Below are positions 1 through 64,000 of a stretch of DNA of 64,000 nucleotides, piece after piece (within the stretch, counting starts at the first letter, position 1; each line of letters begins with the position of its first letter). The notes below the pieces were generated by a model. The model was not told the DNA's origin. It worked only from the letters and a program-made list of their open reading frames with translations, and searched no databases. The DNA is taken from NCBI GenBank assembly GCA_963706595.1, contig OY970166.1:3520001-3584000 (forward strand), in the 5' to 3' direction. A program made the position numbers and the translations under genes. The stretch comes from an uncultured cyanobacterium (GTDB lineage Bacteria; Cyanobacteriota; Cyanobacteriia; Cyanobacteriales; Nostocaceae).

Positions 1-322
1 GATACAGGATAAAATGTATTCATATATACTTTTTTTCTACCCCAGTTCCAAAACAATCTACATAGACAGTCATAGAGCAGAGACATTAACTGTAACTTTG
101 CTGACAAAGCTTACTTAGGCAACAACTCAGCTAATTGAGCCAAGTCGCAGGTGTTGATTTCCAGACTTTATTTTTATGCTGGCTAGGGTTGCATCCCAGA
201 GTTAAACACAAATTATTTATCCAAGTCTTAGTGATATGAATCACACAAGCATGGGAATTAAGATCACATTTTATACCAAGCTTTATCTTGGATAATTATT
301 ATCACATATAATTGGTTTATTA

Positions 323-526
323 ATGATGAGAACTAAGCACGTTATTCGTCAATTGGTAGAAAAAGCGCTTGACATTAAAAAATTGACCCCCGAAATCGAA
401 AATGAAATTAATTCGGAACTGACTCAATTGGGTCATATTTCTGATGTTGATTATGAAGCGTTAGAGTTATTAATGGCAGAAATGGATGCTGGTCGAATTA
501 AGTTAGTACCTAGTTGGGGATATTAA
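323..526 (+). CDS. Small hypothetical protein (67 aa)
   Basis: ORF track; acidic helical protein resembling small conserved cyanobacterial hypotheticals. Confidence 0.7.
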   Translation: MMRTKHVIRQLVEKALDIKKLTPEIENEINSELTQLGHISDVDYEALELLMAEMDAGRIKLVPSWGY

Positions 527-737
527 TCCTGATTTAGTCACCGAGATTTAATTGCGATTTAGAAACTATTTTGACCATAAATAGCCATATTAGTCCGTAA
601 ATATAAATTAACAGCAGTGCTAATGGCAGCCACAATATGATTGCTAGTATTTTTCCGTGAACTTTAGTATTTGTCTCCCCAGTCTCGCGTAAACTGTGCT
701 AGTGAGCATCCAAAATTTGCATTAGTAGTAAACCGCC

Positions 738-1910
738 ATGCAGCCCGCTAAACGTTTAGAAAAAATTCCTCCCTATTTGTTTGCTGAAATTAACCGCAAG
801 CGGGAACAACTTGTGGCGCAGGGAGTTGATATCATTAATCTGGCACTGGGCGATCCAGATAAACAGACCCCGGCTCATATTCTCCAAGCCATGCACGCCG
901 CAGTTGATGATGCTTCCACCCATAACTACCCACCTTATCAGGGGACGACAGAATTTCGGGAAGCTGCGGTTAATTGGATGGAACGTCGGTTTGGAGTGAC
1001 AGGGTTAAATCCAGATACAGAAGTGATATCTTCGATTGGTTCCAAGGAAGCAATACACAACACCTTCTTAGCTTTTGTAGAAGCGGGAGACTATACCCTC
1101 ATACCAGATCCTGGTTATCCTGTGTATCAGACGGCGACAATTTTCGCTGGTGGTGAACCTTATACGATGCCTTTGAAGGCAGAAAACAATTTTTTACCTG
1201 ATTTAAATACGATTCCTGAAGAAATTGCCCGTAAGTCAAAATTATTGTGGATTAATTATCCTAATAATCCCACTGGAGCCTTAGCCAGCTTAGAATTTTT
1301 TGAAGAACTGGTAGCTTTCTGCAAGCAGTATAATATTTTGCTGTGCCATGACCATGCTTACTCAGAGATGGCTTATGATGGCTATAAACCGCCGAGTGTT
1401 CTGCAAGTTCCTGGTGCAAAAGATGTAGCCATTGAGTTTCACAGTTTGTCTAAGTCGTATAACATGACAGGCTGGCGCATTGGCTTTGTGGTTGGTAACG
1501 CCATTGGCATTCAAGCTTTGAGACAGGTGAAAACCAACGTCGATTCTGGAGTATTTAAGGCTATTCAAAAAGCTGCGATCGCAGCTTATTCTACCAGTGA
1601 AGCAGAACTGCAAGCACTCATGTCAGGTTACCAAAAGCGTCGCGACATTATCGTGCAAGGATTACAATCCCTGGGCTGGCCAATTGAACCGCCTAAAGCT
1701 ACACTTTACGTCTGGGTCCCTGTACCACCAAGATATTCCTCAATAGAATTTGTTTCCCTCTTACTTGACAAATGTGGCATTATGGTTCCTCCAGGTAATG
1801 GTTATGGTGCAGCCGGCGAAGGCTTTTTCCGAATTGCCCTCACAATTCCTGATGAGCGGATGCATGAAGCCATTCAACGCCTCAGAGATGCTGGCATTCG
1901 TTACGCTTGA
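738..1910 (+). CDS. dapL: PLP-dependent class I/II aminotransferase, LL-diaminopimelate aminotransferase-like
   Basis: Motifs PPYLF, NYPNNPTG, DHAY, SLSKSYNMTGWRIG. Confidence 0.8.
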   Translation: MQPAKRLEKIPPYLFAEINRKREQLVAQGVDIINLALGDPDKQTPAHILQAMHAAVDDASTHNYPPYQGTTEFREAAVNWMERRFGVTGLNPDTEVISSIGSKEAIHNTFLAFVEAGDYTLIPDPGYPVYQTATIFAGGEPYTMPLKAENNFLPDLNTIPEEIARKSKLLWINYPNNPTGALASLEFFEELVAFCKQYNILLCHDHAYSEMAYDGYKPPSVLQVPGAKDVAIEFHSLSKSYNMTGWRIGFVVGNAIGIQALRQVKTNVDSGVFKAIQKAAIAAYSTSEAELQALMSGYQKRRDIIVQGLQSLGWPIEPPKATLYVWVPVPPRYSSIEFVSLLLDKCGIMVPPGNGYGAAGEGFFRIALTIPDERMHEAIQRLRDAGIRYA

Positions 1911-2061
1911 TTAGTCATTAGTCATTAGTCATTGGTCATTAGTCATTAGTCATTAGTCATTGGTCATTGGTCATTAGGAAGTTACAAGCCTTCTACCCTA
2001 CTCCCTACTCCCTACTCCCTACTCCCTACTCCCCATTCCCTACTTCCTACTCCCCATTCCC
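1911..2061. repeat. STRR heptamer tracts (TCATTAG/TCATTGG)n then (CTACTCC)n
   Basis: Visible tandem 7-mers between convergent genes. Confidence 0.9.
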
Positions 2062-2396
2062 TCTTGATACGCTTGCCAAATTTGGTGAATAAATTGATTA
2101 AATTGCAGTTTAGCATCTGAATCAGGTTCGGTTTTTCGTTCTTTTGCCAAAACTTGACTCAATAGGGTAATTACTTCTGTATCAAACGCTGGTCGAAATA
2201 AATTTACAGGCCAAAGCAAATCAGATGCATCTCGCATATCAGTAACAAGTTGTGATTCTTCGCTAAAGCTGACTAGCAGCAAGGGACGTACCCAGCACAA
2301 CTGACGAGAAACCACTACTTGGATGACTTCTGTAAACAGATTTCTGTCACTATGGTCTAAAGACACAATTTGTCCTGGTTGAAAGTCTAGGCTCAT
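2040..2396 (-). CDS. Conserved cyanobacterial hypothetical protein
   Basis: ORF track; likely start at ATG 2396 (MSLDFQPGQIV). Confidence 0.7.
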   Translation of the reverse strand: MSLDFQPGQIVSLDHSDRNLFTEVIQVVVSRQLCWVRPLLLVSFSEESQLVTDMRDASDLLWPVNLFRPAFDTEVITLLSQVLAKERKTEPDSDAKLQFNQFIHQIWQAYQEGMGSRK

Positions 2397-2674
2397 GTTG
2401 ACGCAGTTGGGACAGTGGCAAGCCACTATTTTTGCAGTTTATTTGATTTTAAAATTGAAAATGTGCTAGTTCTAAACAAAAATACTTTAAAATTAGAATA
2501 GAAATCTTAACCCTGTCAGGTATTGGGACTTTTACGCGAAATCAACTCAGCCGAAAAGCATTCCCACAGGATCAGGTTTGCATAGGAATGTTATAAGATT
2601 AAGTAAATAACTGTTAAGTAAATGCTAAACAGTTATTCCGTTGTCGTAAATCATCGAAGAAAGAGCAAAGAGCC

Positions 2675-2956
2675 GTGTCAGTCGAAACTATTGAAAAGCC
2701 TTCCACGTCCCGCAAGCTCGCGCCTCGGTATCGCGTTTTGCTCCATAATGACGACTACAATTCTATGGAGCATGTGGTGAAGTCATTAATAACCACAGTA
2801 CCGAGCCTAACTCAGCCCCAAGCCGTAAGCATTATGATGGAAGCTCATACTAACGGTCTGGCTTTAGTAATTACTTGCGCTCAAGAACACGCTGAGTTTT
2901 ATTGCGAAACATTACAAAGTCATGGTTTAAGTAGCACAATTGAACCTGAAGAATAA
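2675..2956 (+). CDS. clpS: ATP-dependent Clp protease adaptor ClpS
   Basis: YRVLLHNDDYNSMEHV and MMEAHTNG motifs. Confidence 0.95.
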   Translation: MSVETIEKPSTSRKLAPRYRVLLHNDDYNSMEHVVKSLITTVPSLTQPQAVSIMMEAHTNGLALVITCAQEHAEFYCETLQSHGLSSTIEPEE

Positions 2957-3043
2957 ATAAAAATATTGTCTAGCGAAGGAAGATCAGACAAAAATATTGC
3001 CTCTAATTTGTGACTGTGATTTTGTCCTCTTCCTCAATTCCGC

Positions 3044-3865
3044 ATGAAAATAAACCTCTTTCGTTTAGCCCAACGCCCTGTCCCCATCAGGCTGGGTTAT
3101 TTTATTGCAGCTTTATTACTGCTATGGCTCCCCGTTGCTGTCCCGATTTACTTATTCGTCAGTGATTCTAACTTAGTAAGTATCTTGACAATGGTGGTCT
3201 TATATGTGGAATTTATTTTTCTCTTGAAGCTATGGGGGAAAAATGTCTATCAGCAACCCCAAATATTTAAGCAGTATGGCTTAGAAATCACGCAGATAAA
3301 CGCTGTGGATTTGCTGAGTGGTTTAGCTACTGGGATAATTAGCATTCTCGTAGTGTTTGGACTACAAGGTTTCTGGGGTTGGCTGGTGTGGCAAGCACCG
3401 CAGGTTTTCTTGCCTAAAATAATTTTAGAGGGTTTACTTGTCTCTTTGGGTATCGGCTTTGCGGAAGAGTTGTTATTTCGAGGTTGGTTACTTGATGAAT
3501 TGGAACGAGATTATAGTCTAAATGTGGCACTTGGGATAAATGCTGTAGCCTTTGCCGTCTTACACTTTATTAAGCCTTTAGAAGCAATTATTCACACACT
3601 GCCACAATTTCCAGCTTTAGTATTGCTGGGTTTAACGCAGGTATGGGCAAAGCGCTGGCGTAGGGGACGTTTGGGTTTACCAATTGGTTTACATGGTGGT
3701 TTAGTTTGGGGCTATTACATCATTAATGTTGGGGGATTAGTTGAATATTCTGGTCAAGTTCCTGATTGGATAACTGGTGTAAATCAGAATCCTCTACAAG
3801 GAGTTATGGGGGTAGTGTTTATGAGTATATTGGCTTTGTGGATGCGGTGGCGAGCAATAGCTTAA
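3044..3865 (+). CDS. CPBP (CAAX/Abi) family intramembrane metalloprotease
   Basis: EELLFRG, FAVLH and HG motifs; hydrophobic. Confidence 0.9.
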   Translation: MKINLFRLAQRPVPIRLGYFIAALLLLWLPVAVPIYLFVSDSNLVSILTMVVLYVEFIFLLKLWGKNVYQQPQIFKQYGLEITQINAVDLLSGLATGIISILVVFGLQGFWGWLVWQAPQVFLPKIILEGLLVSLGIGFAEELLFRGWLLDELERDYSLNVALGINAVAFAVLHFIKPLEAIIHTLPQFPALVLLGLTQVWAKRWRRGRLGLPIGLHGGLVWGYYIINVGGLVEYSGQVPDWITGVNQNPLQGVMGVVFMSILALWMRWRAIA

Positions 3866-4008
3866 TATTGCTTTTCAGACGTTGATAACAGCATATTTGC
3901 TATGGCTTTTTTCATACTTCTGGCAAAAGTCGGTAAATTTTGATCTCACTTGCGGAATATTGTGTATTGAAGTTGTAGAACAATTTTGTAAGCATTTTAG
4001 ATCCAATT

Positions 4009-4737
4009 ATGAAGCTACAACTACTTGGCATATTAACTGTTTTATCTACATCTGCTTTTATTGGTATTAATCGACCTGTGAACGCTGCACCTAGTAGTTA
4101 TCAGCAAACCTGTAACAATATTGCAATTGCAGGTAATGTCTTATCAGCTAATTGCCGCAGAATCAATGGTAGCTTTAGGAGAAGTTCAATAGTTTTGCAG
4201 GGAATCGAAAACATTGATGGTAATCTCACAGTAACTAACCCTACGAGAGTGAGCAATTATCAGCAAAGTTGCAACAACATTCGTATTCAAGGGAATGTAT
4301 TGCAAGCTAATTGTAGAACCAGAAATGGTAGGCTTAATCGCACGTCTTTAGTCTTGAATGGCATTGAAAATATTGATGGTATTCTAAAGTATACATCAAC
4401 TCCCCTGCTTGACTCTCAAGTTAGTAGTTATCAGAAAACCTGTAACAATATTGCAATTGCAGGTAATGTCTTATCAGCTAATTGCCGCAGAATCAATGGT
4501 AGCTTTAGGAGAAGTTCAATAGTTTTGCAGGGAATTGAAAATATTGATGGTAATCTCAAAGTAACTAACCCTAATAGAGTGAGCAATTATCAGCAAAGTT
4601 GCAATAGCATAGGTGTTCGAGGGAATGTATTGCAAGCTAATTGTCGAACCAGAAATGGTAGGCTTAATCGCACGTCTTTAGTCTTGAATGGCATTGAAAA
4701 TATTAATGGTGTACTGCAATACACAAGTAATCCATAA
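4009..4737 (+). CDS. Secreted cyanovirin-N homology (CVNH) lectin with two tandem domains
   Basis: Signal peptide; four ~50-aa repeats SYQQ(T/S)C..L.ANCR..NG..L.GIENIDG.L; 330-bp DNA duplication. Confidence 0.85.
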   Translation: MKLQLLGILTVLSTSAFIGINRPVNAAPSSYQQTCNNIAIAGNVLSANCRRINGSFRRSSIVLQGIENIDGNLTVTNPTRVSNYQQSCNNIRIQGNVLQANCRTRNGRLNRTSLVLNGIENIDGILKYTSTPLLDSQVSSYQKTCNNIAIAGNVLSANCRRINGSFRRSSIVLQGIENIDGNLKVTNPNRVSNYQQSCNSIGVRGNVLQANCRTRNGRLNRTSLVLNGIENINGVLQYTSNP

Positions 4738-4740
4738 TTA

Positions 4741-5376
4741 CTAAATTGTTGCAATTACTGTACCAATTAAGCAAGCTTTATCCAAATTTACACCGTTTAA
4801 ATTTGCTCCTTCTAACTCTGCACAGAGTAGATTTGCGCCGCTAAAGTTCGCCCCCGCCAGATTTGTCCCGCGTAAATCCGCTTCTTCTAAATTGGCTTCA
4901 CTTAACAAAGCCCCTTGCAAATCGGCGCGACTCAAGTCAGCACCTTTGAGATTTGCCCCTGTGAGGTTTGCGCCCCGCAAGTCAGCACTGCGTAAGTCAA
5001 CACCTTGTAAATTGACGTTCATCAAATTTGCACCACTTAAGAAAGCGCCAGCCAAAGATACATCGCTGAGTTTAGCCCCCATCAAGTTAGCGCCACGTAA
5101 ATTACTACCGCGCAAGTCAGCACTTGTTAAGTCTGCTTGCATTAAGTTCGCGCCCATTAGATTCGCCCGCAAGTCTGTTTTTTGCAGGTTTGCGCCCATC
5201 AAGTTCGCTCCCTCGAAATGCGCGCCTTCGAGTTTGGAACCGATGAAATTAGTGCCAACAAGGGTAGCGCCGGCAAGATTTATCCGGCTTAAATCGAGTT
5301 GAGAGAGTTCCTCATCTTCTAAATTTGCGCCGGAAAGTTGTTTGAGTTTTCCTGATTTAATGGCTTCAATATTCAT
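4741..5376 (-). CDS. Pentapeptide repeat protein
   Basis: A(N/D)LxG repeats throughout. Confidence 0.95.
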   Translation of the reverse strand: MNIEAIKSGKLKQLSGANLEDEELSQLDLSRINLAGATLVGTNFIGSKLEGAHFEGANLMGANLQKTDLRANLMGANLMQADLTSADLRGSNLRGANLMGAKLSDVSLAGAFLSGANLMNVNLQGVDLRSADLRGANLTGANLKGADLSRADLQGALLSEANLEEADLRGTNLAGANFSGANLLCAELEGANLNGVNLDKACLIGTVIATI

Positions 5377-6770
5377 TTCAAGTAATTACTAATCTCCTCA
5401 CTTGTCTTGCTGTAGCTGTCCCACTGAGAGTCAAGTAGCCATACGCCGGTGCTGACTTTAGGTGACATCAGAGGTAAGTCTAGCCCTTGTTGTAAACCCA
5501 TAACTAATAAAGCTAGAGCATCTACAAGTTTAGGGTCAAAGCGGGTTGATTGTTGTTCTCTGCATTCGTCTAAAGCTTGAGCAAATATTTCGGCGCGGGT
5601 TTTCTGGGATGTTTTGATGCTGTTAACTCGCCATTGGAAATCAGCAACTAAGTCCAAAATTCTCGATTCTAAGGGAATTTCATCCCCAGCTAAACTTGCT
5701 GGTTCTCCTGTACCGTTCCACCATTCGCTTTGGTGGGTGATAATTTGGGCAATTGCCCGCAGTCTGGGCATGGTTCGTAATACCTGCGCTCCTGGGACTA
5801 GGGGACAAGTTAAGGGACAACTGGGGGCTTGTTCTTGGTAGCGGGTGGATGTACCGGGAGTCAGAAGGCTTTCGGCTTTTTGGAGTGGGTCTATACGATG
5901 TAAAAAACCTGCTAGTCGCAATCGCTTAATCTGCCATGCGGGTAGTTCTAAAAGCTGCCCCATCATCTCAGAAAGTGCTACTACTTCCGTCGCCGCCATG
6001 GGATTGTTGACATCGGCCATATCCATTAATTGCGCCATCCGCAAAAATGCCTGGATTTCGTTAGAAACCAAGTTGCGATCTAATGCTTGTTGACGCAGCA
6101 CTGTGGGGATAGATAAGTTATTCTGCCCTGTCTGGAGGTAATCGACGACGCGGGAAACAACTGCACTTAAATGTTCTGGTGCGGCTATACTTGACTTGAT
6201 CGCATTTTTATGATTTGTAAGTTTTTGTGCTAAGTCTGGATTGTATTTTTCGATGTGAGCGATCGCTAACTTTGCTGTTTCTTGGACTAACTCTGGTTCA
6301 AATGTCCATAAGCCATAAAATTTACGCTCTACATCTGAAGCTGGTATTCCACCTGCACCATAATCAGCCTCTGATAACTCTTGACAAAGTACCATTGCTG
6401 TGTATTCTGGCGACAAGATAATTAAGTGCCACTCCTGCGCCACTGGGTCATCTGAATTTAATGCCACTAAATCCACGTTAGGGAGTTGGCTCGTGGGATG
6501 TTCTGCAAAGCTAGCATCCGATGCTGCCATGATCACAATTTCGCGGCTACACTTAGCGATATCTGCATATCTTTCGGCTTCTTGCAGATACCATTTACCC
6601 TGTTGAAAGGCTGTGATGACTAAGGGTGTACTCTCTTCAGTTAAAATATGGTCTTCTAGAGCATGGCACAGAGAAACTAAAGTATTTTTGTAATAAACCC
6701 CAAATCTAATTGCTCTAGTCGTATTGCGGTGTGCTGTTTCCAGCTTTTGTAGTATTGAACCTTCTAACAT
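5373..6770 (-). CDS. DICT sensory domain plus HD-GYP-like phosphohydrolase
   Basis: KNTLVSLCHALED / EWHLIIL (DICT); H.EWWNGTG.P..L.GDEIPLESRI (HD-GYP-like); start trimmed to MLEGS because the upstream part is STRR. Confidence 0.85.
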   Translation of the reverse strand: MLEGSILQKLETAHRNTTRAIRFGVYYKNTLVSLCHALEDHILTEESTPLVITAFQQGKWYLQEAERYADIAKCSREIVIMAASDASFAEHPTSQLPNVDLVALNSDDPVAQEWHLIILSPEYTAMVLCQELSEADYGAGGIPASDVERKFYGLWTFEPELVQETAKLAIAHIEKYNPDLAQKLTNHKNAIKSSIAAPEHLSAVVSRVVDYLQTGQNNLSIPTVLRQQALDRNLVSNEIQAFLRMAQLMDMADVNNPMAATEVVALSEMMGQLLELPAWQIKRLRLAGFLHRIDPLQKAESLLTPGTSTRYQEQAPSCPLTCPLVPGAQVLRTMPRLRAIAQIITHQSEWWNGTGEPASLAGDEIPLESRILDLVADFQWRVNSIKTSQKTRAEIFAQALDECREQQSTRFDPKLVDALALLVMGLQQGLDLPLMSPKVSTGVWLLDSQWDSYSKTSEEISNYLK

Positions 6771-7018
6771 AGGCTTTCGTAATTCGTAATTCGTAATTCG
6801 TAATTCGTAGTTCGTAATTCGTAAATTGTTAAGGATGAGAGAATAGACATCTGGTGAAAATAAAATATGCGTTATCACCGAACCGTTGTAGAGACGTTCC
6901 ATGGAACGTCTCTACATTCTTTGTCGGAGAAGAGGGATATAGGAGATGATTGTAACTAGCCCAAAAATTTCCCCCTGCTCCCTGCTCCCTGCTCCCCTGC
7001 TTCTTCTCTCCCTTTTGC

Positions 7019-8611
7019 TTATGATATGCCAGCCAACTGTTTATCTTTCTTTTCCATTGGTGCAGAAAGTGCCGCTTCTAATTCGGCACAACCCAATTTT
7101 TCTTCTAAGATTTTCATCACTTCCCGTCCGAAGTCATTGGGGTTTTGTTGCCAAGCTTGCAAGCAGACTTCTCCAAAGAAGGAACCAAGGGGTTCAGGAT
7201 TCCAAAGGAGTTTTTTAGCTGTCCACGGCATCAAGCTCATGGGGTCATACCCTGGTTTTAGGATACCTTCTTTCAAGGCATATTCTTCTAAATGGGTATG
7301 GGGTTGTAGTCCAATAAAGAAAATGGCAGGTTCCACTTTATCAGCGCCAAAAATCTTTTCTAGTTCGCGGTGGTAGGCGATGGTTTGGCGAATGGTTTCG
7401 GGACGTTCGTCAATAACGTTAAAGGAGTAGTTAACGGAAACCACATCGTTAAAACCAGCAGCTTTTAAATCACGGCAGTTTTGCAACACGGTGCGTAAGT
7501 TGTAACCCATCCGCATTTTCCGCACGAGTTCCTGAGAACCACTGGTAATGCCGATTTCAAAGTAGTTCATCCCGGTTTTAGCCATCAAATCACACAACTC
7601 TGGTGTGAGGTTGTCGGCTCTGATGTATGCTGCCCAGTTGATATCTGTCATCCCAGAATCGACGATTTTCTGTAAGAGTTCTACAGCATCGTCAATAAAT
7701 TTACGGGCGGGAATAAATTGAGCATCAGTAAACCAGAAATTGCGAATGCCGCGATCGTATAATTGGCGCATCTCGGCTACTACTTCGTCTGCTGGGTTAA
7801 TGCGTACTTGTTTGCCTTCAACGACGGTGTAGACGCAATAACAACAGTTGTGGGGACAACCGCGCTTGGTTTGTACGCCGATATAAAAGTCTTGTTCTTG
7901 CAGGTAAAAGTTGAATTCCGGCCAGATGGTTTCTATATAGTCGTAGTTACAGGCGGTTTTTTCTAGAGGGGTGGGTTGTTCATGAATCATTCGTTGCCGT
8001 GGTTGAGTTTCTCCGACTACATAGCAACGTTCATCTTGAATGTCTCTGCCACTTAGCAGTTTTTCTAGGAGTGTTTCGCCTTCACCGACAGAAATAATTG
8101 TACCTTGGGGTAAAGTTTTACCCAATTGTTCGTAAAATACGCTGACTGCACCACCACCTAAAATGGCACGGGCATCGGCATGATATTTCTGGGCGCGTCG
8201 TAAACCGCGTTTGACTAATCCTTGGTTGCGCCACAATTCTACATAATAAGCCATAAAAATTCGCAACCCGCCAAATGCGCCGCGTAACTTAATCAGGGGA
8301 TTCTTGGCGTAATAAAATTCAAAGGCGTTTTGTAATGGATTTCCACCACGTCCACCGACTGGGGCATAAATTTGAATATCGCGCCAAGAAAATACTAGGA
8401 GTGTGGGTTTAAATTCATCGATACAGGTATCTAGGGCAGAGGCGTAATCTAAAGGTGGTACTGTTCCCAAATCAAATATCCTCTGTGCTATGCCGGGAAA
8501 TTGCTTGTGGACGTGATCGGAAAGATATACTACCCCAATGGGAAAGATGGGGTTACATGGAAGGCGAACGTAAAGGATGCGATTTTCCATCATGGATTGT
8601 TGAATTTCCAT
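7019..8611 (-). CDS. B12-binding radical SAM protein (PSII high-light acclimation family)
   Basis: RGCPHNCCYC (CxxxCxxC); N-terminal PIGVVYL cobalamin-binding-like domain. Confidence 0.85.
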   Translation of the reverse strand: MEIQQSMMENRILYVRLPCNPIFPIGVVYLSDHVHKQFPGIAQRIFDLGTVPPLDYASALDTCIDEFKPTLLVFSWRDIQIYAPVGGRGGNPLQNAFEFYYAKNPLIKLRGAFGGLRIFMAYYVELWRNQGLVKRGLRRAQKYHADARAILGGGAVSVFYEQLGKTLPQGTIISVGEGETLLEKLLSGRDIQDERCYVVGETQPRQRMIHEQPTPLEKTACNYDYIETIWPEFNFYLQEQDFYIGVQTKRGCPHNCCYCVYTVVEGKQVRINPADEVVAEMRQLYDRGIRNFWFTDAQFIPARKFIDDAVELLQKIVDSGMTDINWAAYIRADNLTPELCDLMAKTGMNYFEIGITSGSQELVRKMRMGYNLRTVLQNCRDLKAAGFNDVVSVNYSFNVIDERPETIRQTIAYHRELEKIFGADKVEPAIFFIGLQPHTHLEEYALKEGILKPGYDPMSLMPWTAKKLLWNPEPLGSFFGEVCLQAWQQNPNDFGREVMKILEEKLGCAELEAALSAPMEKKDKQLAGIS

Positions 8612-9192
8612 CTTGCAGTTATTTATGAAATATATAGAGAGATGTGATGCAGTTTAAAGCTGTTTGTTTTAGTGTGCTGTGTTTTTCACAGCGATGATTG
8701 GCATTTCAGCCAATTCCTGGATGAGGTTAGGCTGTGTTAACAATTGTGGGAATAGTTGAATTGGCTCTGCATCAGATGAAATAGAGAGATTTTATGAGAA
8801 GAATTGTTATATATCTTTACCATAACATTGACTCTGACTATTCAGCTATGATTTCTAGCTCTAAGTCTGAGGATAGATGTCACAAACAAACCTGCCTTTA
8901 CAGTTGAGGAGGTGTGAGGAGATAAATGCTAAATTTCACCTGATAGGAGTGACATCTGATGCTTTTATTCTGGAATAAAAATCTTAAATTTGCAGCCGAC
9001 TTACTGATATTATTTTTGCTGTATCCACTTTTTGGTGAAATTTTCATAACTTGAACATAGATTTAACATATATTTAGATAGATATAGCGTAGAAATTTTC
9101 AGTTGGTAGTCGGAGTTACAGCATCTGGGGATCAAGCGATGTTAGTTTAGCTGGTGTAATGTAAAATTGTGGCGTAAAGCTCCTCCGCAGTT

Positions 9193-9585
9193 ATGGCTCA
9201 AATATTAGATCCTCTACCACCGGAGCAATCTGGGAATCTCCTTTGTTGTTACGTTAATGCTACGAGCAAAATCCAGATAGCTCGCATCTGCAATATTGCT
9301 AACTGGTACTTTGAAAGAGTTGTGTTTCCAGGACAGCGCTTGGTGTTTGAAGCTCCACTAGCAGCGCAAATGGAAATTCATACGGGGATGATGGCCAGTG
9401 CAATTTTGTCTGATACAATTGCGTGCGATCGCCTTGCAATTAACGAGCCTAGCAGTAGTGAGTTTCATACAGACTCAATAGGCATCGACACGATCAGTAC
9501 CAAACCAATGGTGCAGTCCATTAATACAAAAATTGACAATACAACAAAACCTTTAACAATTGCTGGGTTTGGATCAATTGATTAA
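9193..9585 (+). CDS. DUF1830 family protein
   Basis: CCYVNATSKIQIARI..WYFERVVFPGQRLVFEA signature. Confidence 0.85.
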   Translation: MAQILDPLPPEQSGNLLCCYVNATSKIQIARICNIANWYFERVVFPGQRLVFEAPLAAQMEIHTGMMASAILSDTIACDRLAINEPSSSEFHTDSIGIDTISTKPMVQSINTKIDNTTKPLTIAGFGSID

Positions 9586-9608
9586 AAAAAACAATTTTAG
9601 ATAATTTC

Positions 9609-9636
9609 AGGGTTGCGAAATTCAGCAACCCTTTTT
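9609..9636 (+). terminator. Rho-independent terminator
   Basis: AGGGTTGC-loop-GCAACCCT followed by T run. Confidence 0.75.
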
Positions 9637-9726
9637 ATTTGGTCATTTGTTATTAGTCATTAGTCATTAGTCATTAGTCAAGGGTCAACCGCCCATATTT
9701 TCTCGTTCTGGTTTACAATCAATTTT

Positions 9727-10188
9727 ATGAATTTGCCTTCTTTCATTTGGTTGTGGAAAATAGCCGCGTGGTCAATGGGGTTGTCGCTATTGGCTTATTT
9801 GCTGCTAGCAGTTACGGGTGTTTGGATGTTTCGGGAGCGAAGTTCGCCGCATTTCCCTAGTTTTCCGTGGTTGATTGGCGGACGTAGGGAGGTGCGATCG
9901 CTGCACTATACAATTGGCATCACTATGGTCTGTTTAGTGTTGCTACTGCTGGCCGTTGGCATTGTTGGCACTTTCGGACACTTTGGTTCCTTGGGACACT
10001 CATCACACTTGGTTGCTGGGTTAATAGTAGTAGTATTGGTTTTGCTTTCTGCTTTCAGCGCTACACAAATTAGCACTCGGCGTTATTGGGCTAGACCTTT
10101 GCATATTGGCGTGAATATGATTTTATTTGGGGGTTTTACTTGGGTATCCCTAACTGGTTGGATTGTAGTACAAAAGTATTTACCTTAG
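9727..10188 (+). CDS. DUF4079-like membrane protein
   Basis: Four hydrophobic helices with conserved His residues. Confidence 0.75.
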   Translation: MNLPSFIWLWKIAAWSMGLSLLAYLLLAVTGVWMFRERSSPHFPSFPWLIGGRREVRSLHYTIGITMVCLVLLLLAVGIVGTFGHFGSLGHSSHLVAGLIVVVLVLLSAFSATQISTRRYWARPLHIGVNMILFGGFTWVSLTGWIVVQKYLP

Positions 10189-10252
10189 AAAATACCCAAA
10201 GATAAATTAAACCAATATTGATCTGATGATTTAAGTAGGCTAGAGCAAAAAG

Positions 10253-10358
10253 TATAGCGGTTATCAGTTAAGTGAGATACAAGAACCCCACCCCCAACCC
10301 CCTCCCCGCAAGCGAGGAGGGGGCTATGATGTACTTCATTGAAGTGGATACCGCTATA
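10253..10358. mobile_element. MITE-like repeat (TATAGCGG..CCGCTATA ends) containing a CCCCCTCC..GGAGGGGG hairpin
   Basis: Terminal inverted repeat; the internal hairpin recurs near 54730 and 58060. Confidence 0.65.
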
Positions 10359-11009
10359 AATATATATACTTCTTGTTCAGGATATTTTTTGGTGTTTGTC
10401 AATATTTTGAATCGTTTCTGGAATTACTGACATATTATCTGTATTTAAAATTGTAGTTGATTTCCAAGCTAAGTCTGATGTCTAACAAACAACCTAATTC
10501 CAACCAACCATCTCCAAAAAAAATCACTGAAACCACAAAAAATGATAAAAAGCGACCTTTGAACAACGGTAGACCCGATAAAACCGATCACTAGGTTGAA
10601 TTAAAAAATTAATCAAGATATATTTTTACTATAGAGATGTGATTACCACGTCTCTATATTTGTTTTGGTTATATTAAGACTAAAACTATAATTTCTCCAT
10701 GACATCTGCGATTTGTTATTTGATGATTTGGCATCAAGGCTCGTATAAACAATTACAAGCTTATAGTAAAAATCAAATCCAAACTTAATTCTTGTCAAGA
10801 ATAACTTGCAGCTAGCAAAGAATTTCCCAGGCTAGGTTCCTAAAAATACTATTGGTAGCTTGCAATTACAGGTATTTATAATATACTGTTATATATGTTA
10901 CTTTTGGTAAAAGAATTCACTACGGTAGAGACATCAAACTACTGAGATTAGATAATTAATTCCAAAATGTTAATTGATACAACCAGAAACATAGCTTTTT
11001 GTAATATCA

Positions 11010-11761
11010 ATGTATACCAGTGAATCAATCAAGTACTCTACCAGAGCCGAAATCGGACAAACGAGCCGGATTCTAGTGGTAGAAGATGAAGAATTAATCC
11101 AAGAAATGCTAGCTCTAGCATTAGAAGAAGAAGGTTTTGGCGTGATAACTGCCCCTGATGGGCGGTCTGCTATAGAATATCTCAAAAGTTGTGAACCCAA
11201 CTCTGGTGAACCTGCTTTTGATTTAATAATTCTGGATTTGATGCTACCTCATATTAATGGGCTAGATATCTGCCGCTTGCTGCGCCATCAAGGCAACCCA
11301 GTCCCAATTTTGATTCTCAGTGCAAAAGGTAGTGAAACTGACCGCGTTTTAGGGTTAGAAGTAGGAGCAGATGATTATCTGACTAAACCCTTTAGCATGA
11401 GGGAGTTAGTAGCTCGTTGTCGCGCTTTACTCCGTCGCCAACGCTTAAGTAGTTTGCCACAACTACAAGTCCTAAAACATAAGAATGTCACTTTAAATCC
11501 CCAAGAGTGCCGTGTGCTGGTTCGAGACCAAGAAGTGAATTTGTCTCCAAAAGAGTTTCGCTTGCTGGAACTGTTTATGAGTTATGCTCGTCGGGTCTGG
11601 TCTCGTGAGCAATTGTTAGATCAGGTTTGGGTCCAGAATTTGTTGGTGACAGTAAAACTGTAGATGTTCATATCCGTTGGTTACGCGAAAAACTAGAGGA
11701 AGATCCTAGTCATCCCGAATATATTGTGACTGTCAGAGGTTTTGGCTATCGGTTTGGATAA
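11010..11761 (+). CDS. sphR: Phosphate regulon response regulator (OmpR family), apparent 1-nt deletion at about 11630
   Basis: Receiver plus winged helix; adding one G at GTTTGGGTCC restores [32 protein letters not shown]; sits upstream of the kinase and phoU. Confidence 0.85.
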
Positions 11762-11820
11762 TCTAGGCAAATAGTTGTTAGTTTTTAATAATCATACAGC
11801 AACTAGCAACTCAAATTCTC

Positions 11821-13200
11821 ATGCTCTTATTGGGATTTTTTCTCGGTTTAACGGTAGGGATTGGATTTTGGATTTGGCAACAGGTTCAACTTAGACGCTA
11901 CTTGGGGCGACTACTGCAACCGTTAAGCTCTGTTTCTGACAAGGTAGTGCTACTGCTCATACCACGTTTGCAGCGCGAAATATTAATACTGAAGCAGCAG
12001 CAACAAGATTTGCAGCAGTCACTACAAACCTACCAAGACCTGCTGGATTTTGCTCCACTGGGATATTTGCAGGTAGATGAAGAAAATCAATTGCTGTGGT
12101 GCAATCAGCAAGCGCGAGAAATATTATCTCTCCAAAGATGGCAAGCAGGACAGGTGCGCTTATTGCTGGAGTTGGTGCGATCTTATGAACTTGATCATTT
12201 GATCGAACAAACTCGTGATTTGCAGAAACCACAGACAAATGAGTGGTTATTTCACCCGTCTTTTGATAATGTTGCACAGATGTCAAGGGTAAAATCACTG
12301 AGCTTGCGAGCATCCAGTCTACCATTACCCAACGGACAAGTAGGAGTTTTCTTGGAAAATCGCCAACCTCTACTGGACATGAATCAACAACGCGATCGCT
12401 CTTTTTCGGATTTAGCCCACGAACTAAGAACGCCATTGACTTCGATTCGGTTGGTGGTGGAAACCTTACAAAACCGCTTAGAACCGCCCTTAGATCGTTG
12501 GGTGAATCGGCTGATGCAGGAAGTGGATCGGCTAATTAATTTGGTGCAAAGCTGGTTGGAACTAACCCAAATGGAAGCCAACCCAACTATGCAATTGCAT
12601 CTAGAAGTTTTGGAAATGCGATCGCTGATTACATCTGTTTGGGAAACATTAGAACCATTAACGCAAAAGCGACATCTGTCTCTTGACTACTCAGGTCCAG
12701 AACATCTATTGATTAAAGTAGACCCCGCCCGCATTTATCAAGTTTTTCTGAATTTGCTAGATAACAGTATCAAATACAGTCCTCCTCATACCAGTATTCA
12801 AGTCCACGCCAAAATCTTATCTGCACAGAAAACTGATCATAGCGATGGGCTAGGCCCTGCTGGAGGCGATCGCGAAGCGCTGCTGCAAGCAGATCGCGCT
12901 GCCACTATTTTAGAAATAAATCTTATTGATTCAGGACTAGGTTTTTCTGAAGCAGATTTACCGCATATTTTTGAGCGATTTTACCGTGGAGATAAAGCCC
13001 GGACTCATTCCTCATTACCAGAAAATAATTCTCTGGGGACGATTGTGGGTAATGGTTTAGGTTTAGCTATCGTCAGGCAAATTATTGTCGCCCACGGCGG
13101 TTCCATCAAAGCCATGAACGATCCAGACACTGGTGGCGCTTGGATGCAGCTTCAACTTCCTCAAGTTATGGCAAACTCCCTAAGCCAAGACTATAGTTAA
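11821..13200 (+). CDS. sphS: Phosphate sensor histidine kinase (PhoR-like)
   Basis: AHELRTPLT H-box, NLLDNSIKY, FERFYRGD, GLGLAIV; context. Confidence 0.88.
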   Translation: MLLLGFFLGLTVGIGFWIWQQVQLRRYLGRLLQPLSSVSDKVVLLLIPRLQREILILKQQQQDLQQSLQTYQDLLDFAPLGYLQVDEENQLLWCNQQAREILSLQRWQAGQVRLLLELVRSYELDHLIEQTRDLQKPQTNEWLFHPSFDNVAQMSRVKSLSLRASSLPLPNGQVGVFLENRQPLLDMNQQRDRSFSDLAHELRTPLTSIRLVVETLQNRLEPPLDRWVNRLMQEVDRLINLVQSWLELTQMEANPTMQLHLEVLEMRSLITSVWETLEPLTQKRHLSLDYSGPEHLLIKVDPARIYQVFLNLLDNSIKYSPPHTSIQVHAKILSAQKTDHSDGLGPAGGDREALLQADRAATILEINLIDSGLGFSEADLPHIFERFYRGDKARTHSSLPENNSLGTIVGNGLGLAIVRQIIVAHGGSIKAMNDPDTGGAWMQLQLPQVMANSLSQDYS

Positions 13201-13228
13201 TAATATCTTCACCTTTGAGACCATAAGT

Positions 13229-13903
13229 GTGGAAGCTGCCTTGTATGATCGCAATCCTAACCCTAAAAATCCCCAGTTGGCGCGTGCCATTAGGCGCTTA
13301 GAACGGGACGTATTACGCATGGGCGCTTTGGTAGAACAATCCTTTCGCCTCAGCCACCAAGCGCTATTTGCCCGTAATTTAACAGCAGCTGAGGAACTTC
13401 CCCGATTAGATCAAAAAATTGATCGCTTTTATCGACAAATCGAATCAGACTGTACAGCAATCATGACTCTCCAAGCACCTACTGCTCAAGATTTGCGTTG
13501 TTTGAGTGCTTTCATGCAGTTGGTGCGAGACTTAGAGCGCATTGGCGATTATGCTGAGGATTTAGCGAATATTGCCGTTAAAATTTTTCCTTATCCGCCT
13601 CATCCGTCTTTACCAGAGATTGAAAATATGTCTCACCATGGACAAGCAATGCTAGCAACTAGCTTAAAGGCTTTAGCTGATTTGGATGAAGTTGGTGGAC
13701 GAGGTTTAAAGTACCTAGATGATGCTGTAGACAATGCTTATGATCGCGTTTATCAGACTTTAGCCCAGCAACGTGATATATCAGGAGTAGTCGAGCCAAT
13801 TTTGCTGCTAGCTTTAGCAATTCGTTGTTTGGAACGCATGGCAGATCATGCCACTAATATCGGGCAAAGAGTAGCATACATCGTCACTGGACAACGTTCT
13901 TAA
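13229..13903 (+). CDS. phoU: Phosphate signalling complex protein PhoU
   Basis: DLERIGDYA and CLERMADHATNI motifs. Confidence 0.95.
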   Translation: MEAALYDRNPNPKNPQLARAIRRLERDVLRMGALVEQSFRLSHQALFARNLTAAEELPRLDQKIDRFYRQIESDCTAIMTLQAPTAQDLRCLSAFMQLVRDLERIGDYAEDLANIAVKIFPYPPHPSLPEIENMSHHGQAMLATSLKALADLDEVGGRGLKYLDDAVDNAYDRVYQTLAQQRDISGVVEPILLLALAIRCLERMADHATNIGQRVAYIVTGQRS

Positions 13904-14004
13904 TCCGTCACGATAAATTTTAAGTGCTATTTTATACTAAAATTTTTCACATTAAATATAGTTTTAAAAAAAATAACAATTAAAATTTTGTTAACTACCA
14001 TACA

Positions 14005-14048
14005 CTTTACCAAACGATTACCTTTTCTTAAACTTACTCAATTAAAGT
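14005..14048 (+). promoter_or_regulatory. Candidate Pho box (SphR site) with downstream -10
   Basis: CTTTACCA / GATTACCT / CTTAAACT at exact 11-bp period, then TAAAGT at 14043. Confidence 0.55.
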
Positions 14049-14821
14049 CCTGAGAGAGAATACAACAACTGTTTTGATCTCACTGGTACCGCCGTGAAGT
14101 CAAAAGTCAAAAATCAAAAATCAAAAAGCTTATAAAATGGGCTTTTCATGGATTTTGAATGGTCTGTTTATTTACGCCGTACTGTACTAGTAATTTGAAT
14201 GTCATTACAGCGACAAGTATCATACACCGATATAGCAAAAGTCAAAAGTCAGGAGGGGCATATTGCAATATGCTCTTACGAAATTGAAATACTTGCTGTG
14301 AATGGGTTTTAAAGTTTTGCCATGTCCTAACCACCTGGGCGGTTGCTATACTTGTGGCTCTGATAGGTTGTAATCAAATGTTACGCTCTAGCAAGTAAGT
14401 GTCTAGTTAAACAAAAACCTGCTTTTTTATTGATCAAAAATCTGGGAAAGTTGACAGTATTTGTAAAAATAGAGCATCTGAAATTTTAGCGTAAGAATTT
14501 TTGTTACTTCGCCCCGCCTTGGTAGATTCCGCTTTCTCTCTAGCACAACTAGTCCCCGTAGGGTTCTAAAGTAGGAGCTTATATAGGTGTAAAAATTAGA
14601 ATTTAGCTGAAGTTTGTGTATAGAAATTAAATGCCTACTGCGTTTATCTTCTAGATGCAAAACACAAAACTTTTGGCAAAAATACTATGACTATAAACAG
14701 TCATAACTTCGACTAATTAACTATATTCACTATTTAAGTGGAGGTTAATTTTTTTCTGAAAATTTTCTCATTGATGAATTAAAAGACTAATTTAGTTTGC
14801 ACTCTTACACGTACTTGCACA

Positions 14822-15430
14822 ATGTCTTCCACAAGTTTCACCCCAAACTTATCTGATGTATCGAATGAATCTAGCCTCAGTGGAGATTTACCACAAAGGT
14901 TATTTACTCGTAGAGAGTTAATTCCACCTGATAACGATGTCCTGTGGCGTATTGAGCGCGGAGCAGTTAGAACCTTAACCTGGAGCGAAGATGGAATATT
15001 TATTACTCTAGGTTATTGGGGTGCTGGCGACCTAATTGGCTATTCTTTATCAAAAGTTCAACCCTACCAGATTGAATGCCTCACAAGCGTAGAAGCAAGT
15101 ATTATACCGCAGCATCTTTGGTACAGAGACATTGATGCTTTTTTGTCTCATATTAAACATTCAGAAGAGCTTTTAAGCATAGTACATCTCAAACCGATGT
15201 CGTTACGCTTGGGGAAATTTCTGCTGTGGTTAAGTGAAAAATTTGGACGTGATGTTGAACAAGGTAAACTAATTGATCTAAATGTTACTCACCAAGAAAT
15301 ATCTGAAGTCTTGAATACTACACGTGTTACGGTAACAAGGATTTTACAGCAATTTGAGGAACAAGGGGCGTTATTACGATATAAACGTCGCATTATTCTT
15401 CTATCACCAAATAAGTTAAAGAAAATATAG
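14822..15430 (+). CDS. Crp/Fnr family transcriptional regulator
   Basis: C-terminal HTH THQEISEVLNTTRVTVTR. Confidence 0.9.
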   Translation: MSSTSFTPNLSDVSNESSLSGDLPQRLFTRRELIPPDNDVLWRIERGAVRTLTWSEDGIFITLGYWGAGDLIGYSLSKVQPYQIECLTSVEASIIPQHLWYRDIDAFLSHIKHSEELLSIVHLKPMSLRLGKFLLWLSEKFGRDVEQGKLIDLNVTHQEISEVLNTTRVTVTRILQQFEEQGALLRYKRRIILLSPNKLKKI

Positions 15431-15567
15431 TATAAAAAAATCATAATTGACTTGTGTTAATTATCAAAAGTTTGCTATATTCATCACTGAAGGTTTGAGT
15501 GAATCACCTGGAAAGGCTGAAAGCTTTTTCGTGATTACAGTTATTAGGTGTGAGTGAAATTAAAAAT

Positions 15568-17182
15568 ATGACAAAACTATTTTGGAATGCACTGAAGGTT
15601 AGCCCAGCGATCGCAGCAACATTTTTGGCTGCTAATAGCGCTTTAGCCGTTGAAGTGAATGAGCAATCAACAACTGTGGCTCAGTTGTCTCAAGAAGCTA
15701 ACAGCATCGGTCAAGTAACATCTGTTTCTCAGTTTTCGGATGTACAGCCTACAGACTGGGCGTTTCAAGCTTTGCAATCTCTGGTTGAGCGTTACGGTTG
15801 TATCGCAGGTTATCCTAACTCCACTTACCGTGGAAACCGTGCGTTGACTCGTTATGAGTTTGCGGCTGGTTTGAATGCTTGTTTAGACCGAGTTAATGAA
15901 TTAATCGCTACAGCAACCGCCGATGTAGTTACTAGACAAGACCTAGCTACATTACAGCGCTTGCAAGAAGAATTTTCGGCTGAATTGGCAACCCTGCGCG
16001 GTCGTGTAGATTCCTTAGAAGCTCGGACTGCTGAGTTAGAAGCGAATCAGTTTTCTACCACCACCAAGTTAAAGGGTGAAGCTATCTTTGCTTTGAATGG
16101 TGTAACTGGGGAACAGCAGCCAGACGGTAATACTGACGTAGAGGATAATATTACTTTCTCCAATCGGGTTCGTTTGAGTTTAGAAAGCAGCTTCACAGGA
16201 AAAGACAAGTTACAAGTTCGTTTGAGTGGTCGCTAACATTGCCCAATCAGACAACGGAAGCACAAGGGAGGGAAGTGAAAGACCAAACATTACTGGTACA
16301 AGAATGACCCGCTTGGGCTTTGACGGTGATGATGGTAACAACGTTGAACTTGACAAAGTTAACTACGCTTTCAACTTGAGTGATGCAATCCGCGTCAAGA
16401 TTGATGCTACAGGTGCAGAATTCTACGAAACTGGTGTCGATGTCTTCAACCCTGACTTCAAGAGCAGTGGTTCAGGTGCTATTTCTCGCTACGGACGTTT
16501 TAGCCCCATCTATCGTCAAGGTTCTGGTGGTGCAGGTGTGACTGTGCAATTCAATCCTAATGGCCCTTTAAGTTTGAGTGCAGCTTACCTATCACCTAGA
16601 GCTAGTAACCCCACTGAGGGTAATGGTGTTATAGATGGCGGTAATGCTATCTTTGGTCAGGTGGCTTTCAAGCCTAGCAAAGCCTTTAATATAGGTTTGA
16701 CCTACGCTCGCACTTATCAAAATAGTGAATCTGGTGTCAACCTTTTTGGTAGTACAGGAAGTGGTATTGCCAATAACCCATTTGGTGGCGTTGCTACAAC
16801 GTCCGATAACTATGGTGTACAAGCCACCTTCAACCCAAGTTCGGCATTGACAATTGGTGGTTGGGCAGGTTATACCACAGCACAATCTCAAGTTAGCGAT
16901 GCAGATGCAGACATTTTTTATTGGGCTGCTAGCGTAGGTGTCAAAGACTTTGGTAGAGAAGGGAACGTACTCGGTTTGATCTTCGGTCAACCTCCGAAAG
17001 TTACTGGTGGTTCTGTAGGCGAGGAAGATGGAACTTCTTATCATTTAGAAGGTCTCTACAAAATGCGCCTCACTGATAATATCGCCGTCACTCCTGGTTT
17101 GTTGGTAATTTTTAACCCTGAACACAGGGATAACGCAGATACCGTCTACGTAGGTACTTTACGTACTACCTTCAGCTTCTAG
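15568..17182 (+). CDS. SLH-domain OprB-type outer membrane porin, apparent +1 frameshift at about 16230
   Basis: VTSVSQFSDVQPTDWAF SLH, FSTTTKL, C-terminal GTLRTTFSF; split across two ORFs. Confidence 0.88.
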
Positions 17183-17210
17183 AACTGGTTTTTGTGAGAA
17201 GTTAAATAAG

Positions 17211-17235
17211 AAGCCCGCCTTGGTGCGGGCTTTTT
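17211..17235 (+). terminator. Rho-independent terminator
   Basis: AAGCCCGC-cttggt-GCGGGCTTTTT. Confidence 0.85.
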
Positions 17236-17250
17236 GTTGGCAAAAAATAG

Positions 17251-17511
17251 CTATGTGGGATAATAATCTTGTCGATTTGGGATATCTGCTGGGGGGCGAT
17301 CGCTACTCCAAGCCCACCAAACATAACCACATTGACAATTGTAAAATTCCTGCCATTTGCGACGATGGTCTGCTGTCATGACAGGCGATCGCCTATTAAT
17401 CCAAACTTCTAAAGCTTCACGGCTACTGGCGTGACAACTAGGACAGCAAAACTCGTAAGCATGAACTGCCTGATTTGTCCATTTAGGCGGTATGGGAGCA
17501 AAAGCATCCAT
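17251..17511 (-). CDS. Conserved Cys-rich hypothetical protein
   Basis: CCPSC..CQCG putative zinc ligands. Confidence 0.75.
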   Translation of the reverse strand: MDAFAPIPPKWTNQAVHAYEFCCPSCHASSREALEVWINRRSPVMTADHRRKWQEFYNCQCGYVWWAWSSDRPPADIPNRQDYYPT

Positions 17512-17678
17512 TTAATCTTAATTGGGAGTTCGTAGTGAAGCACTTAAGTAGTATTATCTCATGTATATGAGAATAAATTTTTCAACGCAGAGGGACGCTA
17601 AGTGAGCGCAAAGGTACGCTGAGTCAAAATTTGAGATGATAACTACGAATTACGAATTACGAATTACGAATTATTCCA

Positions 17679-18278
17679 ATGGAGCCAAGGGTTGAAGTTC
17701 GCCGTTTGTTAGATGTGATGCCTGCTTCTAGTCGGATGACTGTCAAGATTGTCAGCAAGCCGGAGCAGGTAAGGGTGATTTCTGCTGCTTTTCCTCTACC
17801 TTGGCATCAGGAGCGACCGATATATATTAATTTTGATTTGTGGTTGCGTCTGGCTAAATCTCAACGGGATTTGTTGCTATTGCAGAAGGTTAGCTGGTTA
17901 ACGGGGGTGACGTGGTTTAAACCTGATATTTATCAAGGTGTAGTTTTGGCTGGGTTGTTGGCGGGATTGCTGGAATCAGCAGAAGCGGATGTAGTGGGTG
18001 TGGCTGTGGCTGGGGGATTAAGTGCGATCGCTTTGGTGCGGATTTGGCGCACTAACAAGTCTTCTGAATCAGAGTTAAATGCCGATTTAGCGGCGCTGCG
18101 GATCGCCCAACGTCGGGGTTACTCGGAAACTGAAGCCGCCGAGCATTTATTATCTGCGATTGAGGCGATCGCTCGGATTGAAAAACATTCTACTCTCAGT
18201 TTTAGTGAGTTAGTTCGTTGTCAGAATTTACGCGCGATCGCTGGTTTATCTCCTGTGGGCGTACCAAAAGGTTATTAA
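17679..18278 (+). CDS. DUF3318 family protein
   Basis: RRLLDVMPAS.RM N-terminus, RCQNLRAIAGLS C-terminus. Confidence 0.75.
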   Translation: MEPRVEVRRLLDVMPASSRMTVKIVSKPEQVRVISAAFPLPWHQERPIYINFDLWLRLAKSQRDLLLLQKVSWLTGVTWFKPDIYQGVVLAGLLAGLLESAEADVVGVAVAGGLSAIALVRIWRTNKSSESELNADLAALRIAQRRGYSETEAAEHLLSAIEAIARIEKHSTLSFSELVRCQNLRAIAGLSPVGVPKGY

Positions 18279-18284
18279 AAACGA

Positions 18285-19997
18285 TTATTTACAGTGATAA
18301 AGTTCATATACATAACCGTTGATTGCTGGCAAATTTTGCTTTTCTAAGTCACATTTTTTAACTTCTTCAGCTATTGGAGCCTGAAAATTCACTAACCATA
18401 AATCAAAGGGTCGTGGTAACTCTTTTAAGGTATTGTTTAGGGCTGTAGTAGAAGTATTGGGATTTTGGTCTTGATGGGCGAGGAGAAATTGGGTATTAAC
18501 TTGTGAATTAGAAGATTTTAACTCCCAGGCTATCCCCATCATTTCGCCAATGTGTACATGAGTTATCTGGGTAGTAGCAATCAGGACTGGCACTTGGGAT
18601 GTTTGTGGAATCAGTTGTACAAAAAGGTCAGGGCGGTAGTATTTTTGATAACCGAGATTGCAAACAACTGTCACAGCACTAAAAAATCCCATCAGCCAAA
18701 TGAGGATTACGGCTTTTTTGCCAGTGATTCCCCATTTGCCTATACTTTCATCACGCCAACAAACTGCGAGGCTTGCACCTAATAAAACTATGACTGCGGG
18801 AAAGTAGACAAAGTTGTAACGAGCGCCTCGTGTCAAATCAATGCCCAGAAAATAGGTAAAAATAAAGAATAAAGCGATCGCTCCCACAACTAAACCAGCT
18901 AATACCTGAGTTATAATCCGATTCTCTGGTTGCTGTAGTTGTACTTTGAAGCCACGAATGAGTATTGGTAATGCCCAAATCAAGAACATCAGCATTACTA
19001 CTCCAGAAGTAATCATAATTGCTAGCTGTGGTGCTTCTATTGGTAGTAAGTAAAGCATAGTTATCCAGGCTGCAAAAGCTTGAAAAATTGGGCTAATCCA
19101 AGCAATCCCGACTCGTGGATGTTGAATCCATTCAGTTAATTGACTGCCATAGCTATTTTGCAAAAATACAGGTAACCAAACTAATCCTGCCACAAAAGTA
19201 CCAGCCGCAACGATATAGATACGCTGCCAAAGAGGGGAAAAGAACAGAGACAATTTAGCCCTAGTCGGGTTTTGATGCCAACCTAGAAAGATGATTACTA
19301 AAGCTTCTGTACATAGGGTAAGGGCGAAGAAGTAATGAGTCGCAATACCCAAAGCATTAATTCCTACCCAGGAAAGGACTAGATAAATGGATAATTGAGT
19401 CCGATTTTGAATATGACGTGTCGCAATTACCAAACAGGTCAAGGAAGCAATTACCCACAAAATAGCCAAAGTATAATGACGTGCTTCTTGTGCTAAAAAT
19501 ATTCCAAAGGGTGACACTGCCATCATAGCAGCCGCTAAATGACTCACTAATCGCGAGCGAAAAGTTAGCCAGCCCAAGGTATAGATAGCAGGAATCGAGG
19601 CTGCGCCCAAAATAGCCGCTAGCGATCGCGCTCCCCATAAAGAAACTAAACCGCCTGGTGTAGGAAATAACTGCATCCACCAATGAGCTAGAAAAAAGTA
19701 AAGCGGAGGATGGTTAGTTTCTTGACTCAGGTGTGTCCATACGTCTTGGATATTAGCAGTTGCTTGTGGTTGCAGTGGTTGTAACAGGATATCAGGTGCG
19801 ATCGCTTGGTCTAACGGTACTCCTAAAAAACTATTTCCCAGACTAAATACTAAGGTGGAAAACTCATCAGTCCAAAGAGATTTTTCCGTCAAATTAGCTA
19901 AACGTAAGCTGATACCGATAATTAACCAAATCAGCAACAGTAAAGCATGAAACCAGCGAGTCGAAACAACAGAGCGCCAATTATTATCTAAATACAT
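18285..19997 (-). CDS. GT-C fold glycosyltransferase (GT39/PMT-like)
   Basis: WTDE, HPPLYF, QEARHY motifs; multi-TM. Confidence 0.85.
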   Translation of the reverse strand: MYLDNNWRSVVSTRWFHALLLLIWLIIGISLRLANLTEKSLWTDEFSTLVFSLGNSFLGVPLDQAIAPDILLQPLQPQATANIQDVWTHLSQETNHPPLYFFLAHWWMQLFPTPGGLVSLWGARSLAAILGAASIPAIYTLGWLTFRSRLVSHLAAAMMAVSPFGIFLAQEARHYTLAILWVIASLTCLVIATRHIQNRTQLSIYLVLSWVGINALGIATHYFFALTLCTEALVIIFLGWHQNPTRAKLSLFFSPLWQRIYIVAAGTFVAGLVWLPVFLQNSYGSQLTEWIQHPRVGIAWISPIFQAFAAWITMLYLLPIEAPQLAIMITSGVVMLMFLIWALPILIRGFKVQLQQPENRIITQVLAGLVVGAIALFFIFTYFLGIDLTRGARYNFVYFPAVIVLLGASLAVCWRDESIGKWGITGKKAVILIWLMGFFSAVTVVCNLGYQKYYRPDLFVQLIPQTSQVPVLIATTQITHVHIGEMMGIAWELKSSNSQVNTQFLLAHQDQNPNTSTTALNNTLKELPRPFDLWLVNFQAPIAEEVKKCDLEKQNLPAINGYVYELYHCK

Positions 19998-20058
19998 CTA
20001 TTTTTTGGCAGAATTTTTGCTGGCTGAAGCTATCAAGTAAACTACCTCGCACTTCTAT

Positions 20059-21537
20059 CTATTGTGCAACGTTAGATATTTTACGATAAATTTGCGTTTC
20101 TTCCATGTTCTTTAACAGTGTATAATCTGTTTCTAGTGTGGTTTCCAGTAAGGCGATCGCCTCTGGATGACCTTGTAAATACCAGACGTTTTCGTTCTTG
20201 ACAATAAACTCAGGTTTTTGTGCCAACACTTTGAGCAATTCTTGATTAGTATTAGTAGTTGGACTCTGCATAACACGGAATAAATAGTCTTTTGATATAT
20301 TCGATGGATGCGTGACTATCTTCGTTGGCGGTTTAATATCCAACAGCCAATAAACGAGGTGATACTCCATCATGTACACCGTCATATTGCGCCCGCCTTC
20401 TTCAGATAAGTATTGCGCTAAATCATATTCTTTACCATAGGACATTGATTGTTGTGCAACTAGGCGCGATCCTACTGTTTTGTATTCATTGAATGTTGGT
20501 AACGCCGTCAGAATTAAGGTTAATATCAGAATAGAATAGCCTGCTTTGAGGTTCAAATTCAAGATTTTCTGGAACCAAGATGCCAATACTACAGCAAAAA
20601 ATGGAGCCAGTTGAATCATATAATGATTATGCGCTGCCCCGCTATTTAAAATCGACCACTCAATACCAACAAAGAATATCAAGCAGTATATTAATTGACT
20701 TTGTTTAGCTGAAGAGTTTTTTGATAGTTTAATCATCCTGATCATCTGGAAGCAGCCGATGATAAATATAATTCCCCAAACATTATAGAGTTGTTTAAAT
20801 ATCAGTTCCCATAATGAGGCTTGAGCATTAGAGTAACTTAATGAGGCATCAATGACCGAAGTTTTAAATAGTTGAGTATTATTGGTTAATATGTATGGTA
20901 TGAGCAAAGCTAAAAACGGAATTAAACAACCAATTCCATAGGCAAATATTGCCAAAAATATTTTTTTAATTGAATGAAAATTAATACTTTTTGCTGCAAT
21001 GTATACGCCTAAAATCAATGCTAAATAAGCTAAATTCAGGCGAATCATACACGCAGAACCCATCAGCAAACCCACCAAGAAAAAATTAATATTAATCAAC
21101 TTATTCTTACTAACAAGTAGGGCTAAAGAACCGAGTAATGGCACAATAGCTATATGCTCAGTCATCACAGATTTACCATCCATCAAAGGACCAGTTAAGA
21201 TGATAAATATAATGGCAGCCAATAGACTAAGTTTGGAATTCCACACAGAGCGACAAATATAGTAAATGAGGATTGCCGCAATCATGACGCAGAGGGTTCC
21301 AAATAAGCGAACAGCTATAATAGACTTACCAAAAGCTAAAATAGCTAAAGCATAGCTAAAGAATACTAGTGGTGGCTTTACATCCCAGAGTTCTACATAG
21401 GGTAAATTGCCATCTAAAATAGATTGACCCATCAAAATAAATGTACTTTCATCCCAATTAAATGTAGCGCGAAAGAAGAATGGCAGCCGGAAGAATAAGC
21501 TAAATGCAATTATAATTAACAGGTGTAGGTAGTTCAT
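20059..21537 (-). CDS. ArnT/GT39-like membrane glycosyltransferase
   Basis: WDE, LPY..WDVKPPL motifs; multi-TM; AT-rich. Confidence 0.8.
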   Translation of the reverse strand: MNYLHLLIIIAFSLFFRLPFFFRATFNWDESTFILMGQSILDGNLPYVELWDVKPPLVFFSYALAILAFGKSIIAVRLFGTLCVMIAAILIYYICRSVWNSKLSLLAAIIFIILTGPLMDGKSVMTEHIAIVPLLGSLALLVSKNKLININFFLVGLLMGSACMIRLNLAYLALILGVYIAAKSINFHSIKKIFLAIFAYGIGCLIPFLALLIPYILTNNTQLFKTSVIDASLSYSNAQASLWELIFKQLYNVWGIIFIIGCFQMIRMIKLSKNSSAKQSQLIYCLIFFVGIEWSILNSGAAHNHYMIQLAPFFAVVLASWFQKILNLNLKAGYSILILTLILTALPTFNEYKTVGSRLVAQQSMSYGKEYDLAQYLSEEGGRNMTVYMMEYHLVYWLLDIKPPTKIVTHPSNISKDYLFRVMQSPTTNTNQELLKVLAQKPEFIVKNENVWYLQGHPEAIALLETTLETDYTLLKNMEETQIYRKISNVAQ

Positions 21538-21623
21538 GAAGGATAATTCTTATGGTTTTTTAAACTTGCAAAATATTTATTTTTTAACCTCAAAATTGAG
21601 ATTTTAATTCAATGAAATAGCGG

Positions 21624-22865
21624 TTAATTAACATCGGTGACTCGCCAACTGAGTTTTAAGTTCAGCCAAAAGTTCCAAATAGTAACGATTGCGATCGCAA
21701 TCAAATTAGCAATGTATCTGTTACGAATGATCAGATTAAATACTAAATTCAACACCAAGACATTTAAAACTAATCCGCCAAGACAAATTACATTAAATTT
21801 CAAAAATCTTTTTAGACGTTGATGCCATTCCTGCTGCTGGCTACTGACATCAGCAAATGTCCAAGCATCATTCCACAGAAAATTATTGAAAATGGCAATT
21901 TCACCAGCAATGATTTTACTCCGTGTTAGGGGTAAAGCCAAAGTAGTCGGATCACTGAGTAAATAAAGTATAGCCATATCCACAAACACCCCACTCAGTC
22001 CCACCAATCCAAACCGCAGGAATTTACTAATGGGGAAATTGATTTTTTGCTGAACTCGTCCCAGCGCTCCCGTAGACAATCGCAAGCGGACTAAGTGCTG
22101 TAAATATTCCACATATTGCTTCCATGTCACCTTACTTTCACCTTGTTGACGCTCACAGAAGATATAAGCAACTTCAGCAATTTGATTCACATTTCCCCGG
22201 CCAATTACCTCCAAAAGAATTTTGTATCCTACTGGATGAAGTATGACACCTGCAATACAAGCACGACGCACGATGAAATAACCACTCATGGGGTCAGAAA
22301 CTCGACTCAATACACCTGGTAACAGAATCAATCCTAATATCTGAGCGCCACGGGACAAAAAACGCCTGATTATATTCCAACTACTAACACCACCTCCTTC
22401 GACATGACGGCTAGCTACTGCTAAATCTGCGCCCTGTTTAATTGCAACCAATAATTGAATTAATATTTCTGGTGGATGCTGTAAGTCTCCGTCAATTACC
22501 CCTAGAATACTACCCTTAGCCACTTGCCATCCCCGAATTACAGCTGAAGACAACCCCCGTTCTTGTTCCCGTCGCATTACCTGCAACTGCGGGTATTCTT
22601 TCATGAGAGATTGTGCTATTTCCCAAGTGCGATCAGGACTATTATCATCAACTACAATTAGCTCGTATTGTCCTGGTATAGATTGATTGAGCAATTCACT
22701 CAATATTTTGAGAAGATGATGAATATTGTCACCCTCTTGATAAGTGGGAATGACCAGTGAAAAATAGATGGGTTCACTATCAGCACCTAAGCTGGGAGGA
22801 GGTAATTCAGAAATTTGTAATGGGGTAGTTATTTCTAACAATAAGGAACTAGTTTTTTCACTCAT
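21624..22865 (-). CDS. Polyprenol-phosphate mannosyltransferase-like GT2 fused to GtrA domain
   Basis: VIPTYQE, VVDDNSPD, DGDLQHPP, SDPMSGYF; C-terminal RFGLVG..NF.WN..WTF. Confidence 0.9.
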   Translation of the reverse strand: MSEKTSSLLLEITTPLQISELPPPSLGADSEPIYFSLVIPTYQEGDNIHHLLKILSELLNQSIPGQYELIVVDDNSPDRTWEIAQSLMKEYPQLQVMRREQERGLSSAVIRGWQVAKGSILGVIDGDLQHPPEILIQLLVAIKQGADLAVASRHVEGGGVSSWNIIRRFLSRGAQILGLILLPGVLSRVSDPMSGYFIVRRACIAGVILHPVGYKILLEVIGRGNVNQIAEVAYIFCERQQGESKVTWKQYVEYLQHLVRLRLSTGALGRVQQKINFPISKFLRFGLVGLSGVFVDMAILYLLSDPTTLALPLTRSKIIAGEIAIFNNFLWNDAWTFADVSSQQQEWHQRLKRFLKFNVICLGGLVLNVLVLNLVFNLIIRNRYIANLIAIAIVTIWNFWLNLKLSWRVTDVN

Positions 22866-23006
22866 ACTAGGCGATAGAGATTATACCAAAAATGTTTTTT
22901 GCTTTGATTAATTTGATTCAAATATGAATGTGAGCAATCTTGATGGTCTGAAGATTAATTCTAATTTCTGCGAAAATAAATAGTAAGAGTAACTTAATTA
23001 TCACTG

Positions 23007-24150
23007 ATGCCCTGTAAAACTGTTGATAGTATTTTGGATCATGCCCTTTTGGGGTACGATTTATCTCCCGCCGATGGAGTGGTATTGTTAAAACAAACTG
23101 ATCCAGAGGCGATCGCTGCCATTCGGACCACAGCTGACAAACTCCGCTACAATCAAGCAGGCAATACGGTGACATACGTCATTAACCGCAATATTAACTT
23201 TACTAATATTTGCGAGCAGCACTGTAGTTTTTGCGCTTTCCGCCGAGATGATGGTGATGCTGGTGCTTACTGGTTAGATTGGGCGCAAATTGTCGAAAAA
23301 TCCACAGATGCAGTGCAAAGAGGCGCAACGGAAATCTGTATGCAGGGGGGATTAAACCCACAAGCACAGATTAATGGCAAATCTTTACATTATTACCTCA
23401 AGCTAGTAGAAACTATCAAGCAGGAATTTCCTCAGATACATCTACACGCTTTTTCACCCCAGGAAGTGGAATTTATCGCCAGAATTGATGGTATTGAATA
23501 TGCTGATGTGATTGCGGCTTTGCGGGATGCTGGTGTAGGCTCAATGCCAGGAACAGCAGCTGAAGTGTTGGATGATCAAGTCAGGCGGGTACTGTGTCCA
23601 GAAAAGATTGACACAGCCACTTGGCTAGAAATTGTTGGTACAGACTCACAAATTAGGTTTACCCACCACTAGCACCATACTATCAGGGCATATTGAAACG
23701 CCAGAACAACAAATTGGGCATTTAGAAAAATTGCGATCGCTCCAAAAAACTGCCATTGATCAGGAATATCCGGCGCGCATTACCGAATTTATTCCTTTAC
23801 CATTTGTTGGACAAGAAGCACCTAAAACATTACGCCGTCGTGTCGGACGTGATCAACCAGTGTTAAATGATGCTTTATTACTCACAGCTGTGGCGCGGAT
23901 TTATTTAGGAAATTACATACCTAACCATCAACCAAGTTGGGTAAAACTGGGGCTAGCTGGTGCTACTGAAGCTTTATTGTGGGGTTGCAACGACATCGGC
24001 GGTACGCTGATGGAAGAACACATTACCACGATGGCAGGTGCTGTGGGCGGTACTTGTATGGAAGTGGAAACTCTGCAAAGTGCGATCGCATCTCTAGGAA
24101 GACCCCACCAACAACGCGACACTCTATATCACAGAGTCATTAGTCATTAG
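23007..24150 (+). CDS. cofH: FO synthase subunit CofH, apparent +1 frameshift at about 23644
   Basis: [38 protein letters not shown]; split across two ORFs. Confidence 0.9.
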
Positions 24151-24545
24151 TCATTAGTCATTGGTCATTAGTCATTGGTCATTGGTCATTGGTCATGGGG
24201 AAGTTACCCTCTTCTCCCCCCTGCTCCCTGCTCCCTGCACCCCTGCCTCTTCTCCCCCCTGCTCCCTGCACCCCTGCACCCTGCACCCCTGCACCCTGCT
24301 CCCTGCACCCTGCTCCCTGCACCCCTGCTCCCTGCACCCCTGCTCCCTGCACCCCTGCACCCTGCACCCCTGCTCCCTGCACCCCTGCTCCCTGCACCCC
24401 TGCTCCCTGCACCCCTGCCTCTTCTCCCCCCTGCTCCCTGCTCCCTGCTCCCTGCACCCCTGCCTCTTCTCCCCCCTGCTCCCTGCTCCCTGCTCCCCTG
24501 CCTCTTCTCCCCCCTGCTCCCTGCTCCCTGCACCCCTGCCTCTTC
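24137..24545. repeat. Long STRR tract: (TCATTAG/TCATTGG)n then (CCCTGCT/CCCTGCA)n with higher-order units
   Basis: Direct reading; source of six spurious ORFs. Confidence 0.95.
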
Positions 24546-24630
24546 TCCCCACTCCCTCACCGAAATGATCCCCAGGATACCAATCCAGGATAGGATAGAC
24601 CTTGATTTACGTATTATTCACTGAACAAAT

Positions 24631-25030
24631 ATGAAGCGCTATTGGTCGCGTCTACTTGCCTTGGTTTTGGTTGTAACCCTTGGCCTCATGGGCTGTACTG
24701 AAAGTCCAGACAGTTTGACAGGTGATTATCGTCAAGATACCTTGGCTGTAGTCAATGTTATGAAAGAAGCTCTGGATTTAACAGCAGATTCACCCGACAG
24801 AGCCGCTATTCAAGCAGAAGCACGTCAAAAAATTAACGATTTTTCGGCTCGCTACCAACGGGATAACTCTGTTTCCAGTCTTAGTTCCTTTACAACCATG
24901 CGAACAGACTCTCAACTCCCTCGCTGGTCACTACAGTTCTTACCCAAATCGTCCCGTACCCCAAAAGCTCAGAACTCGTCTAGAGCAAGAGTTAGCACGG
25001 GTAGAAACTGCGCTGAGGCGTGGGGCTTAA
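24631..25030 (+). CDS. psb27: Photosystem II assembly lipoprotein Psb27, apparent +1 frameshift at about 24908
   Basis: Lipobox LMGC, LTGDYRQDT, SFTTMRT; removing one A gives ALNSLAGHYSSYPNRPVPQKL..ALRRGA*. Confidence 0.9.
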
Positions 25031-25487
25031 CTATTGGTAGTTCGATTGTTAAGAGTCAAAAGTCTAGAGTCCTCGGTTTTTACTCTTGACCGTTGACTCT
25101 TGACTCTTTTGTGCAGAAATAAATAACGAACCACAGATTTAGACAAATACTGGCTTCTTTCTCTCAGGGTAAACAGATACTTGCGTACTTAGAAGATTAG
25201 AAAATCCATATCTAAGTATATACCGTAAATAAACGGATTCAATAAAACTTAAATCATCAAAAATCAAACTATAAATTCCTTCAAAATAGCGCCAATCTGC
25301 TTTTTGTTCCAGGGTTTTGAACTTCATGTTCAAAATTTATCAAAAAATCGGGCAACAGAAAGAGAATTTTTGCAGTCTTGAATATGTAAGCTGCGAAACT
25401 TTCAGTGATAAGTTGAAATTTTTATACCTGTAGCTAAAAATTATTTGCATTAGGATTGATTATTTATTTGTGCTTCTACTTTTAGGT

Positions 25488-26987
25488 ATGTTTAACTGTC
25501 CTTTGAATCTTCCCAGAACAATTTCATTTTGGCGCTGTCTGTTCGCTACCGTTTTTACCAGTAGTTTGTTTATTTCTCACTTTGGTAGCCCAGCAGCACA
25601 GGCGCAAGTAACCGAATATTGCCAATTAACCACAGCAGCAGCAAAAGCCAAAGAAGACTTACGTTTGTTAGCGCTCAAAGGCAATCAAGATGCTCAGAAC
25701 CGCTACCAACAACTGGTTAAACAACATGGACAGGAGTTGCAGAATTGTCGGAATCGGACTTGGCCAGAAACCCAAGCTATCTGGTTACGTTTATATCCCT
25801 GTGATATTCAGCCAGGAGCGATTGACCAGATTATGGATCGGGTTGTCAACCGTGGCTACAATCAAATTTATGTAGAAGCTTTTTCGGATGGGCAAGTATT
25901 ATTACCAGCAGGAGCTAACCCCACAGTCTGGCCATCTGTACTTCGCACCCCCGGAGCCGAAAACATCGATTTGCTGTCTGTGGCTATTCAAAAAGGGCGA
26001 CAACGTGGTTTAAAAGTTTACGCCTGGGTGTTTACCAACAATTTCGGCTATACTTACGCTCAACGTCCAGATCGAGTAGATGCGATCGCACGCAATGGCA
26101 AAGGTCAAAACAGCCTATCCGTCACTGATAACGGTTCTCAACTATTCATTGACCCCTATAATTTACAAGCCAAACGCGACTACTATCAAATGGTACAAGA
26201 AGTAGTCCGCCGCCGCCCAGATGGAATTCTATTTGACTACGTGCGCTATCCACGACAAGCCGGAACTGATTCTATTGCGACCAAAGTCTCTGATTTATGG
26301 CTATTTACTCCAGCCACTCAACAAGCTTTATTTAACCGCGCCCAGAATAACAAAGGACGAGAACTAATTCAGCGTTTTGTGGGTAAAGGATACGTCACAG
26401 CTGGGGATATCAACGAAATCGATCAGCTTCACCCTCAAGAAAACGAACCCTTATGGCAAGGGCGAATTCCCCAACCAGAGCAAAAGTCAATCATCTCTGC
26501 AACCGACAGACAACCATTATTACAATTACAATTGTGGCAACTAGCAGTTGCTCACGCGATGCAAGGGATCTTAGATTTTGTCGCCTTAGCTGCTTACCCA
26601 GCGCAGCAACAAGGAATACCCTCCGGAGCCGTGTTTTTTCCCGATGGTAATCAAGCTATCGGACGAGGCTATGATTCCCGCTTGCAACCTTGGGATAGGT
26701 TCCCTAGTTCTTTAGAATGGCATCCCATGTCTTATTCGACTTGTGGTAATGCCAGTTGCATTGTACAAGAAGTGCAACGAGTTTTGAATGCTGCACAACC
26801 AGGAACCAAAGTTATTCCTGCTTTAGCCGGAAGTTGGGGAAAAGCAGTAGGTAATCGTCCATCACTTGAAACGCAAATGCAAGCATTACGCCAATCTACT
26901 CCCCAATTAAAGGGAGTGAGCCATTTTGCCTATTCTTGGCAATACCCAGAACATGATAACGATCGCAAATTTTGTCGCGTTCGGTAA
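25488..26987 (+). CDS. GHL10 (DUF187) glycoside hydrolase-like protein
   Basis: GYNQIYVE, GLKVYAW, DGILFDYVRYP. Confidence 0.8.
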   Translation: MFNCPLNLPRTISFWRCLFATVFTSSLFISHFGSPAAQAQVTEYCQLTTAAAKAKEDLRLLALKGNQDAQNRYQQLVKQHGQELQNCRNRTWPETQAIWLRLYPCDIQPGAIDQIMDRVVNRGYNQIYVEAFSDGQVLLPAGANPTVWPSVLRTPGAENIDLLSVAIQKGRQRGLKVYAWVFTNNFGYTYAQRPDRVDAIARNGKGQNSLSVTDNGSQLFIDPYNLQAKRDYYQMVQEVVRRRPDGILFDYVRYPRQAGTDSIATKVSDLWLFTPATQQALFNRAQNNKGRELIQRFVGKGYVTAGDINEIDQLHPQENEPLWQGRIPQPEQKSIISATDRQPLLQLQLWQLAVAHAMQGILDFVALAAYPAQQQGIPSGAVFFPDGNQAIGRGYDSRLQPWDRFPSSLEWHPMSYSTCGNASCIVQEVQRVLNAAQPGTKVIPALAGSWGKAVGNRPSLETQMQALRQSTPQLKGVSHFAYSWQYPEHDNDRKFCRVR

Positions 26988-27036
26988 CTGGACTTGTAGA
27001 GACGCGATTTATCGCGTCTGCATATCTTAAAAAAAA

Positions 27037-30000
27037 ATGAATAAACTTCAACCAAGACAAGCCTTAAATAAAGCATTCCTGAAAGTCAAGCCCAACAGAA
27101 TTGAAATTGACCTATTTAAAAATAATCTGTCTACCCTCATCGCTCAAATCAACGAAGCGGAATCTGAAGAATTTCATAAAAATTTGATTGCCGATTTTTT
27201 AAAGAATACTTATTATAGCCCCAATCATTTTATCAATACAAAAGGACATAATGACCTTGTTATTCATAACGGTAAAGATGCTCAAACTACCGTTGGTGTA
27301 ATTTTAGAAACTAAAAAGCCAACGAACACAGGCGAAATGCTCAAAATTGATAATTTAAATACTAAAGCATTTCAAGAATTGGTGTTGTATTTTTTGCGCG
27401 ATCGCATTACAAATAAAAACCTAGAAATTAAATATTTAATCGCTACCAATATTTACCAATGGTTTATTTTTGACGCAAATAATTTTGAAAAACTTTTCAT
27501 TGAAAACAAAACATTTTTAAACCAATTTACCGAATTTGAAGCCGGGAGATTATCCAGTAAAAAAACAGAGTTTTTCTATAAAGAAATAGCTCAACCAGCC
27601 ATAGCCCAAATTCAAAACTCAATTCCTTTTACCTATTTTGATATTCGAGACTATGCAGAAATTTTAAATCATCCACAGCAGCAAAATGATCATCAACTAA
27701 TAGCGCTGTTTAAATTACTTTCACCAGAACATTTATTAAAATTACCCTTTGCTAACGATAGTAATAGTCTTGACAAAGGTTTTTATAGCGAACTATTACA
27801 TATTATCGGTTTGACGGAAACCAAGCAAGGTAGTAGAAAACTCATTCAACGTAAAAAAGCAGGTGAACGAAATTCAGGTTCCCTCATTGAAAATGCAATT
27901 GTGCAACTTGATAGTTTAGACAAAATTTCTCGCCTCAAAAAGCCAGAGCAATTTGGGGAAACTTACCAAGAGCAACTTTTTAATCTTGGGTTAGAATTAT
28001 CAATCACTTGGATTAATCACATACTTTTTCTGAAATTATTAGAAGCACAATTAATTAGATATCACAAGAATGATAAATCCTTTGGCTTTCTGAATTTAGA
28101 AAAAATCAAAAAACTCGATGATTTAAACAGTCTTTTCTTCAGCGTCTTAGCACGTAAACCCAGCGAGAGAAACGAAAATATCCAAAAAACATTTACCAAT
28201 GTTCCTTATTTAAATAGTTCCCTATTTGAACCAACAGATATTGAACAAGTAACAATATTTATCAGCAACCTTAGAGATGAGAATTTGCCGATTTTCTCCG
28301 GGAGCATCTTAAAAGACAGCAATGGTAAAAAGCGCACAGGTGAACTAAACACATTACAATACCTGTTTGAATTTCTGAACGCTTACGACTTCAGCAGCGA
28401 AGGTTCCGAAGAAATTCAAGAAGACAACAAAAGACTAATTAATGCTTCTGTACTTGGCTTAATTTTCGAGAAGATTAACGGATATAAAGATGGTTCCTTC
28501 TTTACTCCAGGTTTCATTACCATGTATATGTGTCGTGAAACAATTCGCCGAGCCGTTTTGCAGAAATTTAATCAGGCTAAGGGTTGGAATTGTCAAGATA
28601 TTGAGCAATTGTATGAGAAAATATCCGATAAACCAGAAGCTAATCAAATTATTAACAGTTTAAAAATTTGTGATCCGGCTGTAGGTTCAGGACATTTCTT
28701 AGTTTCGGCTCTCAACGAAATTATAGCCGTTAAAAGCGAACTGAAAATTTTACTCGATAGGTCAGGTAAAACATTAAGAGACTATCACGTTGAAGTGGTA
28801 AATGATGAGTTAGTTATCACTGATGATGACGGCTCATTATTTGAGTATAATCCTAAAAATAAGGAAAGTCAACGCATACAAGAAACTCTATTTTATGAAA
28901 AGCAGACGATTATTGAAAATTGTTTATTTGGTGTAGATATTAATCCCAATTCTGTAAAAATATGTCGTCTGCGGTTATGGATTGAACTTCTCAAAAATGC
29001 TTATTATAAAGCTGAGAGTAATTTTGATGTAGAAAACCTCTCTCTAAATCTCTCTCCTACAAGGAAAGAGACTTTGAATTCTCCCCCTTCCCGTGTCGGG
29101 AAGGGGGTTGGGGGGTTAGGTTTTTCAGAGTTAGAAACTCTACCAAATATTGATATTAATATCAAATGCGGTAATTCTTTAATGAGTCGTTTTGCGTTGT
29201 CTGCTGATTTACGCCAAGCTTTAAAGAAAAAGCAATACAGTATAAATAATTATCGCCATGCTGTGGAAACTTACCGCAACGCTGAAAATAAACAGCAGAA
29301 ACGGGAAATGGAAAAGCTAATTAAAGATATTAAGGGTAATTTTCAGACGACTCTGGGACTAAGTGACCCCAATAAAACCAAGTTAAGACGGTTGGAGGGT
29401 GAACTTTATAATTTGGAAAATCAGACTTTGTTGTTTGAAGAAACCAAAGCTGAGAAAAAGACGCGGGAGAAAAAAGTAACTAAGTTAAATAATGAAATTG
29501 ACAAGTTAAAAGCTGAGATTGACGATATACAAAACGGTCAGATTTATGAAAATTCCCTGGAATGGCGTTTTGAATTTCCTGAAGTTTTGGATAACAAAGG
29601 GGAGTTTGTCGGGTTTGATGTGGTAATTGGGAATCCTCCTTATATTAGACAAGAAGAAATTAAGGATTTGAAACCAATTTTGCAACAAACCTATCAATGT
29701 TATACAGGAATTGCAGATTTATTTGTATATTTTTATGAGCTAGGTTTAAAATTATTAAAGCCAAAAGGTTATTTAACTTATATTTCCTCTAATAAATATT
29801 TTCGCGCTGGTTATGGTGAAAAGTTACGTCAGCTTTTGACAGCGACAACAACTATTCATAGTTTAATTGATTTTGGAGATTTTCCGGTTTTTGAGGAAGC
29901 GATCGCCTATCCTAGTATTATTACATTAAGTAACTGTAAATCTGATCAAAATGAAGTCAAAGCTTTGTCATGGGATAAAGCCAAGAAAGAAAATATTGCA

Positions 30001-30930
30001 CAATTTGCAACGGTGTTAAATCAGTCAGGTGTGAGAATTTCACAAGAAAATTTAAAACCTGACGGGTGGAGAGTAGAATCTTCAGATATTTTAGATTTGT
30101 TAGCAAAAATCAGAAACGCTGGAACGCCGTTAGGAGAGTATGTAAACGGCAGATTTTATTATGGTATTAAAACAGGATTTAATCAAGCTTTTGTTGTAGA
30201 TCAAGCTACTCGTGATAAATTGATTAACGAACATCCCTCCTCTGCTGAAGTTTTAAAACCTTTCTTACGTGGAAGAGATGTGAAGCGATGGTGTGTAGAA
30301 TTTGCTAATCAATATATCATCAAAATCGAATCTTCTGAAAATAAAAAACATCCTTGGTCTGATAAACCGAAAAAAGAAGCAGAGAAAGTTTTAGCTATCA
30401 CATATCCTGCAATTTATCAACATTTTACTCAATTTAGGGAAGCATTAATTAAGAGATGCGACCAGGGTAAATTCTTTTGGGAATTGCGCTCTTGTATTTA
30501 CTGGGAAGAATTTGAACAACCTAAAATTATAATTCCTGCAATTATTAATAATGTTGAATATGCTTCCGATTTTTCAGGATATTACAGCAACGATAAAACC
30601 TCTATTTGTATTCCGAAAAATATTAATTATACTTTAGCAATTCTTAACTCATCTTTAATGTGGTGGTTCATTCAACAAATAGCCGCATCTAAACAGGGAG
30701 GATTCTTTGAATTTAAGCTAATGTATGTTTCTCAAATACCTATCGCTACAGCTACAGAACCCCAGAGAATATTATTAGAACAATTAGTTGAGCAAATCCT
30801 CACGGCTAAAAAATTACACACCCAAGCAGACACAACCGCATTAGAAGCAGATATAAATCAACTGGTTTATCAACTTTACGGATTAACAGCAGAAGAGATT
30901 CAAATTATCGAAGATAAAATCAATGGATAA
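27037..30930 (+). CDS. Type IIG restriction-modification enzyme (endonuclease, N6-adenine methyltransferase and TaqI-C-like specificity domain)
   Basis: ND..E.K nuclease motif, DPAVGSGHFL, GNPPY, LGLIFEKINGYKDGSFFTP. Confidence 0.9.
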   Translation: MNKLQPRQALNKAFLKVKPNRIEIDLFKNNLSTLIAQINEAESEEFHKNLIADFLKNTYYSPNHFINTKGHNDLVIHNGKDAQTTVGVILETKKPTNTGEMLKIDNLNTKAFQELVLYFLRDRITNKNLEIKYLIATNIYQWFIFDANNFEKLFIENKTFLNQFTEFEAGRLSSKKTEFFYKEIAQPAIAQIQNSIPFTYFDIRDYAEILNHPQQQNDHQLIALFKLLSPEHLLKLPFANDSNSLDKGFYSELLHIIGLTETKQGSRKLIQRKKAGERNSGSLIENAIVQLDSLDKISRLKKPEQFGETYQEQLFNLGLELSITWINHILFLKLLEAQLIRYHKNDKSFGFLNLEKIKKLDDLNSLFFSVLARKPSERNENIQKTFTNVPYLNSSLFEPTDIEQVTIFISNLRDENLPIFSGSILKDSNGKKRTGELNTLQYLFEFLNAYDFSSEGSEEIQEDNKRLINASVLGLIFEKINGYKDGSFFTPGFITMYMCRETIRRAVLQKFNQAKGWNCQDIEQLYEKISDKPEANQIINSLKICDPAVGSGHFLVSALNEIIAVKSELKILLDRSGKTLRDYHVEVVNDELVITDDDGSLFEYNPKNKESQRIQETLFYEKQTIIENCLFGVDINPNSVKICRLRLWIELLKNAYYKAESNFDVENLSLNLSPTRKETLNSPPSRVGKGVGGLGFSELETLPNIDINIKCGNSLMSRFALSADLRQALKKKQYSINNYRHAVETYRNAENKQQKREMEKLIKDIKGNFQTTLGLSDPNKTKLRRLEGELYNLENQTLLFEETKAEKKTREKKVTKLNNEIDKLKAEIDDIQNGQIYENSLEWRFEFPEVLDNKGEFVGFDVVIGNPPYIRQEEIKDLKPILQQTYQCYTGIADLFVYFYELGLKLLKPKGYLTYISSNKYFRAGYGEKLRQLLTATTTIHSLIDFGDFPVFEEAIAYPSIITLSNCKSDQNEVKALSWDKAKKENIAQFATVLNQSGVRISQENLKPDGWRVESSDILDLLAKIRNAGTPLGEYVNGRFYYGIKTGFNQAFVVDQATRDKLINEHPSSAEVLKPFLRGRDVKRWCVEFANQYIIKIESSENKKHPWSDKPKKEAEKVLAITYPAIYQHFTQFREALIKRCDQGKFFWELRSCIYWEEFEQPKIIIPAIINNVEYASDFSGYYSNDKTSICIPKNINYTLAILNSSLMWWFIQQIAASKQGGFFEFKLMYVSQIPIATATEPQRILLEQLVEQILTAKKLHTQADTTALEADINQLVYQLYGLTAEEIQIIEDKING

Positions 30931-30958
30931 ACTCAGCAGCATCACCTATTATTATCTC

Positions 30959-31128
30959 TTACAGCAGTTTTCATGTATTTAGACCACACCCTGATATCTG
31001 TATTTCTTTCTTCCTTTGCGCCTAACGCACTTCGTGCTAGAGCTTACAGCACGCTACGCGAACGCTTCGCTGATGCGCCTTTGCGTGAGATATAAAAATG
31101 TGGTTCATTTAGCTGAAAATCGCTGTAA
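30959..31128. mobile_element. MITE-like element with nested short dispersed repeats
   Basis: TTACAGCAGTTTTCA..TGAAAATCGCTGTAA inverted ends. Confidence 0.6.
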
Positions 31129-31225
31129 GTTTATGGTGGGTTACGCTGCGCTTTAGCGAAGCCATGTCCCCAGGGCTATACCCACCCTACAAATTGGGTA
31201 TTTTTTATTTGTCAGTCCCTTATCC

Positions 31226-32152
31226 TTAATTAGAAGTGTTGACTGGAATTTGTTCCAACCAAACTGTTAAATCTTCTACCGAAGAAAAATCCAGCAGCGC
31301 TACAGATAAATCTTCCAACTGAGTCAGCGATAACTGCTGAACCCGTGCTTCTAACTCCGGTGTCAGTGTCCCCACCCTTCTAGGAAGTAAGCGCATAACT
31401 AAAGATAGTGTTGCTTGTTCTTTTCCTTGCTCAATTCCCTCTTCCATCCAACTTGTAACTATTTCCATAACTTCCTCCTGTTCTCTTGGTTCTATGGTAG
31501 CAATATCGTCTTGTAAAAGTTTTTGCTCTTGTGGACTGAGGCGCAAATAGGTATCAATAAAACCGGAAATTAACCGCATTCTAGCTGGGTCTAATTTTAA
31601 CGTCGCTAACAGACGCAAACATTCAAACTTGACTTGACGGCGTTCTGCTGGTGCGATGTTCATTTTTGCCATTAACGCAGTAGCTACAGGATTTTTTTGA
31701 CGGAGAAAATCCCGCCAGTTGAGTTGATTTAGCTGAATGACATCATAGTTAAATTGTAAAATAACTTTGTGAGGAAATGCGACTTGATGTACATTTGTTT
31801 CCGGCGTTTTCGGAGAATCGTAAGATAATAAAACTATCGGATAAATAGGGATATCGAATTTTTCATACAACCGTGAGAAGTAGCGAAACATCCGCTTATC
31901 AAAATTGGCTTGCTTAGAAGATTGATTTTCAACGTGAATCAGAAAGCAAGAGTCTTGACCTAGAAATTTAGCTTTAACAATTAAGTCGGCTTCGTATCTT
32001 TCTCCAGCAGTGACATCAGTGAAAACTTCCTTATCCAAAAACTCTATAGAATCTCGTTCTAAATAAGTTAGCACTTCTGGTAAGAACAATTCTAGGAACT
32101 CTACAAAAAAAGTTGTTAGCAGTTCCTTAAATAAGCGATCATGATTAATCAT
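31226..32152 (-). CDS. Rpn/DUF4351 family PD-(D/E)XK nuclease-like protein
   Basis: HDRLFKELL, IHVENQ, C-terminal LEDLSVALLDFSSVEDL..WL. Confidence 0.85.
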   Translation of the reverse strand: MINHDRLFKELLTTFFVEFLELFLPEVLTYLERDSIEFLDKEVFTDVTAGERYEADLIVKAKFLGQDSCFLIHVENQSSKQANFDKRMFRYFSRLYEKFDIPIYPIVLLSYDSPKTPETNVHQVAFPHKVILQFNYDVIQLNQLNWRDFLRQKNPVATALMAKMNIAPAERRQVKFECLRLLATLKLDPARMRLISGFIDTYLRLSPQEQKLLQDDIATIEPREQEEVMEIVTSWMEEGIEQGKEQATLSLVMRLLPRRVGTLTPELEARVQQLSLTQLEDLSVALLDFSSVEDLTVWLEQIPVNTSN

Positions 32153-32389
32153 AAACAGTAAGATAGTGTAAATAATAAAGTAGAAAATTTTTGGGCGAAT
32201 ATAATTCGCTACTACACAGGCGAAGTCCACCTCCGTGGACTAATGAAAAAGTGGGATTTTTAACCCGCGCAGGTGGTCACTGAGCTTGTCGAAGTGCGGG
32301 TTTAGTTTGTATAGCCGCGACTTCTAGTCGCCAGGGCTGTAATAAATTAGACTTTTCAAACAACCTCTTAAAGACTCTAGGCTAACAAA

Positions 32390-32482
32390 TAGGACTTACG
32401 CATAAATTACGGAATAACGAACCACAGAGACGCAGAGAACACAGAGGAATAAGGGTTTGAGAGAGTTTTTGCGTAAGTCCTA
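32390..32482. mobile_element. MITE with TAGGACTTACGCA inverted ends (related copy at about 56852-56998)
   Basis: Perfect 13-bp inverted ends. Confidence 0.7.
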
Positions 32483-32520
32483 ACAAATAAGGGCTAAAGC
32501 CCTTACTACGAACTTTGTAA

Positions 32521-35430
32521 TTACTTCGTTTCCATCCAATTATCACCGGCGCGGACATCTACCAGTAATGGGACACTCAAAGTTACAGCATTTTCCATAA
32601 CTGACTTAATTTGTGGTTGCAATTCTTCCCACTCTTGGGGAGGAACTTCAAACACTAATTCATCGTGAACTTGTAATAACAAACGTGCGTCATATTTCTG
32701 CAAAACTTCATGCATTTTAATCATCGCAATCTTGATAATATCAGCACTAGAACCTTGAATTGGCGCATTAGCCGCAGACCGTAATAATCCCGCATCTTCA
32801 GGACCGATATTTTTTAATTTACTTAAGTCAATCTCTTCTGGGTTGCTGTTTTTTAATCTTCTTAAACTATCATTTCTAAAGTCAACATAACGCCGACGAC
32901 CAAGAATAGTTTCCACATAACCTTGGGAAATTGCTTGTTTTTTTACGCCTTCCAAATATGCAAAAACCTGGGGATAACGTTCATTAAATCGCTTAATAAA
33001 CTCATTAGCAATACTTTTATCTATCCCAGTGGAACGGGAAAACCTCAGCGAACCCATACCATAAATCACACCAAAATTGATAGTTTTAGCTATCCGGCGT
33101 TCATCTGATGTAATATCTGATTTTTCAAACACTAAACGGGCTGTGACAGTATGAATATCTTCGTTTTGCTGATATGCTTGTAATAATATCGGCTCTTGAC
33201 TTAAATGAGCCAAAATTCGCAACTCTATTTGTGAGTAATCAGCCGCAGCCATTAAGTATCCTGATTTGGGTAAAAATGCTTTGCGAATTTGACGACTAAA
33301 TGCTGTACGAATGGGAATATTTTGTAAGTTGGGATTAGAGGATGATAACCTACCCGTGGCTGTTACTGTTTGATTAAAATTAGTATGAACTCTCTGAGTA
33401 TCTGGACGGACTAATGCTGGTAACGCATCTACATAAGTAGATTTTAACTTAGATAAAGTGCGGTACTCAATAATGGCATCAATAAACCCAGTTTCATCAA
33501 CTTCTTGGAGTTTTTCTAATGTCGCTGCATCTGTTGAGTAACCAGTTTTGATTTTGCGGGAATATTTGGTGCTTAATCCCAATTTCTCAAATAAGATGAC
33601 GCTCAATTGTTTGGGAGAACCCAAGTTAAATGTTTCTCCAGCAATTCCAATTACTGTTTCCTCCAACTTCGCTAAATCTATCTCTAATTGCTGCGATAAT
33701 TCGTGCAAATAATCTGAATTAATGGAAACACCTGTATATTCCATCTCCGCTAAAACTTCTTCTAGCGGTTGTTCTACTTCTAATAATAATTTGTGCAAAG
33801 CGGGAAAATTTTCTAGTTCCGCACTTAATTTCTGCACAAGTTGAAATGTGGCGTGAACTTGCAAACAGCAATAATATCCCACAGATGTGATACTGATGTC
33901 AGCAATGGTTTGACCTTTGGGAACTAAATCTTCATAACTTTTGAGAATTAAACCTAAGTAACGCAGTGATATATCATTCAGATTGTGGGGAGTATCTGGA
34001 TTGAGAACATAACTGGCTAACATCGTATCAAATACAATTCCCGCCAGTTTAATTCCTTGACAACGAAACACTAAGCGGTCAAATTTGCCATTTTGGAATG
34101 TTTTGGGATAATCAGCACTGGTGAGAATGGGACTGAGTTCTGCAAATACTACATCTTTGCTCAAATTTTCCCCAGTTTTATGCGCCAGAGGAATATAAGC
34201 TGATTCATCTGGTTTCGTTCCCCAACAGCAGCCAATTCCTACTAATGTCGCATCCCGTGGTTCTAAATCAGTGGTTTCCGTATCCCAAGCCACGGGGATG
34301 GCTGGGTTAGTGAATGTTTGTAGTATTTTTACTAATTCACTGAGTTTTTCGGGGGTGTTAATAATCCGTGGTTTAACTGGTGAATCTGCTTGCTGTGGTA
34401 ATGCGGCTGTGTCAGCAGCACTGAAAAACCAGAGATCATCATCTTGATCATTGCTGGAGGCTGCTGTGGAAGTCTCCGCAATTTCCCCCCCAAAACGTTG
34501 CTGAAGTTCGTCTATTTTGCCCAAGAAATGATTGAATTCTAGCTTTTCTAAAATAGGTTTGAGAACGTTGGTATCAAATCCTGTTAATTTGCAATTTTCT
34601 AAATTAATTTCTAAAGGAACATCTAAAACAATTTTTGCTAAATATTGCGATTTTTCCGCATCTTCTTTACCCGTGACTAATTTTTTCTGAATTGCGCCTT
34701 TAATTTCATCTAGGGCTGCATAAATTTCAGCCAGAGTACCGTAGGTAGTAAGTAATTGTACTGCGGTCTTTTCACCGATGCCTTTAACACCAGGTATATT
34801 ATCTGATTTGTCACCACACAGGGCTTTATAATCGACAATTTGCGTAGGTAATACACCTAATTTGGCTTTAACTTCTTCTGTACTAAATTCGGTGATGCTG
34901 TTTGTAGAGCGTTTGAGAGCATCTGGACTAAAATTTAAAACGGTGATTTTTTGCTCTGGGTCGATGAGTTGAAATAAATCTTTATCGCCTGATAAAATCT
35001 TGACTTTATACCCTGCTGCTGTGGCTTTTTGCGCTAAGGTTCCTAAGACATCATCGGCTTCATAACCTGGGGCTGTGAAAATCGGTATGTTAAAGGCTTC
35101 GAGCAATTCTTGGAGATTTTTACGATCAGGAACAAAGTCTTCTGGTGTTTCTCGACGACCAGCTTTATAAGAAGGGTCAGCTTCGTGGCGAAAAGTTGGT
35201 AAGCTTAAATCAAAGGCGATCGCCATTGCTTCTGGCTGTTCTGTAGCCATGACTTCTAGCAAACATTTGAGAAAGCCAAAACATACGCTGGTAGGAATAC
35301 CCATCTTAGTACGTAGTCCGCCATCTCGTCCTTTGGCGAAAGCAAAGTAAGAACGATAGGACAGGGAGTGTCCATCGACAAGGATGAAAGTGGGACGTGT
35401 AACGCTTACAGTATCGTTTGTTTGAGACAT
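32521..35430 (-). CDS. polA: DNA polymerase I
   Basis: 5'-3' exo LVDGHS, YEADD; TGRLSSSNPNLQNIP, DYSQIELR, KTINFGVIYG, QVHDEL. Confidence 0.98.
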   Translation of the reverse strand: MSQTNDTVSVTRPTFILVDGHSLSYRSYFAFAKGRDGGLRTKMGIPTSVCFGFLKCLLEVMATEQPEAMAIAFDLSLPTFRHEADPSYKAGRRETPEDFVPDRKNLQELLEAFNIPIFTAPGYEADDVLGTLAQKATAAGYKVKILSGDKDLFQLIDPEQKITVLNFSPDALKRSTNSITEFSTEEVKAKLGVLPTQIVDYKALCGDKSDNIPGVKGIGEKTAVQLLTTYGTLAEIYAALDEIKGAIQKKLVTGKEDAEKSQYLAKIVLDVPLEINLENCKLTGFDTNVLKPILEKLEFNHFLGKIDELQQRFGGEIAETSTAASSNDQDDDLWFFSAADTAALPQQADSPVKPRIINTPEKLSELVKILQTFTNPAIPVAWDTETTDLEPRDATLVGIGCCWGTKPDESAYIPLAHKTGENLSKDVVFAELSPILTSADYPKTFQNGKFDRLVFRCQGIKLAGIVFDTMLASYVLNPDTPHNLNDISLRYLGLILKSYEDLVPKGQTIADISITSVGYYCCLQVHATFQLVQKLSAELENFPALHKLLLEVEQPLEEVLAEMEYTGVSINSDYLHELSQQLEIDLAKLEETVIGIAGETFNLGSPKQLSVILFEKLGLSTKYSRKIKTGYSTDAATLEKLQEVDETGFIDAIIEYRTLSKLKSTYVDALPALVRPDTQRVHTNFNQTVTATGRLSSSNPNLQNIPIRTAFSRQIRKAFLPKSGYLMAAADYSQIELRILAHLSQEPILLQAYQQNEDIHTVTARLVFEKSDITSDERRIAKTINFGVIYGMGSLRFSRSTGIDKSIANEFIKRFNERYPQVFAYLEGVKKQAISQGYVETILGRRRYVDFRNDSLRRLKNSNPEEIDLSKLKNIGPEDAGLLRSAANAPIQGSSADIIKIAMIKMHEVLQKYDARLLLQVHDELVFEVPPQEWEELQPQIKSVMENAVTLSVPLLVDVRAGDNWMETK

Positions 35431-35848
35431 AACCATATTTTAGCCATTGCGTATCTAAGTTAGTTCCGAGACGCGAAAATCTTGATATCTCTAGATATCT
35501 CTAAGATAATTCTAAATTCCGTATAAATAGCATCGCATTTCCCAAATTAGTAATGTACTCTAGATAAACTAGAGTTTTAAGCAATTTGACCGTCTATTTC
35601 CCTTAAAATCAAAATTTTTCTGTCACAGTAGAAACCATATTTATGGTTTTACAACTAACTAACAGTATAAATACTCAAATTAAGTAAATTCTACAATATT
35701 TAGATTCTGAAAGACGTAATCACCACACGGATTTTATCATCAAATCTTTATACAAAATTGCGTATATTTCTCATGACTAAAAGTCAAATTTTAGAGTTAA
35801 AAATAGGTAAGTGATCATGCACCTACTCGTTTGGGAAAATCATCTTTT

Positions 35849-36568
35849 ATGACAACTAAATTACTCAATTCTCTCGCTGCTGCCACAACATTAGCAGGGA
35901 TGATGGTGACAGCAGGAGTTGCTAATGCAGCTTCACTAAGCTACAACAGGACTACAACTTTCGCTGTAACAGACATCAAAGATTTGCCTCTGAGCATTCA
36001 ACAGTTTGACTCTTCACTGGGTACACTTAATAGCGTCTATTTAGATTTCACCGGTGATTTGACTGGAAATGCCGGATTTGAAAATACTGGTAGTGGCGAG
36101 GCTATAATCACAGTGAAATTACGTGCTGAAATCGACCTAGCAAATGCTAATTTCGATTTAGCACCTCCCTTCCCAATTTTTCCAGAGAGTGATGAAACCT
36201 ACACAGTTACTGCCTTTGACGGCATAGTTGATTTTGGTGGTACTTCTGGAATGACTGTAGCTGGACTGACGGCTACAGGTTCTATACCTACCATAACCTT
36301 TACTGATGCCGCAGATTTAGCAGTATTCACTGGTACAGGCTACTTAGACTTTTTATTCTCAGCTATAGCTGAATCAGGTGTGACTGGATCAGGCAACATG
36401 GCATCTTTTGTGACTACCTTAGCTAAAGCAAATCTCACAGTCACATATAACTATGATGATTTGCAGACTGTTCCTGAACCCTCTGCTCTTCTAGGAATTG
36501 GTTTATTTGCCGGCATTGGTGTGTTGTCACAACGCAAACAAAGCTGGTTTAAGATTTCCCATTGCTAG
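35849..36568 (+). CDS. PEP-CTERM surface protein
   Basis: Signal peptide; VPEPS, TM helix, basic tail. Confidence 0.9.
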   Translation: MTTKLLNSLAAATTLAGMMVTAGVANAASLSYNRTTTFAVTDIKDLPLSIQQFDSSLGTLNSVYLDFTGDLTGNAGFENTGSGEAIITVKLRAEIDLANANFDLAPPFPIFPESDETYTVTAFDGIVDFGGTSGMTVAGLTATGSIPTITFTDAADLAVFTGTGYLDFLFSAIAESGVTGSGNMASFVTTLAKANLTVTYNYDDLQTVPEPSALLGIGLFAGIGVLSQRKQSWFKISHC

Positions 36569-36840
36569 ACTTTGATTAGTCGCTGTCGGTGCTAAAGAGA
36601 CTGAAAACGCTGAGGGTAAATCTATAAGACCTGGAGTAATTCAGGCCAAACTCAGTAAATTAAAAATCGTGTGAGCAATAGTCATGCGAGGTTCAAGAAT
36701 AGTGTTTAACTAATTGAGAGTTGGTATTTTTTGGTATTGTCGCAAGTCATACTTGCATAAGTATAGCTTTTCAGCAGTTGCGTGTTTGTCGATTGAGCTA
36801 ATCAAATAGCTGCTGCTGTTTAATTTTTAAATTAATTCTA

Positions 36841-36872
36841 AAAAAACCGATTTTGAGCAAAATCGGTTTTTT
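36841..36872. terminator. Bidirectional terminator-like hairpin
   Basis: AAAAAACCGATTTTG-ag-CAAAATCGGTTTTTT. Confidence 0.75.
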
Positions 36873-37020
36873 TGTATCAAATTCGACACAGAGAAAGGAT
36901 TAAAGCTTGTAACTACACCACAACAAGCAAGAAATTTGGAATTTCTCCAAATTTGCTTCCTAGAGCTTACTAATAGACCTCAATAAACTAGACATTAATA
37001 TACATATGTGTACAAATTCT

Positions 37021-37173
37021 CTACATTTTCTCTCTAGCCAGCCTCTCTATAACATCACTAAGGCTAGTAGCCTTCATCGCAACTCGCTGGACTTCTAGCC
37101 AAGCTATTGCTGTAGGAGTGAGTGTCATTGTAAATTTCCTCTTTTTCTCGTCGTAAATTTTCTGGCGTGACAT
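37021..37173 (-). CDS. Small ribbon-helix-helix (CopG-like) protein, 50 aa, below the ORF-track cutoff
   Basis: MSRQKIYDEKKRKFTMTLTPTAIAWLEVQRVAMKATSLSDVIERLAREKM*; AAGGAG RBS upstream. Confidence 0.7.
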   Translation of the reverse strand: MSRQKIYDEKKRKFTMTLTPTAIAWLEVQRVAMKATSLSDVIERLAREKM

Positions 37174-37233
37174 ACTTGATCTCCTTTATTAATACGTGTA
37201 CAATATGAGTATAACAGTAATTGAGGTCGAACA

Positions 37234-38385
37234 ATGCTGCTATCCAGGAAAACTCAGCTAAATCTTACAGATGCCCAAAAGCAATTAATGAGTAAACACG
37301 CTGGTATATCCAGGTTTACCTACAATTGGGGTTTAGCTACCTGGACAGCATTGTATAAAGATGGCTTTAAACCCAATCACTTCATTTTGAAAAAGTTCTT
37401 TAATAACGAGGTAAAGACAGCACTACCCTGGATTAAAGAAAAAGGTATTTGTCAAAAAATTACTCAATATGCTTTTGACAATCTTGGCAAAGCATTTAAA
37501 AACTTTTTTGAGAAAAGAGGTGATTACCCAAGATTCAAGAAGAAAAATGTCAACGATAGTTTTACTATAGATGCAAGCGGTAAACCTATTCCTGTAGGCG
37601 GTAAATCAATAAAACTATCTACGATTGGCTGGGTAAAAACTTATGAATGTCTGCCACACACTACTTGCAAATCAATAACTATTAGTAAGCGTGCTGGTGA
37701 TTGGTACATAGCTTTTACTTATGATGTAGTTACAGAGTCAAATGTCAAATCCTACCCATCTGTAGGTGTTGACTTGGGAATCAAAACCCTAGCTACACTG
37801 TCTACTGGCGTTGTAATTGAAAACCCAAAGGCTTACAGAAAAGCTAAAAAGTTATTAGCAAGACGGCAAAGAAAAATACAACGCAAACAGAAAGCATCTA
37901 ACAGGTATAGAAAGCAGAAAAACTTAATTGCCAAAACTCACAAACGTGTATCTGATATCAGGTTAGACAATACCCACAAAGCTACAACACATATTTGCAA
38001 AAACCACGCAGTTGTAGCTATTGAAAATTTAAATGTTAAAGGTATGTTGTCTAATCACAAATTAGCTGGTGCTGTTTCCGATGCTAGTTTTTATGAGTTT
38101 AGAAGACAGCTAGAATATAAATGCACTAAGTTTGGATCTAAGTTAGTAGTTGTTGACCGTTGGTATCCATCCAGCAAAACTTGCTCTAATTGTGGACACA
38201 AACAAGAAATGCCTTTAAAAGAAAGGACATTTAACTGTGGTAATTGTGGACATAGCTTAGATCGTGATTTAAACGCGGCGATCAACTTAAATAATTACGC
38301 AAGAAACACGGAGGGCTTACCCGTGTCTGAACGTGGAGGGTTAATTGCGCCGACGCTACCCTGTGAAACGTTAAATAATGTCTAG
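37234..38385 (+). CDS. tnpB: RNA-guided endonuclease TnpB
   Basis: RuvC GVDLG / IENL / DRDLNAA intact; CxxC..CxxC zinc ribbon. Confidence 0.93.
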   Translation: MLLSRKTQLNLTDAQKQLMSKHAGISRFTYNWGLATWTALYKDGFKPNHFILKKFFNNEVKTALPWIKEKGICQKITQYAFDNLGKAFKNFFEKRGDYPRFKKKNVNDSFTIDASGKPIPVGGKSIKLSTIGWVKTYECLPHTTCKSITISKRAGDWYIAFTYDVVTESNVKSYPSVGVDLGIKTLATLSTGVVIENPKAYRKAKKLLARRQRKIQRKQKASNRYRKQKNLIAKTHKRVSDIRLDNTHKATTHICKNHAVVAIENLNVKGMLSNHKLAGAVSDASFYEFRRQLEYKCTKFGSKLVVVDRWYPSSKTCSNCGHKQEMPLKERTFNCGNCGHSLDRDLNAAINLNNYARNTEGLPVSERGGLIAPTLPCETLNNV

Positions 38386-38449
38386 ACAAGTCTAGGTTTT
38401 ATATAGCAGACTGCTAACCTCGTACTGGGAGTTAAAACCTGGGGAATTT

Positions 38450-39307
38450 ATGCAAAAAGCATCTGCGGCTGATTTGGCTATGGTGGCACATAATATTAAA
38501 TTATTGGTTCTGGATATAGATGGCACTATTTCTGGAGAGTCTAACACTGTGAGCGAACCTGTCAAGCAGGCGATCGCCGCAGTACAAGCTAAAGGAATTC
38601 AGGTGGCGATCGCAACTGGTCGGATGTATTGTTCCGCTTTACGCTTCCACCAAGAACTTAACTCTGTACTACCATTATCAGCTTATCAAGGCGCTTGGAT
38701 TCAAGACCCAGCTAATCAGAAAATTCATCGCCATTGGGCTGTTCCCACGGATATGGCGCACCAACTACTAGATTACTTTGAACAGCCGCATCTGCGATCG
38801 CTCTTATCTGTCCACTTCTATATCAATGATCAGCTTTACGTGCGGGATTTGAGCCAAGAAAGTCGAATTTATGCCGAACGTTCTGGTATTACTCCGATTC
38901 CTGTGGGCGATTTGCGCCAAGTCCTCACCAATGAACCCACTAAAATATTAGCTTTGTGCGACGATACGGAAGTGATCAACGAGCTATTGGGGGACTTGCG
39001 CCGCCAATACACACCTGCTGAACTGTATTTGACAACATCTGTGGCGACCTTTTTTGAAGCCACTAATCCCTTAGTTAATAAGGGAACTGCTGTGCGCTAC
39101 ATTGCCGAAGAACTGCTAGGCTTAGAAAGCAGCAATGTGATGACTATTGGTGATAACTTTAATGATTTGGAAATGCTGCAATATGCTGGTATTGGTGTAG
39201 CGATGGGTAATGCTCCAGCAGGTGTGCAGGCGATCGCGCAATGGGTAGCTCCTCATGTAGAAAAAGATGGAGTTGCAACTGCTGTTGAAAAGTTTTTACT
39301 TTCCTAA
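38450..39307 (+). CDS. Cof-type HAD-IIB hydrolase
   Basis: DIDGT, ATGR, KGTA, GDNFNDLEM, AMGNA. Confidence 0.92.
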   Translation: MQKASAADLAMVAHNIKLLVLDIDGTISGESNTVSEPVKQAIAAVQAKGIQVAIATGRMYCSALRFHQELNSVLPLSAYQGAWIQDPANQKIHRHWAVPTDMAHQLLDYFEQPHLRSLLSVHFYINDQLYVRDLSQESRIYAERSGITPIPVGDLRQVLTNEPTKILALCDDTEVINELLGDLRRQYTPAELYLTTSVATFFEATNPLVNKGTAVRYIAEELLGLESSNVMTIGDNFNDLEMLQYAGIGVAMGNAPAGVQAIAQWVAPHVEKDGVATAVEKFLLS

Positions 39308-39346
39308 GATATTCTTTCTATCTACCATGACCAAATAAATGAAATC

Positions 39347-39413
39347 AGAAAAGACACCGACGACTGGCCGTGTTTCGTCTCGGTGCCTTCGCTGGTTCGC
39401 TCCTCACACAACT
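39347..39413 (-). ncRNA. Yfr2-family small RNA
   Basis: 5' GTTGTGTGAGGAG, stem with GAAACACGG loop, U-tail; TTGACT-17-TATATT promoter at 39445-39417. Confidence 0.7.
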
Positions 39414-39647
39414 GATAATATAGCCGAGGTGATGAAATGAGTCAATACTTACGAGAAAAGTTTTGATTTTTTGCGTCTGAGATCCTATTGGCTGATGGTA
39501 TGTTCATTCAGCACAAAATTGCGTAGACATTCATTCTCCTTTGCATGGTCAAGTAGAGTATGTTGTCAATTTCGCGATGCTCAATTTTGCTCGTTGGTCA
39601 ATTCGTCACTCACGCGTATTCATCTCATCACACCCCTATCGGGTAGG

Positions 39648-39945
39648 CTACAGTGTACACACAAGTCGAAAAATATTACCTGCACTCATTTTCTTTTGGT
39701 AGGGTGCGTTATGGACTTTAGTCCTAACGCACCGAAAATCTGGGATGGTGCGTTAGCCTTCGGCATAACACACCACTACTGGACTGACACGCTTTAAATG
39801 AGGCATTAGCCAAAGTCTATATCATCCGCGTTTATCGGCGTTTATCGGCGTTTTTGACCTCTAAACTAATGCACTATTTTAAGCTTGCCACGCCACTACT
39901 TTTAAAGGATTTGGGGTGACGCAATCACTTGTGTGTACACCGTAG
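39648..39945. mobile_element. Composite MITE with IS50/IS4-like ends containing a REP-like double hairpin and an IS630-derived MITE (39779-39896)
   Basis: TIR CTAC(A/G)GTGTACACACAAGT; 10-bp TSD ATCGGGTAGG at 39638 and 39946. Confidence 0.85.
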
Positions 39946-40042
39946 ATCGGGTAGGTGAGAGGCTTCTACTGTTTAAGCTAAATTTATTCAGATTTGCCAA
40001 ATTTTTTTCAAGACACGTAATGCGAGAAAAAATGTATCCTGG

Positions 40043-40897
40043 CTATAACTCCAGAGGCGCAACAGCACCCAGTTTGTCTACCAGTAAACACCTCAACACA
40101 GACTGAGTAGCTATGATTAATCCCAGTCTGGCTTGGGCTAATTCTAGGGCAGAAATTTTTACCTTTCCCCAAATACGGCACTGGCTCCAAAAAATCTCAA
40201 AAGTTTGACTTAAATCCAGCCCTAATTTTTCCCAGTTCGCCGCACTACACAAATCAGGACATTCTAAATAGTCTATCACTTGTACTAACTCAGAAATTAG
40301 ACGACCCTCGGCTGTGTGACTGAGGCGGAGTTTTTGATGGTCGTTCAGCCAAGATATTTGCTCTGTTGAAACCAAATTACGTAAAGCAGAGTTTTCGCCT
40401 ATATCAGGTATTGGTTCTCGAAGTTTAATCAATCCTTCTCGGTGAGCTAGCAGTGCCAATGAGTAACAGCGCGCATGAGCATATTGAATAGCAAACAAGC
40501 GAGACGGATTGTGGATGGTAATTTTGCTGGTTCCCATTTCCCCATCTCCCCCTATATTCGTAACTACGAGGCTTTGCAACCAAGTAGCTAAAAATAGATG
40601 AGTTAATTCTAAATAAATCAACCCTGGGGGAACTATTTGCACACTAAAAACGTCGCCACGAATTGCTGATAAGTGAGAGCCGATACCACTGGCTATCTCC
40701 ATAGTTGTTTGATTATGAGATTTAGCTAACCGTAAGGCTACACCTGAAATATATAAAACTCGACTATTGTCTCTACCTTTATATAGAGGAAATTCGCTAG
40801 TTTCTATGCTGATCAATTCACCATTAAAAGTATAAAAACTTAAATTCGCAGGCAAATAAGCATTTAATAAGTTCTTAACTGCTATATATTTGCCCAC
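40043..40897 (-). CDS. Stand-alone ArgRS DALR anticodon-binding domain protein
   Basis: IQYAHARC, FWSQCRI, ARLGL, C-terminal APLEL; no catalytic HIGH domain. Confidence 0.8.
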   Translation of the reverse strand: MGKYIAVKNLLNAYLPANLSFYTFNGELISIETSEFPLYKGRDNSRVLYISGVALRLAKSHNQTTMEIASGIGSHLSAIRGDVFSVQIVPPGLIYLELTHLFLATWLQSLVVTNIGGDGEMGTSKITIHNPSRLFAIQYAHARCYSLALLAHREGLIKLREPIPDIGENSALRNLVSTEQISWLNDHQKLRLSHTAEGRLISELVQVIDYLECPDLCSAANWEKLGLDLSQTFEIFWSQCRIWGKVKISALELAQARLGLIIATQSVLRCLLVDKLGAVAPLEL

Positions 40898-41046
40898 CAG
40901 TAGCCTTTAGTATCCGTACACATATACTCACGAGGTAACTTTTACTTAGTTGTATATTTTTGTCAGCTATCTTAAGATATAAATCTAAACTTCATGAAGA
41001 AATATGAGAGTAGCATAAAATTTGATGAATATTCGATGAATAGTAA

Positions 41047-41060
41047 GTAAACTTTACTAC
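41047..41060. promoter_or_regulatory. Candidate NtcA site upstream of devH
   Basis: GTA-AACTTTAC-TAC matches GTA-N8-TAC. Confidence 0.45.
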
Positions 41061-41230
41061 CATCGTTGTACAGTAGGAAGTATAACAAAAGAGTAGAGTG
41101 CAAATTAACTGCTTTTCTACTCTTTGGATGGCTGGCGCTGTTAGGCGTTAAGCCTACCCTGCCAACACAAAGACACTCCTTGCACCTTTTTATTACGTCT
41201 TTGTCTTCAGCCGAACGCTCTTTGTTACCT

Positions 41231-41950
41231 ATGCAATCTCCATCTTCTTTTTCTGAGGCATCACGGCCTTTTCTAACTTGGCAACGGATTCTTGACTGGG
41301 CTCAAGAACACTATCGCTGCCGCACCTTTAGCAAAGATGAGCGCATTCCAGCCAGACCTGGATTGCTGTACTTGGTCCAAAGGGGTGCAATCCGCATGGT
41401 AGGAACCGCACAAGTTAGTGCTACTGCCAGTCAACTAACGTCTCGACGAATTAACAGAACTCCAGAAGAAGCATTCTTGGGTTTTGTCGGTGCGGGACAA
41501 CCGTTTGAAATTGTTGCTCAGTCACCATTCACGCTCCAAGCATACGCCCACGTTGACCAAACTGCGGTGCTGTGGATGTACTGGCACGACTTAGACAACT
41601 GGCCTCACTTCCGACGTGAAGTAATGGATGCCTTTAGGTATCAGCACCAGCGTAAATTACTGTGGCTGAGTGCCTTGGGACAACGGCGCACAATTGACCG
41701 ACTTTTAGGATTTCTCACACTGTTGATTGAGGAATATGGAGAACCTTCCATGAGCGAAACTGACCCCGATGTGATTCGTGGCTATGCTCTGCCCTTCCCC
41801 TTGACTCATGCCCAAATTGGTAGCGCTATCGGTTCAACTCGTGTGACGGTGACTCGCTTGATGGGCAAGTTGCGTCAGCGCGGCTTAATTCTGACTCAAG
41901 GAGACAATCTTATTTGCTTGCCGGCAGATTCGATTAATCGAGTCAACTAA
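41231..41950 (+). CDS. devH: Heterocyst Crp-family regulator DevH (239 aa)
   Basis: MQSPSSFSEASRPFLTWQRILDWAQEHY N-terminus; THAQIGSAIGSTRVTVTR HTH. Confidence 0.88.
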   Translation: MQSPSSFSEASRPFLTWQRILDWAQEHYRCRTFSKDERIPARPGLLYLVQRGAIRMVGTAQVSATASQLTSRRINRTPEEAFLGFVGAGQPFEIVAQSPFTLQAYAHVDQTAVLWMYWHDLDNWPHFRREVMDAFRYQHQRKLLWLSALGQRRTIDRLLGFLTLLIEEYGEPSMSETDPDVIRGYALPFPLTHAQIGSAIGSTRVTVTRLMGKLRQRGLILTQGDNLICLPADSINRVN

Positions 41951-42662
41951 AACGCAGTTCAAAGCTGATGACAAAAAGCCACAGTAAGTTAGAGTCAGCA
42001 ACACCTACTTGCTGCTTGGCTGAACCAATCTGTTTGACCACCACAAACAGATGGCGCTGAATTGGGTAACGTAATTGATGCAAAAATCTCAATGCTCAAT
42101 TTGTTCCTTTTACCAAAACATTTAAAAGGGAGAATAAATGTTTTGGTAATGAGGAGTCTATGGCCCTTGCGTCCGCCCCAACGGCAAGGGCTAATAGCAT
42201 ATTCTGGCAGCTTTTATGGAGTAAAAGCCGATGAGATGTTACCCGAACTATCAGTGAGTTTTGATCTGAAAATAATGGGGCGCTGGTTTTGGCTGATTAT
42301 GGCACTGGTTCAAAGTCATAGCCAGTACTTGAGCGGTTACCAGGAACTATTTTTACCAACTGTACAGGGGCATTGCGATCGCCTGATGGTAAAAATCTAA
42401 TTGCACCAGAAGCGCCCATAGCAGAGAAATTAGATGCGGAGAGTGCTTGTTTTACCCCCAAACGCGTCGGATTTTGTTCTAAGGCGGCAATGAGGGCAAC
42501 AGTGGCATCATAAGCCATAGCAGTGCGCCAACTGACATCACCACCCCACAACTGCCGAGACTTTTGGGGAAATTCTGAATTGCGTTCGCCTTCAATATGC
42601 CAGGGAACTGCTACTACCATCCCAGATGCTTGTTCTCCACCAACTTCTAAAGTTTTGACGGT

Positions 42663-44012
42663 TTGACATCCTCACCGCCCTGAAAGTGCGGTGATTCCAA
42701 GAATCACTTCTTGAGCTTCCTCTTTCCGCGACCCGACTTACTAGGAGGGATTTCTCCACCCAAGCAGAGGTCGATGTCTCCAGAGGCGTTAGTTCCGACG
42801 TGACCCGCCGTACTTAATGCTTTTTCTAATATGTTCCGCGCCGCGTTCCAATCCCTGTCTTGGGTATGCCCACAATATGGACAAACATGAGTTCTAGTGC
42901 TGAGAGTCTTTTTGACAACCTCACCACAATTAGAACAATTCTGTGAAGTGTAGTGGGGGGGAACGGCAACTGTCACCACACCAAACACTTTGCCAAAATA
43001 CTCAACCCATTCACGGAACAGCGACCACGAAACGTCACTAATCGATTTAGCCAAGCGATGATTCTTGACCATATTCCGCACCTGCAAATCTTCATACGCC
43101 ACGAGGTCGTTAGACTTCACTACGCACCTTGCTGCCTTAACAGCAAAGTCTTTACGCTGGCGACTTACTTTGAGATGCTTCCGTGCAAGTCTATTTCTAA
43201 ACTTGACTCTATTTTTGGAGCCTTTTTTAGTCTTGGACATCCGGCGTTGCAACCGTTTCAAAGACTTCTCGCTTTTACGCAGATGACGCGGATTTGGAAC
43301 TGTTGCCCCGTTGCTATCGGTGTAGAAATGGTTCAAGCCAACATCAATCCCAATAGTTTTACCTGTTGGTTCTCGCCTTTCTACTCGCTCATGGTCAATG
43401 CAAAACTGGCAATAATAGCCATCGGCACGACGTACAACCCGCACTCTTTTAAACTGTTTAAGTTGGTAGAAATGCAGGTCACGAGTTCCCCAGAGTTTAA
43501 AGGTTCCTGCTTTGAAGCCATCAGAAAAAGTGATCTGCCTCCGGTCATCAGAAAGTCGCCACCCAGAGGTTTTGTACTCAACAGAACCATGTGTTTGTTC
43601 CTTCTTGAACCGTGGATATCCTTTTTTCCCTGGCTTGCCTTTTTTGCAATTATCAAAAAATCTAGCGATTGCAGACCACGCTCTTTCAGCACTAGCCTGT
43701 CTTGCCATCGAGTTCAATTTGGCTACCCAAGGGAACTCAGTATTAGCAGCAAGGATAGCACAGAACTTACTCAGGTCATATCGACCAATGCCCTTGTTAT
43801 CCATCCAGTATCTCAAGCAAGCATTGCGAACAAACCGCGCAGTTCTAATTGCTTCGTTCAGCGATTGATACTGTTCGTCTTGTCCCTCAAGTTTTGCCTC
43901 GAATACCAGCATGATGATTACGTCAGTTGCACCAACGTAATTTTATCATAATCATGAACAACAATCATAAAAAGCCGTCGTAGAACGACGGGGCTTTAGA
44001 CCCAACTCTTCG
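42663..44012 (-). mobile_element. IS200/IS605 family tnpB-only element (1350 bp)
   Basis: Inserted 3' of TTTAC, ends TCAA, subterminal hairpins at both ends, no TSD. Confidence 0.92.
42704..43912 (-). CDS. tnpB: RNA-guided endonuclease TnpB
   Basis: GIDVG / YEDL / DRDWNAA RuvC residues; zinc ribbon. Confidence 0.95.
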   Translation of the reverse strand: MLVFEAKLEGQDEQYQSLNEAIRTARFVRNACLRYWMDNKGIGRYDLSKFCAILAANTEFPWVAKLNSMARQASAERAWSAIARFFDNCKKGKPGKKGYPRFKKEQTHGSVEYKTSGWRLSDDRRQITFSDGFKAGTFKLWGTRDLHFYQLKQFKRVRVVRRADGYYCQFCIDHERVERREPTGKTIGIDVGLNHFYTDSNGATVPNPRHLRKSEKSLKRLQRRMSKTKKGSKNRVKFRNRLARKHLKVSRQRKDFAVKAARCVVKSNDLVAYEDLQVRNMVKNHRLAKSISDVSWSLFREWVEYFGKVFGVVTVAVPPHYTSQNCSNCGEVVKKTLSTRTHVCPYCGHTQDRDWNAARNILEKALSTAGHVGTNASGDIDLCLGGEIPPSKSGRGKRKLKK

Positions 44013-45069
44013 GTAAACATCATCTCCTCCCAGCAAATTTAAACGTTTTTGGTTAATTTGAACTACCTGCAAAGCTTTATCTAGAGTTTCGGTATTAGTT
44101 GCGAACATCAACACTTCTGCACCTTGCCCGGTGGCTTGTTCTAGACTTTTCGCTGCACTAAAATTGCCCTGTGACAAATCAAATTCGCTTAATACCTGGC
44201 CGCCTTCCAACGCTACAGATGAAACAAACTCAGTTTTCAAAGACTGACTGTAATTACTTTGGGAATTAAAGAAAACTGCTGCCTGGGTTTTCTGCAAGTT
44301 TTTGACCATATAATTAGCCAAGCTTCTCGCCGCCATAAAATCACTAGGAACTGTGCGGAAAACGTAGGGGCTAAAATTAGTAATTTTGACAGAAGTGCTA
44401 GTAGGAGAAATGGCTACCAATTTTCCAGTATTGTAAATACTGCCTGCTGCTAAAGTCGTATCACTGGCATTAGGTCCCACTACGCCTAAAATATCCGAAT
44501 TTTTGACTAAGTTAGCCGCGATTTGTTGAGAGATTTCGGGATTGTCATCATCATTTGCTATCCCTACCTTTAAAGGCACTCCCTTAATTCCTCCAGAGGT
44601 ATTAATGGCATTTTGGGCTTGGGCGATACCACGTAAAATTTCTAGGGAAGAGTTGGGAGCAGTACCTAACGGTATAGATGCCACAATACTATAACTTTTA
44701 GCAGAAGCAATGCGGGCATTATTCAGATATATCAGTGCCTGGGGGTCATTACGCTGGATTTTTAAAGATTTTTCTAAACTAGCGATCGCCTGAGCATAAT
44801 TTTGATTAGCTAAGGCTTGCACACCCTCTTTTTTAGCAGCAGTAGCTTCACCAGAAGTTAAAATTTTTTCTCCAAAACTAATGCGATCGGCAATGGATTG
44901 ATTATCAGGTGTTGATAAATTATTAGCAGATTGGTTTTGGGGGAATATGCGGTCTTTAAATAACCATATACCACCACCCACTAATCCTAATGTAACGACC
45001 AGGGACAACAAAAGTACTGTAGTTTCGTTCTTGTGGGACATATAATATTTTTAAGTTGTTAATTTATAA

Positions 45070-46491
45070 TTAAAGTACCAAAGATATTAATTTATAAATC
45101 AGGCGAAATACAGCTGTAATTGAAATAGCTACCAACCCAGCAGCAATTACTAACAGTGCTATTTCTTGAATTTGCATCCCCCCACGTAAAAAGGGAACAA
45201 AAAAAATAATTGCGAAAGTAATTCCGGGAATGATTAATAAATCAAACTTTTCTATCCACCGCCTGGTTTGGGCAAAAATCAGGATTCCTAAAATTACAGC
45301 AGAGATTACCAAAGTAATTATAGATGATGGAAATATACTATAAAGAGCGATCGCTATTAATCCGCCCTCAAAGCCACTAAAGGCTGCGCCACCCAATAGT
45401 TCCCAAGTTGAAAAAGCTGGTTGAGATTGTACTCGCTGAAGTTTTGCTTTTGGCTGTGGTTGTGGCTGTGGTTGTGGTTGTGGCTGTGGTTGTGGCTGTG
45501 GTTGTGGTTGTGATGATGGTAATACCGTTGGGGGGATTAATTGCTGCGCCAGGGCTACAAGAACGTCATCAGCCGACTGAAAGCGTTGATTAGCCGCAGC
45601 GAGGAGCATTTTGTCTAAAACATCAGCCAAGTGAGAACTGACATTTACTTGATTGCGCCATTTCCACTGATTAGTGTAAGCATCAAACAGCTGAGTTGCT
45701 TCCTGTCCTGTCAGCAAATTCAGACTAGTTACAGCCAAAGCGTATAAGTCTGTAGATGGAAAGACTTGATTTCCATACATTTGTTCAGGCGGGGCAAATC
45801 CCATCGAATAAATGCCGGTAGAAGTTGCATTTTCAGTTAAAGAAGCCGTTGTCACTTGTTTAACTGCACCAAAATCTAGCAAAAAGAGTTTTCCATCACG
45901 ACGACGCATGATATTGGAAGGCTTAATATCTCTGTGAATAATATTTTGATTATGGACAAACTGTAAAACCTTAAGAATTTCTTGCAGTACCTCCAAAATT
46001 TGCGGTTCAGAGAACTTACCATTTTGAATTAGTTCTTCCTCCAGGTTTTGCCCATCAATATATTCTTGTACCAAGTAAAAAAACTGGTCTTCCCTTCCTG
46101 GTTGTAAGCTATTAACTGTGACGGGAAAGAAGGCAAATAAATCAGGTATTTGCTCGTGTTCGCTACCTATGTGGGCTAAAACTTCGGCTTCTCTCTCAAA
46201 TAATTTTTGTGCTTTTTCCAGTTGAGTTGGGGACAAACTTCCCGCCGGTTGGAACTGCTTAACTACACATTGACGCATTCCAGGTATGCGGCGATCGCGT
46301 GCTAAAAAAGCTGTCCCAAACCCCCCTCTTCCTAGCAACTTTATTGGCACGTATCGACCATCTAGCAACAGTGGCATTCCACAAGTAGTGCAGTATTTTT
46401 GCTGCGTTGTTTTCAGCGTTGTTATGTCATCTAAATCCGCAAAATAGTTTTGTGGACGTGGGCAACTAGGACGAGTACAGTAAACTTTCAT
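45070..46491 (-). CDS. Membrane Ser/Thr protein kinase with N-terminal 4-Cys motif and (QP)n linker
   Basis: LGRGGFG, HRDIKPSN, DFG; C-terminal TM helices. Confidence 0.93.
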   Translation of the reverse strand: MKVYCTRPSCPRPQNYFADLDDITTLKTTQQKYCTTCGMPLLLDGRYVPIKLLGRGGFGTAFLARDRRIPGMRQCVVKQFQPAGSLSPTQLEKAQKLFEREAEVLAHIGSEHEQIPDLFAFFPVTVNSLQPGREDQFFYLVQEYIDGQNLEEELIQNGKFSEPQILEVLQEILKVLQFVHNQNIIHRDIKPSNIMRRRDGKLFLLDFGAVKQVTTASLTENATSTGIYSMGFAPPEQMYGNQVFPSTDLYALAVTSLNLLTGQEATQLFDAYTNQWKWRNQVNVSSHLADVLDKMLLAAANQRFQSADDVLVALAQQLIPPTVLPSSQPQPQPQPQPQPQPQPQPQPKAKLQRVQSQPAFSTWELLGGAAFSGFEGGLIAIALYSIFPSSIITLVISAVILGILIFAQTRRWIEKFDLLIIPGITFAIIFFVPFLRGGMQIQEIALLVIAAGLVAISITAVFRLIYKLISLVL

Positions 46492-46725
46492 TTTAGTTAT
46501 TAGTCAGAACAATTCGTAATTGATAATTCGTAATTCGTAAATGTTCTGCTATCAATTAATCAATATATTCGATACCAGGAATATACTTTATGTTTCTCAC
46601 TAATAAATTAAGGAACTTGCATCTTGAACTTATTAGTGACGAATTACGAACTACGAATTAGTAATTATTTATTCATTAGTCATTTGCAAAAAAAAGACTA
46701 ATGACAACAGACTAATGACTAGATG

Positions 46726-47739
46726 TTAGCCTGCGTCAGCAGAGTTAGTGGTGGCTGCATCCAGTGTATTTACCACTATTTTTGGTTGTGATAATTTTAA
46801 CATATCTTGTTTCCATTCTGGGGTGGCAAACTGAGGCAGAATTTCTTGACTAAAGGCTTCTGCCGCCTTGGAACGATAGCGATTAGGATTAAAAATCATC
46901 CACAGCGTTCGCTTGACGACCACACCTTCAATGGGAGTACATCGTAGTACACCCATTTGCAATTCTTTAACGATGGCTGAGGTAGAGACAAAAGCAGCAC
47001 CTAAGCCTGACTGCACGGCATTTTTGATGGCTTCTATGGAATTGAGTTCCATTTCAAATTTAAACCGCCTGGTGTCAATATCAGAGCGTGCTAGTACCTG
47101 ATCTATCACCTTGCGAATAGTTGATTGAGAATCCAAAGCAATGAATTGCAGCTTATATAGGTCTTCTTTTTGAATTTTGTCGAGTTTGGCAAAGGGATGG
47201 AATACGGGTAGAATCAGGGCTAATTCATCCTCAGCGTAGGGCATAATTTCCAAAGATTCTGCCAATTCTGCGGGAATTTCACCGCCGATAATCGCCAGAT
47301 CAACTTGTCCATTAGCGACACTCCAAGCGGTGCGCCGGGTAGAGTGGACGTGTAACTGCACAGCTACATCTGGATATTTTTGCCGGAACATACCGATCAT
47401 TTGAGGTAACAGATAAGTGCCAGTGGTTTGAGAAGCACCGACAATTAAAGTACCACCTTGGAGATTTTGTAAATCTTCCACAGCGCGGCAGGTTTCCTGA
47501 CACAGACTGAGGATTTTTTCACCGTAGCTTAAGAGTAAATGCCCAGCTTCGGTTAATTGTGCGCGACGACCTCCACGGTCAAATAAAGGCACATCCAGCT
47601 GTCGTTCTAAGTTTTGCACTTGCAAACTGACCGCAGGTTGGGAGACATAAAGACTATCAGCAGCGCGCTTGAAGCTTCCTTCTGCGGCGATCGCTTTCAG
47701 GATACGTAACTGATCTAAAGTGAAAGGAAGGTCAGACAT
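46726..47739 (-). CDS. rbcR: LysR family regulator RbcR/Ycf30
   Basis: [35 protein letters not shown]. Confidence 0.85.
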
Positions 47740-48154
47740 AAGGCTCAACCCACAAATTTTGAAAGGAGCAGCTTTGGCAACAAATCAATCCGCTACACGG
47801 AGTCATTAGTCCTTAGTCCTTAGTCCTTAGTTAATCACACCCACGATAGCTTGCGTGGCGTAGCCAGGGATATGCTTTAACGAACGAAGTCCTGAGTCAT
47901 TAGTTTTTATCCCACAATAGCTCGCTGGCGTAGCTATGGGGTATGTATACCCAAATAACTAATGACTAGTGACTAATGATTAATGACTACATAATTAAGT
48001 TTGTGAGTTTGCTACGGAGCTTGATTTGTTGCATTTTCAACTTGGAGGCTTTACTCGAAAAAGACAGTACCACAACATCTTGACTAAAGTCTCCGGTGGA
48101 ATACTTTGTGGTATTGGTTGTACTGAGTTAAATTTTTGTTAAATTACTTCACCT

Positions 48155-48877
48155 ATGTATACGATGCTAAATTCTTGGCTTACACCCAGTCATTTTGTCA
48201 TGTTGGGGTTGCAATTAGCTTTCGCGATCGCTCACAGTGGGGGAGCCGCCCTCCGTCCTTGGGCAGAAAAACACATCGGACCAAGGCTTTATCGCATTTG
48301 CTTTGCATTAGTTAGTTTACCGTTAGCTGTAATCTTAATTATTTACTTTTTCAATCATCGCTATGATGGCTTGCAGCTTTGGTTCGTGCAGGCCGTACCG
48401 GGAGTCAGGGAAGTAGTTTGGGTATTATCAGCGATTTCTTTTTTATTTTTGTATCCTGCTACCTTCAATTTACTAGAAATTGCCGCCATTCAAAAGCCCC
48501 AAGTCTACCTGTTCGAGACCGGAATTATTCGTATTACCCGCCATCCTCAGATGGTAGGACAAATAATTTGGTGTTTTGCCCATACCCTTTGGTTAGGAAC
48601 TAGCTTTACCTTGGTTACTTCCATTGGGTTGATTTTGCATCACTTGTTTGGAGTTTGGCATGGCGATCGCCGCCTTCGGTCCCGCTATGGTGAATCCTTT
48701 GAAATTGTTAAACAAAGGACATCAATTATTCCTTTCCAGGCCATTATTGATGGTCGTCAATCTATCAAATGGCAGGAATTTCTCCGTCCTGCCTATTTAG
48801 GAGTAGGAATTTTTATTGGTCTGCTTTTCTGGGCGCACCCCCTGTTAATTGTCGCGACTAGTAGGATACAATGGTAG
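48155..48877 (+). CDS. NnrU family protein (zeta-carotene isomerase Z-ISO-like)
   Basis: AHSGGAALR, GIIRITRHPQ, HGDRRL, RTSIIPF. Confidence 0.85.
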   Translation: MYTMLNSWLTPSHFVMLGLQLAFAIAHSGGAALRPWAEKHIGPRLYRICFALVSLPLAVILIIYFFNHRYDGLQLWFVQAVPGVREVVWVLSAISFLFLYPATFNLLEIAAIQKPQVYLFETGIIRITRHPQMVGQIIWCFAHTLWLGTSFTLVTSIGLILHHLFGVWHGDRRLRSRYGESFEIVKQRTSIIPFQAIIDGRQSIKWQEFLRPAYLGVGIFIGLLFWAHPLLIVATSRIQW

Positions 48878-49275
48878 TTTGAGATGATCCCCACTATCAA
48901 AAGAAAATATAAGTTAGGGGAGATTTACCCTATTCAAGTGCTACCAAATCAATGTAGGATAAATTCAAATAAGCTGTCAGTGGGGGTGCGCTCAGTCAGT
49001 TTGAGATTTTATAGTAGTTTGTTGCTAGTCTAATGCCTTTTCTGGGGAGCCGATGGTACAGCAGTCTAATTTCGTGACTCGCAACAATTAGGAGTTGAAA
49101 AGCCAAAATAGCCTCCGTAGCAGTCACGCAGGTTTTTTTGTCACAGTGAAAATCAACACTGGAATAGTTGCATAATTTTGGTTTCCCTAAAGCTGATGTG
49201 AGGAAATGACTGGCGGGCTAATTCCTGCTACTGATAGCTAATTTAATATCAAAACCTTATAAATCTAGAGGCGTC

Positions 49276-49662
49276 ATGGTGTTGTCGGTTAGTGAGCGGA
49301 CATTTACTCAAGAAGTTTTACAATCTCCAATTCCTGTTTTAGTTAATTTTGAAGCACCCTGGTGTGGCTTGTGTCGCATTATTCATCCTCTATTGTTGCA
49401 ATTTAATGCTCAATGTGGAGATCAAATTAAGTTAGTAGGGGTTAACGCTGATGATAATTTTAAACTGGCTAACACTTATCGACTAAGGTCATTACCAACT
49501 TTACTGTTGGTGGAAAATGGCATGATTCGGCAGCGCCTAGAAGGTTTCCGTGGTAAAGAAGATTTACGTCTGGCTTTGGAAGAAATAAAACTCACTTACA
49601 ACAACCGTTCTAAAACATACCATAATCTCACAACAGCAGACTTGGAATATCGTTCAGCATAA
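49276..49662 (+). CDS. trxC: Atypical thioredoxin (WCGLC)
   Basis: APWCGLC active site. Confidence 0.8.
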   Translation: MVLSVSERTFTQEVLQSPIPVLVNFEAPWCGLCRIIHPLLLQFNAQCGDQIKLVGVNADDNFKLANTYRLRSLPTLLLVENGMIRQRLEGFRGKEDLRLALEEIKLTYNNRSKTYHNLTTADLEYRSA

Positions 49663-49864
49663 ATCTGGATGTCAGGAGTAGTTACTGGTTATAAATAGCA
49701 CCATTCACAGTGCTGATTCCCTAGTACCCAGTTCGACAAATATAAAACCATGCTTAATTACCCCACCCAAAGCTTATTGGGTGGGGTATTTTATCCTCAA
49801 GGGTGTGTGTCACAATTATTAACAGTTCAGCCTTAGTCAAGAGTTCTAAAAGTAAGCGTCAGTG

Positions 49865-51952
49865 ATGGAAGTAATCTATGAATATGCCTGGCTAATTCCA
49901 GTATTTCCGCTTTTAGGAGCAATGCTGGTTGGTCTAGGATTAATTTCTTTAAATCAGGTGACAAACCGCCTGCGACAACTTAACGCTGTATTGATCATCT
50001 CCCTGATGGGAGCAGCAATGAGTTTCTCGTTGGCCTTGCTGTGGAGTCAAATTCAAGGACACGCTCCTTACCTCTACACCCTCGAATGGGCAGCAGCAGG
50101 CAATTTTCACCTGAGCATGGGCTACACTATCGACCACTTAACAGCCGTGATGCTGGTGATTGTCACCACGGTAGCGTTATTAGTCATGGTCTACACCGAT
50201 GGCTATATGGCTCATGACCCAGGATACGTCAGGTTTTACGCCTATCTCAGCTTATTTGGTTCCTCGATGTTGGGTCTAGTCATTAGCCCCAACTTGGTAC
50301 AGATTTACATCTTCTGGGAACTAGTGGGGATGTGTTCCTACTTGCTGGTCGGCTTTTGGTACGATCGCAAGGCCGCAGCCGATGCTTGTCAAAAGGCATT
50401 TGTCACTAACCGCGTGGGTGACTTTGGTCTGCTATTGGGCATCCTGGGACTGTTCTGGGCGACAGGAAGCTTTGATTTTGGTGTGATGGGCGATCGCCTA
50501 GCGCAACTCGTAGAAACAGGTTCTATCAGCAATTTCCTCGCCATTCTGTTGGCGATTTTGGTGTTCTTAGGGCCAGTGGCGAAATCCGCCCAATTTCCTC
50601 TCCACGTCTGGCTACCAGATGCAATGGAAGGTCCCACACCCATTTCGGCCCTGATTCACGCCGCCACAATGGTAGCAGCCGGTGTCTTCCTGATTGCCCG
50701 GATGTACCCCGTATTTGAACACGTCCCAGTCGCCATGAACGTCATTGCCTTTACCGGGGCATTTACGGCGTTTTTGGGGGCTAGCATTGCCATGACCCAA
50801 AATGACATTAAAAAGGGTCTAGCTTACTCCACCATCTCCCAATTAGGCTACATGGTGATGGCGATGGGATTAGGCTCATACAGTGCGGGATTATTCCACC
50901 TGATGACTCACGCCTACTTTAAAGCGATGTTGTTCTTAGGTTCTGGTTCCGTGATTCACGGTATGGAAGGCGTTGTCGGTCATGATGCCGTTTTAGCGCA
51001 GGATATGCGCTTAATGGGAGGAATGCGAAAGTATATGCCAGTCACCGGCATTACCTTCTTGATTGGTTGCTTGGCAATTTCCGGAGTTCCACCTTTTGCA
51101 GGTTTTTGGTCAAAAGATGAAATTCTCGGTAAGGCTTTTGAAGCCAGCCCACTTCTCTGGTTGATTGGCTGGTTAACTGCCGGGATTACCGCTTTCTATA
51201 TGTTTAGAATGTACTTCATGACATTTGAAGGCAAATTCCGGGGAACGGACGAGAAAATCAAGGCTAAACTCAAAAAAGCCGCCACTCCAGTGATTGTGGA
51301 ATTAGATTCAGCCGCACTAGCACCTAATTTTGGTCCTGGGGCGATGAAAAAAGGAGAATTGGCAGCAAATGCTCATGATTCCCACGGACATCACAGCGAC
51401 ACTCCCCATGAATCGCCGTGGACGATGACTTTGCCTTTGGCGCTGTTGGCTATACCTTCAATGTTGATTGGTTTGGTGGGGACACCTTACGCCAATTACT
51501 TTGAGGAGTTTATTTTTCCGCCTAGCGAAACCCTCGCTGAAGTTATGGAAAAAGCTGCTGAGTTCAACCCGACGGAATTTTACGTCATGGCGGGGGCTTC
51601 AGTGGGTATTTCCTTGATTGGCATTACCTTGGCTTCGCTGATGTACCTGCGGGGCAAAATTGACCCAGCTGCGATCGCATCTCAAATCAAACCACTTTAC
51701 GATCTATCCCTCAACAAGTGGTACTTTGATGACATTTACCATCGTGTCTTTGTTTTAGGCTTACGTCGCCTAGCTAGACAAGTGATGGAAGTTGACTTCC
51801 GCGTAGTAGATGGTGCTGTTAACCTCACAGGCTTTTTCACCCTCGTCAGTGGTGAAGGTCTGAAGTACCTAGAAAATGGTCGCGCTCAATTCTATGCCTT
51901 GATTATCTTTGGGGCGGTTTTGGGTTTAGTGATTGTCTTCGGTGTAACCTAG
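49865..51952 (+). CDS. ndhF: NDH-1 subunit 5 (NdhF1)
   Basis: KSAQFPLHVWLPDAMEGPTPISALIHAATMV. Confidence 0.97.
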   Translation: MEVIYEYAWLIPVFPLLGAMLVGLGLISLNQVTNRLRQLNAVLIISLMGAAMSFSLALLWSQIQGHAPYLYTLEWAAAGNFHLSMGYTIDHLTAVMLVIVTTVALLVMVYTDGYMAHDPGYVRFYAYLSLFGSSMLGLVISPNLVQIYIFWELVGMCSYLLVGFWYDRKAAADACQKAFVTNRVGDFGLLLGILGLFWATGSFDFGVMGDRLAQLVETGSISNFLAILLAILVFLGPVAKSAQFPLHVWLPDAMEGPTPISALIHAATMVAAGVFLIARMYPVFEHVPVAMNVIAFTGAFTAFLGASIAMTQNDIKKGLAYSTISQLGYMVMAMGLGSYSAGLFHLMTHAYFKAMLFLGSGSVIHGMEGVVGHDAVLAQDMRLMGGMRKYMPVTGITFLIGCLAISGVPPFAGFWSKDEILGKAFEASPLLWLIGWLTAGITAFYMFRMYFMTFEGKFRGTDEKIKAKLKKAATPVIVELDSAALAPNFGPGAMKKGELAANAHDSHGHHSDTPHESPWTMTLPLALLAIPSMLIGLVGTPYANYFEEFIFPPSETLAEVMEKAAEFNPTEFYVMAGASVGISLIGITLASLMYLRGKIDPAAIASQIKPLYDLSLNKWYFDDIYHRVFVLGLRRLARQVMEVDFRVVDGAVNLTGFFTLVSGEGLKYLENGRAQFYALIIFGAVLGLVIVFGVT

Positions 51953-52161
51953 TTTTATCAGGGGTGGGCGGTTGTCCGCCCCGACATTATTTTTTATTTC
52001 ACGCTCCAGGCGCAGAGTCGCAGAGAGTTGCGTTGGAAAAGATGACAAGATTTTTTAATCCCAGGTTGGTTTTTAGCTTGCGTCCCGCAGAGTACAAAAT
52101 GAAACCCAACATTCTAAAATTATTCATAAGTTGTTAAGATTTTAATGAAACAGGTAATTCT

Positions 52162-52441
52162 ATGGAATTGAGGTTTGAATGGCATGAAAAAAAAGCCCAA
52201 GAAAACTTCAGAAAACATGGAATTAGTTTTGAAGAAGCAAAAACAGTATTCAATGACCCCTTCTCGATCACGATAGCTGATTCTAAACACTCGGATCATG
52301 AAGAACGCTATTATTGATATTGGTCTTTCTAGTAGAGATAATTTAGTAGTTGTAGTTTACACAGAACGTCAATCAAATATTCGCATTATTAGTTGCCGTA
52401 AAGCTACAAACGCAGAAAAGAAAATCTATGAACAATATTAA
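52162..52441 (+). CDS. BrnT family toxin, apparent +1 frameshift at about 52312; not in ORF track
   Basis: MELRFEWHEKKAQENFRKHGISFEEAKTVFNDP..EERY/IDIG..VVVYTER..IRIISCRKA. Confidence 0.8.
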
Positions 52442-52724
52442 CGCTGAACAGTCAGATAGCGAAGATAATGAAATGCTCCCAGAATACGATTTTACCGGTG
52501 GTTTACGTGGGAAACATTACCAAGCTTATCGGCATGGACATACTGTGACTGTTCATCAAGAGGATGGGAGAGAAATTGTCCAACATTTCACCCTTGAAGA
52601 TGGGGCGATCATGCTTGATCCTGATGTGCGAGAATATTTTCCTGATGCAGAAACCGTCAACCAAGCTTTACGCACATTAATTAGTCTATTTCCGAAAACT
52701 CAACAATCAATAACACCTCAATAA
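52428..52724 (+). CDS. BrnA-like antitoxin
   Basis: MLPEYDF..G.RGK, LDPDVREYFPD...VNQALR; overlaps toxin stop. Confidence 0.75.
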   Translation: MNNINAEQSDSEDNEMLPEYDFTGGLRGKHYQAYRHGHTVTVHQEDGREIVQHFTLEDGAIMLDPDVREYFPDAETVNQALRTLISLFPKTQQSITPQ

Positions 52725-52836
52725 TAATCTGAAAATATCGCGTTTTCTAATCATGTAAGGTATATCACAGCCCCCTCCTCCCTTGCGCTACCGTGTACAC
52801 ACAAGTGATTGAATCACCCCACATCCTTTAAAAGTA

Positions 52837-52941
52837 GTGGACTGACAAGCTTAAAATAGTGCATTAGATAAAAGCAGAAAACATTGATTTATCTCAATTT
52901 TCTCAAAAATCTATTGCAACATTTTAGCCTTGCCACGCCAG
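52837..52941. mobile_element. IS630-derived MITE (unit 0, 105 bp)
   Basis: Same termini as the adjacent IS630; TA-flanked. Confidence 0.85.
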
Positions 52942-52943
52942 TA

Positions 52944-54192
52944 GTGGCGTGGCAAGCTTAAAATGTTGCATTAGAATTAACGATTTTGTGAGTTTCAAAC
53001 ACTGGGTAAAGATGTTTAAGTTTTATACGAGCATCATCAGTAGTAAAACGCCAAATAACTTTACCTGCGGTGCGGTTACGTTCGTTTTGCCAAGCGGTCA
53101 ATTCTCTAGATAGTTGACAAATACTAGGAATTCGTCGGTCTAGGCACTGTTGGCTTAAAATGCTTAATTCAATTTCGGCAACGTTGAGCCAGCTTCCATT
53201 GCGAGGAGTGTAATAAATCTCCAGTCTCCTAGCCAAGCGGTGAGCTTCTGGTGCGGGAAAAGCTTCGTAAAGTGATGTAATGCTATGAGTGTTGAGGTTG
53301 TCACATAGCAATTTGACCTTGGTGGCTTGGGGATAGTCTTCATCTAATAGTTGACGGACTTCTTCGGCCCAATCAACACGAGTCCGATGAGCGCGATTGC
53401 TGACACGTCGCCAACCTCTGATCGGGTCAAAAAACATGAACAAAGCTTGGACTCCTTCGCGAGTATAGTGATAATCTTCTTTTGCATCTTCACCCGGTTC
53501 CATTGGTTTTGGCTCATAAAGATGCCCTGTTAATTGTCTAGAAGCTTCATCCATACAGATTAAAGGTTCCAAATCACTATGTTCTTGGCTGTAGAGGTCT
53601 AAAACTACTTCCATTTGAGAGACAAAACGTGCTATATCCCGTTCGGGAATACAAAATCTTTCTGTTTTCCAGGGGCGTAATTTGTTTTTTTTAATGTCTT
53701 TCTAATCGTCTCCCTAGAAATTTCTATGATAATTTTTCGGTTTTGAATTTCTTGCGTCAGTAATCTGAGACTCCAGTGTGCTTGCCCCGTGGGAGGTTCA
53801 GAACAACATAATGCAATGATTTGGGCTTCAGTCTGACCATCTATCTTGCTGACATTTGGTGGTTTTAACCTCTGATGACGATTTAAGGCAGGTTCTTCTC
53901 CCTGTTCGAGGAACCTCTTCCTGATTCTTGCCACCGTATTGCGATGAACCCTTAACCCTATACTTATTTCTTCATCTGTCCATTTTTTCCTTGCACCCTC
54001 TCCCTCATCGCACATTAACAACACCTGTGCGTGCAATATTTTTTTGGCTGGGGCCTGTCCGTTGCGAGCGATCGCTTCTAATCTTTTTCTTTTCTCTGTA
54101 TCTAATATGACTTTATCTCTACGACCTCTCCCCATCAATTTCTCCTTTTTTTTCCTCCATTCTAATGCACTATTTTAAGCTTGTCACGCCAG
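52944..54192 (-). mobile_element. IS630 family insertion sequence
   Basis: About 33-bp imperfect TIR TGGCGTG(G/A)CAAGCTTAAAAT..GCATTAGAAT; TA on both sides. Confidence 0.93.
52958..54138 (-). CDS. IS630 transposase in two ORFs joined by a -1 frameshift at the A8 run (53685-53692)
   Basis: HTH ORF ending KTLKK; -1 frame NKLRPW leads to DDE domain (CMDE, CDNLNTH, SWLNVAEIE). Confidence 0.9.
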
Positions 54193-54194
54193 TA

Positions 54195-54624
54195 GTAGTG
54201 TGGCAAGCTTAAAATAGTGCATTAGGTAAAAAGCAGAAAACATTGATTTATCCCAATTTTCTCAAAAATCTATTGCAACATTTTAGCCTTGCCACGCCAG
54301 TAGTAGCGTGGCAAGCTTAAAATAGTGCATTAGGTAAAAAGCAGAAAACATTGATTTATCTCGATTTTCTCAAAAATCTATTGCAACATTTTAGCCTTGT
54401 CACGCCAGTAGTAGTAGCGTGGCAAGCTTAAAATAGTGCATTAGGAAAAAAGCAGAAAACATAGATTTATCTCGATTTTCTCAAAAATCTATTGCAACAT
54501 TTTAGCCTTGTCACGCCAGTAGCGTGGCAAGCTTAAAATAGTGCATTAGGAAAAAAGCAGAAAACATAGATTTATCTCGATTTTCTCAAAAATCTATTGC
54601 AACATTTTAGCCTTGTCACGCCAG
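54195..54624. repeat. Tandem array of four 106-bp IS630-derived MITEs
   Basis: Units 54195-54300, 54303-54408, 54414-54519, 54519-54624; near-identical internal sequences. Confidence 0.92.
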
Positions 54625-54626
54625 TA

Positions 54627-54704
54627 GTGGTGTGTTATGCCGAAGGCTAACGCACCATCCCAGATTTTCGGTGCGTTAGGACTAAAGTCCATAACGCACC
54701 CTAC
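54627..54704. repeat. REP-like double palindrome (reverse complement of about 39699-39776)
   Basis: GGTG(T/C)GTTA..TAACGCACC hairpins ending CCCTAC. Confidence 0.8.
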
Positions 54705-55017
54705 CTAATCGCCAGGGTGCAAGATATGAGTCATAGCCCCCTCCTCGCTTGCGGGGAGGGGGTTGGGGGTGGGGTTCCATAGCCAATTTTAACGTAGAAC
54801 AGATGGCACACTTGCTCTGTGGGAGGCAATTAGCAGGCAGTTTACCTATATTGACGGATAATCCTGGCTTGTAGATGTGGTCTAGGTCATCTGGGAGGAT
54901 GGGGGATTGCCAATTTGATTAAATCAACCTAACAATGAAGGGAAAAGTGCAAAAAAACTGTTACTTAATAACTAGTGACTTTTTGCCAAACATAATTCTG
55001 ATTGCAGACGAATTGCG

Positions 55018-56592
55018 ATGAATACAGTTAATTTCCCGTGGCTGACGACCATTATTTTGTTACCGATAGCCGCGTCGCTACTGATTCCCATCATCCCAGA
55101 TAAAGACGGCAAAACAGTGCGCTGGTATTCCCTCATTGTGGGGTTAATAGATTTTGCACTAATTGTTTACGCTTTTTCTAATGCTTACGACTTCTCCAAT
55201 CCAGATTTACAGATGGTGGAGAGTTACCCCTGGGTGACTCAACTGGATTTAAATTGGTCAGTAGGGGCTGATGGCTTGTCCATGCCTCTGATTATTTTGA
55301 CTGGGTTTATTTCCACGCTGGCGATTTTAGCAGCTTGGCCTGTAACGTTCAAGCCAAAACTATTTTATTTCTTGATTCTGGCGATGTATGGCGGTCAAAT
55401 TGCCGTGTTCGCTGTTCAAGATATGCTGTTATTTTTCTTGGTGTGGGAACTGGAACTGGTCCCGATTTACTTTCTGCTGTCGATTTGGGGAGGCAAAAAG
55501 CGACAATATGCAGCGACTAAATTTATTTTATACACTGCCGGTGGGTCGCTGTTTATTTTGCTGTCTGCCCTGACAATGGGATTTTACGGCGATACGGTAA
55601 CGTTCGATATGCGCGCGTTGGCTTTGAAGGATTTCGCCCTCAATTTCCAGTTAGCCTTATACGCTGGGTTCCTGATTGCCTATGCAGTCAAGTTGCCGAT
55701 TATTCCCTTGCATACGTGGCTACCAGATGCCCACGGTGAAGCTACAGCCCCCGTGCATATGTTGCTAGCCGGGATTTTGCTGAAAATGGGCGGTTACGCT
55801 TTAATTCGCATGAATGCCCAAATGCTGCCCGATGCTCATGCTTATTTTGCCCCTGTGTTAGTGGTTTTGGGGGTTGTGAATATCATCTACGCCGCCCTGA
55901 CATCTTTCGCCCAGCGCAACCTGAAGCGGAAAATTGCCTACTCCTCAATTTCTCACATGGGGTTTGTCCTGATTGGGATTGCTTCGTTCACCGATTTAGG
56001 ATTGAGTGGCGCAGTTTTACAAATGGTTTCCCACGGATTAATTGGGGCGAGTTTGTTCTTCCTTGTGGGGGCGACTTATGACCGGACACACACCCTGATG
56101 TTAGATGAAATGGGTGGTGTCGGTAAGCGGATGAAAAAGATTTTCGCTATGTTCACTACTTGTTCAATGGCTTCTTTAGCATTGCCAGGAATGAGCGGTT
56201 TCGTAGCAGAATTAATGATCTTTGTCGGCTTTGCCACCAGCGATGCTTATAGCTCCACTTTTAAAGTTATCGTGGTGTTTTTGATGGCTGTTGGAGTAAT
56301 TTTAACTCCAATTTATTTGCTGTCGATGTTGCGGGAAATTTTCTATGGTGAAGAAAACGAAGAATTAGTTTCTCACCAAGCTTTGATTGATGCTGAACCT
56401 CGCGAAGTGTTTATCGTTGCTTGTTTGTTAGTGCCAATTATTAGTATTGGGTTTTATCCCAAGTTACTAACTCAAATGTATGACGCGACAACTGTACAGT
56501 TAACAGCAAGGTTGCGTGATTCTGTGCCGACTTTAGCACAGCAAAAAGAAGTGCCTCAAATTTCTATGAGTGCGCCGGAACTTGTTCGTTAA
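55018..56592 (+). CDS. ndhD: NDH-1 subunit 4 (NdhD1)
   Basis: [27 protein letters not shown]; downstream of ndhF1. Confidence 0.96.
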
Positions 56593-57014
56593 GTAACGCT
56601 AGTTTAAATTAATGTTTCTCTTGGGAGTGGGTTTTTTAACCCGCTCTTTTTTTGTTGATTAGCTCAAACTAAAAAAACGTAATACCCAATACCCATATCC
56701 CCGACTTCTTAGAGAAGTCGGGGATCTATATCGTCAACATTTTATGTTTAATCATTACGAAAAAATAATCTACGGACGAATATTCACTATTTGTAGAGGA
56801 ACTGCAACTCAAACCAGATATTTCTGCAAGTAAGTAGTTTTTAGGGTATGTTAGAACTTACCCATTGACAGAATATACCAAATATGAGGTATGGGTTTCA
56901 GGCATTTAAACGTGATATAATCTTCATACCCAAAAGCCTGAAACGACGCTATTTCGTTCATACACATAATAGTAAATTTGTACAGTGCGTAAGTCCTAAT
57001 ATGTTGGATGTTTT

Positions 57015-57602
57015 TTAGTTTACTTTGCTTAAGCTGGGTTGAGCTTGTTTTTTATTCTTAGCAACCAACGCTCCCAAAGATAAACCCAATAAACCTAAGA
57101 TGCTACCTGGTTCGGGAACAGGGGTAACATCTGCCCTTGCTATCCCCTGATAAGTTCCACCAGCAGATGTTGACTGATAAAGCGGTCCGAAACCGGGTTG
57201 GAAGGTTAAGATGTTAGCAGCATTTACAAAATCGAGAGACCCTCCGAAGGGTCCACCACCCGAACCGCCGAAGTTGACAAAACGATCGCTACCAATAGTT
57301 GCGATGTTTACAAGAATATTAGCCAATGGCGTTGCAATATTAGTGTTTGTAAAGCTGCTTCCATTATCGAAATTAAAGTCAAAGTCAAAGTTTGCTAAAG
57401 ACGTAAGTGCGACTTGTCCATCTGCAATATCTCCGTCAAAGCTAAAGGTTCCTGTTCCTACGATGGGAGCAGTCACACTGCCATCAAATGTATTATCAAA
57501 TGTAAAATCAAAGGTTAGTGCTTGTGATTTGAGAGGTGTAGCGCCGATCACTGTTACGGCTACTATGCTTGAGGTTAGGGCAATACAGATGTTTTTGTTC
57601 AT
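57015..57602 (-). CDS. PEP-CTERM surface protein
   Basis: Signal peptide; VPEPGS, TM helix, KNKK. Confidence 0.88.
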   Translation of the reverse strand: MNKNICIALTSSIVAVTVIGATPLKSQALTFDFTFDNTFDGSVTAPIVGTGTFSFDGDIADGQVALTSLANFDFDFNFDNGSSFTNTNIATPLANILVNIATIGSDRFVNFGGSGGGPFGGSLDFVNAANILTFQPGFGPLYQSTSAGGTYQGIARADVTPVPEPGSILGLLGLSLGALVAKNKKQAQPSLSKVN

Positions 57603-57789
57603 TTTGGTGTGCTTTTAATTCACGTCAAGTGATTTGCTGCTTTCAATGTTACTTTACCATTCCGTATGTATTGGAATTATCAAGTGATTGTGAATTTTTA
57701 ATGAAGTTTTGTAGCAGGTATGTAACCTGATAACAAAACCAGACGCTTATGAAATAGAGGCTGAAAACTCTTGCTCGAAAATACTAATT

Positions 57790-58007
57790 TAATTAAATAA
57801 ATCTCACAATTAAGGGAAATTTGCCAAAAAAAACTGTTAGTTATTCACTGTGACTTTTTGCAAAACATGATCTTAATTGCTGACTGAATTGTGATGAATA
57901 TAGCTAATTTTCCGTTGTCAATTTGGGGAGGCAAAAAGCGAGAATACGCAGTGATTATTTTTTTTTATACGCTGTCTGTGGGTCGTTGTTTATTTTGCTG
58001 TCTGCCC
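57790..58007 (+). pseudogene. Decayed, internally deleted duplicate of the ndhD1 5' region
   Basis: Aligns by eye to about 54917-55038 and 55477-55570. Confidence 0.8.
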
Positions 58008-58100
58008 AGGCAGGATAATTCATAGTTTGGGTGCAATGCCCGTATTATATAAGCTATGTCATAGCCCCTCCTCGCACCCCCCTCAATCCCCCCGCAACGG

Positions 58101-58284
58101 CAGGGCTGTTTCATTCCCTCAAAGGCTTATTATGTCAAGGGATATTTAAAGCGATCGCTCTAAATATCCTGAGAAAAATTTGAATTTTTTGGATTGAAAT
58201 GTAGGTTTTCCATGACTTCTGTCCCAAAAATTATCCCTAATGATATTGACAAATCCTCCCTCCTGATGGAATGAAACAGCCCTG
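58101..58284. mobile_element. 184-bp MITE
   Basis: Perfect 17-bp TIR CAGGGCTGTTTCATTCC; 10-bp TSD CCCGCAACGG. Confidence 0.9.
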
Positions 58285-58388
58285 CCCGCAACGGGGGGAA
58301 GAAAAGGATAAACCTTTGATATGGGAGGGGGTTGGGGTGGGGTTCAAGTACCTACTAAAGTAGAAAACGCGTTCGCTGTTCTTTTTTA

Positions 58389-58628
58389 TTACATTTTCCC
58401 GTGCTGCATTACCTGTTGCAGATGGTGGCGAACTTCTTGGGCTTGTTCTACTTCCGATTGTCGCAATTTTTGAAATAATTCTACACAGGGCTGAGAGTTA
58501 ATTTCCTGTGCATCTTTGATATAGCAATCATAAGCCTTTACTGCTTCCGCTTTATTGTGCAGCACAGTGATAAAGTCATACTCTAGGTTGCTAATTGGTT
58601 GTTGTGATTGTCCGTTACCTGTAGCCAT
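58389..58628 (-). CDS. Small ferritin-like helical hypothetical protein
   Basis: SNLEYDFITVLHNKAEAVKAYDCYIKDA; AAGGAG RBS. Confidence 0.75.
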   Translation of the reverse strand: MATGNGQSQQPISNLEYDFITVLHNKAEAVKAYDCYIKDAQEINSQPCVELFQKLRQSEVEQAQEVRHHLQQVMQHGKM

Positions 58629-58908
58629 AATTTTATTCTCCTTGAGGTGACTAATTAATTTTTACTCATCCTCAAAGTTTTATTCATCTCTCCAAAAGCG
58701 TAGGAAAAGATACGCCTAAAAGAACTTTTACACGGTGTTTTAAACTTTCTGGTTTTTGGATAATCTCTACCACCTAGCAGATGCGTCAAAGCCTTTTTAC
58801 TGGTAAATTTTGGCTATAGATATAAGTAATTTGGCTAAAGCCGCTACATCTGTGGTCGATGATTTTTTCAGCTAAAAGCAATAGATTTTCGTCATATTGA
58901 TGCTAATC

Positions 58909-59418
58909 CTAGAATCCATGCTCATCTTGCCTTTCTATACCTTCTAAATGGGTAATAGGGCAAAATTTTGTGTTAGCACTCATGCAATCCATGTGTGGGA
59001 TTTTGGCACATACAAGTAGTAGAGTAGCCAAAACAAGTAGCAAACCACAAATTGCTGCTGTTTGAATCCAAGAAGTCTCCAATACTCCGTGAACTACTAC
59101 TTCCCGTAAGAGTGAGACAATAGTGACTTCAACTGCTACCCCCACTGAAATACTATGTTCTTGCAAGTAGACCATGAGTAGCCGAAATAATTCGACTAAA
59201 ATTAACACAAATAATACTTTAGCTGTCACAAGTTTATAATCTAGTGACTGCACGATGTCCATAAATATACCCCACAACTGGATCAGCATGACGGCGAACA
59301 AACCCAAACACAAGACAATCACAATCAAGTCTTGGAAAGCTTCCATGTTGCGAACAATTGTGTGTCTATCCAGCCAGCGATCGCAAAATAAAAATCTACT
59401 CTTGGAGCGCTTGTACAT
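58909..59418 (-). CDS. Phosphate-starvation-inducible PsiE family membrane protein
   Basis: LFVLILVELFRLL..Y, EVTIVSLLRE. Confidence 0.8.
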   Translation of the reverse strand: MYKRSKSRFLFCDRWLDRHTIVRNMEAFQDLIVIVLCLGLFAVMLIQLWGIFMDIVQSLDYKLVTAKVLFVLILVELFRLLMVYLQEHSISVGVAVEVTIVSLLREVVVHGVLETSWIQTAAICGLLLVLATLLLVCAKIPHMDCMSANTKFCPITHLEGIERQDEHGF

Positions 59419-59508
59419 TTACTTTTCTATTTCCATTTGGTCAAGTTCAGACCACACCAGTTAGTCTACCCATTAATCTCATATTACGTAAGTTTAAGTG
59501 ATTACGCC

Positions 59509-60423
59509 TCAGCGAGGTTGGTAATTTAAATTTTGTGCTTGTTGCCACAATTTTTCGGCATTATTCGCCCATTGGGGATTACCTTGAACATTATATAAAT
59601 CTTTGGCATATTGTAATACTTGTGCTGCTTCTGCATATTGCTTTTGCTGCATAAAAACTAACCCAGCAGCATAATAAGCATGGGGATAATTAGAATTAGC
59701 TTCGGCTGATTTTCTAAAAGCTTCTAATGCTTCTTGTAGTTTGCCTTGATTAAACCAAATCTTGCCAAGATTATAGTGCGCTTCAGGATATTTAGGATTA
59801 ATTTTAATGGCTTGAACAAAAGCATCTCTGGCTTGATTAACTTGACCTTGCTGGAGATAAGACATTCCTAGATGATAAGGAGGTTCTGGAGCATTTTTAC
59901 TATACTGTATCGCTTTTTTAAAAGATGCGATCGCTCGCTCCCAATCTTGCTGCTGCTGTCGGACTAATCCTAAGTTATAGTGAGCAAAACCTAGCTTGGG
60001 GTCGAGTTCTATGGCTCGTTCTAAGTAATCACTTGCTTGCTGTAAATTACTTCCTTCTAATAATGCTCCACCTAAATTAGCAAAGGCTGGAGCAAACTTA
60101 GGGTCAGCTTGTGTTGCTTGATAAAAGGCATCAGCAGCCGGCTTTAATTTTCCTGTTTGCCGCAGTGCTAAACCTAAATTATAATGTGCTGCTGCCAAAT
60201 TTGGATCTAGGTTAGTTGCTTGTTGAAAAGCCGCGATCGCATCTGGGATTTTTCCCGCCTGAATTGCCTGTAACCCTTGGTTTAAAAAAGTTGTGGCTAT
60301 TGGCAAACTATATTGTGCTAGTAAAGGTTTGGGGTAACTGGGTGATGAAAAAAGCATACTCTCACCCAGCATTAATAAACTCACTATCCCGACAATTTGA
60401 TATTTATAAAATGATAATCCCAT
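59509..60423 (-). CDS. Tetratricopeptide repeat protein
   Basis: Repeated AHYNLG..A...F..A...P units. Confidence 0.92.
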   Translation of the reverse strand: MGLSFYKYQIVGIVSLLMLGESMLFSSPSYPKPLLAQYSLPIATTFLNQGLQAIQAGKIPDAIAAFQQATNLDPNLAAAHYNLGLALRQTGKLKPAADAFYQATQADPKFAPAFANLGGALLEGSNLQQASDYLERAIELDPKLGFAHYNLGLVRQQQQDWERAIASFKKAIQYSKNAPEPPYHLGMSYLQQGQVNQARDAFVQAIKINPKYPEAHYNLGKIWFNQGKLQEALEAFRKSAEANSNYPHAYYAAGLVFMQQKQYAEAAQVLQYAKDLYNVQGNPQWANNAEKLWQQAQNLNYQPR

Positions 60424-60798
60424 AGATTTTTTAACTTGAAACAGTTTTAGTTACGTTGACAGCATTAAATATTTGCTAATTCCATTTGCATGATATATTT
60501 ACGAAATATTACACAATTTTATTTTAACACTGGATAATATATAAACTGATTTAAGATTCTTTACGGTTGCAATCGCTTACCCTCTACATTGGTTCCTGAC
60601 ACCAGAAATCAATGCAGTTCCAGGTATTCAAGCATCAGTAAGTTGAGATTTATGTAATCTCTCTGCCCTGTGATTAAAAGTGCAGGGCTATTTCCCCAGG
60701 ATAATTTCATTAGATATATAAATGATCAATCTACCACCGTCCTGTTTAGTTTTTGCATTTTTTACTTCCAGCGTTTGATTTACCATCTATACAACAAT

Positions 60799-62043
60799 AT
60801 GTTTAATAAAATTCGCCGTCTTTGGAGCCAATTTTTTAGCAAATCTGGAAAGATCAATAATCAACCACTGAATAAAGTGAGTTTAGTGGTTCTGATTGCG
60901 ATTGATATTTTTATATTGGTCAATGTGTTTACGGGATTGGATGACATTAGCAGATGGTATATTAGCCCATCACAGGCTGAACCGTGTTATTCTCAGTGGC
61001 AAAATTACAGGACTCAAACTAATACAGATAAAGATTTTGAGATTATCAAAAATTCATTCTTTGGTATAAACAGTCCACTGAGTCAAGAGGAAACTTACCA
61101 ACAAATCGAAGAAAGACATCTGGGTAAGGTTTCTCAAACTTGCTTCCAGTATGCAAAATATCAACAGCAAATTAATATCCCCCCAAACCAGCAAATTATC
61201 CAAAATATTGAGCAGAAGCAAATACAGCTTAGTCAGTTTGAACAAAAAAATAACAATATTCGCGCTCAATATGACTCCACACTTTTAGAAAAAATTGCAG
61301 GTCAGTCGCGTGAACAATCGATTAATCTAGTCGGTGCGGAAAAGGCTAAACAAGAGTTAGACCAAAATAATCGCAGAATTTCTACACTCAAACAGGAAAT
61401 TACTAATTTAAAAAATCAATTAGTTACAAAGCCAGAAAGCATTAATTTTTTAGGCTTTCTTCAAGAGGATAGTAACTTTAATCAAGTTCAAGAAAATTAT
61501 CAGCAAGCATCATTTTGGTATCCCAGTATTCAACTGGGTTTTCAGTCTTTGTTTCTTGTACCACTGATTCTTGTCGCCTTATTAGTTCATAACTTTGCCC
61601 AACGCCGAGAATATGGACTCATTGCGCTGATTAGTTGGCATTTGCTGGTGATATTTTTTCTGCCGCTGATCCTGAAAATCTTTGAATTTCTGCAAATTGG
61701 CGTATTATTTACATTTACCTTTGATTTCCTTAGCACTCTTTTGGGTGGTTTACTGTTCCTCATCAGTTATGTTTATATCTTGCTGATTCCAGTGATTGGT
61801 TTTGGAATTATCCAGCTTTTCCAAAAAGTGGTCTTGAATACTAAAGCACAGGCAGTGAGGAGAGTTCAAGACTCACGCTGTATCAACTGCGCTAAAAAAA
61901 TTCGCCAACATGATACATACTGCCCGCATTGTGGGTACTATCAATATGTTGAATGCCCAAACTGCCATAATCTTACTTACAAGTATTTGTCCCACTGTCA
62001 TCATTGTGGCGCTAGCCAAGATTCCAGTCACAATCACGGCTAA
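60799..62043 (+). CDS. Membrane protein with coiled coil and C-terminal double zinc ribbon
   Basis: TM helices; four CxxC pairs. Confidence 0.75.
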   Translation: MFNKIRRLWSQFFSKSGKINNQPLNKVSLVVLIAIDIFILVNVFTGLDDISRWYISPSQAEPCYSQWQNYRTQTNTDKDFEIIKNSFFGINSPLSQEETYQQIEERHLGKVSQTCFQYAKYQQQINIPPNQQIIQNIEQKQIQLSQFEQKNNNIRAQYDSTLLEKIAGQSREQSINLVGAEKAKQELDQNNRRISTLKQEITNLKNQLVTKPESINFLGFLQEDSNFNQVQENYQQASFWYPSIQLGFQSLFLVPLILVALLVHNFAQRREYGLIALISWHLLVIFFLPLILKIFEFLQIGVLFTFTFDFLSTLLGGLLFLISYVYILLIPVIGFGIIQLFQKVVLNTKAQAVRRVQDSRCINCAKKIRQHDTYCPHCGYYQYVECPNCHNLTYKYLSHCHHCGASQDSSHNHG

Positions 62044-62877
62044 TTTGGTATGGCGATCGCCTACTGCACTGCGCGCTCCGCGCCATCGCCTACGACTCGG
62101 CTTTGCCCATCGCTACATCTGCTTTTTAGTCATTCAAGCATATTCAAGGACTGTCAGCTTTCATACCATGCCTCAAGCCCAAATAGCTCAACTACATTGA
62201 TGTTTCTCCGTGGTCTTCAGCTTTTTGCAGATCAATTGAGCTATGTAAAATAGTGTAAATTAATGTTAAATTAATTAAATTAGGTCGTAGTAAAAGCTAA
62301 TTTTCGACTATGAAGCTGGAATTTTTGACAAATTATCATTTTTAGGATGTTAGACACACAATTTTGGTTTATTGTCAAGCAAATTACTAGTGTCTGCGAA
62401 ATTGCCCCTAGTGATCGTCTTGGCAAGAATGACGGGTAAATTATGGAGAAGTGGGGAAATTTTAGTTCATCAGTAGAAGCGATCGCCTGTCGAATTGGCT
62501 TGATTATGTCTGGCCAGTGCCAACCCCAATAACTTAAAGATGCCAATCTAGTTGTCTGAGTAACGAATTAAATTCTGAATTGGCAAACTTTTTGCGTTTT
62601 ATACTATACTTTTGCCCTTATTGAAATATTATTTATTGTAAGATCACTTACTCTATCATCCCTGATGTAAATAAAATTTACCTACAAGTGTTAGTGCAAC
62701 AGATGTAATGGGAAAACTGAATGTACGACTTATTGTAAGTAAATATTTTGACGCTCAACACTCATGTAGCTAAATAACCCTATTACTCGAAATGCTCTGC
62801 TCTGATCTGAGGATGAAACATTCCCACCTGATTCGATTATTCTTTATCCGACTGCCGTTGCTGCAGGAAAGCAGTGC

Positions 62878-64000
62878 ATGAAATCTCAAGTAAACAGTAA
62901 GCCTAAAATTTTAGTTGTTGACGATGAACCCGACAACCTTGACTTGCTTTATCGCACTTTTTGTCGGGATTATCAGGTGCTGAGAGCCATTTCTGGACCT
63001 GCGGCCCTGGCTATGCTAGCGCAAGAAGGAGATGTCTCAGTGATCATCTCAGATCAGCGAATGCCGATTATGAGTGGGACAGAATTTTTAAGCCTGACAG
63101 CAACTCAATATCCCGATATTATTCGCATTATTCTAACTGGTTACACTGACGTTGAAGACCTAGTGGAGGCAATTAATGCTGGTAAGGTCTTTAAATATGT
63201 CACCAAACCCTGGGAATCAGAGGAACTCAAAGCTGTAGTCCGTCAAGCTCTAGATACTCACAATGTTCTCAAAGCCCGTACCCGCGAACTGACGCGTACC
63301 CTCCGCCAGGAATCACTGCTGAACGCGGTTACAAATACTATTCGCAGCGCCCTAGACTATCGGCAAATTTTACAAGCAATTGTCGATACAGTGGGTCAGA
63401 TGTTGGAGGTGGACGTTTGTCTTTTACGTCCGTTTCAAGATGGACAGTTGGTTAATGAAGGATTTATTTACCAGAAAGTTGCTGAATCGTCTCCCTCATC
63501 CTCTGTTTTGGCTCAAACTGTTTGGGAAACTCGCGAAATTCAGGTAATTTACGATGTAGCAGGTGATGCGCGCATTCAGGGGGAAACACCAGAACTGTGT
63601 CAACGAGTAGAAGCTTTTGCGACAGCAAATATTTGTTCTAGTTTAATTGTACCCCTGATTTGTCAGCAGGAATTGATGGCAGTGCTAGCGCTGCACCAGT
63701 GTGATCAACCCCGCATCTGGGACAAGGATGAGGTACAGCTGATATTAATGGTAGTGGATCAGGCAGCCTTAGCTTTATCTCAAGCCTATGCCTACGAGCA
63801 GGTCCGCGCCCTGGCCCAGAGAGAAGCCTTAATTAATACAATTACGACGGCAATTCGTTCTAGCTTAGACCCGGAAGATATATTTGCGGCTATTACGCAA
63901 CAATTGGGACAAGCCTTACAAGTCGATGGCTGTATGCTGTCTTTATGGGCAGAGGAAGATGAGTTTGTCTATTGTGTGGGCTTGTATGACAGTTCTGAAA
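62878..64000 (+). CDS. Receiver plus GAF domain signalling protein (partial, runs off the window; possibly SpoIIE-type phosphatase)
   Basis: KILVVDDEPDN, SDQRMP, YVTKPW, then GAF (IRSALD, LALHQCDQPRIW). Confidence 0.85.
   Translation, partial: MKSQVNSKPKILVVDDEPDNLDLLYRTFCRDYQVLRAISGPAALAMLAQEGDVSVIISDQRMPIMSGTEFLSLTATQYPDIIRIILTGYTDVEDLVEAINAGKVFKYVTKPWESEELKAVVRQALDTHNVLKARTRELTRTLRQESLLNAVTNTIRSALDYRQILQAIVDTVGQMLEVDVCLLRPFQDGQLVNEGFIYQKVAESSPSSSVLAQTVWETREIQVIYDVAGDARIQGETPELCQRVEAFATANICSSLIVPLICQQELMAVLALHQCDQPRIWDKDEVQLILMVVDQAALALSQAYAYEQVRALAQREALINTITTAIRSSLDPEDIFAAITQQLGQALQVDGCMLSLWAEEDEFVYCVGLYDSSE

Follow-up and report, generated by a model that had tools for sequence, protein, structure and literature searches.

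A transposase-less IS607-type TnpB element from a cyanobacterium, with a predicted Arc-like repressor gene divergent from tnpB

Arc-like open reading frames (ORFs) accompanying TnpB were first reported, in IStrons and IS elements, by Zedaveinyte et al. (10.1101/2023.11.20.567912). The main text of Moon, Zedaveinyte, Wiegand and Sternberg (2026, bioRxiv 10.64898/2026.09.24.754181) subsequently describes ChIP-seq binding of Arc at the two-way transposon promoter—the panel including elements with only arc and tnpB, again bound at the promoter—along with a reporter assay in which a native tnpB promoter is repressed; some of the homologs gave no specific binding. In cyanobacteria, ‘Arc_1’ and ‘Arc_2’ regulators are described as divergent from cas12k in type V-K CAST (Ziemann et al., PMC9938897; see also PMC12416283), and Altae-Tran et al. 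(PMC10691335) describe archaeal RHH/MazE–TnpB pairs, for which an antitoxin role is proposed from cofolding. For the IS607 family itself, Chen et al. (PMC6188088) describe phased TnpA sites in the ends of IS1535, as short motifs about 10 bp apart.

The locus considered here lies in a 64,000-nt stretch of cyanobacterial DNA (‘the window’ throughout; its own genome is referred to as G000). A first-pass annotation had proposed a non-autonomous TnpB element with its own transcriptional repressor, and held the arrangement to be uncharacterised; it had in fact already been reported by Zedaveinyte et al., with binding and repression shown in the text of Moon et al. The transposase-less element with its predicted Arc repressor is a new cyanobacterial example of an arrangement known from other bacteria. 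We find support for the core proposal—a non-autonomous, IS607-like TnpB element with its own ribbon-helix-helix (RHH) repressor—and judge its parts, taken jointly, to be probably the best explanation for the locus (Table 1); the small DNA-binding gene in the transposase slot most likely serving to damp the element’s own RNA-guided DNA cutter.

Table 1. Features of the element, in window coordinates
Feature	Position	Strand	Remarks
Non-autonomous IS607-type element	36964-38409		AG core at both ends
Target motif GAG	36963..36965	+	Crossover core AG at 36964-36965; a single copy in the empty site
Left end	36966..37025	+	TAGACC at 36974, then four helically phased repeats
arc-like gene, 50 aa, predicted RHH repressor	37021..37173	-	Family, dN/dS, weak fold matches
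Predicted sigma70 tnpB promoter	37176..37204	+	-35 TTGATC (37176), 17 bp, -10 TACAAT (37199-37204)
Candidate Arc operator ACGT-GTACAAT-ATGA	37194..37208	.	Half-sites in inverted orientation flank the -10 box, 7 bp between them
tnpB translation-start region GAGGTCGAACA	37220..37233	+	Joint of the arc module with different tnpB genes
tnpB, 383 aa	37234..38385	+	RuvC D180/E264/D345 and zinc finger intact
Predicted omegaRNA scaffold	38305..38409	+	Overlaps tnpB 3' end and right end
Putative guide flank	38410..38429	+	Matches donor joint or empty allele after GAG

Boundaries, ends and a plausible transposase in trans

With window positions 36400-38900 as the query against 61 genomes, most relatives rejoin the right flank at 38408, and contigs from two public runs likewise exit the element at 38408-38410. 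The orthologous loci define an empty site, CCTAG-AG-ACTG, with a single AG, against which the insertion is 1444 bp long and carries AG at both ends. The boundaries first proposed were therefore correct to within the 2-bp core, the empty site predicted at the time being 2 nt too short: 8 of the 18 orthologous loci printed read CTAGAGACTG, with substitutions in the rest. Neither the element nor the 50-aa ORF was found at any of these 18 loci, presence of the ORF there being the outcome that would have counted against the original proposal; the ORF lies inside the element, and we reject the idea that it forms part of the host site.

All 17 left junctions of the element group have GAG ahead of the left end, none with a C at position -4; as the anchors were chosen on AG, only the G is a free result. 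This GAG is likely to be the TAM of TnpB too. Several insertion sites were found for the element group, and GAG followed by a 10-nt guide match occurs nowhere in G000. The element is flanked by a HAD hydrolase gene and by one that matches PEP-CTERM weakly (E 0.0056, below the cut-off). It ends 40 bp short of the start codon of the hydrolase gene (38409-38450), which is on the same strand as tnpB, and read-through or a displaced promoter could place that gene under Arc control. To the left, about 20 bp present just beside the insertion site in two relatives (L004 and L005) are missing from the window (36950-36958), and a 34-bp near-perfect palindrome at 36840-36873, found in relatives too, is possibly a two-way terminator or protein site.

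In the left end, the repeats that follow TAGACC—TAGACA (36989), TATACA (36999), TGTACA (37009) and TCTACA (37020)—share the pattern T-x-x-A-C-A and are spaced in steps of 10, 10 and 11, the fourth overlapping the arc stop codon; their phase is identical in four other copies (L031, L032, L034, L267), and by analogy we regard them as candidate TnpA-binding motifs. Inverted copies lie in the right end at 38379 and 38389, the AG core follows at 38408-38409, and the end itself finishes ...TATAGCAG. Crossover thus falls at a 2-bp core, with neither terminal inverted repeats nor target duplication beyond the core, and with short, roughly helically phased end motifs inverted between left and right; the window element is an IS607-family derivative without its own transposase. 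The earlier description of ends with TAGAC repeats ‘rather than hairpins’ holds for the repeats, which are IS607-like and present at both ends, but not for the hairpins, as the right end contains a small one (CTAGAC-AA-GTCTAG). TCAA is the right end of IS605 elements; ends of that type were considered and rejected for the window element, where the IS605 combination of subterminal hairpins with a TCAA right end is absent.

There is no room for, and no match to, a serine-recombinase TnpA gene between the two ends. The TnpB belongs to an IS607-associated clade: at L043-L045 a ~65%-identical TnpB directly follows an IS607 tnpA and has the same right end, with L278 and L292 also placing the clade with IS607 tnpA. 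Against the NCBIfam models IS607_TnpB (NF038280) and IS200_TnpB the window protein scores 236 and 289 bits (cut-offs 350 and 425). Elsewhere in the same genome (G000:C1:1675835-1676970, L268), an intact 216-aa IS607 tnpA, its product scoring 208 bits against NF033518 (cut-off 110), is followed by an internally deleted tnpB; and since this element has AG-core ends and a right end near-identical to that of the window element, mobilisation of the latter in trans by the L268 TnpA is plausible.

TnpB itself passes the Pfam cut-offs for OrfB_IS605, Cas12f1-like_TNB and HTH_OrfB_IS605, and scores 295 bits against NF040570 (cut-off 100); the intact RuvC D-E-D triad previously noted is borne out, with a zinc finger besides. 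For the predicted omegaRNA, a consensus built from nine related ends has two-sided change in 11 of 26 pairs, the region alone folding no better than shuffles (single-sequence z -0.8); the element has no Rfam match at gathering score, group I introns included. Contigs from two RNA runs cover part of the element, one (X2) identical to 37030-37257 and the other (X3) spanning 36995-37301 with 24 differences; we reject these as evidence for transcription, for they span the promoter and show neither strand, start nor level. Another TnpB in the window (42704-43912, minus strand; 402 aa) is ~30% identical to the product of 37234-38385, has a 92%-identical copy at G000:C1:3791461, and no small divergent ORF was found upstream; whilst at L062, L075, L076 and the tnpA loci L271-L296, TnpB-like proteins of ~475 aa lie within IS607 ends, with arc or tnpA, their Pfam matches absent or sub-cut-off and their NCBIfam TnpB scores weak.

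The arc-like gene and its linkage to tnpB

We recover the 50-aa ORF (37173-37021, minus strand) as first drawn, with KFTMTLT at residues 13-19, SLSDVIERLAR at 37-47 and AAGGAG 7 nt before the ATG, as well as the 60-bp gap that separates it from tnpB; the ribosome-binding motif is missing from the G003 copy. It is a real gene under purifying selection. Homologs occur in 123 of 389 genomes of the family (E<=0.01) and matches to an arc-family profile in 31 of 301 genomes of the order (E<=1e-6), with 32 representatives passing E<=0.001 in a 50%-cluster library; the named loci are cyanobacterial, for example Scytonema, Calothrix, Rivularia, Microcoleus, Coleofasciculus and Okeania. Across 374 pairs (84 sequences, pS 0.05-0.6) the median dN/dS is 0.086 and all values lie below 1, the window gene’s own comparisons beyond G003 being saturated at synonymous sites; this ratio and the gene’s conservation lead us to reject a chance frame. 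The frame is also open in 84/84 homologs, a circular observation as they were picked in that frame.

Assignment of the product to the RHH proteins is consistent with the modelling, if weakly supported: the strand pattern, two helices and the matches all agree with the first-pass call, every match being weak. In the AlphaFold model (pLDDT 87) an extended N-terminal stretch precedes helices at 20-33 and 38-48, the monomer forming no strand; the outward-facing strand residues would be K13, T15 and T17. Foldseek returned nothing at E<=0.001, its best match being NikR (E 0.28), and VIA-align placed the N-domain of MazE9 at Z 4.3 (rmsd 1.9, 36 aa), NikR at 4.0, the RHH of PutA at 3.4 and Arc repressor at 3.0, with all structural matches at Z<5; except where the title says so, we take most of these rows to be RHH proteins, many RHH antitoxins among them. 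At the sequence level, RHH_1 matches 3 of 25 arc-family members (best E 0.0014), the window protein itself having no match in Pfam or NCBIfam; in ESM Atlas the clusters at 0.90 are unnamed and one at 0.88 is RHH_1, which we treat as no more than a lead, and a PDB sequence search with the family alignment gives one weak, partial match (E 0.23). A word-indexed protein search found only a fragment of the protein itself, and no relatives were found in IMG/VR contigs, plasmids or GenBank phages at the sensitivities used. Other cyanobacteria have ~555-aa proteins that begin with a distant copy of the domain (L100, L107, L109).

To assess linkage, loci L031-L260 were scanned with the arc-family profile and duplicates merged, giving 96 distinct loci at >=80 bits, six of which were dropped for having <300 nt beyond the start codon. 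The co-occurrence check suggested with the first-pass annotation comes out in its favour: tnpB homology lies on the divergent side of arc at 84 of the 90 loci kept, starting within 200 nt in 78 and represented by weak or internally broken matches in six; the loci are often near copies, so these are not counts of independent events. The six loci without tnpB homology include L053, which retains the first tnpB codons. No IS607 tnpA lies between arc and tnpB in any of the 90 (one has a tnpA match beyond tnpB), and an arc of the window type is found at 0 of 30 tnpA loci (the best 30 of 337 matches, with 1.5-kb flanks). Distant homologs below 80 bits are mostly without tnpB, some standing beside integrase- or phage-like genes; one 79-bit homolog (L256), also without tnpB, is head-to-head with what looks by eye to be a tyrosine integrase-like ORF.

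A second copy of the element in G000 (L267, C1:4163620-4164888; 96% nt identity) has an intact tnpB and lacks the equivalent of window 37017-37195; arc, the -35 box and the left half-site are thus all gone, and the copy provides a natural minus-repressor control. The deletion lies near a short repeat common to the left end and promoter. As the right half of the arc promoter persists in L267 in decayed form, with no -35 box, we reject insertion of arc with target duplication into an arc-less ancestor, and infer from this one case that the direction of change was loss; with arc lost and tnpB intact, arc is dispensable. Other partial copies are an internally deleted one with part of arc (G008) and one with arc present and tnpB truncated (G003).

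Small divergent genes beside tnpB are ordinary in G000: 8 of 37 tnpB-like loci have, 29-121 nt upstream, a divergent ORF of 45-67 aa with an RHH-like pattern (by eye). The other seven (C1, near 491987, 3221401, 2942849, 3488390, 4635320, 4680619 and 5534377; L261-L266 and L269) form some four other sequence groups, making about five for all eight; a relative of one such group (L036) partners the TnpB clade of the window. Five of the eight ORFs were scanned, one exceeding the RHH_1 cut-off, three giving weak RHH/DUF6364 matches and one no Pfam match; hhalign of the arc-family alignment with two of the other ORFs gave probabilities of 0.2 and 27, and so no firm homology.

The TnpB partners of the arc family were labelled groups A-G, of which B, D and E1 are not alignable with each other (E>=0.003). 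Between B, D and E1 elements the module of left end, arc and promoter reaches 85% nt identity, and Arc 90-94%; the similarity stopping at the tnpB start codon. On a tree of 80 arc genes the TnpB label needs 18 changes (minimum 8; shuffled 44), and a well-supported clade of 14 is made up of D, B and E1 partners, with many other forks unresolved. B-E elements have GG-core ends and A elements AG-core ends, and at L117, L119, L120 and L122 the family is found in IS605-type elements with hairpin left ends (and TCAA right ends in L117 and L119). Elements with tnpA also carry several TnpB groups (A, B, C, E1, E2 and E3; 24 of 30 loci with tnpB), and swapping is therefore not peculiar to arc. Of the distinct junctions between arc and tnpB, 42 of 70 have GGTCGA, as do 6 of 24 between tnpA and tnpB; selection for a ribosome site left before the ATG could account for the precision of the joint.

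Promoter, candidate operator and proposed mechanism

Sigma70 prediction returned one site against 1.8 in shuffles, not significant alone, and homologs have TTGACA-like and TATAAT-like boxes at the same position. The first-pass annotation had placed twin operators on either side of arc, each described as ATTAATA..GTGTACAA with a palindromic TGTACA. The hexamer is indeed present at 37009 and 37197, but the longer sequence is not one motif, its gap measuring 7 nt in the left copy but 1 nt in the right; and only one of the 90 loci, the window itself, has TGTACA on both sides of the gene. Among 58 homologous promoters it occurs in five (shuffled mean 1.2, maximum 5). We reject the twin operators: the left copy is the third of the four end repeats, and reads TCTACA in G003 where the Arc protein is identical, whilst the right copy overlaps the tnpB -10 box.

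From the sequences, an inverted repeat around the -10 box is a likelier candidate. CRT-N7-AYG (window 37195-37207) is present in 49 of 58 promoters of homologs with an xTMTL-type strand (shuffled mean 2.2, the sequences being related), half-site spacings of 5, 6, 8 and 9 being found in 1-5 of the 58; V-N/S-L-S/T-L-type proteins have CRT-N7-AYG in none of their 21 promoters. Sorted by residue, 53/64 T15/T17 loci have the repeat vs 0/23 others, and the left half-site is CGT at 6/7 K13 loci vs 1/46 R13 loci; its presence follows the strand residues across TnpB clades, not the TnpB clade. Saying this, the covariation amounts to one or two phylogenetically independent pairs, a number with which an independent-pairs test cannot reach significance, and the window’s own left half-site (ACGT) deviates from the TCRT consensus. 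The four IS605-type loci have a TCGT-N7-ACGA repeat, in which the -10-like spacer is reversed.

The arrangement that we propose has an arc-type RHH gene and its promoter occupying what would be the slot held by tnpA in autonomous relatives. An IS607 serine transposase made elsewhere would bind the phased end repeats, and excise or insert the element at GAG; TnpB with its right-end omegaRNA would cut empty GAG-plus-flank alleles, so favouring retention. With Arc dimers on both half-sites (37194-37197 and 37205-37208), the tnpB -10 box would be blocked, as probably would the divergent promoter of arc itself, keeping nuclease expression low and buffered against copy number. By analogy with the described Arc proteins, we hold it probable that the dimers bind on either side of the -10 box, repressing tnpB and probably also arc. 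The original view of a repressor controlling its own element’s nuclease is hence retained as regards a conserved gene inside the element, divergent from tnpB and under purifying selection; its TGTACA operators fail.

Four other roles for the small protein were weighed against this one. In the first, the protein would bind the TGTACA copies that flank its gene and perhaps draw the left end and the promoter together in a loop, which would fit the presence of the hexamer at both places in the window; and as CGTGTACAAT is found in four promoters with a K13-type Arc (L034, L052, L085, L142), the right copy does fall within the likely operator. The single locus with both copies, a promoter count within the shuffled range, and a left copy that is a phased end repeat and differs in G003 despite an identical Arc all make this reading very improbable, as does TGTACAAT, which also stands ahead of an unrelated RHH-tnpB pair and of tnpA genes or remnants, as expected for a -10 box. 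An antitoxin that binds and inhibits TnpB directly, after the archaeal, cofolding-based proposal (PMC10691335), would suit the many RHH antitoxins amongst the fold matches. We nevertheless consider this very unlikely because near-identical Arcs partner TnpBs that cannot be aligned; in addition, the genes are divergent and form no operon, the predicted RHH is the only domain of the small protein, TnpB has a canonical RuvC site, and arc has been lost from a copy whose tnpB is intact.

That arc replaces tnpA, travels with the left end and has a stop codon overlapping the last left-end repeat would accord with an Arc whose main function is not to repress tnpB but to influence directionality or mobility from the DNA ends, where it would compete with TnpA or help it in trans; but the conserved inverted repeat sits at the promoter and not at the ends, and one arc family serves AG-core, GG-core and hairpin IS605-type ends alike, so we give this role a very small chance. 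Slighter still is the prospect of a passenger gene that regulates only itself, its promoter driving tnpB by chance: distant homologs do stand beside integrase- or phage-like genes without tnpB, and arc-less copies exist, but the half-sites enclose the -10 box of the tnpB strand, such that binding would hit tnpB, and both the linkage to tnpB and the purifying selection are strong.

An exchangeable left arm, and comparison with described systems

A broader reading, to which we would give somewhat less than an even chance, is that filamentous cyanobacteria possess a single left-arm ‘chassis’—left end, arc, two-way promoter with operator, and ribosome site—which acts as a plug-in replacement for tnpA, and has been joined repeatedly, at the start codon, to at least seven TnpB lineages, some of them unalignable; the arc family having moved among IS607 elements with AG cores, IS607 elements with GG cores and hairpin IS605 elements. 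In autonomous elements TnpA may regulate itself negatively, by binding end repeats that overlap its own promoter, and Arc may restore feedback of this type; a two-residue strand code (K/R13, T/N15) may set the operator. Were the code true, families within one genome would not cross-repress; and, with module swapping, it would account for an RNA-guided nuclease being kept tolerable in elements that lack a transposase, and offer small orthogonal repressor-promoter pairs for cyanobacteria. The census of G000 suggests that repressor capture is routine, and not rare, for non-autonomous TnpB elements.

The window’s arc family, operator and module swapping were not found in the literature searched, although the supplementary tables of Moon et al. 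may list the family: ‘cyanobacter’, ‘Nostoc’ and ‘Anabaena’ have no matches in their main text, and the supplementary list of 8,024 proteins may hold it. The present locus would add cyanobacterial IS607-type elements to those in which Arc controls TnpB; the small family concerned is modelled by neither Pfam nor NCBIfam, and the operator proposed for it is specific and testable.

Like the Arc of Moon et al., as described in their main text, the gene is small and of predicted RHH type, of a kind often left unannotated, inside the element and divergent from tnpB across a two-way promoter, with inverted motifs over the promoter boxes. Their two main examples are autonomous and of Clostridia type (P. 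xylanilyticum and C. botulinum), with arc and tnpA on one strand, whereas here arc and tnpA are never together (0/90 and 0/30 loci) and the ends are those of IS607, with AG or GG cores; the strand residues differ too, N5/N7/T9 in the P. xylanilyticum Arc vs K/R13-T15-T17. With the elements of Zedaveinyte et al., going by the text of that report, ours shares a predicted RHH ORF and an IS607 crossover at a 2-bp core within the TAM, in our case a likely one; unlike their IStrons it has no group I intron at the Rfam gathering score, and its core is AG, not GG.

In the terms set out for the IS607 family in PMC6188088, the window element conforms in having no terminal inverted repeats, no target duplication, short end motifs ~10 bp apart and a tnpB, and departs from it in having an arc cassette instead of a tnpA in cis. 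Type V-K CAST, as portrayed in PMC9938897, similarly place a small reverse RHH gene upstream of a TnpB-derived effector, and do so in cyanobacteria, but our element has no cas12k, CRISPR array or Tn7 genes, its small gene neighbouring a 383-aa TnpB within IS607-type ends; compared by eye only, the sequences of the window Arc and of the Arc_1/Arc_2 given there look unrelated. Finally, the archaeal RHH/MazE-TnpB pairs also have an RHH gene adjoining tnpB. PMC10691335 describes them as non-mobile and places tnpB downstream of its RHH neighbour, the catalytic site being rearranged; the window element, by contrast, belongs to a mobile group with several insertion sites, its two genes diverge, and its D180/E264/D345 site is canonical.
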